A stretch of 64,000 bases of DNA from Candidatus Levyibacteriota bacterium (GTDB lineage Bacteria; Patescibacteriota; Microgenomatia; Levybacterales; UBA12049). Of this stretch, positions 1-64,000 are shown piece by piece. The stretch spans positions 4,112-68,111 of the forward strand of contig JACPLF010000003.1 of assembly GCA_016186645.1 (NCBI GenBank), in the 5' to 3' direction. Both the position numbers and the translations under genes were made by a program. The notes below the pieces were generated by a model. That model saw only the letters and a list, made by a program, of their open reading frames with translations. It was not told the origin of the DNA and made no database searches. How positions within the stretch are numbered: the stretch's first letter is position 1; each line of letters opens with the position of its first letter.

Positions 1-27
1 GAAACATTTTTTACCACAATTGGCTGT

Positions 28-393
28 ATGGACGGCAGGGCGCAAGATGTTGTTGCGGAGTTTGGCCAGAAAAAATTTGGCGCAGAATTCCCGGATACAA
101 TAACAGAAGCAGGATTGGTTGGAAAATTGGTTCAAGAGAACATAGATCAAGGCTTGATTGATTCAATTAAAAATAAACTTGATATATCTCTTCAAAAGCA
201 TCATTCAAAAGGAATTATAGTTCACGGCCACCAAGAATGCGCAGGAAATCCAGTTAGCGATGAAAAGCATAAAGACGATATCCGAAAATCTGTTCGAGTG
301 ATTCAATCGCTTGTTAATTTTTCTCCAATTGTTGGGGTCTTTGTAAAACGCTTTTCAAAGAATCCTTCCAAATGGGAAATCGAAGAAGTATAA
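28..393 (+). CDS. hypothetical protein (121 aa) with an HGHQECAGNP motif; function unknown
   Basis: ORF track; lies upstream of folC; no family recognised. Confidence 0.35.
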   Translation: MDGRAQDVVAEFGQKKFGAEFPDTITEAGLVGKLVQENIDQGLIDSIKNKLDISLQKHHSKGIIVHGHQECAGNPVSDEKHKDDIRKSVRVIQSLVNFSPIVGVFVKRFSKNPSKWEIEEV

Positions 394-400
394 TACTCCC

Positions 401-1957
401 ATGAACATTACAAGCTATGAAGAGGCGATAAATTATCTGGAAGGATTTATTGGGAAAGTTGTTTTTAAAATCAACAAAGAGTTTTTGAAAAAGCGTGACC
501 CCTTGCAGAGGATGAGAATTCTGCTTTCACTTCTTGGAAATCCGCAGGAGAAGTTTAGATCAGTTTTGGTTGGGGGGACATCTGGAAAAGGGTCAACTGC
601 TTATTTAATTTCCCATATCCTAACAGTTGCTGGTTACAAAACAGGATTCACGGTTTCTCCGCATCTTCAGAAAGTTAATGAGAGGCTTCAGATAAATAAC
701 AAGTCAATTTCTAACGAGAACTTTTTAATATTGTTCAAAAGTATAATACTACCAAGTATTAGACAAATGTCAAAAATGGAAGTTGGCCCGCCGTCGTATT
801 TTGAAATTTTGGTTGCAATGGGGTTTAAACATTTTGCAGATCAAAAAGTGGATATTGCAGTTGCGGAGGTTGGGATGGGAGGAGAGTTTGACGCAACAAA
901 TACCTTAAATCCATTGATTGCAGTTCTTACAAATGTGGGATTGGATCACACCAATATTTTGGGAAAAACTGTTTCGAAAATCGCGCGAACCAAAGCTGGC
1001 ATAATTAAAACTGGCGCCACCCCTTTGGTAGTTGTGTCGGGGGTAAGGCAGCCGACGGTTATTAAGATTGTTGAAGATAGATGCAGAAAAGTGGGGGCAA
1101 AGCTCAATTTATTGTGGAGGAATTTTGGATATAAAATAAAAAAGATAAACCATGAAGGATCAGTTTTCGATTTAACAGTATCAAGCGGCCGCGGGCTACA
1201 GTTAAATGATTTGAGCTTGTCTTTTTTGGGAGATTATCAAGTTGAGAATGCGTCGCTGGCAATTAAAACAATTCTAGAACTTAGAGAATTAGGATTTTCC
1301 CACAACGCTCGCGCTTCGAGGGACAAGAAAATTTCAGACAGTGCAATTAGAAAAGCCTTAAAAACATCCTTTTTCCCGGGAAGATTCGAGGTGATTCATG
1401 TCGCTCAACAACCGCGCGTTTCAGATGACGCTCGGCAAACTGATTCAAATCCTTCTCCCAACTCGGCCTCGCTAAGTAAAAGTCGGCTCCAATCAAGAAC
1501 CCAGCCGACTTTTAGTTCATCTGAAAGCGGATTGTCTCGCTCCAACCATACGCTCATTTTAGATAGCGCGCATAATCCGACAAAAATGCGTGCGTTTTTG
1601 GCAACGCTTAAAAAACTTTATCCAAAAGAGAAAAAAGTTTTTCTTGTAGGATTTAAATTTGACAAAGACATACAAAAAATGCTCAAGCAAATTATAAAAG
1701 TTGCGGACGAAATTATCATCACAGAGTTTAATAGGGCAACAGATATGAATTTACACGCGTCTGCTGACGCAGAAAGTATTAAGTATCAAGTATTAAGTAT
1801 CAAGTATTCGGGAAAAATAATTGTTGAAAAGGATTCAAAAAAAGCACTGAAAATAGGAATTAAAACAATTCAACAATTTAACAATGAAACAATTTTAGTG
1901 GTTACGGGGTCTTTGTATTTGGTTGGTGAAATTAGAGGGTTATTGACAAAGTTTTAA
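401..1957 (+). CDS. folC: folylpolyglutamate synthase / dihydrofolate synthase (Mur ligase family)
   Basis: VGGTSGKGST P-loop and VGLDHTNILG motifs typical of FolC/Mur ligases. Carries GC-rich low-complexity inserts (1302-1322 and about 1420-1560). Confidence 0.85.
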   Translation: MNITSYEEAINYLEGFIGKVVFKINKEFLKKRDPLQRMRILLSLLGNPQEKFRSVLVGGTSGKGSTAYLISHILTVAGYKTGFTVSPHLQKVNERLQINNKSISNENFLILFKSIILPSIRQMSKMEVGPPSYFEILVAMGFKHFADQKVDIAVAEVGMGGEFDATNTLNPLIAVLTNVGLDHTNILGKTVSKIARTKAGIIKTGATPLVVVSGVRQPTVIKIVEDRCRKVGAKLNLLWRNFGYKIKKINHEGSVFDLTVSSGRGLQLNDLSLSFLGDYQVENASLAIKTILELRELGFSHNARASRDKKISDSAIRKALKTSFFPGRFEVIHVAQQPRVSDDARQTDSNPSPNSASLSKSRLQSRTQPTFSSSESGLSRSNHTLILDSAHNPTKMRAFLATLKKLYPKEKKVFLVGFKFDKDIQKMLKQIIKVADEIIITEFNRATDMNLHASADAESIKYQVLSIKYSGKIIVEKDSKKALKIGIKTIQQFNNETILVVTGSLYLVGEIRGLLTKF

Positions 1958-2691
1958 GAAGTTGGTTTTGGCGGGGAGATTTTAGTAAAGAGAACCTCTC
2001 CAGTTTCTGTAATTCTAAATTCGAATTCGGGAAGGTTAAAAGGAAGAATGATGTCGTCATCTGAATGAAGATTAATAAAAGGAGCAAGAGAGGAATCTGT
2101 TCTTTCTAATAAAGCTCCTTTTTTGATCTCTCCATTTACAGAAAAAGCCCTAATTTCTCGAACATACGCCTTTTCAGAACTCGTGGCAATAGTGGGACTA
2201 AATCGACTCCACTCTTCATTTTGTATTGGGCCGGGTCCTATTGGATCTAAAATCGCAATCCAGTGTGGCCATTTAAAATTTTTGAAATTCGTTCTTTCTT
2301 GTTCTGTAAAAAAACTTGGCAATGACTTATTATGATAAATTCCGCCGTTACCTGGCCGGTGAAAGTGTTGTGCGGTAACTAAGCCATGTCCATATATAAT
2401 TGGAGAGTATTCTTCTTGACACTCATAACAAATACCTTTTTCAGATATTAGTGGAGATATAAAAACAGGGGTTTCAGCCCAAATGCCAAGCCGTTCTGCT
2501 TGTTGTGGAGTTATTAATTTCAGTTGTTTCCAGAAAACAAATTCTCCTTTTTCCGCTTCCTGCTTTATTTGCAATTCTCTTTGTTCTAAATTCTGCTGCA
2601 ATAGTCTTTCCCTAAATGTTTCTCGTAAGCCTCGTTGTTTTTCTCTCCTCGCTAATTTTCTTTTTCTATCGATTCCGCGTTCTGGTGACAT
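1954..2691 (-). CDS. hypothetical protein (about 245 aa); the ORF is open to 2904, but the start is assigned to the ATG at 2691
   Basis: On the minus strand TGCTATAAT (2699-2707) lies 7 nt upstream of the ATG at 2689-2691. That is the same leaderless architecture seen at many genes here. The longer ORF would overlap dcd on the opposite strand. Confidence 0.45.
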   Translation of the reverse strand: MSPERGIDRKRKLARREKQRGLRETFRERLLQQNLEQRELQIKQEAEKGEFVFWKQLKLITPQQAERLGIWAETPVFISPLISEKGICYECQEEYSPIIYGHGLVTAQHFHRPGNGGIYHNKSLPSFFTEQERTNFKNFKWPHWIAILDPIGPGPIQNEEWSRFSPTIATSSEKAYVREIRAFSVNGEIKKGALLERTDSSLAPFINLHSDDDIILPFNLPEFEFRITETGEVLFTKISPPKPTS

Positions 2692-2755
2692 AGGGGGTAT
2701 TATAGCACAATATTGCCCTCTTTTAAAAAATTTTTCTTCGTGATAAACTTGCGAT

Positions 2756-3325
2756 ATGGTTCTTTCGGATCGGGATATTAAGAAGGCTTTAAAATCTAAA
2801 AAAATTGTCATTGCACCTTTTCCTGATCTTGAGACACAGCTTGGTTCCTGTTCCATAGATCTTCGGCTTGGAAATACTTTCAGAGTTTTTGAGTACAGCC
2901 GCAATGCCTACATAGATCCCTCCAAAAAAGATTATACAAAAGAAATCACACGAGAGGTGAGGGTCAAAAAGGGAGAACATTTTGTCATACAGCCCGGAGA
3001 TTTTGTCTTGGCTGTAACTTGGGAAAACGTAAAAATTTCAAGTGATCTCATGGGAAGATTGGAAGGCCGTTCGTCTTTGGGCAGACTTGGACTGGTTGTT
3101 CATTCAACAGCAAGCGTGTTTGAGCCGGGATGGGATGGTAAATGCGTTTTGGAATTGGGTAATTTGGGCAGAATGGCGATATCGCTTACGCCGGGCATGA
3201 GAATTTGCGCAATGACATTTGAGCAGATGTCAACCAAAGTTGAAGTCCCTTATGCTAAGAAAAAAGGAGCCAAATATATTGGGCAAAAAGGTCCGGATGA
3301 GAGCAAAATGCACAAGGAAAATTAG
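2756..3325 (+). CDS. dcd: dCTP deaminase
   Basis: N-terminus MVLSDRDIKKAL...IDLRLGN is the canonical dCTP deaminase/dUTPase-fold signature. Confidence 0.85.
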   Translation: MVLSDRDIKKALKSKKIVIAPFPDLETQLGSCSIDLRLGNTFRVFEYSRNAYIDPSKKDYTKEITREVRVKKGEHFVIQPGDFVLAVTWENVKISSDLMGRLEGRSSLGRLGLVVHSTASVFEPGWDGKCVLELGNLGRMAISLTPGMRICAMTFEQMSTKVEVPYAKKKGAKYIGQKGPDESKMHKEN

Positions 3326-3338
3326 TAATTAGAAATTT

Positions 3339-4010
3339 ATGCTTTATCATGTTGAGCTGGACATTGATTTGAAAAGAAATCCATACAAAGGTTTGTACAT
3401 CGTGTTGGAAGGTATTGATGGGTCTGGCAAGACAACGCAGGTCGAGCGGCTAGCAAAATATTTTGAGAAAAAAGGAAAGAAAGTTGTGAGCACGCGGGAA
3501 CCTCGAAAAGAAGGAATAATTGGCGATATTGTGCAGCAGGTCCTTACGAAGAAAATAAAAATGTCTTCTATTGCACTCCAATATTTATTTTCAACAGATA
3601 GAGTTTTGCATCACGAGGAAGTCATAATCCCAGCTCTTAAGGCTGGAAAAATTGTTATTTCCGATCGGTGTTTCTGGTCCGCAATTGTTTATGGAATTTT
3701 GGACAGGGTGAAGAGTTACGACTCAGAAATTGCAAACTTTTTGTATATCAGCCAATCCATTCTTTCAATGTATCACCAATTTATAGTTCCTGATTTTACT
3801 TTTGCCTTAAGGGTAAAGTTGGAAACAGCATTTGCCAGAATTTCAAAAAAAGATGACAAGATAGAAATTTACGAAGACCGCGAAAAACTAAAACGGGTAA
3901 TTAAAGGCTATGATTGGCTCGCCAAGCAGTTCCCCAAAGAAATTACAGTTGTGGATGGGGAGGGAGAAGTTGAGGAAGTAACTAAGAAAATAATTGAAAA
4001 ATTGACCTAA
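3339..4010 (+). CDS. tmk: thymidylate kinase
   Basis: EGIDGSGKTTQ P-loop characteristic of dTMP kinase. Confidence 0.9.
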   Translation: MLYHVELDIDLKRNPYKGLYIVLEGIDGSGKTTQVERLAKYFEKKGKKVVSTREPRKEGIIGDIVQQVLTKKIKMSSIALQYLFSTDRVLHHEEVIIPALKAGKIVISDRCFWSAIVYGILDRVKSYDSEIANFLYISQSILSMYHQFIVPDFTFALRVKLETAFARISKKDDKIEIYEDREKLKRVIKGYDWLAKQFPKEITVVDGEGEVEEVTKKIIEKLT

Positions 4011-4118
4011 TTAACCTAATTGCTCTAATTCCTAAGTTGGAGTTTGGCCCGTCTTGCCGGCGAGGCAGGGAATTGATTAGGTTAATTAGAGTAATTAGTA
4101 ATTAGTAATTAGAAATTT
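4003..4118. repeat. family 1 MITE-like element, copy 1, between tmk and the dcd paralog
   Basis: cctaattaacctaatt ... aattgattaggttaattag TIRs. GC-rich core ggcccgtcttgccggcgaggcaggg, then (gt)aattag x4. Confidence 0.65.
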
Positions 4119-4125
4119 TAAGAAT

Positions 4126-4701
4126 ATGATTTTGGGGCCGAAAGATTTATTAAAATTAGTCAAAACAAAAAAGCTCGTTGAGGGTTTGTCAGAAAGAGAA
4201 CTGACCAATCCTGAAGGAGCTGGGTTTGATTTGCGCTTGGGGGAAGTTTATTCAATTTCCGGCAACGCTTTTTTGGGCGAAACGCATCGGAAAACCGCGG
4301 ACATAAAATTAGTTGCACAATATAGACATATAAAAAAAATAAGCGATCGCATTAAAAAATCAGATATTAAGACCCAAAAAATTGAGATTAAGCCTGGAGA
4401 TTTTTTCCTGGTCAAGACAATCGAATCGGTAAATATGCCCCAAAATTTAACCGCGAGCATAACTCCAAGGTCTACAACTTACCGCTCGGGTTTGTTTCTT
4501 CGCACGGGAAATGTGCAGCCCGGTTACTGCGGGGGATTGATTTTTGGTTTGAAAAACGAAGGACCAATAACAGTCGAAATCGAAATGGGCGCGAGATTTG
4601 TCCACATCCAGTTTTCGCAAGTCAAAGGCGGGGGAAACATGTACCGCGGCCAATGGCAAGGCGGCCGAGTAACCGCGAGAAAAAAGGAAAAACAGGTTTA
4701 G
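4126..4701 (+). CDS. dCTP deaminase/dUTPase-family paralog
   Basis: MILGPKDL...GFDLRLGEVY N-terminus and C-terminal beta-jellyroll motifs (PGYCGGL). Contains an in-frame copy of the AGCGATCGCAT element at 4342-4352. Confidence 0.7.
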   Translation: MILGPKDLLKLVKTKKLVEGLSERELTNPEGAGFDLRLGEVYSISGNAFLGETHRKTADIKLVAQYRHIKKISDRIKKSDIKTQKIEIKPGDFFLVKTIESVNMPQNLTASITPRSTTYRSGLFLRTGNVQPGYCGGLIFGLKNEGPITVEIEMGARFVHIQFSQVKGGGNMYRGQWQGGRVTARKKEKQV

Positions 4702-4719
4702 TTTTTGCCATTTTGACCA

Positions 4720-4748
4720 TTGACAAAGTTGTAACGGTTGTGTATACT
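4720..4748 (+). promoter_or_regulatory. consensus sigma70 promoter TTGACA-N17-TATACT driving dinJ-yafQ
   Basis: -35 at 4720-4725 (a second TTGACC at 4713-4718). TG then TATACT at 4741-4748. Confidence 0.6.
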
Positions 4749-4827
4749 TCTGTTATCCCAGCAAAATTCTTACTTGCGCCCGAATACTACGTGTTCGCGT
4801 CGCAAGAGCGAACGTGCGGGACAAGCT

Positions 4828-5103
4828 ATGCAGACTGTAATTCATATTAGAGCGGACAAGGAAGTTAAGAAAAATGCGGTTGAGGCTGCCAAGGCACTTG
4901 GTTTGAGCTTGAGTGACGTTATTAATGCCGCGCTTCGCAATTTTATAAGGACCAGAGAGGTAATTTTTTCCAACACTCCGCAAATGACTCCGGAGCTCGA
5001 AAAGTATTTGGGTAAAATAGATAAGGATATTAAGCATAGGAGAAATCTGGTTGGTCCTTTCTATAGCGCCAAGGAAATGGACGAATACCTCGATTCCAAA
5101 TGA
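4828..5103 (+). CDS. dinJ: DinJ/RelB-family antitoxin
   Basis: MQTVIHIRADKEVKKNAVEAAKALGLSLSDVINAALRNFI matches the DinJ N-terminal RHH region. The stop overlaps the downstream toxin start (ATGA). Confidence 0.8.
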   Translation: MQTVIHIRADKEVKKNAVEAAKALGLSLSDVINAALRNFIRTREVIFSNTPQMTPELEKYLGKIDKDIKHRRNLVGPFYSAKEMDEYLDSK

Positions 5104-5357
5104 TAATTCAATTACACAAAACCTTCAAAAAACAATACGAAAAACTAACTAAAGCACAAAAAATAAAATTTAAAGAAAGAAGGAGTATTTTTCTTCAAGA
5201 TGAATTTAATCCTGTTCTTAATAACCACGCTTTGAAAGGCAGGTATCAGGGATACAGGAGTATAAATGTTACAGGAGATATAAGGGTGATTTATGAAAAC
5301 AGCTCAGAAGACGTAGTTTTTGTAAAAATAGGCTCCCACAGCAAGCTGTACGGATAA
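5100..5357 (+). CDS. yafQ: YafQ/RelE-family mRNA interferase toxin
   Basis: 85 aa with LKGRYQGYRSINVTGDIRVIYE...VVFVKIGSHSKLY, a RelE/YafQ fold signature. Translationally coupled to the antitoxin. Confidence 0.8.
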   Translation: MIIQLHKTFKKQYEKLTKAQKIKFKERRSIFLQDEFNPVLNNHALKGRYQGYRSINVTGDIRVIYENSSEDVVFVKIGSHSKLYG

Positions 5358-5457
5358 ATAGTCTTATTGCATCGGGGGAGAAAGTTTGTTACATTAGAAA
5401 AGCAAAATAAAAAACTTAAGCGGAGAATATCAATATCTTGATTTACTGAAAGACGTT

Positions 5458-6366
5458 TTGGAAAACGGAGTTAAGAACGTGGATCGGGGGACTGGTGCAG
5501 TTTCTTTCGGCGTTTTTGGAAGACAAACCCGTTATGATTTGTCAAAAGGTTTTCCTCTTTTGACTACGAAAAAAGTCTATTGGAAAGGAGTTTTGCACGA
5601 GCTTTACTGGTTCATAAAAGGGGATTCAAATATTAAATATCTGGTGGACAACAATGTTCATATTTGGGACGATTACCCATATAAAATTTATAATTCAAAA
5701 TCTAGAATTCAGAATTTACAACCATTAACCAAAGAAGAATTTGTTGAAAAGATTAGGACGGATGATAAATTTGCAAAAAAATGGGGAGAATTGCCAAGAA
5801 TTTATGGAGAAATGTGGCGACGCTGGCCCGCCCGCAATCGAACCATAGACCAATTAGGATGGGTTATTAAAGAGATCAAAGAGGACCAATATGCGCGAAA
5901 TCTGATTGTGACTTCATGGAATCCTGAATATTTATATACAATGGCAATCAACAAAGATGCCTCCCGTTTTCCGATTTGCCACAACATGTACCAAATATCA
6001 GTTAAAGGTGGGAAATTAAATTTGCAGTTATATCAGAGAAGCGCAGATTTGTTTCTCGGCGTGCCTTTTAATATTGCTTCTTATGCCCTTTTGACAATTA
6101 TTCTGGCCCGCGTCACAGGATATAAGCCCGGAGAATTTGTTCATACTTTCGGAGATGCACACATTTACAAAAACCATATAGAGCAGGTTAAAGAGCAGCT
6201 TTCTCGGAAGCCCTATCCTTTTCCAACAGTAAAAATTGATCCAAAAGTCAAAAAACTTTCGGATTTTCAGCCGTCGCTAGTTTATTTAGAGAATTATAGC
6301 TCTCGTCCTCCGATTAAAGGCGAATTAACTGTCGCAGGGGGGCTATATGAAGGAAAGAAAAAATGA
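5458..6366 (+). CDS. thyA: thymidylate synthase (the annotated TTG start is uncertain; see findings)
   Basis: The ThyA N-terminal helix EYQYLDLLKDVLENG lies in-frame upstream of the TTG and after a TAG at 5395-5397. The downstream protein has the ThyA signatures RRWPAR, SWNPE and the catalytic PICH. Confidence 0.85.
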   Translation: MENGVKNVDRGTGAVSFGVFGRQTRYDLSKGFPLLTTKKVYWKGVLHELYWFIKGDSNIKYLVDNNVHIWDDYPYKIYNSKSRIQNLQPLTKEEFVEKIRTDDKFAKKWGELPRIYGEMWRRWPARNRTIDQLGWVIKEIKEDQYARNLIVTSWNPEYLYTMAINKDASRFPICHNMYQISVKGGKLNLQLYQRSADLFLGVPFNIASYALLTIILARVTGYKPGEFVHTFGDAHIYKNHIEQVKEQLSRKPYPFPTVKIDPKVKKLSDFQPSLVYLENYSSRPPIKGELTVAGGLYEGKKK

Positions 6367-6896
6367 AGGTTAGTATCATAGCAGCCATAGGGCAAAATAG
6401 GGAATTGGGGAAAAATAATAAATTAATCTGGCATATTAAAGAGGATTTACAACGATTTAAAAGTCTCACCAAAGGTCACCCAATCATAATGGGGCGAAAA
6501 ACATGGGACTCTTTGCCTTTCAAACCCTTGCCGAGTAGAACAAATATTATTATTACTCGGGATGAAACCTTTGCCCCTCATGAAAATCATCACAAATTTA
6601 GCAATTGCAAAAGTTGTGAGGGTTTAGGATTAGCTGTTGTTTACTCCTTAGTCCAAGCAGTTGAACTTGCAAAAAATTCACCGGGAAGCGAGAATGTTTT
6701 TATTATTGGCGGAGGGCAAATTTATAAAGAAGCGATTGAAAAAGGATTGGCGGATAAACTTTATTTAACTCTTGTTGACAGGACTTTTGATGCAGATACT
6801 TTTTTCCCTGATTATTCGCAGTTTAAGAAAATAGTTTTTGAGGAAGAACACGACAGCGGAGGATGCAAATATAGATTTTTGGAATTGGAACGATAA
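6363..6896 (+). CDS. folA: dihydrofolate reductase
   Basis: MKVSIIAAIGQNRELGKNNKLIWHIKEDLQRFKSLTKGHPIIMGRKTW is the classic DHFR N-terminus. There is a 4-nt overlap with thyA. Confidence 0.85.
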   Translation: MKVSIIAAIGQNRELGKNNKLIWHIKEDLQRFKSLTKGHPIIMGRKTWDSLPFKPLPSRTNIIITRDETFAPHENHHKFSNCKSCEGLGLAVVYSLVQAVELAKNSPGSENVFIIGGGQIYKEAIEKGLADKLYLTLVDRTFDADTFFPDYSQFKKIVFEEEHDSGGCKYRFLELER

Positions 6897-6915
6897 ATAG
6901 TTTATAATTATACCC

Positions 6916-8259
6916 ATGACTGAACTGGGAATCGGGCGAAAAGAAATACTCTCTCAAAGAGAAAGACTATCGGATGAACAGTTGGGCAATTTAATTTCTG
7001 CAGTAGGAAACCTTGAAGGAAAAGCAATTACTCTTCTTTTGATGGAACAAGGAAGAATCTATTCAAAGGGGAACCTTTATCATAAATTTATGGGAGCGCA
7101 AGAAGAAAGAATCGGATGGAAACCTGATCGTGCTATTCCTTTTCAATATTGTCAATTTTCTCTTCTTCCAATTGGTCTTGTTGCACTCGGGGAAAAAGAT
7201 CATGATCTTAAAACCTGGGGATATGGAGTAACTCCCTATGGAGAAGAAGAAGGTATTCCATTGGCAGGACTTCTTCTTGATTTCTCAGAAAAACACCCTG
7301 AATTCTCTTTATCGCAGGTTTTTGGGTCAACGAATTCACCCTCTCAGCCTAAAAATATCCAAACACCTGAAGGTGAGACTGAATTTAAATCTAGATCCCC
7401 TATTCTAAGACTTAAAATCTTCCGGAAGCTTATCGCAGCTAAACTGCCTATAAGAGAATCAGATCTTGCCAGTACAATAGGAGAAAATGCTGGAATGATA
7501 GGTCGACATTTAGCTCTCCTTGCAGATTCGCATATTATTTCCTACGAATCGATAAGAAAAGACCAGCCACAATCCTTCTATGCGCTTTCTTCAGAAAAAC
7601 CAAATGAGAGGCTAACACAGCATAGCGCCTTTTCTTCCCTAACTGAAAAAGTATACAGCTTCTTTCTTAACTTAGGTCCATCAAAACAAATAACTCTTGA
7701 GGATATAACAGACTCTCTTATTGCTGCTAACTCTGAAATGGGAAAATTAAATAAACAGGCTTTAAAGCGCAGGATTAGCACGATCTGTAGTTATCTTGCA
7801 AAACAGCACTATCTTGTACAAGGAAAATTTAAAGAAGGTTTAGAATCAGAAATTACTCTTTCAGATACTCAAAAAGCAACTCTTCTTGAGCTCGTTGCTC
7901 TTATAAATAGATTTCAAGGACAAGAGCCAGAAATTCTTGAAGAGGGAAGAAGAAAAGCTATGAAAATCATTCATAATCCCCACAGGGTATCTCATCTTCT
8001 GAGAAAAGCTAAAGAAAGCTCAGGACGCGCCAATAAGCTATCCCAAGGAGAGGGTGCGGATTTTGTTCTGTCCCTAATAAAAGAGCATCCAGGAGCAAGC
8101 GTTGAAGATATTTTCAAATTCCAGGATAGGAAACCAAGACTTTCAATGGCAAATATAGGCGTTATCGTTCATCGTCTTAGAGGAAACGATAGAGTCTCTG
8201 TTTCAAGAAGAACAGTGAAAAACCGTTTTACAGCAGTGGATTCAGAAAGGGAGAATTGA
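6916..8259 (+). CDS. hypothetical 447-aa protein with several tandem winged-helix (ArsR/MarR-like) modules
   Basis: Repeated segments of the form xxDLASTIGENAGMIGRHLALLADSHIISYE. TATAAT at 6903-6908 lies 7 nt before the ATG. Confidence 0.5.
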   Translation: MTELGIGRKEILSQRERLSDEQLGNLISAVGNLEGKAITLLLMEQGRIYSKGNLYHKFMGAQEERIGWKPDRAIPFQYCQFSLLPIGLVALGEKDHDLKTWGYGVTPYGEEEGIPLAGLLLDFSEKHPEFSLSQVFGSTNSPSQPKNIQTPEGETEFKSRSPILRLKIFRKLIAAKLPIRESDLASTIGENAGMIGRHLALLADSHIISYESIRKDQPQSFYALSSEKPNERLTQHSAFSSLTEKVYSFFLNLGPSKQITLEDITDSLIAANSEMGKLNKQALKRRISTICSYLAKQHYLVQGKFKEGLESEITLSDTQKATLLELVALINRFQGQEPEILEEGRRKAMKIIHNPHRVSHLLRKAKESSGRANKLSQGEGADFVLSLIKEHPGASVEDIFKFQDRKPRLSMANIGVIVHRLRGNDRVSVSRRTVKNRFTAVDSEREN

Positions 8260-8274
8260 TTCTAATTTACATAT

Positions 8275-9591
8275 ATGAAGGCATTGGAAGACATTGATTC
8301 GCAGATTTTTGCACTTATAAAACAGGAAGAAAAACGCACGGCATCCACTTTGGAGATGATTCCTTCCAATAATTATCCAAGTAAAGCAGTTCTTGAGGCG
8401 CTTGGTTCAATATTAAACTACAAATATTCCGAGGGCTATCCGAAAAAACGTTATTATCAAGGGCAAAGAATTGCTGATCAAGTAGAGATTTTGGCTCAAG
8501 AGCGGGCAAAAAAACTTTTTGGTGTACCCCATGCAAATGTACAGCCATATTCAGGAAGTCCTGCAAATACAGCAGTATATTTTGCGCTTTTAGAACCTTT
8601 TAAGGACAAAATTATGGGTTTATCCCTGGCATATGGCGGACACTTAACTCACGGATCTCCTGTTAGTTTTTCCGGAAAATACTTTAAAGTTGTTCCTTAT
8701 CAATTGGGGAAGGATGGACGTTTTGATTATGAAGAGATAGAAAAATTGGCAATTGCGGAGAAACCAAAAATCATTGTTTGCGGGGCAACTGCATACCCAA
8801 GAATTATTGATTTTAAAAGATTTGGGCAAATCGCAGACAAAGTTGGGGCGTATTTGCTCGCGGATATTTCTCACATTGCAGGTTTAATTATTGCTGGAGT
8901 TCACCCATCGCCAGTTGATCACGCCCATATTATCATGACTACAACACACAAAACATTGCGAGGCCCGCGGGGGGCGATGATTATGGTTACAGAAAAAGGA
9001 CTTAAAAAAGACCCGGAATTGGGGAATAAAATTGATAAGGCGGTTTTTCCAGGTTTGCAGGGAGGACCTCATGACAATCAAACAGCGGCAATCGCAGTTG
9101 CCCTTCGGCTGGCTTCGGGTAAACAGTTTAAAGTTTACATTGAGCACGTAGTGCGAAATGCAAAAGTGCTGGCTCAAGAGCTTGTTAAATTCAATTTTAA
9201 ATTAGTAAGCGGTGGAACAGACAATCACTTATTGTTAATTGATTTGTCCAACAAAAAAGTAAATGGCGCAGTTGCGGCTTTGGCTTTGGAAGTTGCGGGC
9301 ATTGTAATTAATAAAAACGCAGTGCCGGGTGACTTAATGCCTCCTTTTTATCCTTCCGGAATTAGATTAGGAACGCCCGCAATCACAACTCGCGGCATGA
9401 AAGAGCGGGAAATGGTAAAAATTGCAAATTGGATAAATGAGACGATTAATGAAGTTTCAAATCGGGTTTTGCCTGCGAATAAAGAACAACGAAAGGAATT
9501 TTTCAAAAATTTCCGTGAAGAAGTTTTCAAAAACAAAAAACTATTACAAATCGCCAAAGAAGTGAGGGAGCTTTGCTCAAAGTTTCCTTAA
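8275..9591 (+). CDS. glyA: serine hydroxymethyltransferase
   Basis: Full-length SHMT; the PLP-lysine region is in THKTLRGPRG. Confidence 0.95.
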   Translation: MKALEDIDSQIFALIKQEEKRTASTLEMIPSNNYPSKAVLEALGSILNYKYSEGYPKKRYYQGQRIADQVEILAQERAKKLFGVPHANVQPYSGSPANTAVYFALLEPFKDKIMGLSLAYGGHLTHGSPVSFSGKYFKVVPYQLGKDGRFDYEEIEKLAIAEKPKIIVCGATAYPRIIDFKRFGQIADKVGAYLLADISHIAGLIIAGVHPSPVDHAHIIMTTTHKTLRGPRGAMIMVTEKGLKKDPELGNKIDKAVFPGLQGGPHDNQTAAIAVALRLASGKQFKVYIEHVVRNAKVLAQELVKFNFKLVSGGTDNHLLLIDLSNKKVNGAVAALALEVAGIVINKNAVPGDLMPPFYPSGIRLGTPAITTRGMKEREMVKIANWINETINEVSNRVLPANKEQRKEFFKNFREEVFKNKKLLQIAKEVRELCSKFP

Positions 9592-9673
9592 GACTTTTAA
9601 TCCGGGCATTTAATCACCAATTTTTAGAATTCAAACTGCTCTCAAAAACAAATTTAGACATCTGATTATTTAC

Positions 9674-9684
9674 AGCGATCGCAT
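9674..9684. repeat. AGCGATCGCAT (HIP1-like 11-mer) copy; five identical copies in the window
   Basis: Copies at 4342-4352, 9674-9684, 23653-23663, 34208-34218 and 40775-40785. Each continues into similar A-rich ATCA(G/T)A context. Confidence 0.7.
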
Positions 9685-9713
9685 AAAAAAATCAGATAAC
9701 TAAATGTAAATTT

Positions 9714-9867
9714 ACCCCGTTACCCAATGTCCCATCCGTTAGGATGCGGGTTTCTAGTGGCGTGAAGCGAAAATTCAATAATGCCCGGACCCGCTTCGCC
9801 CAAGCTCCCGCCTAGACTCGGCGAGGCTGGTCAGCGAGGCGAGCCGTAAGGTCGTGGGTAACGGGGT
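9714..9867. repeat. 154-bp MITE-like element with 13-bp perfect terminal inverted repeats; the interior carries a 57-mer that is also present inside dnaX
   Basis: ACCCCGTTACCCA at 9714-9726 and TGGGTAACGGGGT at 9855-9867. Interior 9788-9844 matches 25870-25926 at 55 of 57 positions. Confidence 0.7.
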
Positions 9868-9978
9868 TTACTGAATTCCTGTTATTGTAAGACTGAGGTG
9901 TCAAGCTAACACACCCCAGGGGTGTACGAGGGGAGTGTTCTGTCAGGAAAAAGTCGAGTTGAAAATGAAATCATCTTA

Positions 9979-9987
9979 TGCTATAAT
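9979..9987 (+). promoter_or_regulatory. extended -10 promoter TGCTATAAT, 8 nt upstream of the ATG at 9996 (leaderless start)
   Basis: Sequence tgctataat ccgatagt ATG. Confidence 0.5.
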
Positions 9988-9995
9988 CCGATAGT

Positions 9996-11522
9996 ATGAT
10001 AGGCACAAAGGAAGCAGTTTCTCGTACATTTCCAGAAACTCTAAGTGGAGAGCAAAACAGCTTCGTAGGTTTTATTGACCAAAATAGAGATCTTTTTGAG
10101 AGACATACTTCTTCGACTTATGAGTTAAGAGATGAACGAGATGGCTGGAGAAATTCTCCCACGATAAGTGAAGTGGCGCATAAGCACGCAGTTCTGTCAC
10201 TGCCTCTTAGGGGGGGGCATAATGCGTCTCCTCCAAACACCAGAGAATGGAAGCGGCATGAAGAGAGGATAAGAGATGCTATCGATAGGGAAATCTTTAG
10301 CAGCCCTGATGGAAAAAATACTTTGCCTGCAAAGCGACCGCCTCTTGATTCAATTTGGGCGAAAACAACTCCTTTACAAAGAGCTGAAATACAAGAATTA
10401 ATGGGCAGGACTGAAGAATTTCAAGCAGACTTCCTTGCGGCAATAGCGCCTTTAGCCGCAGAAGTTGAACAATTAAAAGAGGAATTATTTTCCAATTTCA
10501 AAAATTATCTGTTTTCAGATCCTGACGGCATTTTCGCCGTTAGAGATTTCCTAACAGATAAAAAATTCGCGTCTCAGAGAGAAACCATAAGACCTTTTCT
10601 TGCCAGTTTTGTTCAGAGTGAAGATAAGTTAGCAAAAGACGGCAAGAGAGGAATATTGGGCGAGACAGTTAAAAAGTGGGCAGATGAAATTTCGAAAAGA
10701 GTAACTCCAGTTCTTGTTGACGAATTTGTTGAGTCTATTAGAAATCCTAATGTTCTTGAATGGCTGGAATTTGCAGCAAATATGCCTATAAGCGTTCTGG
10801 GTACAACTGAGGAAAGGGATAAAGATTTGATAAGAGATAGCATTGTCAGTTTTCTTAAGAGCCGTCCGGATGTTTCTTTTTGGCCGCCAGAACTCAAAAA
10901 AGCATTATCCTCTTTTGCTTCATCTAAATATGCTACCGCGCGTTCTTCTGTAGAAAAGGGGTTAGAAGGGTTTAGAAGACCGTTGAGTTCAAAACCGGCA
11001 CCGCAGATCCATCTGGAACCAGAAAAGAAAATAGAAGGGGCGCCTGTTCAGGAAGATGCCAAAAAAGAACCAGATGATAAAAAAGGTGCATCAGAAAAGG
11101 CTGAAAAAAGAAAATATCCGATTGGGATATTGACAAAAGAAAGCGGATCGTCGCATGGGTTTGACATTAGGGTTTTAACAGAAGAGGAACTGAAAGATTT
11201 TTTACGAGAAAAGGCTGATTCTTTTGCTTCTTCGGATTTAAAAATGGCGGGAGATTTTAGAACTATAGTTGCCAGTCTGCGAGAGGATCCTTATGGGTTT
11301 GGCACAAAAAAACTCAACAACATGTCTGTTGGAATTGGTAAAACAAAAAGTTCTCCCATTCGAAGCATGGATCCTGGAAAAAGAATCGGCCTTCATCTTG
11401 AACATCCGGAATCGCAGAAAATTAGAATTGCTTATGTTATTTATGGAAGCGGAGACGATAAAGTAATTGTTATTGAAGGAATTTATAGTCATGATGATTA
11501 TGACAGTAAATTTGGAGCATAG
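9996..11522 (+). CDS. hypothetical 508-aa protein with a C-terminal RelE/ParE-like toxin fold
   Basis: C-terminal about 100 aa (LKDFLRE...DPYGFGTKKLNN...IRIAYVIYGSGDDKVIVIEGIYSHDDY) follows the RelE/ParE pattern. The N-terminal 400 aa are unrecognised. The gene is GC-richer than the flanking sequence. Confidence 0.5.
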   Translation: MIGTKEAVSRTFPETLSGEQNSFVGFIDQNRDLFERHTSSTYELRDERDGWRNSPTISEVAHKHAVLSLPLRGGHNASPPNTREWKRHEERIRDAIDREIFSSPDGKNTLPAKRPPLDSIWAKTTPLQRAEIQELMGRTEEFQADFLAAIAPLAAEVEQLKEELFSNFKNYLFSDPDGIFAVRDFLTDKKFASQRETIRPFLASFVQSEDKLAKDGKRGILGETVKKWADEISKRVTPVLVDEFVESIRNPNVLEWLEFAANMPISVLGTTEERDKDLIRDSIVSFLKSRPDVSFWPPELKKALSSFASSKYATARSSVEKGLEGFRRPLSSKPAPQIHLEPEKKIEGAPVQEDAKKEPDDKKGASEKAEKRKYPIGILTKESGSSHGFDIRVLTEEELKDFLREKADSFASSDLKMAGDFRTIVASLREDPYGFGTKKLNNMSVGIGKTKSSPIRSMDPGKRIGLHLEHPESQKIRIAYVIYGSGDDKVIVIEGIYSHDDYDSKFGA

Positions 11523-11609
11523 GACTCCGGATAGACTTTTAGGACTTCTTCCGCCAACTGGCGGATTTGACTTTCTCGGCTTTAATTGTTATTCTCCGAT
11601 TATAAATTT

Positions 11610-11960
11610 ATGTCAAAAATAGAACGCTTAAGAGAAGAAATAGCTGGCTCAGGCCTATTAAACCATCATACATTAGACGTTATCGGAGTAAAACATAGAC
11701 GTTTTTATGGCGACGAAGAAAGTAAGGGCCATAGAGCAGAACAGCGAAGAGCCCAATTTGCGCAAGGATTCCCAGGGATGCAATTTAATCGTGCATTAGG
11801 AAAAATGCTTGATGGAACCGCAACTCAAGAGGATGTAGAATACGTTTTTAGTAACGTTCATCGATATGAACAAGTGATTGAAAGATGTAAAACGGAAAAA
11901 CGGTCAGTTACAATTACAATTGTTGATTTTACTCCACCCAATTCTGAAAATTTATCCTGA
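11610..11960 (+). CDS. hypothetical protein (116 aa); possible partner of the upstream RelE-fusion gene
   Basis: ORF track (11586 TTG or 11610 ATG). GC-richer than the flanking sequence. Confidence 0.4.
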   Translation: MSKIERLREEIAGSGLLNHHTLDVIGVKHRRFYGDEESKGHRAEQRRAQFAQGFPGMQFNRALGKMLDGTATQEDVEYVFSNVHRYEQVIERCKTEKRSVTITIVDFTPPNSENLS

Positions 11961-11974
11961 CACACTATGTATAT

Positions 11975-12003
11975 TTGTATTATTCTTGGCAATCTATTAT
12001 AAT
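11975..12003 (+). promoter_or_regulatory. sigma70-like promoter TTGTAT-N17-TATAAT upstream of rpsB
   Basis: -35 at 11975-11980, -10 at 11998-12003. Followed by the structured leader 12072-12142. Confidence 0.5.
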
Positions 12004-12071
12004 GCTTATATTCTAACACTCTGATTTTTATCCCTGTCCCGACGAATCGGGAAATAATCAGAGGAGGATAA

Positions 12072-12142
12072 CCCGCCTAAGCTTGCTTTGCAGCTTTTCA
12101 GTATTATTCATACACGCTGCAAAGAGCGCTTTAGCGGCGGGT
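12072..12142. repeat. CCGCCTAAG...CTTTAGCGGCGG palindromic element (family 2), copy in the rpsB 5' leader
   Basis: Arms cccgcctaagc and gctttagcggcggg, with an inner gctttgcagc/gctgcaaagagc hairpin. Homologous copies at 23554-23614 and 23768-23910. Confidence 0.6.
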
Positions 12143-12154
12143 AAAGGGAGAAAT

Positions 12155-12973
12155 ATGAGAGAAATTACACTGGAAGAATTATTGGAGGCAGGCTGTCATT
12201 TTGGCCACCAGGTCACAAGAAGCAATCCCAAGGCTCGTGATTTTATATTTGAAGCCCGCGATAATATCCACATTATTGATTTAGCCAAAACAAAAGAAGG
12301 GCTCGTTGAGGCCGCCGCTTTTGTCAAAGATTTAGCATCCAAAAATGGAACTTTGGTAGTTGTCGGAACAAAAAGACAGGCAAAAGCGATTGTGGAAGAA
12401 GCCCTACGCCTTGCTCAGGATAAAGGAGCAGGGGAAGGACTTTATTATATAACTAACCGTTGGGTTGGAGGACTTTTGACAAATTTCTCCGAGGTTTCCA
12501 AAAACTTTAAAAAATATGCAGATTTCGTAACTGATTTGCAGGATGACGAAGTAAAAGCAAGATATACAAAAAAAGAAATAGGCGGGTGGGAGAAAGAAAG
12601 CCGCAAGTTGGAAAATCTTTACGGCGGAGTTGCGAAAATTACAAAAAAACCTGATGCATTATTTATTATCGACTCCCATTTGGAAGATTTGGCAGTTAGG
12701 GAAGCTTTAGCTACACATATTCCAACTGTCGGAATAGTTGATACAAATGCAGACCCGGCTGTTTTAGACTATCCAATTCCTGCCAACGACGATGCAGTCG
12801 GTTCGATAAAATTAATCGTAAGCTATATAATTGATGCGTGGATAGAAGGCCGCAAGGAAGCCGAACTAAGAATTAAGAATGAAGAATTAAAAGTTAAAAA
12901 AGAAGCTGAAAAGGCAGAAGCAAAAGCATCTAAGGTACAAGTTAAAACCGTTGCAAAAAAGAAAAAGAAATAA
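12155..12973 (+). CDS. rpsB: 30S ribosomal protein S2
   Basis: MREITLEELLEAGCHFGHQ N-terminus. SD AAGGGAG at 12144-12150. Confidence 0.95.
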   Translation: MREITLEELLEAGCHFGHQVTRSNPKARDFIFEARDNIHIIDLAKTKEGLVEAAAFVKDLASKNGTLVVVGTKRQAKAIVEEALRLAQDKGAGEGLYYITNRWVGGLLTNFSEVSKNFKKYADFVTDLQDDEVKARYTKKEIGGWEKESRKLENLYGGVAKITKKPDALFIIDSHLEDLAVREALATHIPTVGIVDTNADPAVLDYPIPANDDAVGSIKLIVSYIIDAWIEGRKEAELRIKNEELKVKKEAEKAEAKASKVQVKTVAKKKKK

Positions 12974-13002
12974 TTGTTAAATTGTTACATTGTTAAATTG
13001 TT
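12973..13002. repeat. tandem 8-bp AAATTGTT-type repeats (about 4 units) between rpsB and tsf
   Basis: taattgttaaattgttacattgttaaattgtt. Similar arrays at 23078-23150 and inside pepP at 62513-62545. Confidence 0.6.
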
Positions 13003-13458
13003 ATGATAGGCTTGGAACTTCTAAGAAAACTTCGAAACGAGACACAGGCGGGGATTGCCGATTGCAGGAGGGCTTTGGAAGAATCGAATAATGATTATAA
13101 AAAAGCACTCGTTTGGCTTAGAGCTCACGGATTGGAAAAAGCCGCCAAAAAGAAAGACCGCCAGACCTCTCAAGGATTAGTAGAATCATACATTCATCAA
13201 AATGGACGGGTTGGAGCGTTGGTGGAAGTTTTGTGCGAGACCGATTTTGTTGCCCGAACAGACGAATTCAAACATTTTGTACACGAAATTTGCATGCAGG
13301 TCGCAGCAATGAAACCAAAAGATGTACCAGCACTTTTGAAACAGGAATACATTAGAGACGGTTCAAAAACTATTGAAAGTTTGATAAAAGAAACAATCGC
13401 AAAGTTAGGTGAAAATATAGTTGTCAAAAGACTCCAAAGATTTGGAATAGGAGAATAA
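13003..13458 (+). CDS. tsf: elongation factor Ts (short form)
   Basis: UBA-like N-terminus (GIADCRRALEESNNDYKKALVWLR) and a dimerisation core. At 151 aa it is the truncated form seen in reduced genomes. Confidence 0.8.
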   Translation: MIGLELLRKLRNETQAGIADCRRALEESNNDYKKALVWLRAHGLEKAAKKKDRQTSQGLVESYIHQNGRVGALVEVLCETDFVARTDEFKHFVHEICMQVAAMKPKDVPALLKQEYIRDGSKTIESLIKETIAKLGENIVVKRLQRFGIGE

Positions 13459-13483
13459 ATTTCTGCCCAAAGGGGGTGAAAAT

Positions 13484-13963
13484 ATGTCTATTAAAGAAGC
13501 ATTACAAAGGAGAGAAACGGAAAGAGTAGGGAGAATCCCGCAAACGGACCTGACCGGGGAAGCTCGTCTATTAAGAGTTGCGGCAGATCGTAGACTTCTT
13601 GACAAGGCGAAAGTTCCCGCACTATTAGATGAATTAATGGAAGTTATTAAGTCAGAGTTTCCAGATGTGGAAAAGATGACAGTCATCAGCCCAGAAGACG
13701 CGTCCCTGTCTATCGTATGGAATCGTAGAGATGAAATACTATCTGGTGCCACACCAGAGATGGTTCCAATCTGTTGGGTAAACAAGATAACGATTATGCC
13801 GGATTCACAGGCTTCTGAACTAGCTATTGAGGGGTATGAGACAGAAATATTGACAAGAAAACAATGGGGCAATCATGGGGTTTTAGAAGGTGCTATTGTT
13901 CGGGCGTACAGGAACCCATCGCATGTTGTTGATATTCCGACTACAACCATGGTCCCACATTGA
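13484..13963 (+). CDS. hypothetical protein (159 aa), GC-richer than its surroundings; sits where pyrH usually lies
   Basis: Strong SD AAGGGGGTG; no family recognised. Confidence 0.5.
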   Translation: MSIKEALQRRETERVGRIPQTDLTGEARLLRVAADRRLLDKAKVPALLDELMEVIKSEFPDVEKMTVISPEDASLSIVWNRRDEILSGATPEMVPICWVNKITIMPDSQASELAIEGYETEILTRKQWGNHGVLEGAIVRAYRNPSHVVDIPTTTMVPH

Positions 13964-14223
13964 AAGTAGGAGGTCGATGTACATTGAGTTCCTACATGGA
14001 AAGTGGAAGCACGAAGGCGTCAACTAGATTGATTAAATAGTCCTTTTTTACTAAATCTAGCAAATCAATTAGTGTTTCGTTGTCTAGACAACGAAACAAC
14101 TGTGTTTGGGTAACCCAGTGTTCAGATACGAAACAACACCGGGTGTTGACTAGGTTTGAACATCGGGATTTCTAATACCCCAATTGCTAATAATTCTTTT
14201 ATTTGTTATTCTATGTAAGAATT

Positions 14224-14784
14224 ATGGATAACACGGTTTCGGAAATGCGGAGTAAGATGCAAAAAGCATTAATGATTTTGCAAGAAGATTTCTCAACAGT
14301 TCGCACAGGACGAGCCATGCCGTCTTTGGTTGAAAACGTTATAGTTAGTGTTTACGCTGGAGCGCAAAGACTTAGAATTAAAGAGCTTACTACAATTTCT
14401 GCGTCCGATCCTCAGACTTTGGTTCTTACGCCATTTGACCCATCAATTGCTTCGGAAATACAAAAAGGAATAATGACAGCCAATATCGGGCTTACTCCAT
14501 CATCGGATGGAAATATCATCAGGATTTCGATTCCGCCTTTGTCTGAGGAGCGAAGACGCGATTTGATAAAACTCATGAAGCAAAAACTTGAAAATGGAAA
14601 AGTCGCGATTCGCCAGATTAGGCAGGACGCAAGAAATATTGTCAGAAAAAAACATAATGACAGAGAAATTTCTGAGGAGCAAATGTATAGAACAGATCAG
14701 GATATACAAAAAATAACAGATGAAATTATTCTTGCAGTTGATGAGATGGGAAGGAAGAAAGAAGCGGAACTTCTTCAGATATAA
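14224..14784 (+). CDS. frr: ribosome recycling factor
   Basis: Full-length RRF signature throughout. Confidence 0.9.
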   Translation: MDNTVSEMRSKMQKALMILQEDFSTVRTGRAMPSLVENVIVSVYAGAQRLRIKELTTISASDPQTLVLTPFDPSIASEIQKGIMTANIGLTPSSDGNIIRISIPPLSEERRRDLIKLMKQKLENGKVAIRQIRQDARNIVRKKHNDREISEEQMYRTDQDIQKITDEIILAVDEMGRKKEAELLQI

Positions 14785-14856
14785 GATTTACGAATTATGA
14801 TTTACGATTCTTAATTCTTAAATCCTAAATCTTAAATCATCTAGAGTATTCCAATT

Positions 14857-16041
14857 ATGTTAATTACAATACTCGTTTTTCTACTTATTTTAAGCATTCT
14901 CGTGTTGATCCATGAAGCCGGGCATTTTTTTGTTGCGAAAAAATTCGGAATAAAAGTTGAGGAGTTTGGCTTTGGTTTTCCGCCAAGAGTGTTTAGTTTT
15001 AAAAAAGGAGAAACCATTTATTCTATAAACTGGCTGCCAATCGGGGGATTTGTAAAATTGTATGGGGAAGATGAAGCCCCCCTTCGCTCAGATTCTCCTC
15101 GTGGTCTACGTCCACGCAGTCGAAACTTCGCTTCGGAGGGGCAAGCATTTTTTGCGAAGAGCGCTTGGCAGAGAGCGACAGTAATTATTGCAGGAGTTGT
15201 AATGAATGCTGTTTTGGCTGCTGTTATTTTCTACATCTTTCTTGGCGTTTCAGGATTCAAAACAGAATTACCCCTTCTTTCTGATTATAAATTCGTAGGG
15301 GTAAATCAGACAAATCTACAGCAGGTAGTAATTTCAGCCATTGCTAAAAACTCACCCGCGGAAAAACAAGGGTTAAAGCCTCTCACTAAAGTTATTTCTG
15401 TAAATGGGCAAGAAATTAAAGATTCAAAAGAATTTATAAGTATTGTTGGTTTGAACAGAGGCAAAGAAATTGAGATTGCGTGGAGCAATTTGCAAACTAA
15501 CGAAACTCATAAGACCAAAGTGACTCCTCGAATAAATCCTCCGAAAAATGAAGGGGCATTGGGTGTCGGACTGTTTTCGCTTTCCACTGCGGTTTTGAAT
15601 TATGAAACTCCAATTCAAAAAACTTTTTCAGGCATAATTCACCCTATAAATTTAATGTCCTACAACCTAAACGTAATGGGGAATTTGGTAAAGTCATCTT
15701 TTGAAAAAAAGACCACAGAGCCAATCAGTCAGGGTATATCCGGACCTGTTGGAATCGCTTCTCTAACCGGAAGTATTTTGGAAATACAAAATTTAAAAGA
15801 AAAATTATTAGGCCTTCTTAACCTGGCAGGCATTTTGTCTATTTCTTTGGCATTTTTCAATGTGTTGCCGATACCGGCCCTTGATGGAGGAAGATTGTTT
15901 TTTATTTTGATTGAAGCTGTAATAGGAAGGAAAGTGAATCAGAGAATCGAATCTTTTACTCATTCAGTCGGAATGGCTCTTCTTCTTGGCCTAATGCTTC
16001 TTATTACGTTTAAAGATATAGGAAAACTATTTATCAAATGA
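14857..16041 (+). CDS. rseP: RseP-like site-2 zinc metalloprotease (M50) with a PDZ domain
   Basis: HEAGHFFVAKKFG motif and the C-terminal LDGG region. Carries a GC-rich in-frame insert at about 15071-15150. Confidence 0.85.
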   Translation: MLITILVFLLILSILVLIHEAGHFFVAKKFGIKVEEFGFGFPPRVFSFKKGETIYSINWLPIGGFVKLYGEDEAPLRSDSPRGLRPRSRNFASEGQAFFAKSAWQRATVIIAGVVMNAVLAAVIFYIFLGVSGFKTELPLLSDYKFVGVNQTNLQQVVISAIAKNSPAEKQGLKPLTKVISVNGQEIKDSKEFISIVGLNRGKEIEIAWSNLQTNETHKTKVTPRINPPKNEGALGVGLFSLSTAVLNYETPIQKTFSGIIHPINLMSYNLNVMGNLVKSSFEKKTTEPISQGISGPVGIASLTGSILEIQNLKEKLLGLLNLAGILSISLAFFNVLPIPALDGGRLFFILIEAVIGRKVNQRIESFTHSVGMALLLGLMLLITFKDIGKLFIK

Positions 16042-16709
16042 AAAAGGTTACCATAATTACAGTAGAAAATCAGCAAGAAGGCTTGGCTGCTGCAAAGTAT
16101 TTGCTATACAAAAAAGTTGACGATCAAACACTGCTTCTTCTCTCGGGGGGATCAACCCCAAAAGATTTGTACGAAACTATAGCGCAGGAAAAAAAGTTAA
16201 CGGCTAAAGCAGTTGGAATGGTTGATGAGAGGAAAGATAGAAGCAATTATAAAATGATAATGTCAACAGGATTATTGGATTATCTTAAGAATCTGAAAAT
16301 AAAATTTTACCCAATGATTTCTGCATCGTATTACGATAGGGACATACATAAACTTATAGGTTCATCTAAAAATAAAGCAGCTGTTATGGGTATTGGAGCA
16401 GATGGACACACAGCCGGCTTGCCAGCCGGAACTCAAATCTCAAATCTTAAATCTCAAAACTACGTAATAGATATAAATAATTTTCCTGGGGAGTTTAGAA
16501 AAAGAGTTACATTAACATTTAGAGCTCTTTTGAAAATGGATTTACTAATTGTCCTAGCTTTTGGCGAAAACAAAAAAGAGGCTTTGGAAAAAATGTTTGA
16601 CCCTTCGGCGGACTCAGGGCAAGAAGCGATTGAAGAAATTCCTGCAAGATTTTATCTTCGTCCCGATATTGCTCCTAAAACCCTTTTAATTACTGATCAG
16701 AAGATATAG
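16038..16709 (+). CDS. pgl: 6-phosphogluconolactonase
   Basis: GIGADGHTAGL motif of the NagB/DevB family. Confidence 0.7.
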   Translation: MKKVTIITVENQQEGLAAAKYLLYKKVDDQTLLLLSGGSTPKDLYETIAQEKKLTAKAVGMVDERKDRSNYKMIMSTGLLDYLKNLKIKFYPMISASYYDRDIHKLIGSSKNKAAVMGIGADGHTAGLPAGTQISNLKSQNYVIDINNFPGEFRKRVTLTFRALLKMDLLIVLAFGENKKEALEKMFDPSADSGQEAIEEIPARFYLRPDIAPKTLLITDQKI

Positions 16710-16718
16710 AATAATATT

Positions 16719-18146
16719 ATGAATTCTCCTTTTGTAATGATAATCTTCGGCGCGACAGGAGATTTGATGCAAAACAAGCTTCTTCCGGCGCTTTTTTCTC
16801 TTTTTTCTCAAAAAAAACTACCAGAAGAATTTCACATAATCGGTTTTTCAAGAAGAGAATTATCGGATAATGAATTCACTAATTTATTTATAGGCCTATC
16901 TTCAAAAGAGGGCTGGGGAGATTTTGCAAAGCACTTACAATATCAACGAGGCTCATTTGAGGATGTGAATGGCTACAGCGAGCTTATAGAAAAATTAAAC
17001 ACATTTGATAAAAAACTTGGTGCATGCATCACTCGCTTTTTCTATCTTGCCACACCTCCACAGCATTATGAATCAATATTAAATTTTCTACAAAAGACTA
17101 AGCTTTCCGAGGGATGCGGGCAAAGAAGCAGTAAGTGGACAAGAATAATTGTTGAAAAACCTTTTGGAAAAGATTTGGAAACTGCAATTGCATTGGATAA
17201 AAAACTATCGGAAATTTTTGAAGAAAAACAGATTTTTAGAGTCGATCATTATTTGGGAAAAGAAACAGTCCAAAATATTCTGGCATTTCGTTTTGCAAAT
17301 GGAATTTTTGATCCGGTCTGGAACAAGCAATATTTGGATCATGTTCAGATAACATTTGCCGAGAAAAAAGGAATTGAAGGACGGGGAAATTTTTTTGACG
17401 GGGTTGGAATTCTTCGGGATGTTGGGCAAAATCATTTAATGCAGTTAGTGGCTAGCGTTGCCATGGAACAGCCAAAGAGCTTCACAAAAGAAGATCTTAG
17501 AGATGAAAGGGCAAAGGTTATAAAAGCCCTTAAGTACATAGAGGAAAAAGATGTAAATAATCAGGTTGTCCGCGGTCAGTACAAGGGTTATTTGTCGGAA
17601 AAAAATATTCCTCCAAATTCAAATACAGAAACATTTGCTGCAATTAAATTTTTTGTAAATACACCTCGCTTTCAAAATGTTCCTTTTTATGTTAGGGCAG
17701 GAAAGAAGATGCCAAGAAATACAGTTGAAATTTCGCTTATCTTTTTACAGACATGTCACATTTTATTTAAAGAATATGGATGTCCGGAAATTGGAAACGT
17801 TCTGACTATAAAAATCCAGCCGGATGAAGGAATTTCTATAAGAATGATTGCGAAAAAGCCCGGAATAAAATTAGCTCTTGAGCCGGTAACTATGGATTTC
17901 ACTTATCAAGAAGCATTTATGACAAAAGGAGTAGAAGCTTATGAGAAAGTTTTGTTGGATATTTTTGCCGGCGATCAAATGCTATTTAACCGGTCGGACG
18001 AATTATCCAGCTCCTGGGAATTTATCACAAAAATTCTCAACGGGTGGAAGGATAATGAATCAGGAATCATGAATTATGAGCAGGGAACTTGGGGACCGCA
18101 AGAAGCAAATGCGCTTATCGAAAAAGACGGCCGCAAATGGCTATGA
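16719..18146 (+). CDS. zwf: glucose-6-phosphate 1-dehydrogenase
   Basis: GATGDL NADP site, RIIVEKPFG and DHYLGKE motifs. Confidence 0.9.
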   Translation: MNSPFVMIIFGATGDLMQNKLLPALFSLFSQKKLPEEFHIIGFSRRELSDNEFTNLFIGLSSKEGWGDFAKHLQYQRGSFEDVNGYSELIEKLNTFDKKLGACITRFFYLATPPQHYESILNFLQKTKLSEGCGQRSSKWTRIIVEKPFGKDLETAIALDKKLSEIFEEKQIFRVDHYLGKETVQNILAFRFANGIFDPVWNKQYLDHVQITFAEKKGIEGRGNFFDGVGILRDVGQNHLMQLVASVAMEQPKSFTKEDLRDERAKVIKALKYIEEKDVNNQVVRGQYKGYLSEKNIPPNSNTETFAAIKFFVNTPRFQNVPFYVRAGKKMPRNTVEISLIFLQTCHILFKEYGCPEIGNVLTIKIQPDEGISIRMIAKKPGIKLALEPVTMDFTYQEAFMTKGVEAYEKVLLDIFAGDQMLFNRSDELSSSWEFITKILNGWKDNESGIMNYEQGTWGPQEANALIEKDGRKWL

Positions 18147-18155
18147 AATAGGATT

Positions 18156-19043
18156 ATGAAATTAGGATTTATAGGGCTTGGCAAGATGGGTGGGCGAATG
18201 GTGCAAAAACTTTTAAGCGAAGACCATGAAGTTGTGGCGTGGAATCGTTCGGAGCACGAATTAAAAAATGTAGAGACCGTTAAGCAATTAATAAAAAGTT
18301 TAAAGGCTCCTAGGATAGTTTGGTCCATGGTGCCCTCAGGGGAAGCGACAGAGGAGATTTTGAAAGAGGTTTCAAAGTTTGTAAGTGAGGGAGACATTGT
18401 GATTGATGGGGGGAATTCTAATTTCAAAGATACGCAAAGGAGATTTGAAGATTTTCAAAAAAGAGGAATTAGGTTTTTGGGGATTGGAGTAAGCGGAGGA
18501 GTAATTGCTGCAACTAAGGGTTATCCGATGATGGTTGGCGGGGACAAAAGCGCTTATGAGCACATTTCTCCAATCCTGGATTCATTATCAAAGCCTCATG
18601 GTGGGCATGAATATTTTGGTATTGGCGGAGCAGGACATTTTGTAAAAATGATTCACAACGGTATGGAATATGGAATTATGCAAAGTCTTGGAGAAGGATT
18701 TGGAGTCTTGGAGAAGTCTTCCTATAATTTGGATTTATTAAAAGTTGCAAAACTTTACCAGAAAGGAACTCTTGTGTCCGGATTTATGCTGGACCGCGCA
18801 GTTGAGGTTTTATCCAATCCCTCAATACTATCTAGTATTGAGGGTAAGATTGCAGAGTCAGGAGAAGCAAAATGGACTATTGAAGAAGCAAAAAAAGAAG
18901 GAGTGGATGTTGAAATTATTGAAAAATCTTTGGAATTTAGACGAAAATCTCAGACAGACAAAAAGATTCAAAACTCATTTTCCGCAAGAATGGTAGCAGC
19001 TCTGCGTAATGCCTTCGGAGGACATGAGGTGAAGAAAAAATAG
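18156..19043 (+). CDS. gnd: 6-phosphogluconate dehydrogenase, short (YqeC-like) form
   Basis: GLGKMGG Rossmann motif and the GGNSNFKDT region. Confidence 0.75.
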   Translation: MKLGFIGLGKMGGRMVQKLLSEDHEVVAWNRSEHELKNVETVKQLIKSLKAPRIVWSMVPSGEATEEILKEVSKFVSEGDIVIDGGNSNFKDTQRRFEDFQKRGIRFLGIGVSGGVIAATKGYPMMVGGDKSAYEHISPILDSLSKPHGGHEYFGIGGAGHFVKMIHNGMEYGIMQSLGEGFGVLEKSSYNLDLLKVAKLYQKGTLVSGFMLDRAVEVLSNPSILSSIEGKIAESGEAKWTIEEAKKEGVDVEIIEKSLEFRRKSQTDKKIQNSFSARMVAALRNAFGGHEVKKK

Positions 19044-19703
19044 TTAAAATTCTGCCTTCATCTCTCCTTCTATAAAATCTCTAAAGACAGAAGCTTGTTC
19101 TTTTGGTGATTCATGAACAGTAATTGTACCAAGCAGTTGCGTAAACGGATCTAAATTTCCTAATTGCTTTAGAACTTGATCTGTTGTTTTTCCATGACCT
19201 ATTATCTCATGTAATGTAGCTCTATTTCTACGCCTTTCAGTAATACAAGTTATTGATATTTCTGGATTTATCTTTTGTATCTCTAGCAGTCTTACTAAGT
19301 CTAGCACAGTAGGCTTTTTAATAGTTACCTGTGCTTTCAAATGCGGCTCTTGTTCAAATATGGGTATATATTTTTCCTCATCCGCTTCTATCAGCAATAC
19401 TTGTTTTGCTTGCTTGATTTGTTCGATAATTCCAGACAAAAAATTATCACGCTCCTCCTCTGACAAACCTTGTACTTGCCTTCGTAAGTTCTCAAACGTT
19501 TTTATTTCACCTCTTCTACCATCAGGACGCCCATCTATGAGAATAAGTGTGCGTTCTCCATCGCTATCTATTTGCCATTGCAAAAGTTCTCTCCAGTAAG
19601 ATTCACCGAACCTATCTGGTTTAGTATGATTAATGCCCATTACTGCATCCCTGTTGTTATTTGCTAATGTAAAAAGAGATTCTGGTGATGGCATAATTTG
19701 CAA
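19044..19703 (-). CDS. hypothetical protein (219 aa)
   Basis: ORF track. A minus-strand TATAAT lies about 5 nt before the ATG (leaderless-type). Confidence 0.45.
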   Translation of the reverse strand: MQIMPSPESLFTLANNNRDAVMGINHTKPDRFGESYWRELLQWQIDSDGERTLILIDGRPDGRRGEIKTFENLRRQVQGLSEEERDNFLSGIIEQIKQAKQVLLIEADEEKYIPIFEQEPHLKAQVTIKKPTVLDLVRLLEIQKINPEISITCITERRRNRATLHEIIGHGKTTDQVLKQLGNLDPFTQLLGTITVHESPKEQASVFRDFIEGEMKAEF

Positions 19704-19743
19704 TTATATAACAACTTTTGAAAATATGCTATACTTTTGTTGA

Positions 19744-20996
19744 ATATGCGTTACTCTAAGCTATTTGGGAAAACCATAAAAAATGCGCCGAATGATGAGG
19801 TCAGTCTAAATTCCAAGCTCTTAACCCGCGCCGGATTCATACGTCGTGAAGTTTCCGGAGTGTACAATTATCTGCCCTTAGGCTTAAGAGTAATTGAAAA
19901 AATTTCCAATATAGTCCGGGAGGAAATGCATGCAATCGGCGGACAGGAATTGTTGTTAAGCGCTCTTCAAAATAAACAGTCTTGGGAGAAAACAGGCAGA
20001 TGGAAAAGTTTTGATGTGCTTTTCAAACTCACAAGTGTTTTGGATCGGGAGTATCCTTTGGGGCCTACACATGAAGAAGTAATTATTCCTTTAGCAAAAC
20101 AATTTATAAGCTCGTACAAAGATTTGCCTTTTAGTGTTTATCAAATTCAGACAAAATTTAGAGATGAAAAAAGAGCCAAAAGCGGAATTTTAAGAGGCCG
20201 TGAGTTCCTGATGAAAGATTTATATTCATTTCATGCAGATGAAAAAGATTTCAAAAAATATTACGAAACTGTAAAAAAAGCATACAAAAAAATTTTTAAA
20301 CGTTTGGGACTTATCGCTATTGAAACAGAAGCAAGCGGAGGATCATTTAGTAAAGTTTCTCATGAATATCAAGTTATTGCCGCGGCGGGAGAGGATGAGA
20401 TTATTTATTGCCCGGGCGGAGATTTTTCTGCAAACAGTGAAATAAGTCCTGTTAAGGAAGGAAAACAGTGTGACTTGGGCCATGGAGCCTTAAAAAAGGT
20501 AAAAGCAATTGAAGTTGGGAATATTTTCCCTCTTGGCACAAAGTTTTCCGATGCTTTTGGATTGACTTATAAAAATAAAGAAGGCAAAGATATTCCTGTT
20601 GTCATGGGATGTTATGGGATTGGCATCTCAAGACTGATGGGTACAATTGCCGAAGTTCATAATGATGAAAAAGGAATTGTCTGGTCAAAAGAGGTTGCGC
20701 CGTATGACGTTCACTTGGTCCACCTCGGAGGAGTCGAGGCCGCTGCCTCGCCACCGTCCGAGGTGATACGTTTTGCGGATGAAGTTTATGAAACACTGAA
20801 GAAGAATGGAGTTGAAGTTTTGTGGGATGATCGGGAAGAGTCTCCAGGAACTAAATTCGCAGACGCAGACCTCATCGGAATTCCAGTTCGGTTGGTTGTT
20901 AGTAAAAGAAATGGCGACAAGGTCGAGTTTAAAAATAGAAATTCAGAAAAATCAGAGCTTTTAAGTTTGGGAGAGACTGCTAAAAAATTAAGGTAA
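19744..20996 (+). CDS. proS: prolyl-tRNA synthetase, minimal form with no editing insertion
   Basis: Class II motifs and MRYSKLFGKTIKNAP N-terminus. ATG at 19744 (the ORF track begins at the TTG at 19737). TGCTATACT at 19725-19733. Carries an in-frame hairpin insert at 20721-20765. Confidence 0.9.
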
Positions 20997-21599
20997 AAAG
21001 GGAACTTTGAAGTTGAAGATTTTTGTCCAGAAAAGCGTGTAGATCACAATGAAAATCAATCCCGCAATTCCAAATAAAATAGGTATCATTATCCCGCTTT
21101 TCTTTTTGATAGCAATAGTTTGAGCTTGAGGCTGGGGCTGGGGAGCTGAAAAATTTGCTGAAGAAGGAGAAGCTGTAACTTCTGAGTTCATTTGAACAAA
21201 GTTAGAAGCTTGCGGCTGCGTGGGGATAGCTAGGTCGGGTGTTGGAATAGGTTCAGGCTGAGGATGAATTGCAGGCTGAGGCTCGGGTATTGAAGGTTGT
21301 GGCTCGGAAATAGGCTCAGGTTCATTCGTAGGGGCTGGAGGCGGCTGAATAGGCTGAGTTGGTATTGGTTCTGGTTGAGGCATTGGTGTTGGAGCAGGAG
21401 TTGGATTGGGCATAGGAGGTGTAGTTCCGCCGGCTGGCGGAGTAAGAGTTTGAGTCTGAATTGGCTCGCCTCGGGGCGAAGCCACGCCAAAGGCGGGCGA
21501 AGGAGGCTGAGTTTGCGGTTGGGGCACAGGTGTTCCCATTACGCGCTGATAGGCTTCTCTTAATTTCGGATCGAGCTGGGACAGTTTTTGCGGATCCAT
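20988..21599 (-). CDS. proline-rich tail-anchored membrane protein
   Basis: PQPEPIPT repeats and a C-terminal TM helix. Contains the 18-mer CTCGCCTCGGGGCGAAGC (21465-21482) on its antisense. Confidence 0.5.
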   Translation of the reverse strand: MDPQKLSQLDPKLREAYQRVMGTPVPQPQTQPPSPAFGVASPRGEPIQTQTLTPPAGGTTPPMPNPTPAPTPMPQPEPIPTQPIQPPPAPTNEPEPISEPQPSIPEPQPAIHPQPEPIPTPDLAIPTQPQASNFVQMNSEVTASPSSANFSAPQPQPQAQTIAIKKKSGIMIPILFGIAGLIFIVIYTLFWTKIFNFKVPFLP

Positions 21600-21639
21600 A
21601 TTTTTATATTTTTATTAGAATCTTTGAAGTTAGATATTA

Positions 21640-21762
21640 TTGATGTCTTTGATTCTGAATCTTTGAATTTTTGATTTTCTTGAATTCAAGATATCAATAA
21701 CTCAAGGTCAAAAACATCTCACTTCTAATTTCAAGAATTCCTTACATAAATATAGTCTTTTA
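21640..21762. repeat. family 3 palindromic intergenic element, copy C
   Basis: Homologous to 27505-27628 and 52480-52596 (tcttgaattc...atcaaa...gtcaagg...atcta...ttcaa). Confidence 0.55.
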
Positions 21763-21809
21763 TTTTGATTAATTTGTCAAGGGGTGCAGTCTGCTGTATA
21801 CTTAAAAGC

Positions 21810-22091
21810 ATGAATCCCGTTAAAGATCGCTTTTATTATGTTTACATTTTACAAAGTTTGAAGAGCAACAAATGGTATACTGGCTACACAAATGAATTAC
21901 GCAAGCGTTTTAATCAACATCAAGAAAATAAATCTACATATACAAAAGGACGAGGACCTTTTAATCTTATATATTATGAAACATCGTTGAGAGAGGAGGA
22001 CGCTATAGCGAGAGAAAGATATCTTAAAAGCGGGATGGGCAAACGATATCTTAAAAATAGATTAAAACGCTCGCTATCTTTAACGGGATGA
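21810..22091 (+). CDS. GIY-YIG family nuclease (small, UPF0213-like)
   Basis: YYVYILQS...WYTGYTNELRKRFNQH. The TATACT -10 lies 7 nt before the ATG. Confidence 0.75.
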   Translation: MNPVKDRFYYVYILQSLKSNKWYTGYTNELRKRFNQHQENKSTYTKGRGPFNLIYYETSLREEDAIARERYLKSGMGKRYLKNRLKRSLSLTG

Positions 22092-23077
22092 AAATCGTTG
22101 TAACTCACAGTTCGCCGGACATGGATGCCATAACTTCTGTCTGGCTTATCAGAAAATTTTTACCAAATTGGAGCGATGCCCTAGTTAGGTTTGTACCAGC
22201 GGGAGAAAGGTTTACTTTTCGGAAAACTCAGAATGCTCAGAGCTCCAGCGTTTCTGACGGTCAGACTATCAGACAATCTGACTCTCCGAGTTCTTCAGAG
22301 TTTTCTGAAGTTGTCGAAAATATTGGCGAGGATGAAGTTATCCATGTTGATACTGGATTGGGACCTCTGGATCATCATCAGACTGCATCGGATGAAGTAT
22401 GCGGAGCAAGCCTGACGTTTGACTTCGTCAAACGAGTTCAAAATTCAAAATTCTCGCCTCGGGGCGAAGCGGGCAAAATTCAAAATTTGGAAAGCAAAAA
22501 GTGGAACGACAGAATGAAGGCAGTAGGGAGGATGGTGAAAGTTGTTGTTGATATAGATCATTTTAAGGAAGTTTTCCGCAAGGACCCTTTGGCTGACTAT
22601 CATGAATTTGACCTTGCAGGTATTTTGGATGGGCTCAAGCTCGAGCTTCCGGGTCAAGATGAATTATATGTTGCAGAAGTTAGCAAATCTTTGGATGCAA
22701 TTTTGCATGGGTTTGAAAATAGGATTTGGGCGGAAAAAGAAATCAGGGAAAAAGGGAAAAAATTTAAAACGCGCTTTGGCCGCGGAATTGGTTTAGAGAC
22801 AATAAATGATTCGGTTGTAAAATTGGCTCAAAAAATGGGATATGTAATTGCTGTGAGAAAAGATCCAAGAAAAGGGTACGTCCGAATAAAAGTGAGGCCG
22901 GATAGTAAAATTGATTTGACTTTAGTCTACGAGAAGTTTAGAAAAATCGACCCGGATGCCACGTGGTTTCTTCATGTTTCCAAAAAAATGCTTCTCAACG
23001 GTTCGGTAAAAAATCCCAAGATGAGGTCTACCAAGCTTTCTTTGAATGACATAATTAGAGTTCTAGAAAAGATATAA
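22088..23077 (+). CDS. DHH-family phosphoesterase (nanoRNase/NrnA-like)
   Basis: HSSPDMDAITS, DTGLGPLDHHQ. Overlaps the GIY-YIG stop. Carries in-frame repeat inserts at 22261-22300 and 22452-22469. Confidence 0.75.
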   Translation: MKIVVTHSSPDMDAITSVWLIRKFLPNWSDALVRFVPAGERFTFRKTQNAQSSSVSDGQTIRQSDSPSSSEFSEVVENIGEDEVIHVDTGLGPLDHHQTASDEVCGASLTFDFVKRVQNSKFSPRGEAGKIQNLESKKWNDRMKAVGRMVKVVVDIDHFKEVFRKDPLADYHEFDLAGILDGLKLELPGQDELYVAEVSKSLDAILHGFENRIWAEKEIREKGKKFKTRFGRGIGLETINDSVVKLAQKMGYVIAVRKDPRKGYVRIKVRPDSKIDLTLVYEKFRKIDPDATWFLHVSKKMLLNGSVKNPKMRSTKLSLNDIIRVLEKI

Positions 23078-23150
23078 TTGTTATATTGCTAAATTGTTAT
23101 ATTGTTAAATTGTTTTTGGTTCCTAGCAATATAGCAATTTAACAATAAGC
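23078..23150. repeat. tandem 8-bp AAATTGTT/ATATTGCT repeats with an inverted partner
   Basis: attgttatattgctaaattgttatattgttaaattg ... caatatagcaatttaacaat. Confidence 0.6.
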
Positions 23151-23171
23151 GAAGCGATAGCGAGCGAAACA

Positions 23172-23537
23172 ATGGAAAACTGTGTTTTTTGCAAAATCAG
23201 AGATAGAATTATCCCGAAAGAATTCACTTACGAAGATGAATCGGTGATGGTTTTTCCGGATATAAATCCAATTAAGCCTGTTCATCTTTTGATTGTTCCC
23301 AAAAAACATATAGAAGACTTTTTAATGATAAATGATCCCTACAACGCTCGCGCTTCGAGGGGCGAGGCAGGTAAATTATTAATTATGAAGTTAATAAAGA
23401 TAACTCAAAAAATGATAAAGAAGTTCGGATTAGAAAATAAGGGATACAGGGTTGGAATAAACGGCGGAGGAGCCCAAATCATAAACCATCTTCACTTCCA
23501 TCTCCTAGGCCCCATGGGTAAAGCTGCTGCGATGTAA
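23172..23537 (+). CDS. HIT-family (histidine triad) nucleotide hydrolase
   Basis: NHLHFHLLG histidine triad. Contains the 21-mer ACAACGCTCGCGCTTCGAGGG (23341-23361), identical to a stretch in folC. Confidence 0.85.
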   Translation: MENCVFCKIRDRIIPKEFTYEDESVMVFPDINPIKPVHLLIVPKKHIEDFLMINDPYNARASRGEAGKLLIMKLIKITQKMIKKFGLENKGYRVGINGGGAQIINHLHFHLLGPMGKAAAM

Positions 23538-23553
23538 GAAGTTCCCGCCTAAG

Positions 23554-23614
23554 CTTACCGTTCGAACACGTCAGACGTGTTTCATGGAGCGCTTTAGCGG
23601 CGGGCAAGTAGTTT
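23554..23614. repeat. family 2 palindromic element, copy b
   Basis: cccgcctaagctt...gcgctttagcggcggg with an inner aacacgtcagacgtgtt hairpin. Confidence 0.6.
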
Positions 23615-23767
23615 TTATTTGATTTCCGATCAAAAGATATATGACTACAATCAGCGATCGCATAGTAATATCATACATTATCTATGATCATAGCTGTAAC
23701 GCTTGAGTGGATTAAATGGGTATTTACTCTATTTTGGGTTTGGAGTAGAATAGAAAGTGGTAACGTG

Positions 23768-23910
23768 TCCGCCTAAGTTCAGTATTCGCCTTTCCCGCCT
23801 GCAACGCTTTGCGAAGCAATGCGGGCAGGTCAATTCTATTCGCGTAAAGCGACGTGGTCGCCACGCGACTTTACGTCGAATACGGCTCATACTTCACTTT
23901 AGCGGCGGAC
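23768..23910. repeat. family 2 palindromic element, copy c (longer, with extra internal hairpins)
   Basis: tccgcctaag...cactttagcggcggac. Internal cgtaaagcgacgtgg/ccacgcgactttacg pair. Confidence 0.55.
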
Positions 23911-23970
23911 GTAAGAAACTGTAATTCCAAATTAAAATTTGGAAACAGTTTCTAACGGAGGTGATTATTT

Positions 23971-24153
23971 ATGGTGGTAGTTAGAAGAATGCCGGGAGAC
24001 AGCGATGATACGCTGATTCGGAAATTTCAAAGAAAAGTCTTAAACGAAGGAATTATTTCCGAGGCAAAAAGACGTGCTTTTTACCTGAAACCTTCTTTGG
24101 CCCGAAAGCAAAAGGTGCAGGATAACCGAAGAGCAAAAAAGATGTGGGCGTAA
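23971..24153 (+). CDS. rpsU: 30S ribosomal protein S21
   Basis: Basic 60-aa protein whose C-terminal ARKQKVQDNRRAKK resembles S21. Confidence 0.85.
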   Translation: MVVVRRMPGDSDDTLIRKFQRKVLNEGIISEAKRRAFYLKPSLARKQKVQDNRRAKKMWA

Positions 24154-24155
24154 TT

Positions 24156-24542
24156 ATGGAGCAGGTTAATATCCCCATTTTTGTAGAAAGCAGATATAGA
24201 GTCAATAGGAAACGCATTAAACAAGCTGTTTCCAAAGTGCTAATGAAGCACGAAATCAAAGGCCCTGTGGAGGTTTCTGTTGCTATTGTTGGAGATCGGA
24301 AAATGCGCGCTTTAAGCAAAAAATATAAAGGTGAGGACAAGACAAGAAATGTTTTATCATTTTCACTGTCCGAAGGTGAATCAGCACATTTGGATAACGA
24401 AGTTTTAAGACTCGGAGACATTGTCCTGTCCTACCCGCAAGTTATAAAAGAAGCATCGGAAGAAGAAATGCTTGTGGATGATAAAATTGATGAACTCATT
24501 GAACACGGAATGCTCCACCTTTTGGGAATCAATCATGAGTGA
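24156..24542 (+). CDS. ybeY: rRNA maturation endoribonuclease YbeY
   Basis: NVLSFSL, LGDIVLSYP and HGMLHLLGINHE motifs. Confidence 0.8.
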   Translation: MEQVNIPIFVESRYRVNRKRIKQAVSKVLMKHEIKGPVEVSVAIVGDRKMRALSKKYKGEDKTRNVLSFSLSEGESAHLDNEVLRLGDIVLSYPQVIKEASEEEMLVDDKIDELIEHGMLHLLGINHE

Positions 24543-24544
24543 AA

Positions 24545-24697
24545 TTGACCTAATTGCCCTAATTAACCACGTCAAACGTGGCAGGCCTAATTTCTAAGCT
24601 GGAACTTGGCCCGCCTTGCCCGTTTCGACTCAACGAGGCGAGCCGGGCGAGGCAGGGATTTGATTAGGTCAATTAGAAATTAGAATAATTAGAAATT
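24545..24697. repeat. family 1 MITE-like element (TTGACCTAAT/ATTAGGTCAA TIRs) followed by AATTAG tandem repeats
   Basis: Homologous to 4003-4118. Confidence 0.65.
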
Positions 24698-24704
24698 TAG
24701 GTGT

Positions 24705-26291
24705 ATGGTTTTTTATCGAAAATATCGTCCGCAAAAAATAGAAGAGCTGGATAGTAAAGAAGTTAGGGACAAACTTCATAGTGTTTTGGGAAGCTCCTCT
24801 GTTTCTCATGCTTTTCTTTTTACAGGCCCCAAAGGTTTGGGAAAAACCTCAGCTGCAAGAATTGTCGCAAAAGTCCTAAACTGTGAAAAGGTGAGAAATG
24901 AGAAAGGAGAAATGAAAAATAAAGATAAAACTTCCCATCTCTCATCTCTCACTTCTCATTTCCGTGCGGTTGAGCCGTGCAATAAATGTGAACAATGCAT
25001 CTCGATTACACGCGGAACAAATCTAGACGTTTTGGAAATAGATGGTGCTTCAAATAGGGGAATAGATGAAATAAGAGATCTTAGGGAAAAAGTAAAACTT
25101 TCTCCAGCCGGGAGCCGCAAAAAAGTTTATATTATCGATGAAGTTCACATGTTAACCGCAGAAGCGTTTAATGCGCTTCTTAAAACTTTGGAAGAACCGC
25201 CAAGTCATGTTGTTTTTATTCTCTGCACAACAGAACCTCACAAAGTGCCAAGCACAATTCTGTCCCGTTGTTTACATATTCAATTTAGAAAAGCAACAGA
25301 GGCAGAACTGGTCAGATCGTTTGAAAGAATAATTAAAGCGGAAAAAATAAAAGCCGACAAAGAAGCCTTAGATTTAATCGCTAGTCTTTCAGACGGTAGC
25401 TTTAGAGACGGATCAAAACTTTTGGAAGAAATAGCTCTTTTGGCAGGACGTAAAAAAATTGCAAAAGAATTGATAGAAGAAAAATATTATGTATCAAGTA
25501 TTAAGTATCATATTAGAGCGATGGTGAAATGTTTGGATGCGAAAGACACAAAAGGAGGACTTGAACTTGTTTCAAAGCTGACAGAACAGGGCATTGACAT
25601 GAAGTTTTTTATTGAAGAATTAATACAGACTCTCCATAGTTTGTTACTTCAAAAAGTAGGGATTAAGAATGATCAAGAATTGGAAGTTCAAATTCTAGAC
25701 TTTGATATCAATGGAATCAAAAGACTGGTAGAATTATTTGCAAAAGCGCACAGCGAATTAAAATATGCGGTTTTGCCCCAGATTCCTTTGGAGCTGGTGA
25801 TTGTGGAATGGGGAATCCAGAAAACTCAGAATACTCAGCAATCCGGCAATTCTGATAATCAGACGATCAGACCCGCTTCACCGAAGCTCCCGCCTAGACT
25901 CGGCGAGGCTGGTCAGCGAGGCGAGCAATCTGATTCTCCGAGTATTCAGAAAATGGTGAAAGCACAAAAAAATGAAATACCGCTTAATGTTGCTCAGCAG
26001 AATATGATGGGGTACAGTGAGAATAATGCGTTGTGGGTCTCTTTGATAGATAGAGTGAAGGCTTACAATCATTCTATTGCCGGGGTATTGCGCGGATGCA
26101 GGATAAAAAGTTATGATGGTAAGAGTTTAATAATAGAAGCAAATTTCAAATTCCATAAAGATAAATTAGGGGAAATAAAAACACAACAGGTTTTGGAAGA
26201 AGCATGCAAAGAAATTACGAAGAAAAATGTTAAAGTAGAAGTGATGATGAAACCCGCCGTCGCTAAAGCTTTGGCGGGCGATGGGAGGTGA
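24705..26291 (+). CDS. dnaX: DNA polymerase III subunits gamma/tau
   Basis: MVFYRKYRPQKIEEL, GPKGLGKTS P-loop, a zinc module with CNKCEQC, and a box VII LSRC sensor. Carries nested GC-rich repeat inserts at 24930-24965 and 25857-25943. Confidence 0.9.
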   Translation: MVFYRKYRPQKIEELDSKEVRDKLHSVLGSSSVSHAFLFTGPKGLGKTSAARIVAKVLNCEKVRNEKGEMKNKDKTSHLSSLTSHFRAVEPCNKCEQCISITRGTNLDVLEIDGASNRGIDEIRDLREKVKLSPAGSRKKVYIIDEVHMLTAEAFNALLKTLEEPPSHVVFILCTTEPHKVPSTILSRCLHIQFRKATEAELVRSFERIIKAEKIKADKEALDLIASLSDGSFRDGSKLLEEIALLAGRKKIAKELIEEKYYVSSIKYHIRAMVKCLDAKDTKGGLELVSKLTEQGIDMKFFIEELIQTLHSLLLQKVGIKNDQELEVQILDFDINGIKRLVELFAKAHSELKYAVLPQIPLELVIVEWGIQKTQNTQQSGNSDNQTIRPASPKLPPRLGEAGQRGEQSDSPSIQKMVKAQKNEIPLNVAQQNMMGYSENNALWVSLIDRVKAYNHSIAGVLRGCRIKSYDGKSLIIEANFKFHKDKLGEIKTQQVLEEACKEITKKNVKVEVMMKPAVAKALAGDGR

Positions 26292-26298
26292 GCGATTT

Positions 26299-26583
26299 AT
26301 GATAAATCCATTCAAACAAATCGGTGAAATTAAAAAAATGCGCGATCAGGCCATGCAAATTCAAAGAGAACTTCAAGGAGAAGAAGTTGATATTGAAAAA
26401 AACGGCGTTCATATTGTTATATCCGGAGACCAAAAAATAAAAGTTTTGGAATCGAATGGCCGTTCCGATGACGATGTAAAAGAAGCGGTTAATGAAGCAA
26501 TCAAAAAATCTCAGGAAGTAGCGGCGCGAAAACTCCAGCAAATGGGCGGAGGTCTTGGTGGACTTTTGGGCGGGGGACAATAA
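26299..26583 (+). CDS. ybaB: YbaB/EbfC nucleoid-associated protein
   Basis: Strong SD GGGAGGTG. MINPFKQIGEIKKMRDQAMQIQ. Confidence 0.8.
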   Translation: MINPFKQIGEIKKMRDQAMQIQRELQGEEVDIEKNGVHIVISGDQKIKVLESNGRSDDDVKEAVNEAIKKSQEVAARKLQQMGGGLGGLLGGGQ

Positions 26584-26599
26584 GTGGTACAATAAGTGG

Positions 26600-27502
26600 A
26601 TGAAGATTTTTTCTGGTACTTCAAATAAGCCGCTTGCGGAAAATTTGGCAAAAGATTTAGGTATTGAGCTTTCTCCTCTTGAGGTTTTTATATTTCCTGA
26701 TGGGGAGAAAAGGATTAGAATTCTTGATAAAGTTTTGGATGAAGATGTTTTCGTCGTGCAATCTACCTCAAAGCCTGCGGATGAAAATTACATGGAATTA
26801 TTTTTTATTATTGATGCTCTCAAAAGATCGGGCGCAAAATCCATAACCGCGATTGTCCCGTATTTTGGCTACCAAAGGCAAGACCATCAATTCCGCGATG
26901 GGGAAGCTGTTTCTGTGAAAGTTGTTGCGGAAATTTTGGAAAAAGTCGGAATCAATAAATTAATTGCCTTGGATCTTCATTCGATCAAAATAGAGCAGGC
27001 TTTTGATATTTCTGTTATTCATCTGTCTGCGCTTTCTATTTTCGCAAAATTCATAAAAGAAAAAGTATGGGATAAAAATTCAACTCTTGTATCGCCTGAC
27101 ATGGGGGGTATAAGAAGAATTAAGATTTTGTCGAAAATGCTTGGTGATATGCCTTATTCTATTATTGAGAAAAACAGAGATTTGGCAACTGGTTTTGTGT
27201 TTGCGAACAAAATTGAGGGGAAAATTGGCAAAAGAGCAATTATAGTTGACGATATGATTTCGACAGGTGAAACTATTGATAAAGCAGCTTCTCTTTTGAA
27301 GAAAAATGAAGCAGAAGATATAGTTGTATTCGCAACTCATCCTGTTTTTTCCGAAATTGCCCCAAAAATTCTTCAGGAATCTGGGGTTAGTTCTGTTTAT
27401 GTAACAGATACAATTTTTGTACCAAAAGAAAAAAGATTCCCAAAACTAAAAATATTGTCAGTAAGCGAACTGATATCAACAGAATTAAAGAAGAATTCTT
27501 GA
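26600..27502 (+). CDS. prs: ribose-phosphate pyrophosphokinase
   Basis: MKIFSGTSNKPLAE N-terminus and the IVDDMISTGET PRPP-binding loop. Confidence 0.9.
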   Translation: MKIFSGTSNKPLAENLAKDLGIELSPLEVFIFPDGEKRIRILDKVLDEDVFVVQSTSKPADENYMELFFIIDALKRSGAKSITAIVPYFGYQRQDHQFRDGEAVSVKVVAEILEKVGINKLIALDLHSIKIEQAFDISVIHLSALSIFAKFIKEKVWDKNSTLVSPDMGGIRRIKILSKMLGDMPYSIIEKNRDLATGFVFANKIEGKIGKRAIIVDDMISTGETIDKAASLLKKNEAEDIVVFATHPVFSEIAPKILQESGVSSVYVTDTIFVPKEKRFPKLKILSVSELISTELKKNS

Positions 27503-27504
27503 AG

Positions 27505-27628
27505 ATGGAAGTGAGAATTTCTTGACTTTGATTTCTTGAATCGTTGATGTTCTTGAAGTCAAGAATTCTAAACATCAAATGTTCAAAATCAAAAATGTCA
27601 AGGACATCTAATTTCAAAAGTTCAGATT
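27505..27628. repeat. family 3 palindromic intergenic element, copy A, directly upstream of recR
   Basis: ttcttgaagtcaagaattc palindrome. Homologous to 52480-52596. Confidence 0.6.
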
Positions 27629-28237
27629 ATGAAAATACCTAAAGCCATACAAAGCCTAATTGAGTCTTTTGAGAAACTGCCGGGCATTGGGCAGAAAACT
27701 GCCCAGCGCCTCACTTTTTATCTATTGCATATTCCGCAAGGCGAGTTAGATAACTTTGCCAATTCAATCCAGAATCTTAAAAAAGGAACAATTATTTGTT
27801 CTATTTGTTTTTCAGTTGATGAGGCCGACCCATGCAGTATTTGTGAGAATCGAGAGCGTGATAAGTCTATTATTTGTGTTGTTGAAGAGCCGTTGGATGT
27901 TTTGGCGCTTGAGAAAAACGGTAAATACCATGGTGTATACCATGTTCTGCATGGGAAAATAGATCCGCTAAACAATATAGGTCCGGACGAAATTTATATA
28001 AAGCAATTATTGGATAGAATTATGAATCAAGAATCAGGAATTAAGGAGGTAATATTAGCTACAAACCCGACAATGGAAGGAGAGGCGACGGCAATGTACA
28101 TAGCAAAACAACTCAAATCTCAAATCTCAAATCTCAAAATTACGAGGATTGGGAGAGGGCTGCCAACAGGCGCGGATATTGAATACGCGGATGAGTTAAC
28201 TCTTCAACGAGCCATGGAAGGCAGGCAAAATTACTGA
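27629..28237 (+). CDS. recR: recombination protein RecR
   Basis: LPGIGQKTAQRL HhH, C4 zinc finger and Toprim. Confidence 0.9.
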   Translation: MKIPKAIQSLIESFEKLPGIGQKTAQRLTFYLLHIPQGELDNFANSIQNLKKGTIICSICFSVDEADPCSICENRERDKSIICVVEEPLDVLALEKNGKYHGVYHVLHGKIDPLNNIGPDEIYIKQLLDRIMNQESGIKEVILATNPTMEGEATAMYIAKQLKSQISNLKITRIGRGLPTGADIEYADELTLQRAMEGRQNY

Positions 28238-28249
28238 TAATATTAAACT

Positions 28250-28580
28250 ATGAATGATGATACGATTTTGGGCGGAGTTTTAAATCAACTGGGACAAACT
28301 GCAAAAAAAAGCTGGACAGCAGATTGTAAAAATACCTGAAGAAATGGCAAATGATGCGGGCGGTCAGATTGGTTCTGCAAAGCATCAGTGGCAGTCAGAT
28401 GAGGAAAGAATAAAATTCTTAAGATACCTTTACGGTTCGGATAAAGACGCAAATCCTTCGGATGGAAAACCTACGGAGTTTGAAGAGAAATTAAAGGAGA
28501 AGGATTTGGCGATTCCTAAGTCGGAACAGGAATTGGATGAGTTTTTGGCAAAGCCTTTGCCCCGAAAAACAGCGGGTTAA
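28250..28580 (+). pseudogene. frameshifted paralog of the 29519-30016 gene; an A8 homopolymer at 28303-28310 breaks the frame
   Basis: The frame from the ATG at 28250 stops at 28337-28339. Removing one A gives a read-through product collinear with the paralog (…KIPEEMA…QWQSDEERIKFLRYLYG…). Confidence 0.55.
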
Positions 28581-29002
28581 GAAAACAAATCTAGTGTCGT
28601 AGCCGCATTTGGATCGTTTACTTTCTGCACCAGCTTCTCGTCCGCCGAAATTAAAATAATCCTATTTTCCGCTGCCAAAGTAACATATGCGCTGTCATAA
28701 GCGGAAATTTTATATTTATGGCAATTTTTCAAAGATTTTAAGAGCAGGTCATGCGTCGCAATCGTTTGCGGACTTGCTTTTAAAACCATTCTCAAAAGCT
28801 TTCTTGATTGAACGTAAGATAATTTATTCTTTAACATTGCTGAAGCAAAACCATTAACGATTTCATATTCCCAAATTTCCGGAGCAAGAAGCAAAATATC
28901 ACCCTTTTCCGATAGGGTGAGCAAATTTCTTGCTTTCTCTGAATCTTTTTCCTCAAAGACCCACTTGAGGCAAACCGAAGCATCAACAACAACCTTTCTC
29001 AT
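28577..29002 (-). CDS. vapC: PIN-domain toxin VapC
   Basis: VVDASV...SAYDSAYVTLA...ILISADEKL PIN acidic residues. Confidence 0.8.
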   Translation of the reverse strand: MRKVVVDASVCLKWVFEEKDSEKARNLLTLSEKGDILLLAPEIWEYEIVNGFASAMLKNKLSYVQSRKLLRMVLKASPQTIATHDLLLKSLKNCHKYKISAYDSAYVTLAAENRIILISADEKLVQKVNDPNAATTLDLFS

Positions 29003-29238
29003 TCAAACTTTCTTCCGCTTTTAATCAAATCCAGAGCGGAAATGTTAATTTTAACCGCAGATTTTTTAAATTTTTCAGCCATATTAATCTGAATAGAACT
29101 AGTTAACTGTTTGTTTTTATATAAGGATACGGCATGTCTAATTAATGCTGCTGTACTTTTTCCTTCAGAGAAAGCCAAGAGTTTAATCTTGTTGTATTCA
29201 TCGGCAGGAAATCTTAAATTGGTTGCAATTGTGTCCAT
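28999..29238 (-). CDS. vapB: RHH (CopG/VapB-like) antitoxin
   Basis: MDTIATNLRFPADEYNKIKLLAFSEGKSTAALIRHAV. The start region contains CCATGGTA direct repeats at 29236-29255. Confidence 0.65.
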   Translation of the reverse strand: MDTIATNLRFPADEYNKIKLLAFSEGKSTAALIRHAVSLYKNKQLTSSIQINMAEKFKKSAVKINISALDLIKSGRKFE

Positions 29239-29518
29239 AGCACCATGGTACCATGGTACCATTTCCCTGTCAAGAGCTAATTTCACTTTGAATTCACTTT
29301 AAGGATTTAGAGTTATTATTCTAAACTTTTTGGAGGGAGGCGGGGATGGAAACTTGTCAAGACATATTATTTGGTTTTTCGGCGTATCTATTGTAAAGCC
29401 AACCATTATCAAGTTACTAGTTTCAAAAAAAATAGAAGGAGATGATATGATTGGGGAGTGAAAAAAGCGCTGAAAAATAATAGTTGGAATTTGACCTAAT
29501 TTTAAGTAAACTTATGTT

Positions 29519-30016
29519 ATGGAGGATACGACGATTTTGGGATCCACACTTGGACAGTTGGGGCAGACGGTTAAGAAGGCGGCAAAGCAGGTTGTAAAAA
29601 TACCTGAGGAGATGGCAAGGGATGTGAGTGAGCAGGTTGGGGCAGTAAAAGAACCTGCAGAAAACAAGGCGCAAGAAAATAAGCCTCAACAGCAATGGTC
29701 TTCGGATGACGAAAGGATAAAATATTTAAGAGGCCTCTATGGCAAATCAGATATGCCTCAAGATAAATCCCCGGAGGAGCAGAAAAAATTATTAGAGCTT
29801 CGTCAGCAACTGCACAAAGAAAATTATTATGATCCGACGTTTAATCGGCCGCAAAATCCGCCAGCTGGCGGAGAAGAGCGTGCTGCGGAGAAAGTAGAAA
29901 ACGAGAAAAAGGAAGAAATACAGGATTTGCAGCAAAAAAAAGCGGAAAAACCGCCTCCTCTGGCTGTTGTCCGAGAGCGAAATAAAGCAGAAATGTTCCG
30001 CGGCGCATCAGGATAA
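29519..30016 (+). CDS. hypothetical charged protein (165 aa), intact paralog of 28250-28580
   Basis: Shared motif QWSSDDERIKYLRGLYG. Confidence 0.5.
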   Translation: MEDTTILGSTLGQLGQTVKKAAKQVVKIPEEMARDVSEQVGAVKEPAENKAQENKPQQQWSSDDERIKYLRGLYGKSDMPQDKSPEEQKKLLELRQQLHKENYYDPTFNRPQNPPAGGEERAAEKVENEKKEEIQDLQQKKAEKPPPLAVVRERNKAEMFRGASG

Positions 30017-30017
30017 A

Positions 30018-30075
30018 TCCTTAGGTGTCTAGCTTGTACATACCTGGTGTGTGCACTGTGTGTGTGCACTCTTGA
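30018..30075. repeat. family 4 element (AGGTGTCTAGC...GTGTGCAC hairpins)
   Basis: Homologous to 41257-41300 and about 9893-9945. Confidence 0.55.
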
Positions 30076-30092
30076 GAAATTAGCCTCAAAAC

Positions 30093-30121
30093 TTGACATA
30101 CAACCAAGGGAATGTTAAACT
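30093..30121 (+). promoter_or_regulatory. TTGACA-N17-TAAACT promoter, 7 nt upstream of the ATG at 30129 (leaderless)
   Basis: -35 at 30093-30098, -10 at 30116-30121. Confidence 0.55.
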
Positions 30122-30128
30122 ATAAGAT

Positions 30129-30506
30129 ATGAGAAGTTTGGAAGTTGGAAGACAAGCTGCAAAATATACATTTAATACCGCAAAAGAAATCTCTGGAATT
30201 GGTAGAGCTCAAAGAGCATATAAGCAAGAATTATCTACAGGCCATGTTGAGTCAGTTCTTTATGGAGCAGTTAACGGTTTAGTTAGTGTTGCTGCGCCTT
30301 TAGCCATGAAATCAGTGGAGAATGGAAAAGGCATTTTTCCAGGATTTTTAATTGACATTCCAGTTAACGCTTTAGCTTTAAGTTTCTTGCGTGCAGGGGA
30401 TATTCAAGCTGCATTTATTACGAAGATTGGTTATAATGTCCTAGTCCAGTTAGCCCCTGACGTAGCTAAATTGGCTAAAGGAAGATTTTTTCAGCGGGCA
30501 AAATAA
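30129..30506 (+). CDS. hypothetical protein (125 aa)
   Basis: ORF track with a leaderless promoter. Confidence 0.45.
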   Translation: MRSLEVGRQAAKYTFNTAKEISGIGRAQRAYKQELSTGHVESVLYGAVNGLVSVAAPLAMKSVENGKGIFPGFLIDIPVNALALSFLRAGDIQAAFITKIGYNVLVQLAPDVAKLAKGRFFQRAK

Positions 30507-30561
30507 TATTTTCCTCAGCTTTCTTCTGGCGAGACCTCTTGTTTAATAGTATAATTACCTC

Positions 30562-31950
30562 ATGTTAAAGATTTACAATACATTAACCCGGAAAGTGGAG
30601 GATTTTAAGCCTCTGAATCCGCCGGTTGTAAATATGTACACTTGCGGGCCCACAGTTTATGATTATCAGCATATTGGCCATATGCGGCGTTATGTTGGCG
30701 ATGACATTCTTGTCCGCACTTTGGACTTTAATAATTTCAAAGTAAAGCAGGTCATGAATATTACGGATGTCGGCCATTTGACATCGGATTCAGATACAGG
30801 AGAAGACAAAATGGAAAAGGGAGCGCGCAAATTTGGGATGAGTGTTTGGGATATCGCCAAAAAATTTGAAAAGCAATTTTTTGATTCCGCCCGCGCATTA
30901 AATATTAGGAAACCAGATATTTTGATGCATGCTACAGATTATATAAAGGAACAAATTGTTTTTATCCAGACTTTGGAAAAGAAGGGCTTCACTTACAAAA
31001 TTGATGATGGAGTATATTTTGACGCATCTAAGTTTCCGGATTACGGAATTCTGACAGGTCAGAGGTCGGAAGAGTTAAAAAAAGGAGCACGAGTAGAATT
31101 TGTTAAGGGTAAGAGAAATGTTACAGATTTTGCTCTTTGGAAGTTTTCTCCAAAAGGCGAAAAAAGACAAATGGAATGGGAGAGTCCGTTTGGCTTAGGT
31201 TTTCCGGGATGGCATATTGAATGTTCTACAATGGCAATAAAAGGCTTGGATACAGAGACTTTGGATATTCACACAGGCGGAATTGACCATATTGCAATTC
31301 ATCACACCAATGAAATTGCGCAATCAGAGGGAGCAACCGGCAGGCAATTCGTAAAATATTGGGTGCATCATAATTTTCTGCATGTTGATGGAGCGAAAAT
31401 GAGCAAGAGTATTGGTAATATTTTTACAGTTGAGGAAGTTGTCAGAAGGGGATTTGATCCATTGGCTTTAAGATATTTGTATTTGCAGACTCATTACAGG
31501 CAGGAAATGAATTTTACCTGGGATGCTTTGGAGGGAGCGCAAATTGCGTACAAAAGGTTGATTGATGAAGTTTCTAAGTTTAAAAATCCAAAAATCGGCT
31601 GCGCAGAATTTGAAGGGAAATTCTTGGACGCGATAAATGATGATTTGAATATGGCCAAAGCCTTATCTGTTGTTTGGGATTTGATCAAATCCGATTATCC
31701 GGATAGCGCCAAAGCAGAAAGCATTTTGAAAATGAATCAGGTTTTGGGTCTTGATTTGGAAAAAGCGAAAGAAAAGAAAAAGAAAATAAAAATCGTTGTT
31801 CCGCAAGAAGTGCAAATACTTATTGAAGAACGTAACAAGTTGAGAAAACAGGGGAGTTATACTCAGGCAGATCACATCCGCAACAAGATTAAAAAATTAG
31901 GTTTCAATATAAAGGATACAAAAAAGGGAGTGATAGTTGAGAAGATTTAG
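30562..31950 (+). CDS. cysS: cysteinyl-tRNA synthetase
   Basis: CGPTVYDYQHIGH HIGH motif and KMSKS. Confidence 0.95.
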   Translation: MLKIYNTLTRKVEDFKPLNPPVVNMYTCGPTVYDYQHIGHMRRYVGDDILVRTLDFNNFKVKQVMNITDVGHLTSDSDTGEDKMEKGARKFGMSVWDIAKKFEKQFFDSARALNIRKPDILMHATDYIKEQIVFIQTLEKKGFTYKIDDGVYFDASKFPDYGILTGQRSEELKKGARVEFVKGKRNVTDFALWKFSPKGEKRQMEWESPFGLGFPGWHIECSTMAIKGLDTETLDIHTGGIDHIAIHHTNEIAQSEGATGRQFVKYWVHHNFLHVDGAKMSKSIGNIFTVEEVVRRGFDPLALRYLYLQTHYRQEMNFTWDALEGAQIAYKRLIDEVSKFKNPKIGCAEFEGKFLDAINDDLNMAKALSVVWDLIKSDYPDSAKAESILKMNQVLGLDLEKAKEKKKKIKIVVPQEVQILIEERNKLRKQGSYTQADHIRNKIKKLGFNIKDTKKGVIVEKI

Positions 31951-32930
31951 TTTTTTGTTTTTAGAAATTCTAATGTTTCCTTCGCATTTTGAAACTTCAT
32001 AAGTTCTGTTCTCACATTACTTGCGTTTGGCATGCTCGCCTCGCTGAAGCTTTGGCGAAGCGGGCCGGAGATGTAGATTTTGTAGAACTTTTTCATAATG
32101 GAGAAGTTTTTAGTTTTGCCCCAAGTTTTGTCAAAAAGCGTAATGTGCGTAATTAATAATTTTAATTTTTCTTGATAAGAAATGCTTGCTGGGTTTATGG
32201 ATTTATTATAAATCCAAAGGTTGTCAAAAATTCCCCGTCCTATCATAATTCCATCAACTTTATATCTCTTGTATTTTTCCATTGCATCGTCAAGACTTTT
32301 TACATCGCCATTTCCGATAATTAGGGTTTTGACTTTCATAGCATCTCTCAATTTAACAACTTTTCCGATTTCATCCCAGTGGGCCGGAACATCTGACATT
32401 TCCGCAGCTGTCCGGCCATGAATTATAAGGCAATCAAGATTTAATCCCAGCAAAAATCTTGCCCATTTTTCTGTTTGAATATTTTTAATTCCGATTCTGG
32501 TTTTAACGCTTACAGGGAGACCACTGGCGCCCTCCCGTGTTGCCAAAATAATTTCTTTGGCAAGTGCATGGTTGTTTATTAAAGCAGCACATGAGCCTTT
32601 TTTTACAACTGATTTTTCCGGACACCCCATGTTGATGTCAATCCCATCAAAACCTCTGAGTCTTATTAATTTTGCAGTTTCAAAATAATTTTTGGGATTG
32701 TTTCCCCAAATCTGCGCAACAATCGGGTGTTCAATATCTGTAAATTTTAATCTTTTCCCAACTTTGTCCCGGCCTTTTGAACACATGCCTTCGACATTTG
32801 TGAACTCTGTAAAAAAGACATCGGGTTTTCCACATCTTGCAATTATTTGTCGGAAAACCGTATCAGTCACATCTTCCATTGGGGCCTGAATCAAAATCGG
32901 TTTTTTAAGACTAGTCCAAAAGTTCTTCAT
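31947..32930 (-). CDS. dus: tRNA-dihydrouridine synthase
   Basis: APMEDVTD..., INMGCPEKSVVKKGSCAAL motif. Confidence 0.85.
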   Translation of the reverse strand: MKNFWTSLKKPILIQAPMEDVTDTVFRQIIARCGKPDVFFTEFTNVEGMCSKGRDKVGKRLKFTDIEHPIVAQIWGNNPKNYFETAKLIRLRGFDGIDINMGCPEKSVVKKGSCAALINNHALAKEIILATREGASGLPVSVKTRIGIKNIQTEKWARFLLGLNLDCLIIHGRTAAEMSDVPAHWDEIGKVVKLRDAMKVKTLIIGNGDVKSLDDAMEKYKRYKVDGIMIGRGIFDNLWIYNKSINPASISYQEKLKLLITHITLFDKTWGKTKNFSIMKKFYKIYISGPLRQSFSEASMPNASNVRTELMKFQNAKETLEFLKTKN

Positions 32931-32948
32931 AAAATTTAGGAGTACAAA

Positions 32949-34046
32949 TTAGAGCTTGGCAGGATTTATGCGAATTATTTTGTCATCCGCCCCATCGGGA
33001 ATTCCGCGGCCGTCCCGATTGGAAGTTGTAATATAAAGTAAATTGTCAAGACCAGCAACAACCTCCCTAATTCTTCCAATTTCGCCTTTGAGATAAGGGG
33101 TAAGGGTTTTACTTTCAATATTATATTCATACAGCGCTTGCCCTCTTAATCCCGCAAAAAATATCGAACCATCATAGTAAGCTGCGCCGCTTGGAGCCCA
33201 AGTATCTGGGCCGCTGTTAATTACTGGAGTTTTCATTCCGTTTTTTGTTTGATCTCCGGCAATTTCCGGCCATCCATAATTTTTGCCATTCTCAATTATG
33301 TTTAATTCATCGGTTGCACTGGCGCCGTGTTCTGTTTCCCACAATCTGCCAGTTTCATCCCAAGTAATTCCCTGCGGATTTCTGTGCCCGTAACTAAAAA
33401 CTTCAGTACCCTCATCTGTTACTCTTAGAATTTTTCCGGCTAAAGAATTTTTATTTTGCGCCAAAGATGGGTTTTGGGAATCCCCGGTTGTGATGTACAA
33501 AAATCCATCAGGACCAAATTTTATCCGTCCTCCATTATGAAAAACGTTGCCTGGAATTTTGTCTACTATTATAGTTTTGTCCGAAAAAGAATTATTGTCA
33601 AACTTAAATCTTACAACTCGGTTAAGAGTTTGATTCCCATTTGCTCCATAAGTATAATATAAATAAACAAAATGATTGTTGGAAAAATTGGGATGAATTG
33701 TTATTCCCAAAAGTCCGCCTTCACCAAACTGTTTGACGTCATCAATAGTCGCTATCGGGTCGGGGAGTAACTCTCCCATTTTGTCGATCAATCTTACCCG
33801 TCCAGGCCTTTCTGTAAGAATAATACTTCTGTCTGGGAGGAAAGTTAAAGCCCATGGAACTTCAAGATTATCTGCGACTGTTGAAAGGCGAGGCGCTTTG
33901 GTTGCATCAACTACTGATATTGTCTGCATCTCGCCAGTTTTTATAAAAGGAATTTTAGCATGTTTCTGAAGGTACTGAGAATAAAAGACAGCACCAATAA
34001 GACCTAGAGCCAAAACAATCAATAAAATCAATTTAGCTTTTGACAT
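32949..34046 (-). CDS. PQQ-dependent soluble glucose/sorbosone dehydrogenase-family beta-propeller (secreted or membrane-anchored)
   Basis: N-terminal TM/signal, GGLLGI, HNGGRIKFGPDGFLYITTGD and YGHRNPQGITWD motifs. Confidence 0.7.
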   Translation of the reverse strand: MSKAKLILLIVLALGLIGAVFYSQYLQKHAKIPFIKTGEMQTISVVDATKAPRLSTVADNLEVPWALTFLPDRSIILTERPGRVRLIDKMGELLPDPIATIDDVKQFGEGGLLGITIHPNFSNNHFVYLYYTYGANGNQTLNRVVRFKFDNNSFSDKTIIVDKIPGNVFHNGGRIKFGPDGFLYITTGDSQNPSLAQNKNSLAGKILRVTDEGTEVFSYGHRNPQGITWDETGRLWETEHGASATDELNIIENGKNYGWPEIAGDQTKNGMKTPVINSGPDTWAPSGAAYYDGSIFFAGLRGQALYEYNIESKTLTPYLKGEIGRIREVVAGLDNLLYITTSNRDGRGIPDGADDKIIRINPAKL

Positions 34047-34244
34047 ATTAAATATTATATTTATTCTAAGTTTAAACTGCAATCATAAGAAAAAATAAAA
34101 ATTGCACATAAAAAAATAAGAGTTTTATACTTTTTCAGCGCGCAAGTAATACCTGCAAAGTGTTTATTAAAAGCACCAAAGACAAAATTAGGTATATAAC
34201 TACTTAAAGCGATCGCATCAAATTATTATATACGTAAATGTTAG

Positions 34245-37200
34245 ATGGTCTGTAGGATTTTCCCCATTGCAGACTATACCTTCTTGCACTACAGTTTAAT
34301 AGTGAGATTATTTGCTCGTAATCTTTTATTCATCATTTCTTTCATTTTCCTTTTGTTATTTCCCTCAAATGTAAGCGCGGCAGAATTGCAGCCGGGAAGC
34401 GTTTGGCAGTGGAATGATGCATCCGCCTCTGCAGTTACTCAAAAACAAGGTTTAAGCAATGTAGCTTCTGTTAGTATAGGTCGTGATCATAGTCTTGCTT
34501 TGGAAAGTGACGGTACTGTGTGGGCATGGGGAAATAACCAATACGGGCAGTTGGGTAATGGAGAGAGCGGAGGAAGCCTTGTTGATCCGGTTCAAGTAAA
34601 ACTTTTGGGAGGTGGTTATCTGACGGATGTTAAAGGTATTTCCGCAGGATACAAATGGAGCATTGCCATTAGAAATGATGGGACAGTTTGGGTGTGGGGC
34701 TACGATGGATATGGAGCAAGAGGAGCAGGAGTAGGAAATAATGACAGTGACAGCAAGCTTCTCGTAGCAACGCAGGTTAAAGGTCCAAGCAACTTTCTGC
34801 AAATTGTTGCAATAGCCGCAGGAGATAATCACAGCATTGCGCTAAAAGCCGACGGAAGTGTCTTTGCATGGGGATTAAATAATAATGGGCAAGTGGGTAT
34901 CGGCTGTTATTTATATAATTGTAGTCGAATCGATAGTCCAGTTAAAGTTCTCGACAATGCTATTGCAATTGCCGCAGGCGGACATCATACCCTTGCGGTG
35001 AAAGCAGATCAAACGGTTTGGGGATGGGGAAGAACAAGTGAAGGACAGTTGGGATCTATCACCGGTAGTTTTGGAGTTCAGGGGTCTCCTATCCAAATTC
35101 CAGGAATTTCCGGAATAAAAAATGTTTGGGCAAAAACAAACTGGAATGTCGCTTTGTCTAATAATGGAAGCCTATTCGGTTGGGGACATGGGAGTTATAC
35201 ATATTCTGGCGATAGAAATCCGAAACAAGTATCTGGTTTAGGCGAGGTAACGTTGGCGGCTGTTGGACAAACGATTTTTGCTCCAGTTGGTATTGCTGTA
35301 AAAGGCGATGGGACGTTATGGTGGTGGAATGCCGAAAATAATAGTAATCCAACACAGATTTCAACCCTTTCAAACATCGGCTCTGTTGCAGTCGGTTTGT
35401 TTACTCCTAGTCTTGCTTCGGTTTTCCTTCCAGCTCCAACCCCAACTCCGACACCAACACCTACTCCCAAAACTCCTTTAATCTTAATTCCCGGCATCGG
35501 AGGGTCAGAGTTGAAAGTTGTCGAGGAAACATATTGGTTAGAAAAAGATGATGGGCATGGAGGAAATTTTAATTATATTTATCCTACGGACGAAACAGTT
35601 TGGCTAAATGAAGACAAAGCAAAGGATTTTGGTGAAGATGACTATTTTGATGTTTTGAGAATGAAAAATGATGGTATAACTTCCGAAGCAAATATAGGGA
35701 TTACTGAAAACTTGCTAGGTAGAGCTTACCAGGGGACAATAGATTTTTTTATTTCCAACGGTTACGAATTAAATAAAAATTTTTTTGTTTTTCCTTATTA
35801 TTGGAGAAAAGATATTGCATTAACAGCATTACTTCTTAATGAAAAAATAAATGAAATAAAAACACAAACGGGGAGTCAAAAAGTGGATATTGTTGCTCAT
35901 AGTATGGGAGGACTGGTGGCTAGAAATTATATATCCGATGTGACAAAAGCTCAAAATGTCAGAAAATTATTTACTTTAGGAACCCCGCATCTGGGGTCAG
36001 TGGATTCGTTAAAGAATTTGAGATACGGCGCTTGCCTAACTCCTTTGCCTATATCATTAGGCCCATTGTGCCTAGGAATAGCAGATACAGAAACAAATGA
36101 TGTTGTTCAGAATATGGTTAGTGTATTTCAATTAGTACCAAGTCAAGCTTATTTTAATTTTTATTCCGGAGAAGATAATCAGCACCCATTTCCCTATAGA
36201 ACAGAATCAGGAACTTTGAACTATATGCAAATTAAAAATTTATTAACCGGTCTTAATTTTAACACGCCTCTTTTTAATCCCTCTGAAGCTTTTCATACTC
36301 TGGATAATTCGTTATTCAGTACGAATGGCGTTGATGTAACGTTAATTGCAGGTTCCGGCCAAAAAACTTTGGGGCAAATTGTTGAAGAAAAAAGGACTTC
36401 CTTGTTGGGAATTCCATATATTCATAAAGACACAATTAATATCAATGGCGATGGGACAGTTTCGCTTTTTAGCGCTTCTCTTAACGACTCCGATAATGGT
36501 ATTTCTTTTTTGGGTAATGCAAAAGTTTTTTATACGAAGCAGGATCATGGTAATCTGGTTTCTTCGGGGTCAGCATTAAATCTCATAAAAAATATTTTAA
36601 ACGATGATAATCAGTTGCCTGTTGGAGTTTCTGCCCAACCCTATTTTTTCAGTGGAAGTCAAATTTCCGTGCATTCTCCTGTTAACATTCATGTTTATGA
36701 TTCATTGGGAAACCATACTGGCCCAACAAGCAATGGAGATTTTGAAGCGAATATTCCAGGAAGTTCTTACGATACTTTGGATGATGCTAAATTTATTTGG
36801 CTTCCGGATAACGGACAGTATGATATTAAATTTGAAGCAACTGATCAGGGTAGTTTTGATTTCAAAATCAGAAAATATGAAGATGATGAAAATACGGAAA
36901 CTATACTCTATAAAGAAATTCCATTAGCCAATAATACAAAAGCGGAAACTTCATTTGATACTCAATCTTCAGAAGTTCCCATTATTAGAATTGATGAGGA
37001 TGGAAATGGCAATTTTGACTTTAATATAGAGCACTTCAGTATTTTGGAAGGAGATGCAAATTATGATTATACTCCTCCAACTATCTCCTCAGCTGTTAAT
37101 CCAAAATCTATCTGGCCGCCAAACAATAAGATGGTTAATGTAAATATTACAGGCGCTATAACTGATGAGAATCCATATTTAGTAACAATCTTGGTTGATG

Positions 37201-37400
37201 ATGAATATGACTTAATTGAACCTTCAATAACTATCCAGAATCAGACAAATATTAATGAAACTATAAAGTTGGAAGCTTCAAGAAAAGGTGGCGATAAAGA
37301 TGGGAGGAAATATACAATAAAAATATTGGCTACGGATCTGGCTGGAAATACTTCGCTTTCTATTGCAGAAGTAATTGTTCCGCATGACCAGAGGAAATAA
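34245..37400 (+). CDS. 1051-aa secreted multidomain protein: RCC1-like repeats, PT linker, alpha/beta-hydrolase lipase domain (GHSMGG), C-terminal Ig-like region
   Basis: Signal peptide. GRDHSLALESDGTVWAWGNNQYGQLG repeats x6-7. PTPTPTPTPTP at about 35437-35470. VAHSMGGLVARNY. C-terminal KYTIKILATDLAGNTS. Confidence 0.75.
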   Translation: MVCRIFPIADYTFLHYSLIVRLFARNLLFIISFIFLLLFPSNVSAAELQPGSVWQWNDASASAVTQKQGLSNVASVSIGRDHSLALESDGTVWAWGNNQYGQLGNGESGGSLVDPVQVKLLGGGYLTDVKGISAGYKWSIAIRNDGTVWVWGYDGYGARGAGVGNNDSDSKLLVATQVKGPSNFLQIVAIAAGDNHSIALKADGSVFAWGLNNNGQVGIGCYLYNCSRIDSPVKVLDNAIAIAAGGHHTLAVKADQTVWGWGRTSEGQLGSITGSFGVQGSPIQIPGISGIKNVWAKTNWNVALSNNGSLFGWGHGSYTYSGDRNPKQVSGLGEVTLAAVGQTIFAPVGIAVKGDGTLWWWNAENNSNPTQISTLSNIGSVAVGLFTPSLASVFLPAPTPTPTPTPTPKTPLILIPGIGGSELKVVEETYWLEKDDGHGGNFNYIYPTDETVWLNEDKAKDFGEDDYFDVLRMKNDGITSEANIGITENLLGRAYQGTIDFFISNGYELNKNFFVFPYYWRKDIALTALLLNEKINEIKTQTGSQKVDIVAHSMGGLVARNYISDVTKAQNVRKLFTLGTPHLGSVDSLKNLRYGACLTPLPISLGPLCLGIADTETNDVVQNMVSVFQLVPSQAYFNFYSGEDNQHPFPYRTESGTLNYMQIKNLLTGLNFNTPLFNPSEAFHTLDNSLFSTNGVDVTLIAGSGQKTLGQIVEEKRTSLLGIPYIHKDTININGDGTVSLFSASLNDSDNGISFLGNAKVFYTKQDHGNLVSSGSALNLIKNILNDDNQLPVGVSAQPYFFSGSQISVHSPVNIHVYDSLGNHTGPTSNGDFEANIPGSSYDTLDDAKFIWLPDNGQYDIKFEATDQGSFDFKIRKYEDDENTETILYKEIPLANNTKAETSFDTQSSEVPIIRIDEDGNGNFDFNIEHFSILEGDANYDYTPPTISSAVNPKSIWPPNNKMVNVNITGAITDENPYLVTILVDDEYDLIEPSITIQNQTNINETIKLEASRKGGDKDGRKYTIKILATDLAGNTSLSIAEVIVPHDQRK

Positions 37401-37405
37401 AGCAA

Positions 37406-37654
37406 TTATTTTTTCGACTTTGATTTATTGAGGAATATTTTCCAAATTCCCCAAATAACAACAAACCAGAAAGCGATATCTAGAACCAAAACTGAATAGT
37501 TTGTGCTTGCAGTGCCGAATAAAGCATAGGAACCAAATTTAAATGGTAATCCGGATTGATTTGCGGAAGGATTAGCTAAAGCATCTATAATGGCAAATCC
37601 ATAAGTCGCAACTATACTTAATATCGAAATAACCACGAGTGATTTTTTGGTCAT
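37406..37654 (-). CDS. small membrane protein (82 aa)
   Basis: Two predicted TM helices; convergent with the large gene. Confidence 0.4.
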   Translation of the reverse strand: MTKKSLVVISILSIVATYGFAIIDALANPSANQSGLPFKFGSYALFGTASTNYSVLVLDIAFWFVVIWGIWKIFLNKSKSKK

Positions 37655-37840
37655 AACTTTTCTTGATAATTTACTCTACACATTTACCATATCACAAAAT
37701 CCATTTGTCAACAACTGGTCGTTGCTCATTTAACTAAATACAGCGGCCGCTGTCTATATTTAAATGCCTAATTTTGCAAGAAAAATCTCTGTTGACATAT
37801 GAAGTTGGAGAGACTACTATAATTAATATGGAGAATTCAG

Positions 37841-38533
37841 ATGGCTGCTGCTAAAAAAACTGCAAGTACCACGTCAAACGCGGCTCATGCAGAAGCACAG
37901 AAAAAAACTGAAGCACAGAGCGAGAAAAAGGAACCAGTGGTTGTTGCAGATACTGTGATAGAAACCACAGAAAGAGTTGAAGTAATCGAAGAGACAACCC
38001 CAGAGCCCAAATCAGATCCTTTAACTGATTTTAAAGCAAAAATGAGCGAGGAAGAAAAGCAGCCGGCCGGGAGCAGCCCGCCTCAAAAAAATTTCATGTG
38101 GCCGATACTTTTTGTTTTTGCAGTCGCTCTTCTAATGTTAGGGGGAATTTTTCTTTATAAAAATAATATAAAAGTCGAGAAGATTAATGTTGTCACACTA
38201 ACTCCTACTCCAACAGTCATGCCCGAACCAACCAAGGCGGTCGATCTGACAAAATATGAAATTGAAATTCAAAATGGAAGCGGAATCAGCGGAGAAGCAT
38301 CAAGACAGCAGGAGAATCTGGAATCAGAAGGATTTACGGTATCTTCTATAGGTAATGCGGATAATTCAGATTATACAGAGACAATTATTCAGGCAAAGGA
38401 AACAGTAGAGGCAGCTTTTCTTGATAAATTAAAAAGCGTTCTTGAGGAGTCGTTTGTTGTTGGTGAGACGGAAGAATTGCCGCAGGACGCAGACTCTGAT
38501 GTAATTGTAATCTTGGGCAGTGAAACAAATTAA
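37841..38533 (+). CDS. membrane protein with a LytR_C-like C-terminal domain
   Basis: Single TM. EIEIQNGSGISGEASRQQENLESEGFTV...VIVILGSE. Confidence 0.6.
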   Translation: MAAAKKTASTTSNAAHAEAQKKTEAQSEKKEPVVVADTVIETTERVEVIEETTPEPKSDPLTDFKAKMSEEEKQPAGSSPPQKNFMWPILFVFAVALLMLGGIFLYKNNIKVEKINVVTLTPTPTVMPEPTKAVDLTKYEIEIQNGSGISGEASRQQENLESEGFTVSSIGNADNSDYTETIIQAKETVEAAFLDKLKSVLEESFVVGETEELPQDADSDVIVILGSETN

Positions 38534-38542
38534 TACCCCTCC

Positions 38543-39559
38543 ATGAAGAAATTGGGAATCGGTCTTCTTATAATTTTAATAATCTTGGGATTATTTTTTA
38601 TTTTAAAAGATGTTGATCGCCAAAAAGAAAGAGTAAAAGAAAAACCCCTTGCCAAATATACTTTTGAAAACCTAAAGAAGAAACAGTTTCTGTCACTTCC
38701 TGTTGCTCTTGGACATGTTTTAGACGAAGATGAAAATATTATTTCTCAAATGTTTTATTTCAATATTCGCGAAACGATAGATGGAAAAAGCATGCATAGA
38801 AAAGTGAGCGGGCTTATAAATGTTCCAAAGCTTGAAGGCACGTATCCTGTTATTGTCATGATGCGGGGATTTGTCCCAAAGGAAATTTATACAACAGGAA
38901 TTGGTACGCAAAGAGCAGGAGAATTTTTCGCGCAAAATGGTTTTATAACTATAGCGCAGGATTTTTTAGGTTACGGACAGTCAGAGAATCCGTCAGGGAA
39001 TTCAATAGAGGAAAGATTTCAAACACATACAACAACTCTTACCCTTCTGTCTTCTCTGGTTAATTTAAATAATGGGCTTGATGCAAGTTATTCGGGAAAA
39101 ATTAAAGCAGATACTTCAAAAGTTGGGATTTGGGGACATAGCAACGGAGGACAGATTGCATTATCAGTCCTTGAGATAACCGGGAAAAATTATCCAACAG
39201 TTCTTTGGGCGCCTGTTTCAAAACCTTTTCCATATTCTATATTTTTCTTTATGGATGACTTTGATGATCATGGAAAGGCGTTAAGAAAGGTAGTTGCAAA
39301 TTTTGAAAATGATTACGATATTGAGCTGTATTCACCAAGTAATTTTTATTCTTGGATTAATGCCCCAATCCAAATTCACCAAGGGACAGCAGATGATTCA
39401 GTGCCTCCTAAATGGTCGGATCAGCTGAATAAAGATTTGGAAAAATTGGGAAAATATATAGAATATTTTGTTTATCCGGGAGCAGATCATAATTTATTGC
39501 CTGGTTGGGAAACAGCAGTGCAGAGGAGTTTGGATTTTTACAAACAGAAACTGCTATAA
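38543..39559 (+). CDS. secreted alpha/beta hydrolase (S9/dienelactone-hydrolase-like)
   Basis: GHSNGG nucleophile elbow and a GADHNL histidine motif. Confidence 0.65.
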   Translation: MKKLGIGLLIILIILGLFFILKDVDRQKERVKEKPLAKYTFENLKKKQFLSLPVALGHVLDEDENIISQMFYFNIRETIDGKSMHRKVSGLINVPKLEGTYPVIVMMRGFVPKEIYTTGIGTQRAGEFFAQNGFITIAQDFLGYGQSENPSGNSIEERFQTHTTTLTLLSSLVNLNNGLDASYSGKIKADTSKVGIWGHSNGGQIALSVLEITGKNYPTVLWAPVSKPFPYSIFFFMDDFDDHGKALRKVVANFENDYDIELYSPSNFYSWINAPIQIHQGTADDSVPPKWSDQLNKDLEKLGKYIEYFVYPGADHNLLPGWETAVQRSLDFYKQKLL

Positions 39560-39567
39560 TCCACAAT

Positions 39568-40221
39568 ATGTTTAAGATACAAAAATTCGATCTTTTGGTT
39601 TCTGTTTACATATTCTGCATATGCGTTGCAGAGCTGATGGGTGGAAAAACATTTCCTCTTTTGACAATTGGAACATTCAAGCTAAATGCCAGTGTAGCAA
39701 TTTTTGTCTTGCCTCTTATTTTTACGATTAATGATGTGATTACGGAAGTTTATGGAAAAGAAAGAACAAGAAGCGTTATTAGATCAGGATTATTTATTAT
39801 TTTTTTAATTTTTGCATTTTCTATATTTGCCACAAGTCTTCCTCCATCAATGAGATTTGTTGCTTCCGAAAAAGCATACGATACAATCTTTGGTTTGTCT
39901 GCCAGAATTGCAGCCGCATCCTTAACAGCTTTTACATTGGCTGAATTTATGGATGTTTTTATATTCGCAAAAATAAGAGAGATATTGGGAAAAAAAGCGT
40001 TGTGGCTTAGAAACAATGCATCTAATTTTGTTTCGCAATTTGTAGACACGTCTGTTTTTATGTTCTTGGCATTTTATGCATTTGACAAAGGTTTTGGCGA
40101 TAATTTTGCTTTTTTAGTTAGTTTAATTCTTCCATATTGGTTATTAAAATGTTTCATGTCAATTATAGAAACACCTCTTGTTTATCTGGGAGTTAATTGG
40201 CTTAAGAAAGAGAAAAAATGA
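39568..40221 (+). CDS. yhhQ: queuosine-precursor transporter YhhQ (VUT/DUF165 family)
   Basis: FTINDVITEVYG motif. TGCTATAAT at 39552-39560, 7 nt before the ATG. Confidence 0.75.
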   Translation: MFKIQKFDLLVSVYIFCICVAELMGGKTFPLLTIGTFKLNASVAIFVLPLIFTINDVITEVYGKERTRSVIRSGLFIIFLIFAFSIFATSLPPSMRFVASEKAYDTIFGLSARIAAASLTAFTLAEFMDVFIFAKIREILGKKALWLRNNASNFVSQFVDTSVFMFLAFYAFDKGFGDNFAFLVSLILPYWLLKCFMSIIETPLVYLGVNWLKKEKK

Positions 40222-40766
40222 AAGTCATAATGGTTGCGGTCTCCTCAATAAATGGCAAAATTACAAGAGGTTTGGATCCCAATATTTACTCCTGGACTTC
40301 CAAGGAAGACACGAAGTTCTTCTTCTCTTTAATAAAAAAACACAGTCTTATCGTAATGGGCTCAAAGACTTACGAAACAGTAAGAAAAGTTATTAAACAC
40401 GAAAAGGATAAATTAAGAATAGTTCTAACAAGAGAACCTAAAAAATATTCAGAAGAGGCAAAAAAGGGAATGTTGGAATTTACCAATGAAAATCCCTCAA
40501 AACTTATAAAAAAAATGGAAAGCAGGGGATATAAAAAATTGTTAATTGTTGGCGGTGGAACGATTAATACTTTATTTTTAAAATCAAAACTTGTGAATGA
40601 AATATATTTAACCTTCGAACCAAAAATCTTCGGCTCAGGAAAAAATTTAATAAAAGAAGAAAACCTTGATATTACATTAAAATTAATTAGCGCCAAAAAA
40701 CTCAATCGCCAGGGCACTACGCTTTTGAAATACAGAGTGAGTAAAATGAAAGGCTATGACATATGA
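40218..40766 (+). CDS. dihydrofolate-reductase-like (RibD C-terminal domain) protein
   Basis: MKVIMVAVSSINGKI...LIVMGSKTYE...LLIVGGGTINT. 4-nt overlap with yhhQ. Confidence 0.7.
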   Translation: MKVIMVAVSSINGKITRGLDPNIYSWTSKEDTKFFFSLIKKHSLIVMGSKTYETVRKVIKHEKDKLRIVLTREPKKYSEEAKKGMLEFTNENPSKLIKKMESRGYKKLLIVGGGTINTLFLKSKLVNEIYLTFEPKIFGSGKNLIKEENLDITLKLISAKKLNRQGTTLLKYRVSKMKGYDI

Positions 40767-40839
40767 TTATTTTAAGCGATCGCATGATAAAATCATACAT
40801 CAGAAATGTTAGATGTGACATAATTAGCTTTATTAATTT

Positions 40840-41247
40840 ATGAAAGATAATAAAGATTTGAAAAACGTAACGGAAGGGGAATGGAAGAAAAGGTTAACGC
40901 CGGAGCAATTTAATATTTTAAGAGAGAAGGGAACAGAAGCGCCATTCTCAGGCCGATTTTATAAAAATTTTGAAAAAGGAATGTATGAATGCGCTGCCTG
41001 TGGGCAGGAACTTTTTGCGTCAAGTACCAAATTTGATTCTGATTGCGGGTGGCCGAGTTTTGACAGAAGTTTGGAAGGAAATATAGAGCTTAAAAATGAC
41101 AATAGTCTTGGGATTCAAAGAACGGAAGCCTTATGCAGTAATTGCGGGTCGCATTTGGGCCATGTATTTGACGATGGGCCCAAAGAAACCACGGGTAAAC
41201 GCTTCTGTATAAACTCAATCTCTCTTAACTTCACGTCTTATAAATAA
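40840..41247 (+). CDS. msrB: peptide-methionine (R)-S-oxide reductase
   Basis: Two CxxC pairs and GHVFDDGP. Confidence 0.9.
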   Translation: MKDNKDLKNVTEGEWKKRLTPEQFNILREKGTEAPFSGRFYKNFEKGMYECAACGQELFASSTKFDSDCGWPSFDRSLEGNIELKNDNSLGIQRTEALCSNCGSHLGHVFDDGPKETTGKRFCINSISLNFTSYK

Positions 41248-41256
41248 TCAACAATG

Positions 41257-41300
41257 AGTCGTTTTCCTAGGTGTCTAGCCTGTACAAACCTGGTGTGTAC
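41257..41300. repeat. family 4 element, copy 2
   Basis: cctaggtgtctagcctgtacaaacctggtgtgtacagg. Confidence 0.55.
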
Positions 41301-41400
41301 AGGAGTGTACAATAAAACCGACATTTGCCGTTTTTCCTACTTCTGTCCTGACCATAGCATTGCATTATAACACGGTCAATTTTTTGGTACAATACAGCTT

Positions 41401-42336
41401 ATGGATTTAGGAGCAATTATTTTAACAATCCTCGGGCTTTCACTTTTTGAAATCATCACGAGTGTTGATAATGCGATTATCAATGCGGAAGTGCTAAGGG
41501 GCATGTCTCAAAAGGCCAGGCGCTGGTTTCTCCTGTGGGGTTTTCTTTTTGCCGTTTTTGTGGTTAGGGGACTTCTGCCTCTTCTTATTGTATGGATAGC
41601 AAATCCAGGGCTTGGTCTAATTGGTATTTTCTTTGCGGCATTTTCTCAAGATCCTAAAATTGCAGAGGCAATTGAAGCAACTTCACCCCTTCTCCTTTTG
41701 GGAGGAGGAGTATTCATGGTTTTTCTATTTTTCAATTGGCTATTCTTAGAGCCTAAAAATTATGGTTTGAGAGGGGAAAGGTTTTTCCATTCTCAAGGAG
41801 CTTGGTTTTTCGCTATTGTTTCTATTCTTCTTATGATCATAGTTTGGTTTGCTCTCAAAATTGACCCTATGCTTGCTTTTGCGGCAGTTGGCGGATCAAC
41901 AGCATTTTTTATTATTCATGGGTTTAGGCAATATGCAGAGGAACAGGAAAGAAAACTTATCGCGGGCAACATGTCAGACGTAAGTAAAATTGCTTATCTT
42001 GAAGTATTGGATTCGACATTTTCTATAGACGGAGTAATAGGAGCTTTTGCTTTTACTTTTTCAATACCGTTGATTCTTTTGGGAAACGGTCTTGGAGCAT
42101 TGGTTCTTAGAAAGCTCACAATCAGCAATATCGAAAGAATAAAAAAATATAAATACTTGAAAAATGGAGCGATGTATTCGATATTGTTTTTGGGTGCAAT
42201 TATGATATTGGATAGTTTTGGATTCTATATTCCTCACTACATTTCACCAGCGATAACTTTTGGGACAGTCGGATATTTCTTCTTCAAATCCAAAGCCGAG
42301 TATCAGACGGTACCCGGCAAAACAGAAATTAGTTAA
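41401..42336 (+). CDS. TerC/DUF475-family integral membrane protein
   Basis: EIITSVDNAII motif. TGGTACAAT at 41385-41393, 7 nt before the ATG. Confidence 0.7.
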   Translation: MDLGAIILTILGLSLFEIITSVDNAIINAEVLRGMSQKARRWFLLWGFLFAVFVVRGLLPLLIVWIANPGLGLIGIFFAAFSQDPKIAEAIEATSPLLLLGGGVFMVFLFFNWLFLEPKNYGLRGERFFHSQGAWFFAIVSILLMIIVWFALKIDPMLAFAAVGGSTAFFIIHGFRQYAEEQERKLIAGNMSDVSKIAYLEVLDSTFSIDGVIGAFAFTFSIPLILLGNGLGALVLRKLTISNIERIKKYKYLKNGAMYSILFLGAIMILDSFGFYIPHYISPAITFGTVGYFFFKSKAEYQTVPGKTEIS

Positions 42337-42401
42337 TATAATTTCGGGATTGACATTTGTAAATCTTTAAATGTAATATAAATTTAGGAGGTGAAATAAA
42401 A

Positions 42402-42521
42402 ATGGCAAAGGCAAAAAATGATTCGGTCATTCTTTCAAAGAATGCATTTATCGGATTAATACTTTTCGTCGTAGCATGCACAATTTTCGCGGTCTACGCT
42501 TATACAGGATACGTTAGGTGA
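42402..42521 (+). CDS. small membrane protein (39 aa), not in the ORF track
   Basis: Strong SD AGGAGGTG at 42386-42393. MAKAKNDSVILSKNAFIGLILFVVACTIFAVYAYTGYVR. Confidence 0.5.
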   Translation: MAKAKNDSVILSKNAFIGLILFVVACTIFAVYAYTGYVR

Positions 42522-42626
42522 AATGACCAAATCGTCATGATTTTGTCCAACACGTGTCAAGCCCCTCAATGAATTCTCCATTACTATGAGCGTTATTAAT
42601 ATTACTGTGATATAATCAATAAATAG

Positions 42627-45278
42627 ATGACACCTGAAGCACAACCTGCAATTTTAAATGGTGAGGCAATACATCAAGAGTTTCCTCTGACTGTTTTCCT
42701 GGAAGACAAAAGAGCAAAAAGCGTAGATATTGTAGGCGGAAAAGCAGCAAGCCTTGCAGAGCTTGGTACGATCCCCGGTATAAAAGTCCCCGAAGCTTTT
42801 GTCATAACGACTTCTCTGTCAGCTGAGATTCTAGTACAAAACCCCGACATAAAAGCAGGAATTGAGGGTTTGGATGAAATGTCTGCTAGGTGGTTAAAAG
42901 CCACATTAACTGAAGATAACGAAGGAGCAGAAGCTTTGGAAAAGCAGATAACAGCTGCGGGCGACGCGTTGAAAAAAAAGATGGGAATTGCAAAAATCCC
43001 GGATTCAGCCCAACGCCAAATTGAAGAAGAATACGATCAATTATGCAAAAGGGTTGGGAAAGAAAATGTAGCTGTTGCAGTCCGCAGTTCAGGCATATCT
43101 GAAGATAGTAGAGATAATAGCTTTGCCGGACAATATGATTCTTTTCTTCATCAACAGGGGAAAGAAGAAGTTTTAGATGCTATTAAAAAATGCTTAGCTT
43201 CTCAATTTACAGATAGAGCAATCGAATATAGAAATGGAGGAAGACTTAAAATCTCCCAGGAGGAATTGGCGGACAATAAAGATATTGATACTGCAATTAA
43301 AGCAAGCGAAAGACTTTCTCACGCGGAGTCAAAATTAGCAGTTATTGTTCAAGAAATGGTAAATGCATCTAGCGCAGGAGTAGGTTTTTCAGTTGACTCA
43401 AAAAGCGGCGCTCCATTTATACATATTGATATAAATTATGGTTTGGGCGAATCGGTCGTAAGCGGGAGTGTAAGTCCGGATTCTTACGACATTGATCCCG
43501 AGACAGGTGCAATAGTTGGCCGTAATCTAGGAGGTAAAGAAGTAAGAACATCATATGTGCGGAGAGGAACAGAAGAGGTTAAAGTTGCGGAGCAAGACAG
43601 AAATAGATTTGTTCTTACAGACGAACAAGCTAAAAAATTAGCGGGCAAAATTGCAGCCATAAGAGAGGTTTATGGCAGAGAAGTTGATACTGAATTCGCA
43701 ATAGATTCCCAAGGAGAAATTTATTTTCTTCAAGCAAGACCCGAAACTATTGCATCAAACAAAGACGATAGGATAGTGGAAATGCGAAGAAAAATCGTTC
43801 CCGAAGAAGTCGCTGAAAAGGAAGAACCGATTTTTAAAGGAGGTATAACTGGATGTCCGGGAGTTGCAACGGGAATTGTTGTTGTTGCTAATACCATGGA
43901 TGAGGCAAAAATGGTAATTGAAGCACGTGAAAATAGAAATAGGAAGATTATTTTGGTGACTGAAAGAACAGATCCTGATTGGGTTTCTCTGATGAGAGAC
44001 CTTGGAGGTATTGTTACTAGAGTTGGAGGAGCAACATGTCATGCGGCAATTGTAAGCCGAGAACTTGAACTTCCATGCATCGTAGGTGCAGGCGACACAA
44101 CTGAACTTGCTAAACATAAAGGTCAGTTAATTACGTTAGACGCGAACGAACGGAGAATTTATAAAGGTGAGCTTTCTCTTAAGGAAGTAGGGGAAGATAT
44201 TGACGTTGCCGAGCTTTTAGGAAGTCCAACTAAAACTCCGATAGGACTTATTATTTCCAATCCGGACATGGCAAGAAAAATGCACGCGTTATCAGAACTT
44301 GGGCCAAATTTTATGATTTCACTTTTGCGCATAGAATTTCTGTTGGAGGATATTGGCGTACATGTCAACGCATTGGTTGATTTTGACAAAGGAAAAATTT
44401 CACCAGATTCTGATCTATTTAAAAGAATTGCAGAAAAGATTGCCGGATATGGCAGCGGAGAAGAATATTTCAAAACAAAACTTACAGAAGGCATAGCAGC
44501 TTTTGCCGCGTTGTTTCCCAATAGTCCTATAACTTTAAGAACTACTGATTTTAAGACCAATGAATATGGGAGTTTAATTGGCGGAAATGAATATGAGTCT
44601 GAAGAAGCCAATCCTATGATGGGATGGAGAGGTTTGGTCCGATCCTTGTCTCCTGAAAATAGAGAAGCATTTAAATGGGAATTGAAGGCAATTAAGAAAG
44701 CTCGTGAAATGGGGTATAAAAATATTAAATTAATGTTCCCGGTAGTCCGCGATCCCAAAGAATTAACAGGAGATCCGGAACTTGATGCAATAGGTTTTAA
44801 GGGAGCTTTTGAAATTATGCAAGAGGTTGGGATGGGCAAAGGCGTAGATGGCTTGAAAGTTGGAATAATGGTAGAAGTTCCAACTAACGCCGTAAGAATA
44901 CGTGACTTTATTGATGCAGGTATTGATTTTGTTTCTTTTGGAACAAATGACCTTACTCAGTTTACTTTGGCAGCAGACAGAGATAATGAGAAAATTCAAA
45001 GTCTTTCTTGGTACGGAGAAACAAATCCCGCTGTAGTTAGTTTGGTCAAGGAAGTAATAAGGGTATGTAAAGAGCGCGGGATAGAAACAGGAATTTGCGG
45101 CCAAGCTCCATCCAACAAACCTGAATTTGCCAAAATGCTAATTGAAGAGGGCATAGGATCAATCGGAGTAATGCCCGATATGTTCCTGCCAACACATAGA
45201 CTTACAGGGGAAGTGGAGCAGAGTCGGAAAGTTCAGGCCACCTCAACCCCCACGAGAGTTGAGTTTATGAACCGCTGA
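42627..45278 (+). CDS. ppsA: PEP-utilising enzyme: phosphoenolpyruvate synthase / pyruvate phosphate dikinase-like
   Basis: ATP-grasp N-terminus (VGGKAASLAEL), phospho-His GGATCHAAIVSRELELPCIVG, C-terminal GTNDLTQFTLAADRDN. Confidence 0.6.
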   Translation: MTPEAQPAILNGEAIHQEFPLTVFLEDKRAKSVDIVGGKAASLAELGTIPGIKVPEAFVITTSLSAEILVQNPDIKAGIEGLDEMSARWLKATLTEDNEGAEALEKQITAAGDALKKKMGIAKIPDSAQRQIEEEYDQLCKRVGKENVAVAVRSSGISEDSRDNSFAGQYDSFLHQQGKEEVLDAIKKCLASQFTDRAIEYRNGGRLKISQEELADNKDIDTAIKASERLSHAESKLAVIVQEMVNASSAGVGFSVDSKSGAPFIHIDINYGLGESVVSGSVSPDSYDIDPETGAIVGRNLGGKEVRTSYVRRGTEEVKVAEQDRNRFVLTDEQAKKLAGKIAAIREVYGREVDTEFAIDSQGEIYFLQARPETIASNKDDRIVEMRRKIVPEEVAEKEEPIFKGGITGCPGVATGIVVVANTMDEAKMVIEARENRNRKIILVTERTDPDWVSLMRDLGGIVTRVGGATCHAAIVSRELELPCIVGAGDTTELAKHKGQLITLDANERRIYKGELSLKEVGEDIDVAELLGSPTKTPIGLIISNPDMARKMHALSELGPNFMISLLRIEFLLEDIGVHVNALVDFDKGKISPDSDLFKRIAEKIAGYGSGEEYFKTKLTEGIAAFAALFPNSPITLRTTDFKTNEYGSLIGGNEYESEEANPMMGWRGLVRSLSPENREAFKWELKAIKKAREMGYKNIKLMFPVVRDPKELTGDPELDAIGFKGAFEIMQEVGMGKGVDGLKVGIMVEVPTNAVRIRDFIDAGIDFVSFGTNDLTQFTLAADRDNEKIQSLSWYGETNPAVVSLVKEVIRVCKERGIETGICGQAPSNKPEFAKMLIEEGIGSIGVMPDMFLPTHRLTGEVEQSRKVQATSTPTRVEFMNR

Positions 45279-45557
45279 TTTTTGGCAAAACCTTTAGACT
45301 TTTTGAAGCAGGGAGTTTTGGAGGAGTTGGTCTGTTTTTGTTTGCACCTGAGTTAGAATCTCAACCATCTTTTCAAAAATCTCAAAACTCGGTCTCATCT
45401 TTGCTGTTGACCTTAAATATTTTCTGTCTTCTTCGCTCATATTAAAAACATTTTATATTATATTTTCTCGTCCGGCTTGACACGATTCGGACATTTCCAA
45501 GACAGCTTTTATTTTTTAATTATTTTTGGTATACTTTCTCTAGAAGTAGGTGAGAAA

Positions 45558-45941
45558 ATGAAAAAACAGCGGACAATAGAATGGATTTTACGGCTTGCTG
45601 TTGCCGGCGAATTTATTGGACATGGAGTTTTTGCTATTCAAGGAAAAAAGCAATGGATCGGCTGGTTTTCAAATTTTGGAATTTCTGACGTAGGAATCGC
45701 GACACAACTTTTGTTTTTGATTGGCGTAATGGATGTATTTCTTGCAATTCTTATTTTGATAAAGCCAATTCGCGGCGCACTCCTCTGGATGACATTTTGG
45801 GGGTTTTGGACCGCTCTCATAAGACCACTGGTGGGTGAGCCAATATGGGATTTTATTGAGAGATGGGCAAACTGGGGAGCGCCATTGGCACTGCTCTATA
45901 TTGTAGGATTTCCAAAGTCTATAAAGGACTTGATAAGCTAA
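45558..45941 (+). CDS. small integral membrane protein (DoxX-like)
   Basis: SD AGGTGAG; three or four TM helices. Confidence 0.5.
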   Translation: MKKQRTIEWILRLAVAGEFIGHGVFAIQGKKQWIGWFSNFGISDVGIATQLLFLIGVMDVFLAILILIKPIRGALLWMTFWGFWTALIRPLVGEPIWDFIERWANWGAPLALLYIVGFPKSIKDLIS

Positions 45942-46038
45942 GATGAAAATTTACACTTGCCCGATACTCCCATAAATCCAAATTGCTTTTGAGATAAAAT
46001 TCCCCAACTCCACATTTGAATTTGATAGAATAAGGTAA

Positions 46039-46761
46039 ATGGGGATTTTATTTTTTGCATCAGCTTTTATTTCAGAAATAATAGGGACAGTAGCGGGATT
46101 TGGATCTTCAACTGTTTTTTTACCTTTAGCGCTTTTGTTTTTTGATTTCAAAACCGCATTGATTCTGGTTGCTTTATTTCATGTTTTTGGAAATTTTGGA
46201 AGAATCAGTTTTTTTAGACATGGATTAGGTAAACGCACGCTCCTAATTTTTGGAATTCCCAGTGTGGTTCTTACTTTTCTAGGCGCATTATTAGTTAACT
46301 ATACCCCTCAAGATTTCTTAAAAGGCATTCTTGGAGTTTTTCTTGCAATTTATTCGATATTGTTTTTGTACAAAGATGATTTGAAAATAAAACAATCTCT
46401 TTCAAGCTCCATAATTGGAGGGGGACTATCGGGTTTTTTGGCTGGTCTTATAGGAACAGGGGGAGCCTTAAGAGGAGCATTTTTAACAGCTTTTGGATTA
46501 TCTAAAGAAAAATATATTGCAACAGCCGCGGCAATAGCGCTGGCAGTGGATTTTACAAGAATTCCTGTATATTTTGCACAGGGATTTTTGAACAGGGAAT
46601 TTTATGCGTACATTCCATTCTTGTTTGCAGTTGCGCTTGCAGGATCATTTACGGGGAAACAGATAATTAAAAAAGTTCCTCAAAAAAAGTTCAAGAAGAT
46701 AGTTCTAGTCGCAATTTTAATAGTCGGAATTAAATTCGTATACGATTTTCTGTCCCACTGA
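46039..46761 (+). CDS. TauE/SafE (DUF81) family anion exporter
   Basis: Duplicated 4-TM repeats with GAGGGxL motifs. Preceded by AAATTCCCCAAC and a TGATAGAAT -10. Confidence 0.75.
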   Translation: MGILFFASAFISEIIGTVAGFGSSTVFLPLALLFFDFKTALILVALFHVFGNFGRISFFRHGLGKRTLLIFGIPSVVLTFLGALLVNYTPQDFLKGILGVFLAIYSILFLYKDDLKIKQSLSSSIIGGGLSGFLAGLIGTGGALRGAFLTAFGLSKEKYIATAAAIALAVDFTRIPVYFAQGFLNREFYAYIPFLFAVALAGSFTGKQIIKKVPQKKFKKIVLVAILIVGIKFVYDFLSH

Positions 46762-46793
46762 AGGCGGTGAAATTCCCCAACCCATCCAGATTT

Positions 46794-46802
46794 TGCTATA
46801 AT
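46794..46802 (+). promoter_or_regulatory. extended -10 TGCTATAAT, 6 nt upstream of the ATG at 46809 (leaderless NYN transcript)
   Basis: The same architecture occurs at 2699-2707(-), 9979-9987, 39552-39560, 47452-47460, 48927-48935 and 41385-41393. Confidence 0.55.
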
Positions 46803-46808
46803 TTTATT

Positions 46809-47309
46809 ATGAGTTTTAAAACTTACGCTTTTATTGATGCTTCAAATATAATTTACGGAACCCGTGATGAAGGATGGAAAGTAGATTTTAAAAAAATGAT
46901 AAAGTACCTTAAGGAACGTTTCAAATGCCGAAAAGTTTACTATTTTGCAGGTTTTGAGAAAAATAATATTAAACAAAGGAATTTTTATAAAATTTTGGAA
47001 AAGTTAGGATACGAATTGATACTCAAAAAAGTTAAAATTTATCGTCAGCCGGATGGGGGAACAACTAGAAAAGCGAATTGTGATGTTGACTTGACTTTTT
47101 ACGCCATGAGAGACATTGACCTGTTTGATAGAGCGATATTCTTTTCCGGGGATGGGGATTTTGAAATACTTCTTAAGCACTTCATTAAAATGAAGAAAGA
47201 TGTACGCGTATTTGCCAATGCAAAAAGAACAGCACGGGGAATAAAAAAGCTAAAAGGAATTCAGTTTAATGACCTTGGCGTTTTAAAGGAGACAATCAAA
47301 AGGAAATAA
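46809..47309 (+). CDS. NYN-domain (LabA-like) protein
   Basis: YAFIDASNI...CDVDLTFYAMRD...FFSGDGDFEIL. AAATTCCCCAAC at 46770-46781 and TGCTATAAT at 46794-46802. Confidence 0.7.
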   Translation: MSFKTYAFIDASNIIYGTRDEGWKVDFKKMIKYLKERFKCRKVYYFAGFEKNNIKQRNFYKILEKLGYELILKKVKIYRQPDGGTTRKANCDVDLTFYAMRDIDLFDRAIFFSGDGDFEILLKHFIKMKKDVRVFANAKRTARGIKKLKGIQFNDLGVLKETIKRK

Positions 47310-47316
47310 AAAAAGG

Positions 47317-47346
47317 CGGAGATTACGAACATCGCCGCCTTACGTT
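47317..47346 (+). terminator. probable intrinsic terminator after the NYN gene
   Basis: aaggcgg...ccgcctt stem followed by ACGTTTT. Confidence 0.4.
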
Positions 47347-47466
47347 TTATAAACCTATATTAACATAGTAGTACTTAAAAATCAATAGGTGAAAACTTCC
47401 AGGTGAGAGATAAAATTCCCAACCCAATCCCATCTCTTAAATCCAAAATTCTGCTATAATCTTTTT

Positions 47467-48195
47467 ATGAATTTGTCTGTGAGTTGGAAAAGTAATTACA
47501 AGCTACCCCTGAGTTTTATAGTATTTTTTGTGCTGATGTTTTTCTTCATAGGAGAGCAGCTTGTGGCATTACCAATTTATTTAATTGGTCCGGGAATTGG
47601 TGGGGAAGGTCCCGATAAGCTTCATATACTGGATTTGGCTCTACGTGACGGGTTGCTGCATCGTCCGTTTGCCTACCTTATTATTGGCACAGTAATTTGG
47701 ATTCTGTATAGAATATTTACGTGGCCACTGGCTTGGTTTATAGGTGCGGCTCTTTGGATATTGGAACAACAGACATTAACCCCGCTTGATCAGCGCCCGA
47801 CACTTATTAATGCAATAGTCTTTACATCTACTTTCTGGGTTCTCCTTACATTAGCTCCATATTTTGTTTTTAGGTGGGTGGATAAAAAATGGGAAAGAGT
47901 AGGCAGGAAAAATATCATCTTAATTATGTTTTTAATAAATCTTTTGCTTTTTGGATTTTTTGCATATCAAATTTATGTTCTGCATAACTCATATCGTGGT
48001 TTCCATAAAGATAAAGGCCAGCAAGGCTCATCAGATTCTGTGCGAGTGCTGCCTCCAAATACCTGTCCTGACCGTTTGATTACAAAAAAAGGCAAACAAA
48101 CAGTTATCTATTGGGATGAAAGGACTCTTCCGGTATCTGCCGATGAACAAAAATGGGTGGAGCAAAATTGCCCGGGAGCGATAGAAAGTAATTAA
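47467..48195 (+). CDS. hypothetical polytopic membrane protein with a Cys-containing C-terminal domain
   Basis: AAAATTCCCAACCC at 47412-47425. TGCTATAAT at 47452-47460, 6 nt before the ATG. Confidence 0.5.
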   Translation: MNLSVSWKSNYKLPLSFIVFFVLMFFFIGEQLVALPIYLIGPGIGGEGPDKLHILDLALRDGLLHRPFAYLIIGTVIWILYRIFTWPLAWFIGAALWILEQQTLTPLDQRPTLINAIVFTSTFWVLLTLAPYFVFRWVDKKWERVGRKNIILIMFLINLLLFGFFAYQIYVLHNSYRGFHKDKGQQGSSDSVRVLPPNTCPDRLITKKGKQTVIYWDERTLPVSADEQKWVEQNCPGAIESN

Positions 48196-48198
48196 TTC

Positions 48199-48207
48199 TG
48201 CTATAAT
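48199..48207 (+). promoter_or_regulatory. orphan TGCTATAAT promoter copy with no + strand ORF downstream; would read antisense into the PIN toxin gene
   Basis: ctgctataatcttct is identical to the ychF promoter core at 48927-48941. Confidence 0.35.
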
Positions 48208-48211
48208 CTTC

Positions 48212-48607
48212 TCACAACAGTTTCAAAAAGTTTTTTGGGGAGATGATTTTTGTTTTTTTATAATTTCCAAGTTTCAATACCAGTTTGTCTCCGCTTATTA
48301 AATAATCTGCTGTGGATTCCTCTGCCAGCTCCAAAAGAAAATTGTCCTGGGGATCTTTGCATATGGAAATCTTCTTTTTGGGAATAAATTTTTCGGTATT
48401 GATATCTAATGCTTCTTCAATGATTTTCAACGATTGATTTGATAAGAAAAATTTATTTTTTAGTTTGCTGATAATCTCTGTTTTCAACTCCGGTGATAGG
48501 CAGAATATGTATTTTTTATTTATCCATGCTTCAATTATTTTCCGGGGATTTCCGCCAAATAAAAAACCCGAAATAAATACATTCGTATCTACGACAACTT
48601 TATGCAT
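48212..48607 (-). CDS. PIN-domain protein (toxin of a Phd/PIN pair)
   Basis: VVVDTNVFISG...LISGDKLVL. Confidence 0.75.
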   Translation of the reverse strand: MHKVVVDTNVFISGFLFGGNPRKIIEAWINKKYIFCLSPELKTEIISKLKNKFFLSNQSLKIIEEALDINTEKFIPKKKISICKDPQDNFLLELAEESTADYLISGDKLVLKLGNYKKTKIISPKNFLKLL

Positions 48608-48863
48608 TTTTTATGATCGAGTAGGCATCCTTTTCAAAGCGGGGAGTACGTAGTGATTTTTTTCTAAGATATTGTTTAAATTTTTTCTCTCCTTCACGGA
48701 AAATTTCTTTGAATTTGAGTTGAAAAAGCTGGTCGTAGGGATAGACAACTACAGAAGGATTGCTGTCTTGTACTATAACAACAGGTTCTTTTGTAGCTTT
48801 TATTTGCTCAATAAGCTTTGCCAGGCTATTCCTCGCATCGGTAATACTTATGATCTGTAACAT
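48600..48863 (-). CDS. Phd/YefM-family antitoxin
   Basis: ISITDARNSLAKLIEQIKATKEPVVIV. Minus-strand TTGACA-N17-TATAAT promoter (48896-48901 and 48873-48878) 9 nt before this ATG. Confidence 0.7.
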   Translation of the reverse strand: MLQIISITDARNSLAKLIEQIKATKEPVVIVQDSNPSVVVYPYDQLFQLKFKEIFREGEKKFKQYLRKKSLRTPRFEKDAYSIIKNA

Positions 48864-48943
48864 ACATAGTACATTATATGGTACATTATGCGTTTTGTCA
48901 AGCGGCATTTTTAAATTCCAAAATTTTGCTATAATCTTCTGAT

Positions 48944-50059
48944 ATGAATTTGAGCGTTGGAATTATAGGGTTACCTAACGTTGGGAAAAGTACTTTGTTT
49001 AATGCGCTGCTGAAAAAACAGCAAGCATTTGTTGCGAATTATCCTTTTGCAACAATTGAGCCAAATGTTGGGATAGTGCCGGTGCCGGATGAACGTCTAA
49101 ATAAATTAGCGGAAATTACAAAAATTGAGGCAAAAATGTCAGAACTTCCGCCCATTAAACCCGCGACAGTGAATTTTGTAGATATTGCAGGTTTGGTAAA
49201 AGGCGCTAGTGAAGGCGCGGGGTTGGGAAATAAATTTTTGTCCCACATCAGGGAGGTTTCGATAATCGCTCATGTAGTCCGTGCGTTTGAGGATCCTAAT
49301 ATTATTCGGGAAGGAAGTGTTGGTCCAAAGGAAGATTATGAAGCGATCGAAACGGAGCTCATTCTGGCGGATCTACAAACTATCGAAGCCGCGCAAAGCC
49401 GCGTTAAAAGATTTGCAAGAGAAACGGAAAAATCAGCAATTGAAAAATTGTTTAAAGGTCTTAATGAAGGAAAACCGGCAAGAGAAATTATTTTAACACC
49501 GGAGGAGCAAGAATTTGCCAAAACATTTTTTCTTCTTTCTGGTAAACTCGAATTAATTGTATTAAACGTCGAGGAAAAAGATTATAACGAAAAATCAATC
49601 GAAGCGATTACTCAAAAATATAAGGAGATGCTGAAACAAGTTCAGCATGACAACGAAGAAAATATAGTTGTAATTTGCGCAAAGATCGAGTCGGACCTAT
49701 CGGAATTGTCAGAGGCAGAGCAGAAAGAATATCTGCAAGGATTGGGATTAAAAACTTCGGGGCTTGAAAGACTTATTCAAAAAGCATATCAGACATTGGG
49801 ATTAATTTCGTTTTTAACAGCAGGTGAAAAAGAAGTGCGTGCTTGGACCATTGAAAAAGGCATTAAAGCAGTTGATGCGGCCGGCGTAATTCACACGGAT
49901 TTTACAAAAAACTTTATAAAAGCAGAAGTTGTTGCATGCGAAGACTTTATAGGTTTAGGGGGTTGGAAAAAATCAAGAGAGTTAGGAAAAGCGTGCCTTG
50001 AAGGCCGGGATTACATCATGCAAGACGGAGATGTGGTTGAATTTAAAATTGGATCTTAA
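48944..50059 (+). CDS. ychF: ribosome-binding ATPase YchF
   Basis: GLPNVGKSTLFNAL..., TGS domain at the C-terminus. TGCTATAAT at 48927-48935. Confidence 0.9.
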   Translation: MNLSVGIIGLPNVGKSTLFNALLKKQQAFVANYPFATIEPNVGIVPVPDERLNKLAEITKIEAKMSELPPIKPATVNFVDIAGLVKGASEGAGLGNKFLSHIREVSIIAHVVRAFEDPNIIREGSVGPKEDYEAIETELILADLQTIEAAQSRVKRFARETEKSAIEKLFKGLNEGKPAREIILTPEEQEFAKTFFLLSGKLELIVLNVEEKDYNEKSIEAITQKYKEMLKQVQHDNEENIVVICAKIESDLSELSEAEQKEYLQGLGLKTSGLERLIQKAYQTLGLISFLTAGEKEVRAWTIEKGIKAVDAAGVIHTDFTKNFIKAEVVACEDFIGLGGWKKSRELGKACLEGRDYIMQDGDVVEFKIGS

Positions 50060-50071
50060 GCTTTACTGCAG

Positions 50072-50530
50072 TTAGCTTTCGCGAGGAATTTCTCGAACAG
50101 CTCTTCCTTGTAGCGAAGAGGGTGAGGGATTAAGTTTTGCACCAACTGGTGCAAATTCTTGTGGAGGCGCATCATCATTTTCAACTCTGAAAGTTACTTC
50201 TCTTTTTCCATTTTTAGCTTTGAACGTAACTGAATTATCTCCATTTGGGAATATCGGAAAGCTACGCATCTGGTTGGGAACAACTTGTATCTTTTCACCG
50301 GATGCGTTGTATATTTCTATTGGCTTTTTTCCTATCCATACTACTACAACTGCTGAGTGGCCGACTTCTTCGACTTGGACGTCTGCGACTTGTATCTCGC
50401 CGAACATAGGGTCATTGATGATTACTCTGCTTTTGTCAAACACTACGTTTCCCCTTTTAATAATAATGGGTTCTTTCGTCTTTTGCCAAAAGTGTCCTGT
50501 TGGTCTTTCAATTGTTTCAGATACCACCAT
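50072..50530 (-). CDS. hypothetical protein (152 aa) inside a small insertion at the ychF 3' end
   Basis: ORF track. Flanked by ychF terminus copies at 50015-50059 and 50565-50608. Confidence 0.45.
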   Translation of the reverse strand: MVVSETIERPTGHFWQKTKEPIIIKRGNVVFDKSRVIINDPMFGEIQVADVQVEEVGHSAVVVVWIGKKPIEIYNASGEKIQVVPNQMRSFPIFPNGDNSVTFKAKNGKREVTFRVENDDAPPQEFAPVGAKLNPSPSSLQGRAVREIPRES

Positions 50531-50564
50531 ATCCCATACTTGGATTGTAGATCAAAAAAATTCT

Positions 50565-50608
50565 TAATGCAAGATGGGGAAGTAGTTGAGTTTAAAATCG
50601 GGCGCTAA
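50565..50608 (+). other. diverged duplicate of the ychF 3' terminus (encodes LMQDGEVVEFKIGR-stop)
   Basis: About 70% nucleotide and 11/13 aa identity to the ychF end at 50015-50059. Confidence 0.6.
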
Positions 50609-50673
50609 TTATCTATAAATTTCTACCTTTGGACTATTGACAAAATTACCCGATCGGAGGAAAATGTCTGTAG

Positions 50674-51306
50674 ATGGACAATGACAAAATAGACCAATTA
50701 GCAAAAATATTAGTTCGTAAAATAGATAAAGAAGTTTTTGAGAGAAAATATGCGCCCGTTAAAACAATCCTGAAGCTCGTTGGCGCCGGAGCGTTTTTAA
50801 TGGCTGCTATGATTATGCCAGGTTTGCCTTTGGCGCTCAAGCCATTTATGGATGAAAAAAGAAAAGAAGAGTATGAAGTCTGGAAGAGATTTAATATACC
50901 TTATCTAAAAAGAACGCTATTGAGATTGGAAAAGCAAAAGTTAGTTGAAATAGCAGATGAAGACAGTAGGCAAGTTGTTAAGATTACCAATCAAGGAAAA
51001 CAAAAAATTATTAAGATGGCACTGGATGAACTTACTGTTGAAAAACCGAAAATATGGGACGGAAAATGGAGACTTGTTAGTTTTGATTTACCTGAAACTA
51101 AGGCTCAACAAAGAAAAAGATTCGTAGAGTATTTGAGCGTGTGGGGGTTTTACCCCCTACATAAAAGTGTTTATTTACATGCTTATCCTTGTTTTAAGCA
51201 AGTAGAGTTTCTGAGAGAATATATGAATGTTGGAGAGTACGTCAGGAATTTTACCGTATCTAAAATAGAAAACGATAAATTATTCAAAGATTTTTTTGGA
51301 GTCTAG
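50674..51306 (+). CDS. hypothetical 210-aa protein with a Cas2/VapD-like (PaaX-like) segment; flanked by about 30-bp direct repeats
   Basis: WRLVSFDLPETKAQQRKRFVEYLSVWGFYPLHKSVY follows the Cas2 beta-alpha-beta pattern. Repeats at 50637-50668 and 51310-51342 share AATTACCCGATCGG. Confidence 0.4.
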   Translation: MDNDKIDQLAKILVRKIDKEVFERKYAPVKTILKLVGAGAFLMAAMIMPGLPLALKPFMDEKRKEEYEVWKRFNIPYLKRTLLRLEKQKLVEIADEDSRQVVKITNQGKQKIIKMALDELTVEKPKIWDGKWRLVSFDLPETKAQQRKRFVEYLSVWGFYPLHKSVYLHAYPCFKQVEFLREYMNVGEYVRNFTVSKIENDKLFKDFFGV

Positions 51307-51444
51307 CTCTGGACAGAATTACCCGATCGGCGAAATTTGTCCAGATTGAAGATATTTAATTTAATTAAAGATATTTGTAAAATATAAATATAGCTGTATG
51401 AATATAAGCGTAAGTGTAAAATGTGATTTGGGAAAATATAAACT

Positions 51445-52149
51445 GTGAATATGATAGATAAACTTAGAAAAGAGATTAAGAAAGCGGCAGATCCTAAGAA
51501 GGCGGAAGTTTCGCAGAGGTTTTTCAAGACAGGGAGGGGAGAATATGCGGAAGGGGATGTATTTTTAGGAATCACAGTTCCGGAGTCTCGCAAAATTGCA
51601 ATTAAGTTTAAAGATATTTCTTTTACCGAAATTGTTAAGCTTCTCAGATCAAAAATTCATGAAGAAAGATTAATTGCGCTTCTGGTCCTCGTTAATAATT
51701 TTAATATGGGTGATGAAAAGATGCAGGAAAAGATTTATAAATTTTATCTGAAAAATATAAAATATATAAATAACTGGGATTTTGTTGATTTGTCCGCGGA
51801 TAAAATAGTAGGCGGCTATTTGATTAGAAAACAAAAGGATATATTATTTAGACTAGCAAAATCGAAAAATATTTGGAAAAGAAGAATTTCAATAATTGCA
51901 ACTTATTATTTCATTAAAAACAATAAGTTTGAGGAAACCTTAAAAATTTCAGAGATTTTACTTTTTGATAACCATGATTTAATCCAAAAAGCAGTTGGAT
52001 GGATGCTTAGAGAAGTCGGCAATAGGGATTTGAAAATGGAAATTGGGTTTTTGAATAAACATTACAAAAAAATGCCCCGCACCATGCTTCGCTACGCCAT
52101 CGAAAAATTCCCTAAGAAGCATAGAATGTTATATTTGAAGAGAAATTGA
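51445..52149 (+). CDS. alkD: DNA alkylation repair enzyme (AlkD/HEAT-repeat family)
   Basis: Tandem HEAT-like helical repeats consistent with the AlkD family fold. Confidence 0.7.
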   Translation: MNMIDKLRKEIKKAADPKKAEVSQRFFKTGRGEYAEGDVFLGITVPESRKIAIKFKDISFTEIVKLLRSKIHEERLIALLVLVNNFNMGDEKMQEKIYKFYLKNIKYINNWDFVDLSADKIVGGYLIRKQKDILFRLAKSKNIWKRRISIIATYYFIKNNKFEETLKISEILLFDNHDLIQKAVGWMLREVGNRDLKMEIGFLNKHYKKMPRTMLRYAIEKFPKKHRMLYLKRN

Positions 52150-52197
52150 GCTTTTAAGCCTTGCTTTTTGGGCTGAAAATGTGCTAGGATTGTTTCG

Positions 52198-52473
52198 ATG
52201 AGATCATACGAATTGATTTTGGTCACAAAAACGTCTTTAACTGATACTTTGAGGAAAAAACTAATTGCAGGAGTAAAAATCTTGTTAAAAGACTTAAAAA
52301 TTGTAAAAGAGAATGAAATAGGGCAAAAAACCTTGGCTTACAAGATAAAAAGAGAAGCGAACGGATTTTATTGGGATTTTGCAATGGAGGGGGAAAAAAT
52401 CCCAGCGGATTTTGAGAAAAAACTTTTGGAAAACGACAATATTTTAAGACACTTATTGCTGAGAACTAAATAA
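52198..52473 (+). CDS. rpsF: 30S ribosomal protein S6
   Basis: MRSYELILV...; conserved gene order with ssb and rpsR. Confidence 0.8.
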   Translation: MRSYELILVTKTSLTDTLRKKLIAGVKILLKDLKIVKENEIGQKTLAYKIKREANGFYWDFAMEGEKIPADFEKKLLENDNILRHLLLRTK

Positions 52474-52479
52474 GATATA

Positions 52480-52596
52480 TTGAAGTTGGATAGTCGGATA
52501 TTCTTGATCTTGAACTCTTGAATTCTTGAGATCAAGACATCAAAGATTCAAAATCAAAGACGTCAGGAATATCTAGCATCAAAAATTCTAAATTTT
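52480..52596. repeat. family 3 palindromic intergenic element, copy B, directly upstream of ssb
   Basis: tcttgaattcttgagatcaaga...ttcaaaatcaaagacgtcaggaatatcta. Confidence 0.6.
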
Positions 52597-53121
52597 ATGG
52601 CGCGAAGTCTGAATAAGGTACAATTGATTGGAAATTTGACACGAGATCCGGAACTCCGATATACACCAAACGGCACAGCTGTTTGTAGCTTTGGTTTGGC
52701 TACCAACAGAAGCTGGAAGACAGACAGCGGAGAGAAGCACGATGAAGCAGAGTTTCACAATATTGTTTCATGGAACAAATTAGCCGAGTTGTGCAGTCAA
52801 TTTTTGGTTAAGGGCAGAAAAATATATGTTGAAGGAAGGCTTGCAACAAGAACTTGGACGGGGCAGGATGGAGCACAAAGAAACAAAACCGAAATTGTGA
52901 TCTCAGACATGATACTTTTGGATTCAAGAAGACCGGAAGGGGAAATTGAGAGTCAGCCGGCTGTTCCGGTCAAAAGTGAGGAGACAAAGGAGACAAAAGT
53001 GACAGAGGAGCCAGAGAAAGAAACGAAAAAAGTTTTAGCGGGAGAAGAAAAGAAACCAAAAGTAGAAAAAGTTGCGGAGGCGCCTGCGGAAGAGGTTGTT
53101 CCGGATGATATACCTTTCTAA
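52597..53121 (+). CDS. ssb: single-stranded DNA-binding protein
   Basis: OB fold and the C-terminal DDIPF tail. Confidence 0.9.
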   Translation: MARSLNKVQLIGNLTRDPELRYTPNGTAVCSFGLATNRSWKTDSGEKHDEAEFHNIVSWNKLAELCSQFLVKGRKIYVEGRLATRTWTGQDGAQRNKTEIVISDMILLDSRRPEGEIESQPAVPVKSEETKETKVTEEPEKETKKVLAGEEKKPKVEKVAEAPAEEVVPDDIPF

Positions 53122-53139
53122 CAATTAACAATTGACAAT

Positions 53140-53364
53140 ATGAAGAAAACAATTAGAAAGCCAAGAAGAAAATTTTCAGTTCCAAAGGTCTGTTATTTCT
53201 GTGAGTCGAAAAAAGAGCCCTCTTTCTGGGAAATGGGAACCCTTCAGAAATTTTTAACAGAAAGAGGAAAGATTATTCCAGGATCACGAAATGGACTTTG
53301 TATCAAGCACCAAAAAAGAATGGGCTCCAGCATAAAACACTCAAGGCACTTAGCGCTGATGTGA
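53140..53364 (+). CDS. rpsR: 30S ribosomal protein S18
   Basis: CYFCESKKEPSFWEMGTLQKFLTERGKIIP. Confidence 0.85.
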   Translation: MKKTIRKPRRKFSVPKVCYFCESKKEPSFWEMGTLQKFLTERGKIIPGSRNGLCIKHQKRMGSSIKHSRHLALM

Positions 53365-53384
53365 TAAGATAAAAGGGTCCTCTT

Positions 53385-54665
53385 ATGAAGATTAAATCCT
53401 TACAGCTTATTGTAATAATTTTAATTGCAGGTTTGATAGGCTACTATGTCGGCACCAACAATGTAAAAGTCTCCTGGAAAAATTTCAAACCGTCAGCTTC
53501 TGTAATAAATAAAGAAGCACCAGCGTCTCTCTCAAATGCTGACTTTTCTATTTTTTGGAACGTTTGGGGAAAATTAGAGACGAATTACTATGATAAAACA
53601 AAACTTGATCCTCAAAAAATGTTAAATGGCGCGATCGAAGGGTTGACGGCAAGCCTTGGTGATCCTTACACAATGTATCTTCCTCCAGTGCAAAATACCA
53701 ATTTTAAAGACGGTTTGGCTGGACAATTCTCTGGGATTGGCGCAGAATTGGGAACTAAGGAAAAACAAATTATTGTAATAGCTCCCCTAGCTAGTTCTCC
53801 TGCTGAGAGAGCAGGATTAAAAGCAGGAGATTTCATACTCAAAGTCGATGGGGAATCAACCCTTGATTGGACCTTGCCCTTTACAGTTAGCAAAATTAGG
53901 GGCCCTAAAGGAACAAGCGTTACTTTGTCAATCCTGCACAAAGATTCAAGCAAGCCCTTAGATGTAAAAATCATAAGAGATACGATCACTGTAAAAAGTG
54001 TTACTGGATGGATAAAACAAATAAAGGAAATCGAAAGTATCTCAAATAAAAGTCTTAAGGATCATGAAAATGACAAAGTTGCGTATATCAAGCTTTCTCA
54101 GTTTGGTGATTCGACAAATAATGATTGGACAGCCATCGTAAATGATATTAGCCTCAAGATGCAGACAGACAAAGCAATAAAAGGTTTAATAATTGATCTT
54201 AGAAATAACCCCGGGGGATATCTTGCCGACGCAGTTTATATTTCATCTGAGTTCCTAAAACAGGGGACACCTGTTGCACTGGAGGAGAACTCTCAAGGAC
54301 AAAGACATACGCTTCCCGTAAAACGAAAAGGCCTCATGTATGATGCTCAAATTGTTGTTCTGATAAACAAAGGAAGTGCTTCCGCCAGCGAAATTGTATC
54401 AGGCGCATTGAGAGATAATAAAGTCAACGGTAAAAGCAGAGCAATTCTTGTTGGAGAAACAACATTTGGAAAAGGTACAATACAACAGGCAGATGATTTG
54501 GGAAATGGAGCAGGTCTTCATACGACTATTGCTAAATGGCTGACTCCAAATGGCATCTGGGTTAACGGCGCAGGACTTAAGCCGGATATGGAAGTTAAAT
54601 TGGATGAAAAAGACCTAAGCCGCGATTCACAGCTTGAAAAAGCAGTTCTAGAGTTGCTAGAATGA
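53385..54665 (+). CDS. ctpA: carboxyl-terminal processing protease (S41)
   Basis: PDZ domain, then DLRNNPGGYL and the S41 catalytic region. Confidence 0.85.
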   Translation: MKIKSLQLIVIILIAGLIGYYVGTNNVKVSWKNFKPSASVINKEAPASLSNADFSIFWNVWGKLETNYYDKTKLDPQKMLNGAIEGLTASLGDPYTMYLPPVQNTNFKDGLAGQFSGIGAELGTKEKQIIVIAPLASSPAERAGLKAGDFILKVDGESTLDWTLPFTVSKIRGPKGTSVTLSILHKDSSKPLDVKIIRDTITVKSVTGWIKQIKEIESISNKSLKDHENDKVAYIKLSQFGDSTNNDWTAIVNDISLKMQTDKAIKGLIIDLRNNPGGYLADAVYISSEFLKQGTPVALEENSQGQRHTLPVKRKGLMYDAQIVVLINKGSASASEIVSGALRDNKVNGKSRAILVGETTFGKGTIQQADDLGNGAGLHTTIAKWLTPNGIWVNGAGLKPDMEVKLDEKDLSRDSQLEKAVLELLE

Positions 54666-54671
54666 TAATCT

Positions 54672-55781
54672 ATGAGGAAGTTAATTTTAATTGTCGTTGT
54701 TCTGATTGCAGCATTAGCATTTTCCAATGGACTTTCTGCCTCGCTTCCTACTCTTTCTAAAATTTTCCTAAATAAAGAGATAGTTTTGCCTCCGGAGAAA
54801 GTTAAAATAGTTTCGGAAGAATCGGTGGTAATTGATATAGTTGAAAAAATCTCCCCGTCGGTTGTAACAGTTGGCGTAGAGCAGAGAATTATTAACTTCG
54901 ATCCGTTCGATCTTTTTGCGCGTCCCCAAAGTAGGCAGGAAGAACAAGATATAGGGTCTGGGTTTATTGTTTCTTCAGATGGATTGATTGTTACTAATAA
55001 GCACGTGGTTAGTGTTCCGGGAAAGTATAAAGTAATCACGCATGATGGTCAAAAATACGACGTTGAAAGCATTTATAGAGATCCTATAAATGATATAGCT
55101 ATTGTAAAAATTAATGCAACAGGATTAAAGCCGGTTGAGATGGGAGACTCGTCAAAAATAAAAGTGGGGCAGCTAGTGGTTGCGGTGGGTACTCCTTTGG
55201 GAGAATTTAGAGGCAGTGTTACACAAGGAATAGTAAGCGGAATCGGACGAGGCATAACAACAGGATCTCCCTACGGCTCCTTTGCAGAAAAACTTGACGA
55301 TGTAATACAAACAGATGCTGCTATAAATCCCGGCAACAGCGGAGGTCCGCTGGTTAACTCATCAGCTCAGGTAATTGGGGTTAATACCGCAGTTGCAAGT
55401 GGGGCGGAAAATATCGGATTTGCTCTCCCAATAAATATCATAAAGGAGAGCATTGAAAACTTCAATAAAAATGGACAGTTCAATAGGCCTTATCTTGGAA
55501 TAGCATACAAAATTTTGACTCGCGATGTGGCCGTGCTCAACGATGTCCCTCAAGGCGCATATGTTCAGGATGTTGTTAGCGATTCTCCGGCAGAAAAAGC
55601 AGGAATACAAGAAGGGGATATTATAATTGATATTGACGGAAAGAAGATAACTGAAGGTGTCAATGAAGTTGCGACTGTAATTGCAGGACACAAAATAGGT
55701 GATGTCATAAATATCAATATTTGGAGAAATGGCAAAACATCCAAAGTCAAGGCCACTTTAGTTGCAGCTCCCAATCAATAA
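54672..55781 (+). CDS. htrA: HtrA/DegP-family serine protease with a PDZ domain
   Basis: TNKHVV, NPGNSGGPL catalytic triad context, C-terminal PDZ. Confidence 0.9.
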   Translation: MRKLILIVVVLIAALAFSNGLSASLPTLSKIFLNKEIVLPPEKVKIVSEESVVIDIVEKISPSVVTVGVEQRIINFDPFDLFARPQSRQEEQDIGSGFIVSSDGLIVTNKHVVSVPGKYKVITHDGQKYDVESIYRDPINDIAIVKINATGLKPVEMGDSSKIKVGQLVVAVGTPLGEFRGSVTQGIVSGIGRGITTGSPYGSFAEKLDDVIQTDAAINPGNSGGPLVNSSAQVIGVNTAVASGAENIGFALPINIIKESIENFNKNGQFNRPYLGIAYKILTRDVAVLNDVPQGAYVQDVVSDSPAEKAGIQEGDIIIDIDGKKITEGVNEVATVIAGHKIGDVININIWRNGKTSKVKATLVAAPNQ

Positions 55782-56710
55782 TGAATTTTCAAAAGAATGT
55801 TTCACTTTCGGATTTCAGCAATTACAAAATAGGCGGACCTGCTAAGTTATTTGTTGAAGTTGGAGCCACGGAAGAATTAAAAGAAGTCCTAAAACAAATT
55901 GAGGGCAATGAGAAAATTTTTATTTTAGGCGGGGGAACAAATATTCTGATAGGAGATAAAGGTTTTGATGGGTTAGTGATTCACAATAAAGTTGAAGGCA
56001 TAAATTTATTGGAGAATGGTTTGGAAGTAGGAAGCGGAGTGGTGGTTAAAGACCTTATGAATTTTTGTATAGAAAATTCTTTGTCCGGTCTTGAATGGGC
56101 GGGAGGACTTCCGGGAACAATTGGAGGAGCTATTCGAGGTAATGCCGGGGCTTTTAAAGGCGAAACAAAAGATAGTGTCGTGCAAGTTAAGAGCTTGGAT
56201 CTAAAAACTTTAAACGAAAAAGAAAGAAACAACGAGGAGTGTAGTTTTGGCTATCGGGATAGCATATTTAAGTCAGGAATAGCAGCTGCGGAATTTATTA
56301 CATCCGTAGTTTTAGAATTAACGCAGGGAAACAAAGAGGAAATAAAACAAAGTATTCAGCAAAAAATAGATTATAGAATTAATCGTCACCCCATAGACCT
56401 TCCCAATATTGGAAGTACTTTTAAAAATATTCCTTTAGACCTATTGTCTTCGGAGCTGCAAAAAGAATTTGCGCCATTTGTAAAAACAGATCCTTTTCCT
56501 GTAGTTCCTACTACAAAGCTCTTAGCCTTAGCTGGTTTAAAAGGAAAAAGAATAGGGGATGCAATGATATCCGACAAACACCCGAATTTTATTGTCAATC
56601 TGGGTAATGCAAAATCAGAGGATGTAAAAATCCTTATTGAAATTGCAAAAGAAGCGTTAAAAGAAAAATACGGAATACTTCTTGAGGAGGAAATTCAATA
56701 TCTGGATTAG
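55781..56710 (+). CDS. murB: UDP-N-acetylenolpyruvoylglucosamine reductase
   Basis: FAD-binding GGGTNIL. ATG at 55781 overlaps the htrA stop. Confidence 0.8.
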   Translation: MNFQKNVSLSDFSNYKIGGPAKLFVEVGATEELKEVLKQIEGNEKIFILGGGTNILIGDKGFDGLVIHNKVEGINLLENGLEVGSGVVVKDLMNFCIENSLSGLEWAGGLPGTIGGAIRGNAGAFKGETKDSVVQVKSLDLKTLNEKERNNEECSFGYRDSIFKSGIAAAEFITSVVLELTQGNKEEIKQSIQQKIDYRINRHPIDLPNIGSTFKNIPLDLLSSELQKEFAPFVKTDPFPVVPTTKLLALAGLKGKRIGDAMISDKHPNFIVNLGNAKSEDVKILIEIAKEALKEKYGILLEEEIQYLD

Positions 56711-56721
56711 GCGTTCTGCTT

Positions 56722-57660
56722 TTATCGCGTCAGTTCAATAATCACGAAGATAACGTAAAATCCCAATAACACAAGCCCATTTGTTCTTGAGATATAATTT
56801 TTGGTACGGAAGAAAAAATAGAATGATCCAAGAGCGGTAAGAATAAATAGAAAAGTAATAATAAAGTTGTCTACTGTCAATATTTCTCCGCCATGTAAAA
56901 GCGTAAAAATACCAAACAAAAGGGTATTTGCTGCCGCAGATCCCATATAATCTCCCATTGCTATCTCTCTTTTTCTGGAAATAACGCTTCTTACAGCTAG
57001 GGATAATTCCGGCAAGTTCGTTCCAAGAGCTATTACAAAAAGGCTGATGTAAAATGCAGAAATATTAAAAATGCCTGCAAAATAAGTTGTCTTATCTACA
57101 ATTATACTGCTTGATGCAAAAACAATGCCTATACCTAAAAGTATTTTGAGAATGTCTTTGTAGGAATAAGCTTTTACATTAAAAAGTTGCCCATTACTCC
57201 TGTCAAAAATTCCATTTTTTCTTTCCACAAAAAAAAGCAAAACAACATACAAGAAGACAAGCATGAAGCCTTCTAAGGTACTCACTTTTTTATCCAATAT
57301 AAATAATGAGGGCGTTAGAATGACTACCAGGCTTATCAAGAGAGTTTTGTTGTCAAGCTCATTTTTTAGGCTTATTCCATTTCCCAAGACTGCCAGTAAA
57401 GGAATAATAACTAGAAATATCACAACAATTCCGCCAAGTAAATTTCCGACAAAGATTTCAGGGCGATTGCCCGCTACTGCCTGAAGGCCAACTGAGAATT
57501 CAGGTATTGAAGTCAATATTCCCAAAAAAACAAAAGAAAAAGCAAAAGGAGACAATCTTAATTTGCTGGAAAATTTACTAGTCGAGGAAACAACCAGGCC
57601 TGCGCCAAGCCAAATGAAAATGAAAGCAAGAAAATAGAGAATTAGATTTAAACCAAACAC
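56722..57660 (-). CDS. CaCA-family cation/Ca2+ antiporter (YrbG-like)
   Basis: GTNLPEL alpha-repeat motif. Confidence 0.75.
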   Translation of the reverse strand: MFGLNLILYFLAFIFIWLGAGLVVSSTSKFSSKLRLSPFAFSFVFLGILTSIPEFSVGLQAVAGNRPEIFVGNLLGGIVVIFLVIIPLLAVLGNGISLKNELDNKTLLISLVVILTPSLFILDKKVSTLEGFMLVFLYVVLLFFVERKNGIFDRSNGQLFNVKAYSYKDILKILLGIGIVFASSSIIVDKTTYFAGIFNISAFYISLFVIALGTNLPELSLAVRSVISRKREIAMGDYMGSAAANTLLFGIFTLLHGGEILTVDNFIITFLFILTALGSFYFFFRTKNYISRTNGLVLLGFYVIFVIIELTR

Positions 57661-57667
57661 AAATCTA

Positions 57668-58558
57668 TTATATAAAGGAGTTGATTACTTCGTCAATCTT
57701 TCCCCCCATAAGAACGGGAAGGTTGTGCCAAGATTTATTAATTCTGTGATCTGTTAATCTGTCTTGGGGGAAATTGTAGGTTCTGATTTTCTCAGCTCTC
57801 ATGCCGCGTCCCACTTGTGTAGATTTCAAAGAAGAAATTTCTTTGTTTTGTTTTTCAACTTCTGCCTCCCAAAGTTTGGAGCGAAGAAGTTCCATTGCAA
57901 TTTCTCTATTTTGCGCCTGAAATCTTTCTGTTTGGGCAGTAACAATAATTCCGGATGGTTTATGTTTCAATCTTACCGCAGTTGAGACTTTGTTAACATT
58001 TTGCCCTCCATGTCCTCCGCTTCTATATGCTTCAAATTCTATATCGTCAGGATTTATATGCAGGTCAATATCGTGAAATTCGGGCAAAACATACACAGTT
58101 GCGGTAGATGTATGAATTCGGCCGCGTTTCTCAGTTAACGGAGTTCTTTGTACTCTATGAACTCCTGCCTCAAATTTGAAAGTTTTAAAAGGCCGGGAAG
58201 TTGAATGTCCGCCAGATGGCGGAGCGGAAATTTTAATAACTCCTTCATCAATTTGCTCTGCTCTAAATCCTTTAAGTTGCGCAAATCGCAAATACATCCG
58301 GAGCAATTCTTCTTTCCACAATTTTGCTTCCTCGCCGCCGGCAGCGCCTTTTACTTCCATGATGACATTTCGGCTGTCCAAAGATTCTCCTGAATCAGCG
58401 TCTTTATTAACTGCTTCAACAAGCGCTTTTTTTTGAGATTCCAACTCTACAATTTCTTTTTCTGCCATTTCTTGCAAAGCGGGATCAGAGAGAAGGCTGC
58501 GTGTTTCTTCAATTTTTTTTCCGAGCATCTCTATTTGGACAATTCTGTAATCGTACAT
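57668..58558 (-). CDS. prfA: peptide chain release factor 1 (N-terminally shortened)
   Basis: PLT (PxT) anticodon motif and GGQ. Confidence 0.85.
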   Translation of the reverse strand: MYDYRIVQIEMLGKKIEETRSLLSDPALQEMAEKEIVELESQKKALVEAVNKDADSGESLDSRNVIMEVKGAAGGEEAKLWKEELLRMYLRFAQLKGFRAEQIDEGVIKISAPPSGGHSTSRPFKTFKFEAGVHRVQRTPLTEKRGRIHTSTATVYVLPEFHDIDLHINPDDIEFEAYRSGGHGGQNVNKVSTAVRLKHKPSGIIVTAQTERFQAQNREIAMELLRSKLWEAEVEKQNKEISSLKSTQVGRGMRAEKIRTYNFPQDRLTDHRINKSWHNLPVLMGGKIDEVINSFI

Positions 58559-58567
58559 GGGGTTTAT

Positions 58568-58867
58568 CTATTTTATTGCCATGAGCATTTCGCGCAAGGT
58601 TTTAGGCTCGGTATCTTTTTGTTTTTGTTCGGCCTCTTTTTTGACTTTTTTTGTAAGATATTGTTTGGCAATATTTTGTTTGTTTTGGAATTTCTGAATT
58701 CGGGACGCGCTGTCTACAAATTTTTGCTCACCCGTATAAAAAGGATGGCATTTGTTGCACAATTCAACCTTGATAATCTCAAGCGTTGAGCCTGTTGTAA
58801 ATCTGTTGCCGCAGGCACAAATAACCTGCGCATTGTCAAAATATTGCGGATGAATATTTGCTTGCAT
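58568..58867 (-). CDS. rpmE: 50S ribosomal protein L31 with a C-terminal extension
   Basis: IHPQYF...CxC...CNKCHPFYTG zinc ribbon. The start is taken at MQANIHP. Confidence 0.75.
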   Translation of the reverse strand: MQANIHPQYFDNAQVICACGNRFTTGSTLEIIKVELCNKCHPFYTGEQKFVDSASRIQKFQNKQNIAKQYLTKKVKKEAEQKQKDTEPKTLREMLMAIK

Positions 58868-58915
58868 AGTGCTATAATTATACCCTGTTTTTGCCAAATT
58901 GGCAAGATCAAAATT

Positions 58916-60256
58916 ATGGTTAACTTAGAGATGCAACCTAGATCGGGAGAATTCTATATAGTTCGCTTGGCTGCAATAAAAAAATTTGCCAACATGGGAC
59001 TAAGCGGAAGGGAAATATCCTTTGCTGTAGAGATTGAAACAGGAATAAGGGTTGATCCGCACGACGTAGCAAGGCTAGTCTTTGCAGCAAGAAAAAGGGG
59101 AACATTGCGTTGGTTAACAAAGGAGGAAAAGAAAGATATAGCCAAAACTACGGCTAACCCCTGGTATCATATAGATGAGGTAATACGTAAAGATGTGGAA
59201 GCAATCATTAGTAACATAACCGCTTTGCAAAGAGAAGGCAAGCCCCTTCCCAATGATAGGTTGGCATTAGTAGAATTTAGACCTTCAAAAAAGAATCCAC
59301 TACTTAGGGAAGAAGAGGAAGGGGTTCTTGTAGGCAATAAAAGAGTTTTTTCAGACGGTAGACATCTTCCTACATTTAAGGGTCTGCATGTGACAGAGAG
59401 GCAAAGACAGGGTCTTATAGAAAGAAATAAGTTACCAAGACCCAGGGAGCAGGTCATCAAACAAAGTACTGTATGGCCTAAAGTTAAACCCCTACGCGAG
59501 AGATTGGGTTTGCCTGGCGAAATAGCAGAAATAACGGGATTCACAAAACAACAAGTGAGAACGGCAATTAGCTGGAATAGATTTAGGCCTGAGTGGAATA
59601 GGATACCCCCATTGACATCCGAGCAGGTGGCAGAATTGATGAGCAAATCAGGAAAAACTAAGAAGCCAAGAAATCCAGAAGACAGAGAATTACCGACCCA
59701 GGATGAGAAAAACAGCCTAGAATTCGCACGGATAGTTTTTGACTCTGGATGGATCACGGAAGATCTCAAAGATTGGCGCAAATTAAATTTTTTATATAAT
59801 GAAAGCAAAAGAGATTTGCCGGAGAGTTTCGCAAAACGTCTCAGGCTTGAAGTTTTTTTAAGAGCTCAATTAAATGCAGATAATGGAAATAAGGAGTTAA
59901 TGAATAAGTATGTCGAATACGGATTGGAAATAGATGAGAATTGGTTTAATGAATTGGCTGCCGAAGAGGAATTTATTACAAGAATAGTTAGAGGAAAAGA
60001 AGATAGAGACAGATTATTTTTAGATTTATTTGCTAGGGTTAGAAGAGAATTTGCAAGAACAGGAGATATACGATCTCTTAATAATAGTGAGTTGACATCA
60101 ATCATGAAGCAGGATCCGACCATTAAAACCAGATTAGCCCCAGAAATGGCTAAAATTGTTCAAGCTACACCAGGAATTAAGAAAGAGACTTCTGCAATTT
60201 GTCCTCCTAATGGAGAGATGAGTATGGCTGATATCATGGGGTGGGATTCTAGATAG
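58916..60256 (+). CDS. hypothetical 447-aa protein with two HTH-like segments; GC-richer than neighbours
   Basis: EIAEITGFTKQQVRTAISWNRF. A palindrome TTGCCAAATTGGCAA (58893-58907) lies in the leader. The upstream TATAATTATACCC 13-mer is shared with 6903-6915. Confidence 0.45.
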   Translation: MVNLEMQPRSGEFYIVRLAAIKKFANMGLSGREISFAVEIETGIRVDPHDVARLVFAARKRGTLRWLTKEEKKDIAKTTANPWYHIDEVIRKDVEAIISNITALQREGKPLPNDRLALVEFRPSKKNPLLREEEEGVLVGNKRVFSDGRHLPTFKGLHVTERQRQGLIERNKLPRPREQVIKQSTVWPKVKPLRERLGLPGEIAEITGFTKQQVRTAISWNRFRPEWNRIPPLTSEQVAELMSKSGKTKKPRNPEDRELPTQDEKNSLEFARIVFDSGWITEDLKDWRKLNFLYNESKRDLPESFAKRLRLEVFLRAQLNADNGNKELMNKYVEYGLEIDENWFNELAAEEEFITRIVRGKEDRDRLFLDLFARVRREFARTGDIRSLNNSELTSIMKQDPTIKTRLAPEMAKIVQATPGIKKETSAICPPNGEMSMADIMGWDSR

Positions 60257-61466
60257 TAATTTCATTAAAAATGTTTTTTTCAGCTATAGTTTTTTGTGAG
60301 CGGGTTTTCATGTTTTTTAAAGTTACCATATTTTTTGCCGCTTCGTCCGGGCCAATGATTACAACAAACGGAATTCCTTTTTGATCAGCATATTTTAATT
60401 GTTTTTCCATTTTAGAATTTGGGTCGAGCCAAAGTTCGCAGGGAATTTTATTTTCATCCAAAAAATTAATAATTTCTAAAGATTTTTGAATTAAGTTTTC
60501 ACTAAAGACAGTAACCAAAACTTTTACAGGAGCTTTTAAATCGGGCAGTAGTCCATTTTCTTCCAGCAGTTCGATAGTTCGGTCAAATCCCAATCCAAAT
60601 CCAATGGCAGGCTGATTATTTCCAAACATGCCAATCAAATTATCATAACGTCCACCGCTGCAAATGGATCCGGCTGAATTTTTTACAACTGTTTCAAAAA
60701 TTATTCCCGTGTAATAATCCAAGCCCCGTGCCAACGTTGGCTCGTATTTTACTTTTGAAACATCTTGACCCATCATTTTCAAATACTTAAGGATTGGTTT
60801 TATATTTTCTGTTATTGGTTTTTCCTGTAATGTTGTTAATGCAAGTTTTGCATCATCTGATGTCATTCCTTTTTCTACCATTTCAGAAAGCACAGTGCTT
60901 TCGCCAACTTTTTCTAATTTATCTATTGCAGCGATTATTTTCTTATTCAAATTTTCAAAATTTGTTCTATCATTAATTTTAATAGTGACATCGAGTTTCA
61001 AATTTTTGTAAATTTCCAAAACCAAACTTAATATTTCTGCATCTGCAAGGGAAGTGGACATACCCACAATATCCGCATCACATTGTAAAAATTCTCTATA
61101 TCTTCCTTTTTGTGTATTTTCCGCTCGCCAGACATTTTGGATTTGATATCTTTTGAAAGGCATCGGCAGGACTTGTGGTGAGCTTGCCGAACCATATTGG
61201 GCTACAACACGGGCTAAAGGAACAGTCTGATCGTATCTCAAAGCTACTTTTCGCTTGCCATTATCAACAAAACGATACATTAATTTATCGCCCTCATCTC
61301 CGTATTTGCCCAGCAAAATCTCCTCGTATTCAAGGCTTGGCGTTTCCAAAGGCTCAAAACCATAGGACTCAAATACCTTTTTCAAGGTATTTATTACAAA
61401 TTGCCGTTTTCTCGCCTCTTGAGGCAAGAAATCCCGAAAGCCTTTTAGTGTTTGCGGTTTAATCAT
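60249..61466 (-). CDS. hisS: histidyl-tRNA synthetase
   Basis: Class II HisRS motifs (…RYDQTVPLAR…; GGRYDNL). Confidence 0.9.
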   Translation of the reverse strand: MIKPQTLKGFRDFLPQEARKRQFVINTLKKVFESYGFEPLETPSLEYEEILLGKYGDEGDKLMYRFVDNGKRKVALRYDQTVPLARVVAQYGSASSPQVLPMPFKRYQIQNVWRAENTQKGRYREFLQCDADIVGMSTSLADAEILSLVLEIYKNLKLDVTIKINDRTNFENLNKKIIAAIDKLEKVGESTVLSEMVEKGMTSDDAKLALTTLQEKPITENIKPILKYLKMMGQDVSKVKYEPTLARGLDYYTGIIFETVVKNSAGSICSGGRYDNLIGMFGNNQPAIGFGLGFDRTIELLEENGLLPDLKAPVKVLVTVFSENLIQKSLEIINFLDENKIPCELWLDPNSKMEKQLKYADQKGIPFVVIIGPDEAAKNMVTLKNMKTRSQKTIAEKNIFNEITI

Positions 61467-61519
61467 AGTTTTATCTTATCATTTTTGTCTTTTGAAGTAA
61501 AAGCCTAAAAAACGGGAAA

Positions 61520-61945
61520 TTAATTGTGGTTTTGGAGAAACGGGTTAATAAGTTTAATTTCTTTGAATTTTTTAAAGTCGCGGATGTTATCTGTGGCAAT
61601 TACGGCAATTCCATTGGAAAGAGCGGTTGCGGCAAGGTAAGCATCAAATATCTGGTCAGAAACAAGCGCATTTTTCTTAATTAAAAATAATGTTATTGAA
61701 TAGGTTTTCTCATCAGGGAATATGACACGGCAAGTTTTTGTAATATTATTAATTGCATTTAGCGCATCTTGAATTTTCATAGAAGAGGGAAATTTAGGAT
61801 GGGTAAGTACACGTAGGGTTTCGAAGATATTCTGATGAGCAACTTCTAAATCGCCTATATTATTTTGCAGAAAATTTTGAGCAGTTACATGTTTGGAGGA
61901 ACGGCGATTGATTGCGTAAATCAAGATATTTGAGTCAACAAGCAT
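61520..61945 (-). CDS. vapC: PIN-domain toxin VapC
   Basis: MLVDSNILIYA...ATDNIRDF. Confidence 0.8.
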   Translation of the reverse strand: MLVDSNILIYAINRRSSKHVTAQNFLQNNIGDLEVAHQNIFETLRVLTHPKFPSSMKIQDALNAINNITKTCRVIFPDEKTYSITLFLIKKNALVSDQIFDAYLAATALSNGIAVIATDNIRDFKKFKEIKLINPFLQNHN

Positions 61946-61950
61946 ACAAT

Positions 61951-62178
61951 TTAAGGCTCGGGGTAAAAATCTTCTCTTCTCAAATTATCAAGATTGACGC
62001 CCAAATCATGAGTTTTAAATACTATCCTTTTTGCTTGTTTTTTAGCATCCTTTTCAAGATATTGCTCCAAAGCACTGTTAAAAATAGCTTGCAAGCTTGT
62101 ATTTTCATCAAACGCTTTTTTTTCTGCGCGTTTTTTTAAATTCTCTTTTAATCTTAGTGTGGTTCTAATAAGCTGCAT
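61951..62178 (-). CDS. vapB: RHH antitoxin VapB
   Basis: TTLRLKENLKKRAEKKAFDENTSLQAIFNSALEQYL. Confidence 0.7.
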   Translation of the reverse strand: MQLIRTTLRLKENLKKRAEKKAFDENTSLQAIFNSALEQYLEKDAKKQAKRIVFKTHDLGVNLDNLRREDFYPEP

Positions 62179-62222
62179 ATCTAATTAGTATAGCATAAAT
62201 ATGACAATATGTCAAGAGCTTT

Positions 62223-63341
62223 CTAAAGTTCGATAAGATTCTTTGGGGAATGGGTGAGAAGACGAGGGCCTTTCTTTTCTAAGACTACCAAATCCTCAAT
62301 CCTAACACCGCCAAGGTTTGGAATGTAAATTCCCGGTTCAATTGAAAAAACCATCCCAACTTTTAAAATATCTTTGGATTTTGGAGAGAGACGGGGCGCT
62401 TCATGAACATCGATCCCGATTCCATGACCGAGAGAATGGGGAATAGTTTTGTATCCTTTGGATATGATGTGTTCTCGGGCAATTTTATCAATTTTAGATG
62501 CCTTAATGCCTTTATCCAATTGCTTTATTGTTAAATTGCTAAATTGTTGAATTGCTTTTTTTTGCGATTCCAAAACTGTTTGGTACATCCTTTTTTGTTC
62601 GGCTGTTGGTTTTCCGAAGAAAATTGTGCGGGTCATGTCAGAACAATAATTATTTAATTTAACCCCGAAATCCAACAAAACAAACTGACCACTAGACGCT
62701 AGACGCTGATTGCTGGTTTGGTGGTGGGGGATGGCGGAGTTTTTTCCAAACGCAACAATGGGCTTAAAAGAAATATCGCCGCCTTGTTTTTTTATGAAAA
62801 ATTCTATTTCATTCGCTATTTCTTTTTCCGAGACTCCTAGTTTAATCTTCTTTAAGATATAATCAAAAGTTTTGTCGGAAAGCACGCACGCTTTTTCTAT
62901 TTTTGAAACTTCTTCTTTATTCTTTATTGCACGTAAGTTATTTAAACTAAAATGATTTAAATCATTAAAGCGAGAAGATAATTTTTTATGTTCCAAAAAG
63001 GTAAGATTATTTCCCTCAAAGCCCATGCGTTTGACGCGATATTTTTTGATAAGCTGTTTAAGCGCTTTTTCAAAAGATAGTTTTGAAGAAATCTCAATCG
63101 ATTTAAAATTATGTACCAATTTTTTTATGGCTTGAGAATATCTCCCGTCAGTCAAAATATATTGTTGATTTTTGGCCCGCTTCGCCGCGAGGCGAGTAAT
63201 AAATAAATATGCTTCGCGTTCTTCTTTGGAAAACCCTGAATAATTTGTCAGATATACTATATTGGAAAAAGATGAAATTAAAACTGCATCCAATTTCTTT
63301 TTTGCAAATTCCTGTTTAAGTTTTGCAAGAGGAGTACTCAT
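62223..63341 (-). CDS. pepP: Xaa-Pro aminopeptidase (M24B)
   Basis: Pita-bread HSLGHGIGIDVHE and metal ligands. Contains in-frame AAATTGTT repeats (62513-62545) and a GC-rich CGCTTCGCCGCGAGGCGAG insert (about 63176-63200). Confidence 0.85.
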   Translation of the reverse strand: MSTPLAKLKQEFAKKKLDAVLISSFSNIVYLTNYSGFSKEEREAYLFITRLAAKRAKNQQYILTDGRYSQAIKKLVHNFKSIEISSKLSFEKALKQLIKKYRVKRMGFEGNNLTFLEHKKLSSRFNDLNHFSLNNLRAIKNKEEVSKIEKACVLSDKTFDYILKKIKLGVSEKEIANEIEFFIKKQGGDISFKPIVAFGKNSAIPHHQTSNQRLASSGQFVLLDFGVKLNNYCSDMTRTIFFGKPTAEQKRMYQTVLESQKKAIQQFSNLTIKQLDKGIKASKIDKIAREHIISKGYKTIPHSLGHGIGIDVHEAPRLSPKSKDILKVGMVFSIEPGIYIPNLGGVRIEDLVVLEKKGPRLLTHSPKNLIEL

Positions 63342-63342
63342 T

Positions 63343-63984
63343 TTATTGCTTTGAACGTTCTAAAGAAGAATTTACTTTTGGACTCACTGGAATTTCAGGG
63401 AAAAATATAACACGAGTTGCTGTCATACGATTTTCATCTTCCAAGTCTTTCACTCCCGAAACAACAATATTATAGTTTTCTTTGATCTTTGAAAATCCAG
63501 AGCGAATATAGCCTTCTTCTAGAGTATAGGAAGATGTTCTTGTTATATTTTCTATGTCAACAGTCATTTGTGCACCAGTCTCAGTTGTAATGCTTAAGGA
63601 AAAATTCTCACTGTCAATTGCTGCAACTCCTCCGTGGATTATGAAAGGAGTAGTTACTACGTTGACGAACCTTGCCAAGATTCTGCGGGACTCTTTGTTG
63701 TAGAGCCCGAGTACTCCGATGATTGAGTCTTTTGTAATATCTGAAATACCAAAAGTTCCTTTAAAAGCAGGATTTGAGAATTTGGTTAGCTCGTCAACAT
63801 CTACGAATCGAGTATTGTTTTGTAAATCAGTAACAGAGATTTGGGTATTTGTAACATCGCTAACTGTGCCGATTATTCCGCGTTTTTCAACCAGTTTTAA
63901 TTGCGCAACGCGGGATGCAATATTGGTGATTAGTTGATCTCTTATTTCCTGAAGCTTATCAGCGGATGTAGGGTTTGGAGTCAC
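63343..63984 (-). CDS. hypothetical protein (213 aa)
   Basis: ORF track; near the window edge. Confidence 0.4.
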   Translation of the reverse strand: MTPNPTSADKLQEIRDQLITNIASRVAQLKLVEKRGIIGTVSDVTNTQISVTDLQNNTRFVDVDELTKFSNPAFKGTFGISDITKDSIIGVLGLYNKESRRILARFVNVVTTPFIIHGGVAAIDSENFSLSITTETGAQMTVDIENITRTSSYTLEEGYIRSGFSKIKENYNIVVSGVKDLEDENRMTATRVIFFPEIPVSPKVNSSLERSKQ

Positions 63985-64000
63985 AGCATGCGCCGAAGGC

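Follow-up and report, generated by a model that had tools for sequence, protein, structure and literature searches.

In the window analysed here, 64,000 nt of Candidatus Levyibacteriota bacterium (GCA_016186645.1, JACPLF010000003.1 positions 4,112-68,111, forward strand), ychF is followed by a single gene, geneX, and then by a second, diverged copy of its own 3′ end (Table 1). The explanation we favor, at a probability of about 0.5, is that DNA is added repeatedly by recombination anchored in ychF, its far end being joined illegitimately. This resembles homology-facilitated illegitimate recombination (HFIR), in which one homologous anchor and one illegitimate join add foreign DNA (PMC3240628). 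Under this model, 50060-50564 would be a one-gene insertion that split the last ~15 codons from the body of ychF; it would have brought the ychF 3′ end of a diverged relative, which now completes the gene, and the native tail would have been shifted downstream as a non-functional scar beside a toxin-gene relic. The donor would be a related genome already carrying ychF plus cargo, with homologous recombination within conserved ychF and an illegitimate join of the donor's far end inside the recipient ychF tail, a process that would require no dedicated integrase. The same event would recur where ychF meets rpsF in Microgenomates (CPR), with every insertion adjoining the ychF body; as each would supply a fresh tail and leave the previous one as a scar, arrays of up to 3-4 tails would result.

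Table 1. Features of the ychF locus in the window (coordinates in window positions) and contents of occupied ychF sites in related genomes.
Feature	Position	Strand	Description
ychF	48944..50059	+	Redox-regulated ATPase/GTPase YchF, intact; 371-aa ORF
Functional ychF tail	50018..50059	+	MQDGDVVEFKIGS and stop; putative replacement terminus brought by the insert
Spacer	50060..50071		12 nt, ychF stop to geneX stop; conserved left junction of the geneX cassette
geneX	50072..50530	−	152-aa orphan protein; insertion cargo
Candidate geneX promoter	50544..50572	−	Putative −35 TTGCAT (50572-50567), 17-nt spacer, putative −10 TACAAT (50549-50544)
Scar	50565..50608	+	LMQDGEVVEFKIGR and in-frame stop; displaced ancestral ychF tail; tail-profile and pattern matches
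Toxin-gene relic	50609..50623	−	3′ end of a YafQ-like toxin gene (..EIYR and stop), ancestral convergent neighbor of ychF
Palindromic motif, two copies	50634-50668, 51307-51341		35 nt, flanking the PaaX-like gene; repeat and palindrome search
PaaX-like regulator gene	50674-51306	+	Pfam PaaX_M
DNA alkylation repair gene, rpsF, ssb	51445..53121	+	Conserved right-hand neighbors; Pfam DNA_alkylation for the first
L023			Cargo: 95-aa protein
L027			Cargo: SoFic
L120			Cargo: 526-aa protein
L088			Cargo: sigma-70 and 232-aa protein
L096			Cargo: AAA ATPase and 94-aa protein
L093			Cargo: 248-aa protein and others
L084			Three tails
L103			Three to four tails

The host gene encodes a protein with the Pfam domains of YchF (Obg-like) ATPases, MMR_HSR1 (E 2.6e-24) and YchF-GTPase_C (E 7.3e-34). 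The latter is matched over its full length (residues 287-369, profile positions 1-83 of 84), and the protein, which ends in IMQDGDVVEFKIGS, is 77-82% identical to Levybacteria YchF proteins. The distal tail is matched by an nhmmer tail profile (E 4.4e-7, model positions 38-80), and a repeat search pairs 50018-50052 with 50567-50601 at 83% identity. Since the two tails are 76% identical over 42 nt (ATG to stop) and ~73% identical over 45 nt, the initial estimate of about 70% nucleotide identity was fair. Their 10 nucleotide differences are distributed 1/1/8 over codon positions 1/2/3, and the longest identical runs are 8 nt (ATGCAAGA and TTTAAAAT), a length that could in principle serve a tyrosine recombinase. 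A codon-degenerate pattern of tail and stop matches the window at the two tails only and has no match in 100 shuffles, ruling out chance similarity. Logan assemblies of three runs (L081-L083) independently show the same arrangement, which excludes an assembly artefact of a single MAG; the Logan contigs also contain assembly breaks inside the 3′ part of ychF.

The flanks of the two tails indicate which is old and which is new. The 15 nt following the scar (TTATCTATAAATTTC) are identical to the toxin 3′ end behind the scar of L096 and near-identical to those in L103 and L104. Judged by this right-hand neighbor, which also adjoins ychF tails in those three genomes, the distal copy is the ancestral native tail, displaced. 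The proximal tail and the spacer behind it (containing GGATCTTAAGCTT) are common to the pseudo-tail adjoining geneX in L085 and to tail 2 of L084, and the tail-spacer-geneX junction is kept in all three loci, with spacers ctgcagtaaagc in the window, ctgtagtaaaagc in L084 and ctgcattataagc in L085. From this co-inheritance we infer that the proximal, functional tail arrived together with geneX. Tail and cargo also travel together in the toxin-antitoxin (TA) cassette, where the stop of the ychF tail lies 0-2 nt from the toxin stop in the window, L096, L103 and L104. The original prediction of an insertion at 50060-50564 that delivers one 152-aa gene is borne out, and its proposal that the insert brings a substitute ychF terminus agrees with the co-inheritance of tail and 12-nt spacer with geneX. 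The prediction was also exposed to two objections, that relatives might carry identical duplicates or that the second copy might belong to a longer real gene. Relatives carry diverged copies, and the only ORF across the second tail (50357-50608) is antisense to geneX and YchF-like in its last 14 residues only.

GeneX is a fast-evolving orphan. An exhaustive HMMER search found only two homologues (51% and 42% identical, 151 and 147 aa), giving a family of three known members at the geneX loci of the window, L084 and L085, with dN/dS values of 0.42-0.50 measured against the window copy. Sequence searches of Pfam, PHROG, NCBIfam, PADLOC and PDB returned no match for geneX, and its all-beta AlphaFold model (pLDDT 55) has no fold match in PDB by Foldseek; a weak match was found to P0004, a 606-aa repeat protein (E 2.6e-4). 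Convergent to ychF, geneX is probably transcribed from a promoter whose −35 element lies within the scar. On the opposite strand, the candidate −35 hexamer reads as the scar's Met-Gln codons. Both hexamers and their spacing are kept in 3/3 geneX loci; the candidate −35 has 3/6 consensus bases and the candidate promoter is absent from the promoter-scan list.

To the right of the toxin-gene relic, the PaaX-like gene with its palindromes (50634..51341) adds to what is lineage-specific in the ychF-rpsF hotspot. The gene order ychF-(alkylation repair)-rpsF-ssb is repeated in relatives, and in five of them the alkylation-repair gene overlaps the ychF stop, in place of PaaX-type content.

Scars of the ychF tail were found in ~12 Microgenomates genomes, with 1-3 scars per genome, and among 1392 ORFs tested recurrent tail scars were confined to ychF. 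The cargo beside the scars is varied (geneX, a toxin-antitoxin pair, SoFic, a sigma factor, an AAA ATPase), mostly antisense and equipped with its own upstream regions. In L088, the cargo sigma factor and the sigma gene behind the scar are homologues at 43% identity and have the same 6-nt spacer, as expected if a relative's syntenic segment was inserted. Four genomes contain a highly conserved 73-nt hairpin element at scar position −27; neither this element nor the insert contains a tRNA or an Rfam RNA.

The pattern of substitution indicates that the tail copies are diverged coding sequences. Every scar keeps an in-frame stop, often a stop codon unlike that of the partner tail, and the 93 differences between 10 tail pairs from 9 genomes are distributed 16/15/62 over codon positions 1/2/3, a statistic that is partly biased because most scars were located by peptide or profile similarity. 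The scars adjoining the 73-nt element in L103 and L084, which were located independently of scar sequence, differ from each other at 9/9 third positions and 0/18 others. A direct repeat would arise most simply if the ychF 3′ end had been duplicated in tandem on the spot, for example by slippage or unequal crossing-over, with the copies diverging later and geneX inserting independently, and one 20-nt stretch is identical between the L096 tails. However, substitutions in a neutral scar should fall on every codon position, and both third-position patterns, the retained stops and the occurrence of the proximal tail at other geneX loci make such a duplication very improbable.

Junction positions were compared across events. 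The old-tail junction, at the left end of the scar, spans about −20 to −66. At its right junction the TA cassette meets a −25 scar in L103 but a −44 pseudo-tail in L085, and it has no scar there in L096. The right-hand tail of the L085 geneX cassette is cut after 11 nt and followed by unrelated DNA. Such variable far-end joins are what an HFIR-like process would leave. The geneX scar is constant in length (~45 nt in the window, L084 and L085). Junctions also cluster at −44/−45 (the geneX junction of the window, L084 and L085, the TA cassette of L085, the tail 1-tail 2 junctions of L084, L103 and L105, and L120) and at about −25 to −30, near −27 (L088, L096, L093, L103), which hints at some site preference, unexpected under plain HFIR. 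Published HFIR events usually delete recipient DNA and do not duplicate it, which also counts against an HFIR reading.

These clusters bear on a second, less likely explanation, in which the insert is a decayed or non-autonomous site-specific element, of the e14/phage 21-icd type or a CIME-like satellite, and a recombinase encoded elsewhere recognizes the ychF 3′ end. Its attP would carry a ychF-like tail, attL would complete the gene, attR would be the scar, and the integrase would have been lost or would act in trans. The architecture fits, with direct repeats from the 3′ end of the target gene, likewise found in ~12 related genomes, the gene completed by the proximal copy and its native fragment displaced to the distal end. 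Events recur at one gene with junctions near −44 and −27, the geneX and TA cassettes are ordered differently in the window and L085, and cargo such as the TA pair and SoFic is typical of mobile elements. On the other side, geneX has no family match, individual scans of 10 cargo proteins taken from five other occupied sites showed neither integrase nor transposase, and the 25 commonest families listed for 100 hotspot ORFs include no integrase, resolvase or transposase. The only transposase in any geneX or hotspot locus belongs to an unrelated IS in L085. Two scans of viral contigs for an attP carrying the ychF tail gave only chance matches inside unrelated ORFs, and a phage or plasmid attP of this kind was rejected. 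Junctions are inconstant even for the same cassette, and identical runs reach at most 8 nt in the window pair and only ~2-4 nt in that of L105. Because genomes differ in this tail at almost all third codon positions, it would be a poor substrate for a sequence-specific recombinase. We favor HFIR-like recombination because the scanned cargo lacks an integrase, the junctions vary and no long identical core is present; the suggestion in the original prediction of a remnant of an integrase-type element is, on the same grounds, unsupported.

Direct traces of the proposed event were sought in relatives. Comparison with related ychF loci, as originally proposed, recovered diverged tails but no empty-site allele among relatives, none of which is closer than ~82% amino-acid identity. 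Exact look-ups of the window YchF and PaaX-like proteins returned the same arrangement or nothing, and no donor sequence was found; with neither a donor nor an empty-site allele, a homologous left crossover is invisible. A sliding-window nearest-neighbor test for mosaicism of ychF has no resolving power, since the best relatives are only ~75% identical in nucleotides. The ychF-associated att sites of pneumococci in the literature are intergenic and upstream of ychF, and were set aside as not comparable.

An enzyme-free, self-propagating array is a weaker candidate still. Here a cassette would loop out by RecA between two tails, and the resulting circle with one tail would be taken up and integrate Campbell-style through short homology with the ychF tail of a new cell. 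This would give the observed topology, multi-tail arrays exist, the scar is of constant length (~45 nt) in the geneX family, and at 27-66 nt the scars are about as short as RecA pairing allows. Yet within-genome tails are only 59-83% identical, too little similarity for RecA to exchange 27-45 nt efficiently, the truncated right-hand tail of the L085 geneX cassette looks illegitimate, and circular forms are not known.

CPR bacteria have tiny genomes with few recognizable mobile elements, and their acquisition of accessory genes is poorly understood. The ychF loci provide a concrete, recurrent route of gene gain beside a highly conserved gene, and because each addition leaves a datable scar in the displaced tail, the sequence itself records which gene came first. 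Should no integrase be involved, the loci would show from nature that uncultivated bacteria build accessory islets by homology-anchored illegitimate recombination; should an enzyme drive the process, they would point to an undescribed site-specific system. In practical terms, the scars provide a simple marker of recently acquired genes, such as SoFic-type defense genes and toxin-antitoxin pairs, in metagenome-assembled genomes.

Several known systems resemble the ychF loci in part. For e14 and phage 21 at the icd 3′ end of E. coli, PMC13626634 (citing Hill et al. 1989) describes a substitute terminus that keeps the gene functional and a displaced native 3′ fragment, the icdC pseudogene, and states that the icd copies around e14 differ mostly by conservative or synonymous changes. 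The ychF insert likewise lies in the 3′ end of a conserved coding gene, with a replacement terminus and a displaced native end. Whereas e14, a prophage of 15 kb, encodes an integrase and excises upon SOS induction, the ychF insert comprises ~0.5 kb, one gene and no recombinase, its scar is 44 nt, junctions vary and the site is repeatedly occupied with unrelated cargo. The CIME derivatives of ICESt1/ICESt3 at the fda 3′ end of Streptococcus thermophilus contain no integrase and are bounded by att copies; their tandem accretion gives att arrays with an identical core, mobilized by the integrase of a related ICE. The ychF inserts share with them the lack of an integrase, the gene-3′-end repeats and the tandem arrays at one site, but no identical core, ICE or integrase was found at ychF.

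As in HFIR during natural transformation of Acinetobacter baylyi, Streptococcus pneumoniae and Pseudomonas stutzeri, the ychF loci combine an anchor, here ychF, with a variable join nearby, and DNA is gained without an element-encoded enzyme. Unlike in experimental HFIR, which usually replaces or deletes recipient DNA, the join lies within the end of the anchor itself and 20-66 nt are duplicated, and the process is read from scars only. A further, doubtful reading, slightly less probable than the self-propagating array, is that the Microgenomates ychF 3′ end is the attachment site of an integron-like cassette capture that uses the end of a protein-coding gene. Single-gene cassettes, among them defense genes, toxin-antitoxin pairs and orphans like geneX, would be shuffled from genome to genome by a recombinase or a structured-DNA mechanism encoded away from the array, and the 73-nt hairpin element might be part of the machinery. 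Unlike integrons, the ychF arrays show no IntI among visible matches and no attC hairpins; their repeats are coding tails and not palindromes, they vary at synonymous sites, and the cargo genes are driven by promoters of their own and mostly point the other way. What the ychF arrays share with integrons and with island arrays at tRNA and tmRNA genes is serial insertion, with the newest arrival nearest the anchor and a short repeat between single-gene cargo.

The window comes from a Candidatus Levybacteria genome (CPR, Microgenomates) and carries an intact ychF, whose functional terminus reads ...RDYIMQDGDVVEFKIGS and stop, followed by a small convergent gene (geneX) and a second copy of the ychF tail. 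The two tail copies are 83% identical over 35 nt in a repeat search, and a codon-degenerate pattern of the tail plus stop matches these two window sites only (0 in 100 shuffles). The distal copy is also recovered by a nucleotide profile of CPR ychF tails (E 4.4e-7), and the tail-geneX-tail arrangement is identical in three independent Logan assemblies.

Features of the window and of relatives' ychF or geneX loci (L-numbers)
Feature	Location	Strand	Description
ychF	window 48944-50059	+	intact; GTPase domain and full-length YchF C-terminal domain
geneX	window 50072-50530	-	152-aa ORF convergent to ychF; 12 bases between ychF end and geneX end
Second ychF tail	window 50565-50608	+	LMQDGEVVEFKIGR and stop; in-frame; 34 bases beyond geneX start codon
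Toxin-end flank	window 50609-50623		directly 3' of distal stop
PIN-domain toxin and Phd/YefM antitoxin	window 48212-48908	-	immediately upstream of ychF
35-nt motif	window 50634-50668, 51307-51341		two copies
73-nt element relatives	window 12068-12148, 23540-23612		covariance model
73-nt element	L105 5104-5214
73-nt element	L103 5104-5214
73-nt element	L084 570-684	-
73-nt element	L093/L094 7985-8086
ORF of 73-nt element and scar	L105 5101-5214
SoFic-type Fic/HTH protein	L027 3114-4121		between functional tail and scar; PADLOC E 5.6e-53
Sigma-70 genes	L088 5111-6676, 7506-8945		convergent
IS	L085 ~36-1112		rve-type transposase (333 aa)

The window tails differ at 10 positions over 42 nt (ATG to stop), 8 of which are third codon positions and the remaining two both in the last sense codon. 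In-situ decay of a duplicated tail is disfavoured, as this third-position bias is not the pattern expected of it. The bias implies that the two copies diverged while serving as genuine gene ends in separate lineages. The 15 nt directly 3' of the distal stop (TTATCTATAAATTTC) are, in L096, the last codons (..HEIYR and stop) of a convergent YafQ-like toxin gene that follows a ychF-tail scar, and in L103 and L104 this toxin gene, adjoining a ychF tail, ends in near-identical sequence. Because these three loci have the toxin-end flank in common, the distal copy and its flank represent the ancestral junction of ychF tail and toxin; in the window, a PaaX-like gene later replaced most of the toxin-antitoxin (TA) pair. 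The proximal tail and its 12-nt spacer (..GGATCTTAAGCTTTACTGCAG) are common to the window and to the tails beside geneX in L084 and L085, the L085 one being a pseudo-tail that carries an internal stop. Since tail and spacer co-occur with geneX, the functional terminus arrived together with geneX, and the new tail is proximal and the old one distal. The duplicated tail around geneX of the original prediction is confirmed by the repeat pairing, degenerate pattern, profile and assemblies, and its replacement terminus, brought by insertion, holds on the toxin-end flank and the tail-spacer-geneX junction.

In NCBI the geneX protein is a hypothetical protein of a Levybacteria MAG, and Pfam, PHROGs, NCBIfam, PADLOC and PDB sequences gave no match to it. 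Exhaustive HMMER searching across 1.8 billion representatives recovered only two relatives, P0002 (51% identical, 151 aa) and P0003 (42% identical, 147 aa). All three proteins can be aligned over their full length, with conservation of motifs at both termini. The dN/dS values are 0.42-0.50 against the window copy and 1.27 for L084 versus L085. geneX looks like a real but fast-evolving gene, with possible decay of the copy in L085. A low-confidence AlphaFold model (pLDDT 55) is all-beta apart from a proline-rich, disordered tail and gave no fold match. Upstream of geneX, all three loci have TTGCAT, 17 nt and then TACAAT or TATAAT, a plausible candidate promoter with a weak −35 that the promoter scan did not list; TTGCAT is the reverse complement of the scar's Met-Gln codons.

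Insertions at this place recur among 165 ychF loci drawn from collections of genomes and metagenomes. Many CPR genomes have rpsF-ssb-rpsR directly 3' of ychF, and five Levybacteria relatives have an alkylation-repair gene overlapping the stop of ychF; elsewhere the ychF/rpsF gap varies greatly. In peptide, nucleotide-motif and profile scans, 100% of extra tails 3' of ychF lie on the same strand with an in-frame stop. Between functional tail and scar we find a 95-aa protein (L023, Daviesbacteria), a 526-aa protein (L120), a sigma-70 factor and a 232-aa protein (L088), an AAA ATPase and a 94-aa protein (L096), and the SoFic-type protein of L027, which belongs to an anti-phage defence family by PADLOC, so that the hotspot also collects defence genes. 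Other loci have two scars (L093/L094), three tails (L084), three to four tails (L103), a second tail split by a 73-nt element (L105), a short hairpin and then a scar (L114), or a probable scar adjoining the toxin gene (L104). When the last 14 residues of each ORF were searched against 3 kb downstream, recurrent tail copies were found for ychF only, among 1392 ORFs tested. Ten functional/scar pairs retain their stop codons, often of changed type, and hold 93 nucleotide differences (16/15/62 at codon positions 1/2/3), a bias partly due to ascertainment, since most scars came from searches for similarity to a coding profile. The scars next to the 73-nt element were found without use of the scar sequence itself. 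They have the same codon-position pattern, and the L103 and L084 scars differ at 9/9 third positions and 0/18 others.

Recombinase genes are absent from the cargo examined, with no integrase, resolvase or transposase in 10 cargo proteins scanned individually (five occupied sites) or among the 25 commonest families for 100 hotspot ORFs. The earlier reading of 50060-50564 is retained as an insertion with a replacement terminus, whereas its integrative-element remnant finds no support. The only transposase seen belongs to an IS cutting the right-hand scar in L085, and the ychF tail was on no viral contig in viral-contig scans. This IS, which has TGTCYAGGACCT as its inverted ends and apparently duplicated a 5-bp target (CCGCC), interrupts the geneX cassette's right-hand scar after 11 nt.

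Left junctions are constant, running tail, 12-nt spacer and geneX stop in the geneX cassette and tail stop, 0-2 nt and toxin stop in the TA cassette. The right junction of one cassette type varies by genome: the TA cassette meets a scar at −25 in L103 (positions within the ychF tail), a pseudo-tail at −44 in L085 and the promoter of the alkylation-repair gene in L096, and the geneX cassette in L085 stops after 11 nt of tail. Constant left and variable right junctions suggest a homologous join at one end and an illegitimate one at the other. The two L088 sigma-70 genes, one inserted and one resident behind the scar, are 43% identical and each follows a ychF tail and 6-nt spacer; the inserted one was apparently imported together with the 232-aa gene, in keeping with insertion of a diverged relative's syntenic segment. 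Relative to the window, L085 has the geneX and TA cassettes in the opposite order, so at least one was acquired independently at the same place.

Together, the junctions, the L088 sigma homologue and the reversed cassette order fit homology-facilitated illegitimate recombination (HFIR, as defined in PMC3240628), and ychF-anchored additive recombination is our best explanation (probability about 0.5). Recombination would use homology at the ychF end and join illegitimately at the far end, within the terminal 20-66 nt of the recipient's gene, and each event would add a new tail and the donor's first cassette 5' of the recipient's old tail. We infer the homologous crossover inside ychF and the way in which the DNA entered. 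Relatives' ychF loci and look-ups yielded no empty-site allele, and the closest ychF relatives are ~75% identical in nucleotides, a distance at which a mosaic test for a donor tract is without power.

The main rival, a site-specific, CIME-like element mobilised by a trans-acting recombinase, would give the same architecture and is in keeping with several independent junctions at ~−44/−45, just 5' of ATGCAAGAYGG, and several at −25 to −30, just 5' of GTNGTNGAR. A sequence-specific enzyme would, however, face a tail that varies at almost every third position between genomes, and some tail pairs have no identical run beyond a few bases; we consider this rival rather unlikely. Campbell-type integration of excised cassette circles, which we regard as more doubtful still, would also produce this architecture.

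Three genomes carry the 73-nt hairpin element (GACCCCACACAGTTTGCCGTTCGCC...GTGCGGGGCAAGT) exactly at −27 within a ychF-tail scar, and a fourth carries it next to one. The element is 96-99% identical across genomes with synonymously saturated ychF tails, has compensatory changes in 10/21 pairs and no Rfam match, and appears to be a dispersed structured repeat; its window relatives lie upstream of rpsB and just 3' of a HIT-family gene, where it is terminator-like. L114 has a shorter CCGCCTAAGCGG hairpin in the same place. In L105, L103 and L084, element and following scar form a 35-38-codon ORF (M..TPHSLPFAFSILFEYGSRSTLCGASVVEFKIG[AS] and stop) in frame into the old tail, starting at ATGGCG in L084/L103 and at an upstream ATG made by a 1-nt deletion in L105; its translation could be a reason for the synonymous-only scar changes.

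Around the window's ychF, the 35-nt motif copies are 80% identical inverted repeats (TGGACAnAATT...AAATTTGTCCA), one just 5' of the PaaX-like gene and one just 5' of the DNA alkylation repair gene, and are probably operator sites of the PaaX-like regulator. The PIN/Phd-YefM pair is unrelated to the YafQ-like/Phd pair whose relic is 3' of ychF. Logan contigs L169-L172 (SRR12113420/22/384/430) break repeatedly ~180 nt before the ychF stop and just 5' of the PaaX-like gene, which may reflect strain variation at the hotspot.

The ychF scars mark a clear and readily checked way for CPR genomes to gain genes, although the window's own instance is only a small scar beside an orphan gene. The nearest known parallel is e14 (and phage 21) at the icd 3' end in E. 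coli, where the prophage supplies the icd end and the native end, once displaced, survives as the icdC pseudogene with conservative changes (PMC13626634). The ychF locus has the same architecture but lacks the size of e14, an integrase in the cargo examined and, apparently, a fixed att core; excision is demonstrated for e14. Repeated insertion of unrelated single-gene cargo and arrays of several scars are further features of the ychF locus. CIMEs and ICESt1 undergo accretion at fda; this accretion and integron arrays may be taken as analogies to the ychF scars, not as memberships.
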